Shown one piece after another: positions 1 through 6,976 of a DNA stretch of 6,976 bases. Every line of letters starts with the position of its first letter. The stretch's first letter is position 1. The notes below the pieces were generated by a model, which saw only the letters and a program-made list of their open reading frames with translations, was not told the origin of the DNA and did not search any database. The stretch is from an uncultured archaeon (GTDB taxonomy: Archaea > Iainarchaeota > Iainarchaeia > Iainarchaeales > CSSED10-239). Position numbers and translations under genes: made by a program. Location: positions 1-6,976 of the forward strand of contig CAZPGO010000016.1 in NCBI GenBank assembly GCA_964586355.1. Direction: 5' to 3'.

Positions 1-213
1 AATCAAAAATTTTTAGATTTTATAGGATTATTTGAAAACATACAAGAAGATTTTAAAAATCTATGTAATAAAATTAATATAGAGTATAAACCATTGCCAA
101 TAATTAACAGCTCTAAAAGAAAAGATTATAAAGAATATTATGACGAAGAAACGATAAATATTGTTAAGGAAACTTACAAAGAAGAAATAGAATACTTTGA
201 TTTTAAATTTTAA
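1..213 (+). CDS. Sulfotransferase (Sulfotransfer_2-like), C-terminal fragment; the gene starts upstream of the window
   Basis: Frame 1 is open from base 1 to TAA at 211-213. It is absent from the ORF track because no start codon lies in the window. Translation: NQKFLDFIGLFENIQEDFKNLCNKINIEYKPLPIINSSKRKDYKEYYDEETINIVKETYKEEIEYFDFKF. From memory, the pattern FDFIG-x-FEN-x-QEDF, then N-x-S-K, then Y-x-EYYDEET and Y-x-x-(D/E)I-x-x-F is the C-terminal signature of bacterial and viral family-2 sulfotransferases. The PAPS-binding motifs would lie upstream, outside the window. Confidence 0.65.
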   Translation, partial: NQKFLDFIGLFENIQEDFKNLCNKINIEYKPLPIINSSKRKDYKEYYDEETINIVKETYKEEIEYFDFKF

Positions 214-225
214 AAAAGAAAAAAC

Positions 226-232
226 AAGGAGG
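226..232 (+). promoter_or_regulatory. Shine-Dalgarno site (AAGGAGG) for the CDS starting at 243
   Basis: A perfect AAGGAGG lies 10 nt upstream of ATG 243, inside the 29 nt spacer after the sulfotransferase stop. Confidence 0.75.
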
Positions 233-242
233 TTTTAAAAAA

Positions 243-1001
243 ATGAAAATACTAGCTTACTATACTCATGGGTTTTCAAATGAATTTTTACCCATACTAA
301 AACTATCAATAAGAAGCTTAAGAAAGTACAACAAGATAGACACCTTAGTATTATGTGATGAGCAATTTGAAAAAGATTGTAAAGCAATGGGAGGAATAGA
401 AACTTTAAGCTTAAAAAATTCAAAAAAACCCGAGGATGCTTCAATGCACAAACTATCTGTTTTTTCTTTTGAAGAAATAAAAAATTACGATAAAGTAATT
501 TTTATAGATAGCGACATAATAATAGATGTTAAATTAAATAAAATAATAGAAAAATGTTTAGATGAACAAAAACTATACGCTTGCTCAGAATCAAACGATA
601 TCTCTTTACACAGAAATTTATATTGGTCATTAGAAAACTACACAGAAAAAGAAATGGAATTTTTTAAAAAAAATAAAATTTATGTATTTAATGCAGGGTG
701 TTTTATATTTACTCCAAATAAAGAATTTAAAACACACTTTCAAGAAATAAAAAATATTATAAAAGAACATAAAGGAAGCTACTTTTATGAACAATCATTT
801 ATGAATTTTTATTTTAATAAAAAAAACTTAGTAGACTACTCTGTTTTAAATGAAAAAAACTATATATTGCATGCAAATGGAGATAAAAAATATAGAAATT
901 CAATAGTACACTTTTGTGGAAATCCTGGGGTTGCGGCAAAAAAGTTAGAAAGAATGAAAAAATATTTAAATGAAAACAAAAATAATAAGTTTTTATGCTG
1001 A
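243..1001 (+). CDS. GT-A fold glycosyltransferase, GT8-like (retaining LPS/glycogenin-type DxD transferase)
   Basis: 252 aa ORF with a strong SD. The DxD motif is in the typical beta-strand context VIFIDSDIII (D-S-D encoded at 507-515). Downstream are FNAGCFIF (GT8-like FN-x-G-hydrophobic) and IVHFCGNPG (GT8-like H-x-x-G). No TM segment. Confidence 0.65.
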   Translation: MKILAYYTHGFSNEFLPILKLSIRSLRKYNKIDTLVLCDEQFEKDCKAMGGIETLSLKNSKKPEDASMHKLSVFSFEEIKNYDKVIFIDSDIIIDVKLNKIIEKCLDEQKLYACSESNDISLHRNLYWSLENYTEKEMEFFKKNKIYVFNAGCFIFTPNKEFKTHFQEIKNIIKEHKGSYFYEQSFMNFYFNKKNLVDYSVLNEKNYILHANGDKKYRNSIVHFCGNPGVAAKKLERMKKYLNENKNNKFLC

Positions 1002-1602
1002 CATAGAAAATAGAAACTACTATAGCCTTTGTGGGCAAAAGCTAAAAGAATCTCTTGAAAAATTTAACATAGAACACGAGGTAGAAGAAATAAATTCATC
1101 TAACGACTATATGTTAAATTGCCTAAAAAAGCCAGGATTCATACTTAAAAAAATACTTGATTGTAAAAAACCTTTAATATGGGTTGACGTGGATACAGAT
1201 TTTAGATCTCCATTTGAAGATTTTGATAAAAATGATTGTGATATAGGGTTTTGTAGTGATACAGGGGATGTAGAGGGTGTAAAGGCCTCTCCAATATATT
1301 TTAATTATAACGAGAACGCTTTGCTTTTTTTAAATAAATGGAAAGAAGAATGCGAAAAGGCCGTAATAGAAAAAAAAACAGAATTAGATCACGATGTAAT
1401 AAAATACATACTATTGCCAGAATTTAATAACAAAATAAAAATAAAAATAATAACAGAAAATTTTATAGATTTTTATAACGGAAAATACATAAAGAGTAGA
1501 TTATCAAAAAATTTTGTAACAAAAAACTTAGCACACAAAAAAATAAAAGAAATAAATAGATACAGAAAAGGCTTAAGTAAAAAAGAATATAAAAGCTTAT
1601 AA
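970..1602 (+). CDS. Small DxD nucleotide-diphospho-sugar transferase (GT-A, Nucleotid_trans-like), copy 1
   Basis: 210 aa. ATG 970 overlaps the upstream gene by 32 nt, and there is no other in-frame ATG for about 47 codons. N-terminal strand IISFYAD, then KKPGFILKKIL, then PLIWVDVDTDF (D-V-D-T-D at 1186-1200), then IYFNYNENALLFLNKW. By eye this is the same architecture as the ORF at 2919-3581. Confidence 0.5.
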   Translation: MKTKIISFYADIENRNYYSLCGQKLKESLEKFNIEHEVEEINSSNDYMLNCLKKPGFILKKILDCKKPLIWVDVDTDFRSPFEDFDKNDCDIGFCSDTGDVEGVKASPIYFNYNENALLFLNKWKEECEKAVIEKKTELDHDVIKYILLPEFNNKIKIKIITENFIDFYNGKYIKSRLSKNFVTKNLAHKKIKEINRYRKGLSKKEYKSL

Positions 1603-1608
1603 AGAGGA
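1603..1608 (+). promoter_or_regulatory. Shine-Dalgarno site (AGAGGA) for the TTG start at 1613
   Basis: The GAGG core at 1604-1607 lies 5 nt before TTG 1613-1615, in the 10 nt spacer after TAA 1600-1602. Confidence 0.55.
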
Positions 1609-1612
1609 AAAA

Positions 1613-2308
1613 TTGTTTTACGAAAAAGAAAAACAAAAAGAAATATTAACCAAAAAACTACTCAATAAGGAGTTTTTTGCATTAAATAGATTTGGAGAAG
1701 GTGAAGTAAGAGTAATAATGAGCGGAGGAACAGGAGTATACTTGAGATGTATAGCAAAGTCATCTATAAGGGAATGGGAATATAATCCAAAAGAAGACAA
1801 ATACTTATACGAACAATTATGTGAAAGCTTTTATTATAAAGAAGAAAACTACATAAAAGCATCGGTTGGTGGTGGCAAAAAAAATCAAGAAGAGTTTGTA
1901 AAAAAAAGCCTCCCAAACGAAGAGTTATTTACTACAACATATTTTTATGGAGATGACTATTACAGTGATTTTTTCGAAACATACCTTCCTTTAATGCAAA
2001 AATATGAATCTATAAACTTTGTATGCTCTAAAATAGCAAACTATAAAAATGTAAATATAAATTTTAAAAATGTCTACAATAATTTTGAAATATCAAACGC
2101 ATGGAAGCAAAAAGAAGAAACTAAAAAAGTAATAGAAGAAATAAGTAAAACAAAAAATTCTGTATATATTTTTTCTGTAGGTTTTAATTCCAAAATAATG
2201 ATTAAAAAGCTTTTCCAGGAAAACAAAAGTAATGTGTATTATGACTTTGGTGCAAATTTAGACATAAAGCTATATGGAAGAAAAACAAGAGGGAAACACA
2301 TGCTATGA
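1613..2308 (+). CDS. Putative GT-D fold glycosyltransferase (DUF1792-like); TTG start
   Basis: 231 aa. The N-terminal motif LNRFGEGEVRVI (R-F-G-E-G-E at 1688-1705) resembles the R-x-G-D-G-E metal-binding (DxE) motif near the N-terminus of DUF1792/GT-D enzymes. This motif lies upstream of the first in-frame ATG (M36), which together with the SD supports the TTG start. The stop overlaps the next start as ATGA. Confidence 0.45.
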   Translation: MFYEKEKQKEILTKKLLNKEFFALNRFGEGEVRVIMSGGTGVYLRCIAKSSIREWEYNPKEDKYLYEQLCESFYYKEENYIKASVGGGKKNQEEFVKKSLPNEELFTTTYFYGDDYYSDFFETYLPLMQKYESINFVCSKIANYKNVNINFKNVYNNFEISNAWKQKEETKKVIEEISKTKNSVYIFSVGFNSKIMIKKLFQENKSNVYYDFGANLDIKLYGRKTRGKHML

Positions 2309-2928
2309 ATATTTTTGTAGAGTATTTTAACCATAAAAATAAAAGAAGAAAAAGCGAAATAGATAAAACTCTTATTACCAACATGAATTTTAATTATATA
2401 AATAAATTTTATGTATTCTCTAATAAAGAAGATTCAGAAGAAGTTAAAAAATTAAATTTTAATAAAAAAATAACAAACGTCATAACAGAAGAAAGATGTA
2501 CCTTTCAATATGTTTTTGACTTTGCAAACTCAGTTTGTGGAGAAGAAGAAATTAACATAACAATGAATAACGATATAATATTAAGTAAATCATTTAGTAA
2601 TGTTAGAATTCCCAAAGAATGCTTTTTTGCAATAAGCAGATGGGAAAACAGCAATAGTGTGCATCCATCTTGTTATAGAACTTGTGACTCTCAGGATTTA
2701 TGGATTTGGCAAGGACACAACAAAATAAAAAATTGTGATTTCTATTTCGGATTGCTTGGATGTGATAACAGGATTGTGTATATTGCAGAAGAATGTGGAT
2801 ACATAGTTAGAAATCCAGCATATAAATATAAATGCTATCATAACCATGCATCTAAAGTGAGAATAGGATCGAGTGACGCAAGTTTAAGATTAAAAGGCCC
2901 ATATAGAAAGGTTTGTCCATGTCACTAA
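2305..2928 (+). CDS. Hypothetical protein, Cys/His-rich; possibly a divergent GT-A-like transferase
   Basis: 207 aa, with a 4 nt ATGA overlap onto the upstream stop, which suggests translational coupling. It has 11 Cys and a C-terminal C-x-H-x-H then C-x-C-H arrangement (KCYHNH, then VCPCH). Other motifs are NNDIIL (at the position where a DxD would sit), SQDLWIW and GLLGCDNRIVY. I do not recognise the family. Confidence 0.55.
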   Translation: MNIFVEYFNHKNKRRKSEIDKTLITNMNFNYINKFYVFSNKEDSEEVKKLNFNKKITNVITEERCTFQYVFDFANSVCGEEEINITMNNDIILSKSFSNVRIPKECFFAISRWENSNSVHPSCYRTCDSQDLWIWQGHNKIKNCDFYFGLLGCDNRIVYIAEECGYIVRNPAYKYKCYHNHASKVRIGSSDASLRLKGPYRKVCPCH

Positions 2929-3581
2929 ATTTGTATACATTCTACACAGAGAGCCACAAGATTTTAATGGAAAAATACTTCATGCCTAGTTTTTATGAAA
3001 CAAATAAAAACTTGAATTTAAAAATCAAAAAATTTGAGCAAAAATGTTCTTCTGGAGAATACATGTCAAATGGCTGGTATGACATAATGATAAATAAAGT
3101 TGATTATATTTTAGAAAGTATAGAAGAAACTTGGGGAGGCATTTTTATACATGCAGATTGTGACATTGTTTTTTTTGATGAAATAGAAAAAGACATAATA
3201 AAACAATTGGGCGAAAATGACTTAGCAGCCCAAAATGATGGAAATACAATATGCTGTGGTTTTTTTGCATGCAAATCTAATGAAAAAACAAAAAAATTAT
3301 TCGAAAATGTAAAGTTAATTATGAATGAAAAATTCAATGATCAACAAGCAACAAATAAATTGGCAAAAAACTACATATCCTATGACTATCTAGATCAGAA
3401 ATACTACAGTATTTACAGAAACACAAAAAGAAAAGTTTGGGAAAAAGGAATGAATATAGATGAAAAAGAAATACCAAAAAATATGATAGTTTATCACGCA
3501 AATTGGACTGTTGGTATAGATAACAAAATAGAGCTTATAAAGAGAGTTAAAAAAATAATAGATGATAATAAACAAAAATAA
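2919..3581 (+). CDS. Small DxD nucleotide-diphospho-sugar transferase (Nucleotid_trans/PF03407-like), copy 2
   Basis: The ORF track starts at TTG 2913. I prefer ATG 2919 because GAAAGG at 2906-2911 sits 7 nt upstream of it. Motifs are GGIFIHADCDIVFF (D-C-D at 3156-3164), CCGFFACKSNEKTKKLF and NDQQATNKL (D-Q then N, as in Nucleotid_trans). It overlaps the upstream gene by 10 nt. Confidence 0.6.
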   Translation: MSLNLYTFYTESHKILMEKYFMPSFYETNKNLNLKIKKFEQKCSSGEYMSNGWYDIMINKVDYILESIEETWGGIFIHADCDIVFFDEIEKDIIKQLGENDLAAQNDGNTICCGFFACKSNEKTKKLFENVKLIMNEKFNDQQATNKLAKNYISYDYLDQKYYSIYRNTKRKVWEKGMNIDEKEIPKNMIVYHANWTVGIDNKIELIKRVKKIIDDNKQK

Positions 3582-4512
3582 AATAAAAAGTGAGATAGAA
3601 GAAAAAAGATCATATATTTCAAATGACTTATGTAAAAATCCACAACAGCTATACAACGAAATAAAATTTTTAGAGGATTGCTTAAAAACAGGACAAGTAA
3701 ATGTTCCAGAAGAATTTAAACCCAAAATAAATGTAACCTATCCACCAGAAAACTATGAAATATTCGAAGAATGGGTTTCAAATAACTACACTTCAAATTT
3801 TAATAGAAAATACTTGCCTATACATTGGACAAGTTATCACGTAAACAATAAATATGGAATAATAAAATCTGTAGTTAAGAGACTGCAAGAATTTGTAGAC
3901 AATTTGCCAAGAAATCAAACATACTGGACGATATGTCAATATGATGATGGGGTTTTAATAAATTTTAAAAATTTAGATGTTTTAGTCTTTCACATGAGCA
4001 AAAAAACAGGCGTTGAAATACCACTAGTTTGTATGCCGCACTCTTACAAAACAAAAGAAAAAAAAGACATATTTGCTTCATTTATAGGAAAAGAAACACA
4101 CCCTTTAAGAAAAGAAATTTTTAATATTAAAAATCCAAAATACTACATTTCTAAACAAAATCACAACATACAGAAATATTGCGAAATATTAGACAGATCG
4201 GTGTTTGGACTTTGCCCCAGAGGATATGGACTAAACAGCTTCAGAACATCAGAATGCATGCAATATGAAACAATTCCAGTCTATATTAGCGATGAATTTA
4301 TAGGAGTATTTGATGACAATTTCGAAGAATATGGAATTAAAATAAAAGCAAAAGATGCCAACAAAATAGAAAAAATATTGAACGACATATCTCAAGAAGA
4401 AATAGAAAATAAAAGAAAAAAAATAAAAGAGTATTATAATAAATATTATGTTTATGAAGGCTTAATAAATCAAATAAATGAAAAGCTAATCAATGATAAT
4501 AAAAAAAATTGA
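3562..4512 (+). CDS. Exostosin-like glycosyltransferase (GT47 family, GT-B fold)
   Basis: 316 aa. The C-terminal block FGLCPRGYGLNSFRTSECMQYETIPVYISDEF (about 4204-4293) matches the exostosin signature: hydrophobic-C-x-x-P-x-G, then S-x-R, then E, then G-x-IPV-hydrophobic-x-D. It is preceded by FASFIGKETHPLRKEIF (F-x-G, then R). The start overlaps the upstream gene by 20 nt. Confidence 0.75.
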   Translation: MIINKNKIKSEIEEKRSYISNDLCKNPQQLYNEIKFLEDCLKTGQVNVPEEFKPKINVTYPPENYEIFEEWVSNNYTSNFNRKYLPIHWTSYHVNNKYGIIKSVVKRLQEFVDNLPRNQTYWTICQYDDGVLINFKNLDVLVFHMSKKTGVEIPLVCMPHSYKTKEKKDIFASFIGKETHPLRKEIFNIKNPKYYISKQNHNIQKYCEILDRSVFGLCPRGYGLNSFRTSECMQYETIPVYISDEFIGVFDDNFEEYGIKIKAKDANKIEKILNDISQEEIENKRKKIKEYYNKYYVYEGLINQINEKLINDNKKN

Positions 4513-5113
4513 AAACAAAGTTAAAGACCCGAGATATAAACAAATATTAGACATATTAAAAAACACTCAAAATAATTGTATTGGTGTTGAAGTTGGGGTT
4601 TTAAATGGAGATTTATCCAACTTTCTATTAGAAAACTTTTTAAAAATTAAAAAATTATATCTAATAGATCCTTGGAAAAAATATGCAAAACATGAATATG
4701 TTGATTCTATTAATGATAAGTCTCAAAAAGAATATGATCAAATTTACTTATCAGTTAAACAAAAAATGTTAAGGCATGAAAAAAAGGTAGAGATATTAAG
4801 AGGAACATCTGGCGATGTTATCGATAAATTTCATGAACAAAGCCTGGACTTTGTTTACTTAGATGGCAACCATATGTATGAAAATGTTTTTAAAGATATT
4901 TCGTTGTGGTATCCCAAAATCAAAAAAAGCGGAATACTATTTGGAAACAATTTTATGGATGATGGCTATAAAGTCTGGGTAAAAGATGCATATGGAAACC
5001 CAACTTGCTACGGAGAATATTCGGTAAAGAGTGCAGTCAGGGTGTATTGCAAACAAAACGGACTTAAGTACAGAAGTCCAGGAAACAACCAATGGTATAT
5101 TGTCAAAATTTAG
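4493..5113 (+). CDS. Class I SAM-dependent methyltransferase (Methyltransf_24/TylF-like)
   Basis: 206 aa. Motif I is IGVEVGVLNGDLS (about 4586-4609), followed by the post-I acidic LYLIDPW, then DFVYLDGNHMYENV and GILFGNNF. This pattern is typical of the small sugar/macromolecule O-methyltransferases found next to glycosyltransferases. It ends in a double stop, TAG then TAA, at 5111-5116. Confidence 0.75.
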   Translation: MIIKKIENKVKDPRYKQILDILKNTQNNCIGVEVGVLNGDLSNFLLENFLKIKKLYLIDPWKKYAKHEYVDSINDKSQKEYDQIYLSVKQKMLRHEKKVEILRGTSGDVIDKFHEQSLDFVYLDGNHMYENVFKDISLWYPKIKKSGILFGNNFMDDGYKVWVKDAYGNPTCYGEYSVKSAVRVYCKQNGLKYRSPGNNQWYIVKI

Positions 5114-5259
5114 TAATGTTTTCTCCAATCGCTTCTACTGCCTTTTTTACCCTTTCTTCTTTTGATTTTTTCTTTTTTTGTTAATATTTTTGAAGCTCTA
5201 GGACCACTATAGTGACCGATTGACTTTGAACTTTTATATCCTCACCGCCAGAAAACCCA

Positions 5260-5278
5260 GTCCCTTTAGGGGCTTTTT
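5260..5278 (+). terminator. Weak candidate intrinsic terminator for the + operon
   Basis: GTCCC-TTTA-GGGGC forms a 5 bp stem including one G-U pair, with a 4 nt loop (5260-5273). TTTTT follows at 5274-5278. On the - strand the same stem would contain a C-A mismatch, so it fits the + direction better. The stem is short and lies 147 nt past the stop codon. Confidence 0.3.
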
Positions 5279-5299
5279 CCAATCTCCATAAGATATCAT

Positions 5300-5533
5300 T
5301 TAGTCATCCAAACTCTTAAAAGAATTTAAGCTTTTATTGGGGTTCACAATTAATTGTTCAAAAAGAGTTTTGGCCTTTGCTGAATTTAATTTTTTCCAAG
5401 CTTTTTTCCTTGTGCTAAGAGTGTAATCTTTGAAGACATCTCTTATGCCGCCAACTAAATCCATAAAACAATTTATTTTGTTGGTGTTATCTTTTTTTGC
5501 TTCATTTAAACAGTATTCTTTAAAAGTTTTCAT
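5300..5533 (-). CDS. Hypothetical small Lys-rich protein (77 aa)
   Basis: This ORF lies 15 nt downstream of the LamG gene on the same strand. I found no recognisable SD and no recognised domain. The sequence looks helical and basic (MKTFKEYCLNEAKK...). Coding status is moderately likely given the overall gene density. Confidence 0.45.
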   Translation of the reverse strand: MKTFKEYCLNEAKKDNTNKINCFMDLVGGIRDVFKDYTLSTRKKAWKKLNSAKAKTLFEQLIVNPNKSLNSFKSLDD

Positions 5534-5548
5534 AAAATTATATACGTA

Positions 5549-6241
5549 TTATAATCTAAATCTGTATTTAGTGGCATTGAAGTTTTGATTAATTTCTTGC
5601 ACAGTAAGTGGTCTGTTGTATACTTTAAAGTTAGTAATTTGAGAAGATCCAGTGTCGGCCGAACCAAATGACCCATTAAAAAAATATGCCCCTATATAAA
5701 AATCGCCCGTCATGGATACTGATGTGTCGGCTGTTTTAGTTATAGTTTCCGTTGAATTAATATATAGCTTTGCAGTTCCACTAGCAATATTTAGACATAG
5801 ATGAGTCCAAGATAAGGAAACACTTGCCCTTGTACCAGTAAATCCGCCACCCCAAAAATAACTTCCAAATCCAGCATCCCAAAAACCATCGTAATTTCCT
5901 GCATAAAGCCTATTATCCGTAGGGCTTTGTATTCCAAAATATACTTTTCGTTCATTAATAGAATTGGGTCTTATCCACACATCAACTGCTGCTGATACGG
6001 TTGGTCCAGGAAAATATGTAGAAACAGTACCAATGTTGATATAATCATCAACTCCATCAAAATGAAAACACCCTTTCCCATCCGACCAATAAGCCGCCCC
6101 ATTAATCGCAGCATCGTTCTGATTGCCGGATAAGTCATACAGAGTGTTGCCACTACCAGGATAGCTTTTACTGATAATAGGATCTAGCATTAATACCAAT
6201 CCATCTGTAACTATTTTTGGTGGGCCGTTTTGGTAACTCAT
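5549..6241 (-). CDS. LamG / concanavalin-A-like lectin-fold protein (Laminin_G_3-type), single domain, paralog B
   Basis: 230 aa. The N-terminal hallmark is TDGLVLMLDP-x-KSYPGSGNTLYDLSGNQNDA. Further motifs are FHFDGVDDYINIG and W-T-H-L, and the C-terminal hallmark is ITNFKVYNRPLTVQEINQNF. There is no signal peptide. The start lies 1 nt after the stop of paralog A. Confidence 0.8.
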   Translation of the reverse strand: MSYQNGPPKIVTDGLVLMLDPIISKSYPGSGNTLYDLSGNQNDAAINGAAYWSDGKGCFHFDGVDDYINIGTVSTYFPGPTVSAAVDVWIRPNSINERKVYFGIQSPTDNRLYAGNYDGFWDAGFGSYFWGGGFTGTRASVSLSWTHLCLNIASGTAKLYINSTETITKTADTSVSMTGDFYIGAYFFNGSFGSADTGSSQITNFKVYNRPLTVQEINQNFNATKYRFRL

Positions 6242-6242
6242 T

Positions 6243-6947
6243 TTATATATGCCTTATTTGAAGTGCTTTGTAATTTTGTAATATTTCACTATCTGTTAGT
6301 GACCTATTGTAGATGCTAAAATTTGATATACCTCCTACAAACAAACCATCTGGCCAACCTGTAGTACCGGCCCTGCCCAAACCTAGTAAATTATAAGCAG
6401 CATTATTTGTATTTGCAGACACATAAGAACCAGAAGAGTGTAATATTCCATTTCTGTAAGTTTTAATATATCCTTCATCATAATTTGCCACAGCAGCTAA
6501 ATGCAGCCAATTGTTTTCGTCTGGAGGTCCTATAGAAACACTTGAAGTGTTGGGGGGTCCACTATTATCAAATTGGTCAAACACCCAATTTCCTGCCCAT
6601 ATACGAAATCCTAGTCTTTCCCAACTGCTGCTACCAAAACCTATTCTTGGCATATTTTCATTACCTGTGGCAACTCCTTTGACCCAAGCACACCAAGTAA
6701 AATTAGTATCAGTAAAAGAATTGAATAAATATGGAATTGTAGCATAACTATTACTTGTGCCATCAAAAGACATATATTTAGCGTTATTATTTGTCTCGAA
6801 AGATGCCCCGCTTAATAATGTTGCATTATTATTGCCAACCAAATCATACCAAGTTGAACCACTACCAGGGTAGCTTTTAAGATTTCCAGCATCTAAGTAT
6901 ATTTCAAGACCACCTGTTGTTATTCTTGGTCCATATCCAGTTGTCAT
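6243..6947 (-). CDS. LamG / concanavalin-A-like lectin-fold protein (Laminin_G_3-type), single domain, paralog A
   Basis: 234 aa. The N-terminal hallmark is TGGLEIYLDAGNLKSYPGSGSTWYDLVGNNNATL. Further motifs are MSFDGTSNSYATIP and NWLHLAAV, and the C-terminal hallmark is ISNFSIYNRSLTDSEILQNY. There is no signal peptide. An SD sits upstream at 6956-6961. Confidence 0.8.
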   Translation of the reverse strand: MTTGYGPRITTGGLEIYLDAGNLKSYPGSGSTWYDLVGNNNATLLSGASFETNNNAKYMSFDGTSNSYATIPYLFNSFTDTNFTWCAWVKGVATGNENMPRIGFGSSSWERLGFRIWAGNWVFDQFDNSGPPNTSSVSIGPPDENNWLHLAAVANYDEGYIKTYRNGILHSSGSYVSANTNNAAYNLLGLGRAGTTGWPDGLFVGGISNFSIYNRSLTDSEILQNYKALQIRHI

Positions 6948-6955
6948 AATCCAAA

Positions 6956-6961
6956 CCTTCC
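6956..6961 (-). promoter_or_regulatory. Shine-Dalgarno site (GGAAGG on the - strand) for the LamG gene starting at 6947
   Basis: The + strand reads CCTTCC, which is GGAAGG on the - strand, 8 nt upstream of the ATG (CAT at 6945-6947). Confidence 0.55.
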
Positions 6962-6976
6962 TTTTGTGGCTAGGTA

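Follow-up and report, generated by a model that had tools for sequence, protein, structure and literature searches.

Gene content and organisation

The window analysed here, a stretch of 6,976 nt, carries eight consecutive ORFs on the + strand that fill 99.2% of positions 1–5113. The features, in window coordinates, are as follows.

1–213, +: sulfotransferase (Sulfotransfer_2), C-terminal 70 aa of 199 aa, the N-terminal part lying outside the window; separated from ORF1 by a 29-nt spacer
226–232, +: AAGGAGG, Shine-Dalgarno-like, in that spacer and 10 nt 5′ of the ORF1 ATG by direct reading
243–1001, +: ORF1, GT8-family (GT-A) glycosyltransferase, 252 aa, DSD motif (VIFIDSDII)
970–1602, +: ORF2, divergent Nucleotid_trans-like (GT-A) transferase, 210 aa, DVD motif (WVDVDTD); overlaps ORF1 by 32 nt
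1613–2308, +: ORF3, GT-D-like fold protein, 231 aa, TTG start, invariant RFGEGE loop; preceded by a 10-nt spacer (agaggaaaaa) ahead of TTG 1613
2305–2928, +: ORF4, GT-A/NDP-sugar-transferase-fold protein, 207 aa; 4-nt overlap (ATGA) with ORF3
2919–3581, +: ORF5, Nucleotid_trans (PF03407, GT-A), 220 aa, or 222 aa if started at TTG 2913, DCD motif; overlaps ORF4 by 10 nt, or by 16 nt from TTG 2913
3562–4512, +: ORF6, exostosin/GT47-like (GT-B) transferase, 316 aa; overlaps ORF5 by 20 nt
4493–5113, +: ORF7, class I SAM-dependent methyltransferase (Methyltransf_24, TylF-like), 206 aa; overlaps ORF6 by 20 nt
5251–5279, no strand assigned: hairpin flanked by U/A-rich sequence, situated where the two gene sets converge
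5549–6241 and 6243–6947, −: two tandem LamG-domain genes, convergent neighbours of the island

The run of eight ORFs and the seven junctions between them, as described in the original prediction, agreed exactly with the computed coordinates and with the sequence. Given a stop probability of 0.097 per codon from the base composition, the probability of 200 open codons is approximately 1e-9, and the longest open frame (316 codons) compares with an average of 66 codons, and never more than 122, over 200 shuffles. Shine-Dalgarno-like motifs were found 5′ of ORF1, ORF3, ORF4 and ORF5. None was found before the starts of ORF2, ORF6 and ORF7, which sit 20–32 nt inside the upstream gene. N-termini conserved among homologues support the starts assigned to ORF2 and ORF3. 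Translational coupling of the genes is something we infer rather than observe. The hairpin at 5251–5279 was present in both the MFE and centroid folds of positions 5105–5305 (whole-region z-score 0.70) and was not called by a consensus terminator scan; it is at most suggestive of a possible bidirectional terminator.

Predicted functions of the products

Seven of the eight enzyme family or fold assignments made from the sequence held when profile HMMs or structure comparisons were used, the exception being ORF4. The sulfotransferase fragment in the window matched PF03567 (E 2.2e-4) and phrog_3347 (E 5e-13), and the full-length gene (L005:9372-9971) matched PF03567 with an E-value of 8.5e-14 (52.7 bits, cut-off 22). 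Its PKTAGFS and RNTWDRLLS segments look like the 5′-PSB and 3′-PB motifs that bind PAPS. ORF1 matched PF01501 (E 1.8e-8, 34.7 bits, cut-off 24.3), ORF5 matched PF03407 (E 1e-10, 42.4 bits, cut-off 22) and ORF7 matched PF13578 (E 1.1e-13), phrog_2675 (E 3e-17) and, less strongly, TylF (E 0.01). ORF6 matched PF03016 (E 1e-12, 48.5 bits, cut-off 33.4), in an alignment confined to the C-terminal half of that profile. The closest solved relatives of ORF1 and ORF6 are the GT8 domain of WbbM (E 0.0028) and Exostosin-2 (E 0.0013), respectively. ORF2 itself had no Pfam match, and PF03407 was matched by five of the 12 members of its family (best E 2.9e-6), in which D73 and D75 are invariant. Compared with ORF5, ORF2 proved not to be a recent paralogue.

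ORF3 fell below the threshold of every GT-D HMM, with weak matches to WecG (2e-3) and a GT-D-like profile (0.04). Its AF2 model (pLDDT 88.2) matched only DUF1792 structures in the PDB at E≤1e-3 (4phr, 4pfx and 5v4a; TM 0.50–0.55), followed by TagA/TarA, and the predicted structure is thus in keeping with the GT-D-like call. The closest viral structural matches of the model were Mimiviridae proteins (TM 0.73–0.76), and the ORF3-like proteins of Homavirus and Moumouvirus are fused to methyltransferase or GT2 domains.

ORF4 had been called a Cys-rich orphan, a description that does not fit. Its cysteines are not invariant. It belongs to a family of 3,736 cluster representatives (E≤1e-3) for which there is no Pfam model, and elsewhere the domain is fused to GT2, GT47 plus Nucleotid_trans, GT1-like and methyltransferase domains. 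The AF2 model (pLDDT 85.5) has a GT-A-type predicted fold, with Foldseek matches to RmlA, PcManGT, SunS and chondroitin synthase in the PDB (E approximately 1e-5, TM 0.50–0.57). The motif NND occupies the place where DxD would sit, and GCDN and HNH motifs are also present. For ORF3 and ORF4 the fold is assigned from predicted models with TM scores of only 0.50–0.57. With this qualification for ORF3, the co-location of GT-A, GT-B and GT-D-like folds within approximately 4.5 kb was confirmed.

Extent of the island and its phage context

The count of eight genes was too low. A divergent GT2 gene lies 18 bp upstream of the sulfotransferase gene and travels with the island; it and the start of the sulfotransferase gene are located just upstream of the window. 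Positions 1–5113 are very probably most of a ten-gene glycan-assembly island. Its genes follow directly one upon another and specify two tailoring enzymes and seven distinct glycosyltransferase-like proteins of the Leloir type, all of the latter soluble.

The products were correctly predicted to lack TM helices, as the highest 19-residue Kyte-Doolittle mean across the eight proteins was 1.07, below the threshold of 1.6 used for a TM helix. No ORF of at least 60 aa with four or more TM-like windows was found in approximately 47 kb of a related 135.8-kb contig or in the source contigs, and Wzx/Wzy, ABC and priming-transferase families were absent from the precomputed Pfam matches. As predicted for the window, and likewise in the flanks recovered, there was no polytopic protein resembling a flippase, polymerase, ABC permease or priming transferase, and no nucleotide-sugar gene was found among the flanking genes scanned.

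The viral origin that had been suspected was borne out. The surroundings of the island include an rIIA gene (phrog_612, E 3e-83) and an rIIB/PcfJ-like gene, and the island is found on the 135.8-kb contig, which is an IMG/VR sequence that also encodes a sigma factor and has a GroES-like gene. The source is an uncultured large tailed phage with rIIA/rIIB-like genes. It looks lytic, given the rII genes and no integrase in the regions examined. Capsid, portal and terminase genes were not seen in the 47 kb examined, which places the island outside a structural module.

The two LamG proteins share 31% identity and matched Laminin_G_3 (E 1e-13 and 9e-17) and, with E-values of 4e-16 and 1e-12, phrog_8510, whose putative label is 'virion structural protein'. 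They are candidate virion surface proteins. L002 has four LamG copies, and in the relative the LamG genes are followed, on the side away from the island, by genes for a GT25 and an FkbM methyltransferase.

Conservation and mosaicism

Three related phages retain the island, with the order of its nine to ten genes unchanged and protein identities of 72–100%; it is present in L009 and L042. In a fourth phage (L015), the same backbone genes and the same left-hand junction are followed by other content. A block of approximately 3.8 kb is 94–99% identical within a backbone that is 72–80% identical, and was exchanged recently between two phages.

Parts of the island were also found elsewhere. The ORF2-ORF3-ORF4 trio adjoins gp32 and gp33 in a T4-like phage (L016/L017), and T4-like relatives have bigger clusters that include DegT, PglD-like and epimerase genes. 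In a 735-kb phage, GT47-like, Nucleotid_trans and ORF4-like domains are fused in one protein. Such a fusion of GT47-like, ORF5-like and ORF4-like domains is seen as a 1122-aa protein in LR756501, where two Methyltransf_24-like genes precede it, and the three domains also make up a single protein in P0037. In unrelated phage contigs ORF4-like and ORF5-like genes come as a pair after the gene for a C5 DNA methylase, within a replication module, and a distant cellular homologue of ORF3 adjoins a GT2 gene and an ORF with 11 TM segments. The fusion of three domains in one polypeptide, together with the retained gene order, argues for one pathway under selection.

Role of the island

The locus is very probably a phage glycan-synthesis and tailoring island of predicted enzymes. 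We tentatively favour a role for it in a large phage in modifying a phage protein. The enzymes would work in the host cytoplasm during infection and would draw on host UDP/GDP-sugars, PAPS and SAM. A short hetero-oligosaccharide would be assembled sugar by sugar and then O-sulfated and O-methylated, and the acceptor would be a phage protein destined for the virion surface, so that a variable island could give a variable virion 'glycotype'. Both the sulfate/methyl 'cap' and the acceptor are what we infer from the gene content. The leaning towards a protein comes from several directions. The only characterised GT-D enzymes lengthen protein O-glycans on Fap1, the ORF3-like predicted folds are found in Mimiviridae, A075L of PBCV-1, a cytosolic and soluble enzyme formerly annotated as an exostosin, glycosylates a capsid protein, and virion glycosylation exists in mycobacteriophages. 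The island also abuts the LamG 'virion structural' genes, with the GT25 and FkbM genes beyond them in the relative, but this adjacency is only circumstantial.

Remodelling of the host envelope is possible but somewhat less probable. Here the substrate of the soluble glycosyltransferases would be an intermediate of the host that is linked to undecaprenyl-(pyro)phosphate (for O-antigen, capsule, teichoic-acid-like polymer or LOS core) and is reached from the cytoplasmic side of the membrane, the host would supply the primer and exporter, and the methyl and sulfate groups would serve as chain-terminating or masking caps. If so, the infected-cell surface would be altered, for example to block superinfection or to reduce the sticking of progeny to debris. 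ORF1 resembles the GT8 domain of WbbM, an O-antigen polymerase domain, and GT2 and GT25, the latter an LPS family, are close by. The WbbM and GT25 affinities also count against a protein acceptor, as does the location of the island outside any structural module in the 47 kb examined. Many O-antigen glycosyltransferases are peripheral and have no TM helices, the DegT, PglD-like and epimerase genes of the T4-like relatives are typical of surface polysaccharide pathways, and the GT2 gene and 11-TM ORF beside the cellular ORF3 homologue also favour this reading. The cyanomyovirus literature also assumes host envelope targets for such clusters, a further point against a protein. However, no priming transferase, flippase, polymerase, ligase or transporter was found in approximately 47 kb, which would leave the scheme wholly dependent on compatible host machinery, and a phage that looks lytic would have little time for surface turnover. 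The set of GT-D, GT47-like and Nucleotid_trans proteins is also better documented in viral cytosolic protein glycosylation and in SRRP systems.

A free or secreted product (an oligosaccharide, glycolipid or small-molecule glycoside), or largely passive 'moron' cargo with no single shared pathway, is unlikely. Any acceptor is putative, and the island is mosaic, with content that close relatives such as L015 swap, but the conserved gene order in three phages and the three-domain fusions weigh against it.

Least probable, and very doubtful, is that the transferases, or some of them, assemble an oligosaccharide on a hydroxylated pyrimidine of the phage DNA (5hmC, 5hoC or 5hmU) as protection from restriction, as in the mono- to tri-saccharide glycans of TET/ThyS-associated phage clusters or in RB69 and DLP3, which have poly-arabinosylated cytosines. 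Phage GT-A and GT-B enzymes do glycosylate DNA, GT8-like 'second-sugar' enzymes that can extend DNA-linked glycans among them, glycan chains occur on Straboviridae DNA, and the related phage has a gene for a dCMP deaminase-like protein. The ORF4-like and ORF5-like pair beside a C5 DNA methylase also fits, and with the GT8-like enzymes stands against a protein acceptor. Such pathways are usually clustered. A thymidylate-synthase homologue, TET/5mYOX, dCTPase and nucleotide kinase were undetected from approximately 20 kb upstream to 15 kb downstream, in a scan of precomputed Pfam matches (L005, L009) and, elsewhere, of PHROG/Pfam matches for most but not all ORFs of at least 120 aa; thymidylate synthase and TET likewise had no match among the scanned genes in the 47 kb of the 135.8-kb contig. 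The glycosyltransferases known to act on DNA are either GT-A enzymes of JGT/TarP-like type or GT-B enzymes of BGT-like type, and do not belong to GT-D, GT47 or Nucleotid_trans, and seven different glycosyltransferases plus sulfation far exceed any known DNA glycan.

Comparison with known systems

The arrangement was implied to be unusual, but this was overstated, as clusters of multiple glycosyltransferases in large phages have already been published. The cyanomyoviruses S-SCSM2R, S-SCSM1 and P-SSM2 and Synechococcus phage S-SKS1 have 'cell-wall synthesis and modification' clusters, which are like the island in combining many genes from several GT families, in belonging to large lytic aquatic phages and in having presumed targets. 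S-SKS1 encodes proteins homologous to ORF4 (35% identity) and to ORF6, the GT47-like protein (31%). As described there, these clusters differ in holding nucleotide-sugar epimerases, Kds, Rml, GT1, GT10, GT11 and GT25; no GT-D-like protein is reported in the text covered, and the S-SCSM2R publication does not use the term 'sulfotransferase'. The island, in contrast, is a compact co-directional block with no sugar-activation gene among the genes scanned.

Phage DNA glycan clusters (glycosyltransferases associated with C5-MT/5mYOX or ThyS, and the RB69 and DLP3 arabinosylation clusters) share with the island several soluble glycosyltransferases and GT8-like enzymes, the latter adding second sugars in those clusters, and use host nucleotide sugars, as the island would. 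Their base-hydroxylating enzyme was not found near the island, the GT families differ, and sulfation is not known for DNA glycans.

Parallels to the favoured protein modification are the cytoplasmic O-glycosylation of serine-rich-repeat adhesins and the capsid or fibril glycosylation of chloroviruses and mimiviruses. O-glycosylation of Fap1 and PsrP similarly uses a series of soluble cytoplasmic glycosyltransferases that includes GT-D (DUF1792/dGT1) and GT-A enzymes. The E-x-E motif of ORF3 would be the putative counterpart of D-x-E in DUF1792/dGT1. The island differs from SRRP systems in its phage context and in lacking an initiating pair of the GtfA/B type, an SRR substrate and an accessory Sec system. 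Giant viruses also have their own soluble cytosolic glycosyltransferases and methyltransferases, which act without the ER/Golgi or membrane export, as in the PBCV-1 capsid (A064R, A075L and A111/114R) and the fibril glycosylation clusters of Mimiviridae. They are eukaryotic viruses and usually have sugar-nucleotide synthesis genes, and in both respects the island is unlike them. A075L was once annotated as exostosin (PF03016), the family matched by ORF6, but a PDB sequence search with ORF6 matched EXT2 and not A075L, so ORF6 could be GT47 or GT114.

The mycobacteriophages Che8, Corndog and Myrna, unlike the island, use only a few GT genes, and these are sited by structural genes. Their glycosyltransferases are reported to modify the phages' own capsid and tail-tube proteins (Freeman et al. 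2023, as cited in other publications), which is the only known experimental precedent in tailed phages for the mechanism favoured here.

Organisation of the island

Re-reading the sequence of the island (positions 1–5113 of the window) reproduced exactly the eight plus-strand ORFs and the seven junctions of the original prediction. The ORFs, with the family or fold assigned to each, are:

ORF0, 1–213, +, Sulfotransfer_2, of which only the C-terminal 70 aa are in the window
ORF1, 243–1001, +, GT8 (PF01501 above the gathering score)
ORF2, 970–1602, +, Nucleotid_trans-like (via homologues and an invariant D-x-D)
ORF3, 1613–2308, +, GT-D-like fold (AF2 model and structure matches)
ORF4, 2305–2928, +, GT-A-like fold, without a Pfam model
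ORF5, 2919–3581, +, Nucleotid_trans (PF03407 above the gathering score)
ORF6, 3562–4512, +, Exostosin/GT47-like (PF03016 above the gathering score)
ORF7, 4493–5113, +, Methyltransf_24 (PF13578 above the gathering score)

These ORFs occupy 99.2% of the island. A 29 nt spacer containing AAGGAGG at positions 226–232 separates ORF0 from ORF1, and a 10 nt spacer with GAGG ahead of the TTG start at 1613 separates ORF2 from ORF3. The remaining junctions are overlaps, of 32 nt between ORF1 and ORF2, ATGA between ORF3 and ORF4, 10 nt between ORF4 and ORF5 (16 nt if the start is TTG 2913) and 20 nt at both ORF5–ORF6 and ORF6–ORF7. Open frames of 200–316 codons are not due to chance, as the DNA is approximately 26% G+C, the probability that a random codon is a stop is 0.097 and the longest frame across 200 shuffles was 122 codons. 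The starts of ORF2 and ORF3 (TTG included) are backed by N-termini conserved among homologues. SD-like motifs were found ahead of ORF1, ORF3, ORF4 and ORF5, and none was found ahead of the three starts located 20–32 nt inside the preceding gene (ORF2, ORF6 and ORF7). We infer from this layout that the island genes may be translationally coupled.

Promoter and terminator consensus scans returned no more matches than shuffled sequence, and tRNA and Rfam family scans detected none. Between the two convergent sets of genes, at positions 5251–5279, is a small G+C-rich hairpin bordered by runs of A and T, which may be a bidirectional terminator. It was not called by the terminator consensus scan, and the spacer containing it (5105–5305) folds no better than shuffles (z 0.70).

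The island is part of a phage genome

Over positions 1–6235 the window is identical to a JGI metagenome contig, and it shows 99.8% identity to a 32.9 kb contig; a near-identity DNA search of 50 697 phage records with the whole window found no match. The genes flanking the island are:

Upstream 1, GT2 gene, divergently transcribed, start 18 bp from the sulfotransferase start
Upstream 2, 245 aa gene
Upstream 3, small wHTH protein
Upstream 4, rIIA homologue, 734 aa (phrog_612, E 3e-83)
Upstream 5, PcfJ/rIIB-like gene
Downstream, convergent, conserved 77 aa gene
Downstream, convergent, three to four LamG-domain genes in tandem, matching 'virion structural protein' PHROGs
Downstream, convergent, TnpB gene
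Downstream, convergent, FkbM-type methyltransferase gene

With the divergent GT2 and sulfotransferase start codons so close (9353–9372 in L005, the upstream piece of the source contig), at least one promoter must sit inside the neighbouring coding sequence; the promoter consensus scan was uninformative.

The same arrangement is found in a 135.8 kb IMG/VR viral contig (IMGVR_UViG_3300036770_008686), where the rIIA homologue is 82% identical, and this contig and the phrog_612 match bear out a viral origin of the island. A giant virus was considered as the source and rejected on three grounds: matches of the genes to rIIA and further PHROGs, the presence of SD motifs and the phage identity of the IMG/VR contig. 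The closest cultured rIIA is merely 25% identical, indicating that the phage lineage is new, and the label 'T4-like' is not established for the source phage. In the approximately 47 kb of the 135.8 kb contig that was analysed (63.5–110.3 kb), matches included a GroES-like protein, a sigma factor, a dCMP deaminase, a peptidase and an endonuclease; no capsid or terminase gene was found in this stretch. PHROG and Pfam family scans of this stretch took in the majority of ORFs of at least 120 aa, though not every one, and no nucleotide-sugar gene was found among those scanned.

The LamG genes (window 5549–6947, minus strand, and 2591–5770 in L002, the downstream piece of the source contig) are three to four tandem paralogues, 31% identical to one another, with a common N-terminal segment (SYPGSG..YDL.GN). 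Their PHROG matches are to the C-terminal portions of large 'virion structural protein' families, and their number and size vary among related phages. A TnpB-type gene (L002, 7779–8879; 366 aa, OrfB_IS605 and Cas12f1-like_TNB) is inserted approximately 2 kb past the LamG block, and a Methyltransf_21 gene follows at 9963–10547. In the 135.8 kb relative, a GT25 gene and an FkbM (Methyltransf_21) methyltransferase gene (L019, 5837–7336) are found past the LamG genes, placing glycan-related genes on both sides of the LamG block. The PHROG label '2OG-Fe(II) oxygenase' for a downstream gene of this relative was discarded, as Pfam identifies GT25.

According to the original prediction, one finding that would overturn it is a standard O-antigen or capsule locus in the flanking DNA. 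None was present in the DNA recovered, whether Wzx/Wzy- or ABC-dependent. Precomputed Pfam annotations of L001, L002 and L005 and of L009, part of the 135.8 kb contig, included no priming transferase, flippase/polymerase, ABC exporter or nucleotide-sugar genes, and no ORF with four or more TM-like windows was found in any frame in the approximately 47 kb of the related phage or in the source contigs.

Enzymes with family support

Profile searches upheld the sulfotransferase, GT-A, GT47 and methyltransferase assignments for ORF0, ORF1, ORF5, ORF6 and ORF7, with ORF0 assessed at full length. The ORF0 fragment in the window scored 21.9 bits against PF03567, just below the cut-off of 22, and the complete 199 aa protein (L005, 9372–9971) scored 52.7 bits (E 8.5e-14). 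The translation contains PKTAGFS and RNTWDRLLS, which we take to be the PAPS-binding 5′-PSB and 3′-PB motifs, and the full-length protein belongs to Sulfotransfer_2 on both counts. ORF1 is a GT8 member (PF01501, 34.7 bits, cut-off 24.3, profile positions 53–245 of 253) with DSD, within FIDSDII, as its DxD motif. ORF5 belongs to PF03407, a GT77-type GT-A family (42.4 bits, cut-off 22), and has DCD within HADCDIV. ORF2 itself had no Pfam match, but PF03407 was matched by five of 12 homologues that are 39–97% identical (best E 2.9e-6), and D73 and D75 are invariant in the family. ORF2 and ORF5 are not recent duplicates, so the GT-like proteins are all different.

ORF6 belongs to PF03016 (48.5 bits, cut-off 33.4), aligned only at profile positions 149–292 of 293, and matched EXT2 with an E value of 0.0013. 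It would be GT47-like by this family, and either CAZy GT47 or GT114 (A075L type) would fit. ORF7 is a Methyltransf_24 member (PF13578, 52.4 bits, cut-off 26.3) that matched TylF only at E 0.01 (15.5 bits, cut-off 23); its reaction is presumed to be sugar O-methylation. The claim that the proteins lack transmembrane helices was borne out, with none of the eight near TM strength and a highest hydrophobicity value of 1.07. An NCBIfam search yielded nothing useful, single-sequence PDB searches with ORF5, ORF7 and the sulfotransferase were uninformative, and family profiles of ORF2, ORF3 and ORF4 had no significant match among PDB sequences.

ORF3 and ORF4

ORF3 had been predicted to be GT-D-like, and this held for the fold and not for family membership by HMM. 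The GT-D families used were DUF1792 (PF08759), GT-D_rel (NF040628) and GT-D-like (PF22882). HMM matches were weak only (WecG, 2e-3), and those to GT-D-like (E 0.04, 13.7 bits, cut-off 27) and GT-D_rel (E 0.09, 12.4 bits, cut-off 75) fell below the cut-offs. A profile of 10 homologues retrieved no DUF1792 chain among PDB sequences. However, the AF2 model (pLDDT 88.2, pTM 0.89) had the DUF1792 structures 4phr, 4pfx and 5v4a as its top three PDB matches, with no others at E≤1e-3, at a probability of 1.00 and a moderate TM of 0.50–0.55, which assigns it a GT-D fold. The related GT-E enzymes TagA/TarA ranked next. In GT-D enzymes, an Asp-X-Glu motif has been reported to coordinate Mn2+. The ORF3 family has an invariant R26-F-G-E29-G-E31 after the first strand, so that ORF3 carries E-x-E in this RFGEGE loop, as read from the sequence, a putative counterpart of the metal-binding D-x-E of GT-D enzymes.

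No match to ORF3 was found in cultured phages using tblastn. A pattern-based scan of 185 579 GTDB species-representative genomes, in which absence is weak evidence, found a single relative (21% identity), at 6511–7257 in a locus of Methylacidiphilum sp. Yel (L040). This gene adjoins a GT2-like gene, and an ORF with 11 TM-like segments lies approximately 4 kb away, surroundings as in a cellular polysaccharide locus.

The description of ORF4 as a Cys-rich orphan did not survive. Most of the cysteines vary among homologues, and an exhaustive profile search recovered 3736 cluster representatives at E≤1e-3. The AF2 model (pLDDT 85.5) matched RmlA, a GT2 mannosyltransferase, SunS and chondroitin synthase; of 61 PDB matches at E≤1e-3, the 50 listed were without exception NDP-sugar transferases or nucleotidyltransferases. 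Residues N88-x-D90 do not vary within the family and occupy the DxD position, in the expected place after strand 4. By its model, ORF4 is predicted to have the GT-A/NDP-sugar-transferase superfamily fold. This fold fits both a GT and a nucleotidyltransferase, and domain fusions favour a putative GT. Many family members are fused to GT2, GT1-like or methyltransferase domains, or to GT47 plus Nucleotid_trans domains. A zinc-binding or HNH-type protein and a TET-like dioxygenase, suggested by the Cys content and an 'HNH...R' motif, were rejected in view of the variable cysteines, the lack of an upstream HxD and the GT-A-like fold.

Conservation and exchange of the island

The 135.8 kb contig (L009) and a further related phage contig (L042) retain the GT2, sulfotransferase, GT8, ORF2, ORF3, ORF4, ORF5 and GT47 set. 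In conserved islands GT47 is followed by one or three methyltransferases, and protein identity is 72–100%. The window has one such gene and the two related contigs have three (L009, 12235–13990; L042, 13521–15284), namely a 168 aa Methyltransf_24, a methyltransferase-like protein of approximately 200 aa and a 207 aa Methyltransf_24. In a third related contig (L015), the same backbone genes extend through the 245 aa gene and the content thereafter is different, consisting of a sulfotransferase, an FMN_red protein, ORF2, ORF3, two GT2 and an FkbM methyltransferase.

When the source contig was compared with L009, a block of approximately 3.8 kb (L005, 8700–12400, corresponding to window 1 to approximately 2500) was 94–99% identical in nucleotide sequence, with flanks at 72–80%. 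It takes in the N-terminal half of the divergent GT2, then the sulfotransferase, GT8, ORF2 and ORF3, and lastly the N-terminal half of ORF4. This pattern points to recent recombination within the island, one breakpoint of which falls in ORF4.

Parts of the island were also found elsewhere. ORF2-ORF3-ORF4 occur in the same order adjoining gp32 and gp33 in a T4-like contig, and another T4-like contig has ORF2-like genes within a large cluster that also contains DegT, PglD-like and epimerase genes. In LR756501.1, from a 735 kb uncultured phage, a single 1122 aa ORF (L043, 9929–13297) combines GT47-like, ORF5-like (Nucleotid_trans) and ORF4-like domains, with two Methyltransf_24-like genes ahead of it, and a 1039 aa metagenomic protein has the same three domains. 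Cultured phages contain scattered homologues only, in S-SKS1 for ORF4 and GT47 and in phiRSL1 and DLP_6 for the sulfotransferase. In unrelated phage (L012, 8841–11175; L041, 7052–9386), ORF4-like and ORF5-like Nucleotid_trans genes directly follow a C5 DNA methylase gene in a neighbourhood that includes SSB, DnaB and RNase H genes; no TET or thymidylate-synthase gene was seen at these loci. The position beside the methylase hints at a possible DNA-directed role of the pair.

Product and acceptor

The predicted gene products make this an exchangeable yet conserved phage island with seven different GT-like proteins, all soluble, accompanied by a sulfotransferase and a methyltransferase. The enzymes would act in the cytoplasm of the infected cell with host nucleotide sugars, PAPS and SAM as donors, and the product would be a short hetero-oligosaccharide that is assembled and then tailored.

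We tentatively propose, at somewhat less than even odds, that the acceptor is a phage protein, probably of the virion. In its favour, all GT-D enzymes characterised so far act in the extension of O-glycans on proteins, and the viral proteins structurally nearest to ORF3 come from Mimiviridae. In chloroviruses, the capsid is glycosylated by a soluble enzyme that used to be annotated as an exostosin. Glycosylated virions have also been described in phages, and the island sits among variable LamG genes. The link to virion glycosylation, through LamG adjacency and the 'virion structural protein' PHROG matches, is circumstantial. Taken whole, the proposal that a large environmental phage employs a hypervariable, recombining island to decorate proteins of its virion, the adjacent tandem LamG proteins for instance, with a sulfated, methylated hetero-oligosaccharide is rather unlikely.

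Remodelling of a host lipid-linked glycan is possible, if somewhat unlikely; the WbbM-like GT8 and the GT25 would suit it, and it is what the literature assumes for such phage clusters. That the enzymes share no single pathway is improbable, and the domain fusions tie at least three island enzymes to one putative pathway. Precomputed Pfam annotations of the L005 and L009 genes included no thymidylate-synthase homologue and no C5-methyltransferase with 5mYOX/TET, scans of most ORFs of at least 120 aa at 63.5–110.3 kb of the 135.8 kb contig detected no thymidylate-synthase or TET homologues, and no phage DNA-glycosylation cluster was found within these sequences. Glycosylation of DNA has real precedent in phages but is very improbable here, as the surroundings of the island yielded no enzyme that would hydroxylate a base, and its GT families are not those of known DNA GTs.

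If the virion is indeed the acceptor, phages of one lineage would have exchangeable 'glycotypes', the sulfated glycan would be without precedent on virions of tailed phages, and the viral GT-D-like family and the uncharacterised ORF4 GT-A-like family would gain a function. The island is a compact, well-defined test case of nine or ten small soluble enzymes, and in the absence of sugar-activation genes it should run on Escherichia coli metabolites. Natural variants are available for comparison (three conserved copies, one replaced copy and one recently exchanged block), and fusion proteins join three of the island's domains. Expression could assign activities to the viral GT-D-like family and the very large unannotated GT-A-like family, reveal whether phages sulfate glycans and help decide whether such islands target virions, host envelopes or DNA.

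Comparison with known systems

Giant viruses are well known to encode soluble glycosylation machineries of their own, and GT clusters are common in large aquatic phages. To our knowledge, the targets of GT clusters are proven only for mycobacteriophages and DNA-glucosylating or arabinosylating phages. Multi-GT clusters have been described in such phages, with as many as 13 GTs in S-SCSM2R. With such clusters documented in phages and the giant-virus machineries well known, the island is a further case of a known kind, a good experimental entry point and not a surprise. Particular to it are a phage GT-D-like protein, a sulfotransferase among the island genes, an unannotated GT-A-like family of very large size, a gene set without sugar-activation genes and clear module exchange.
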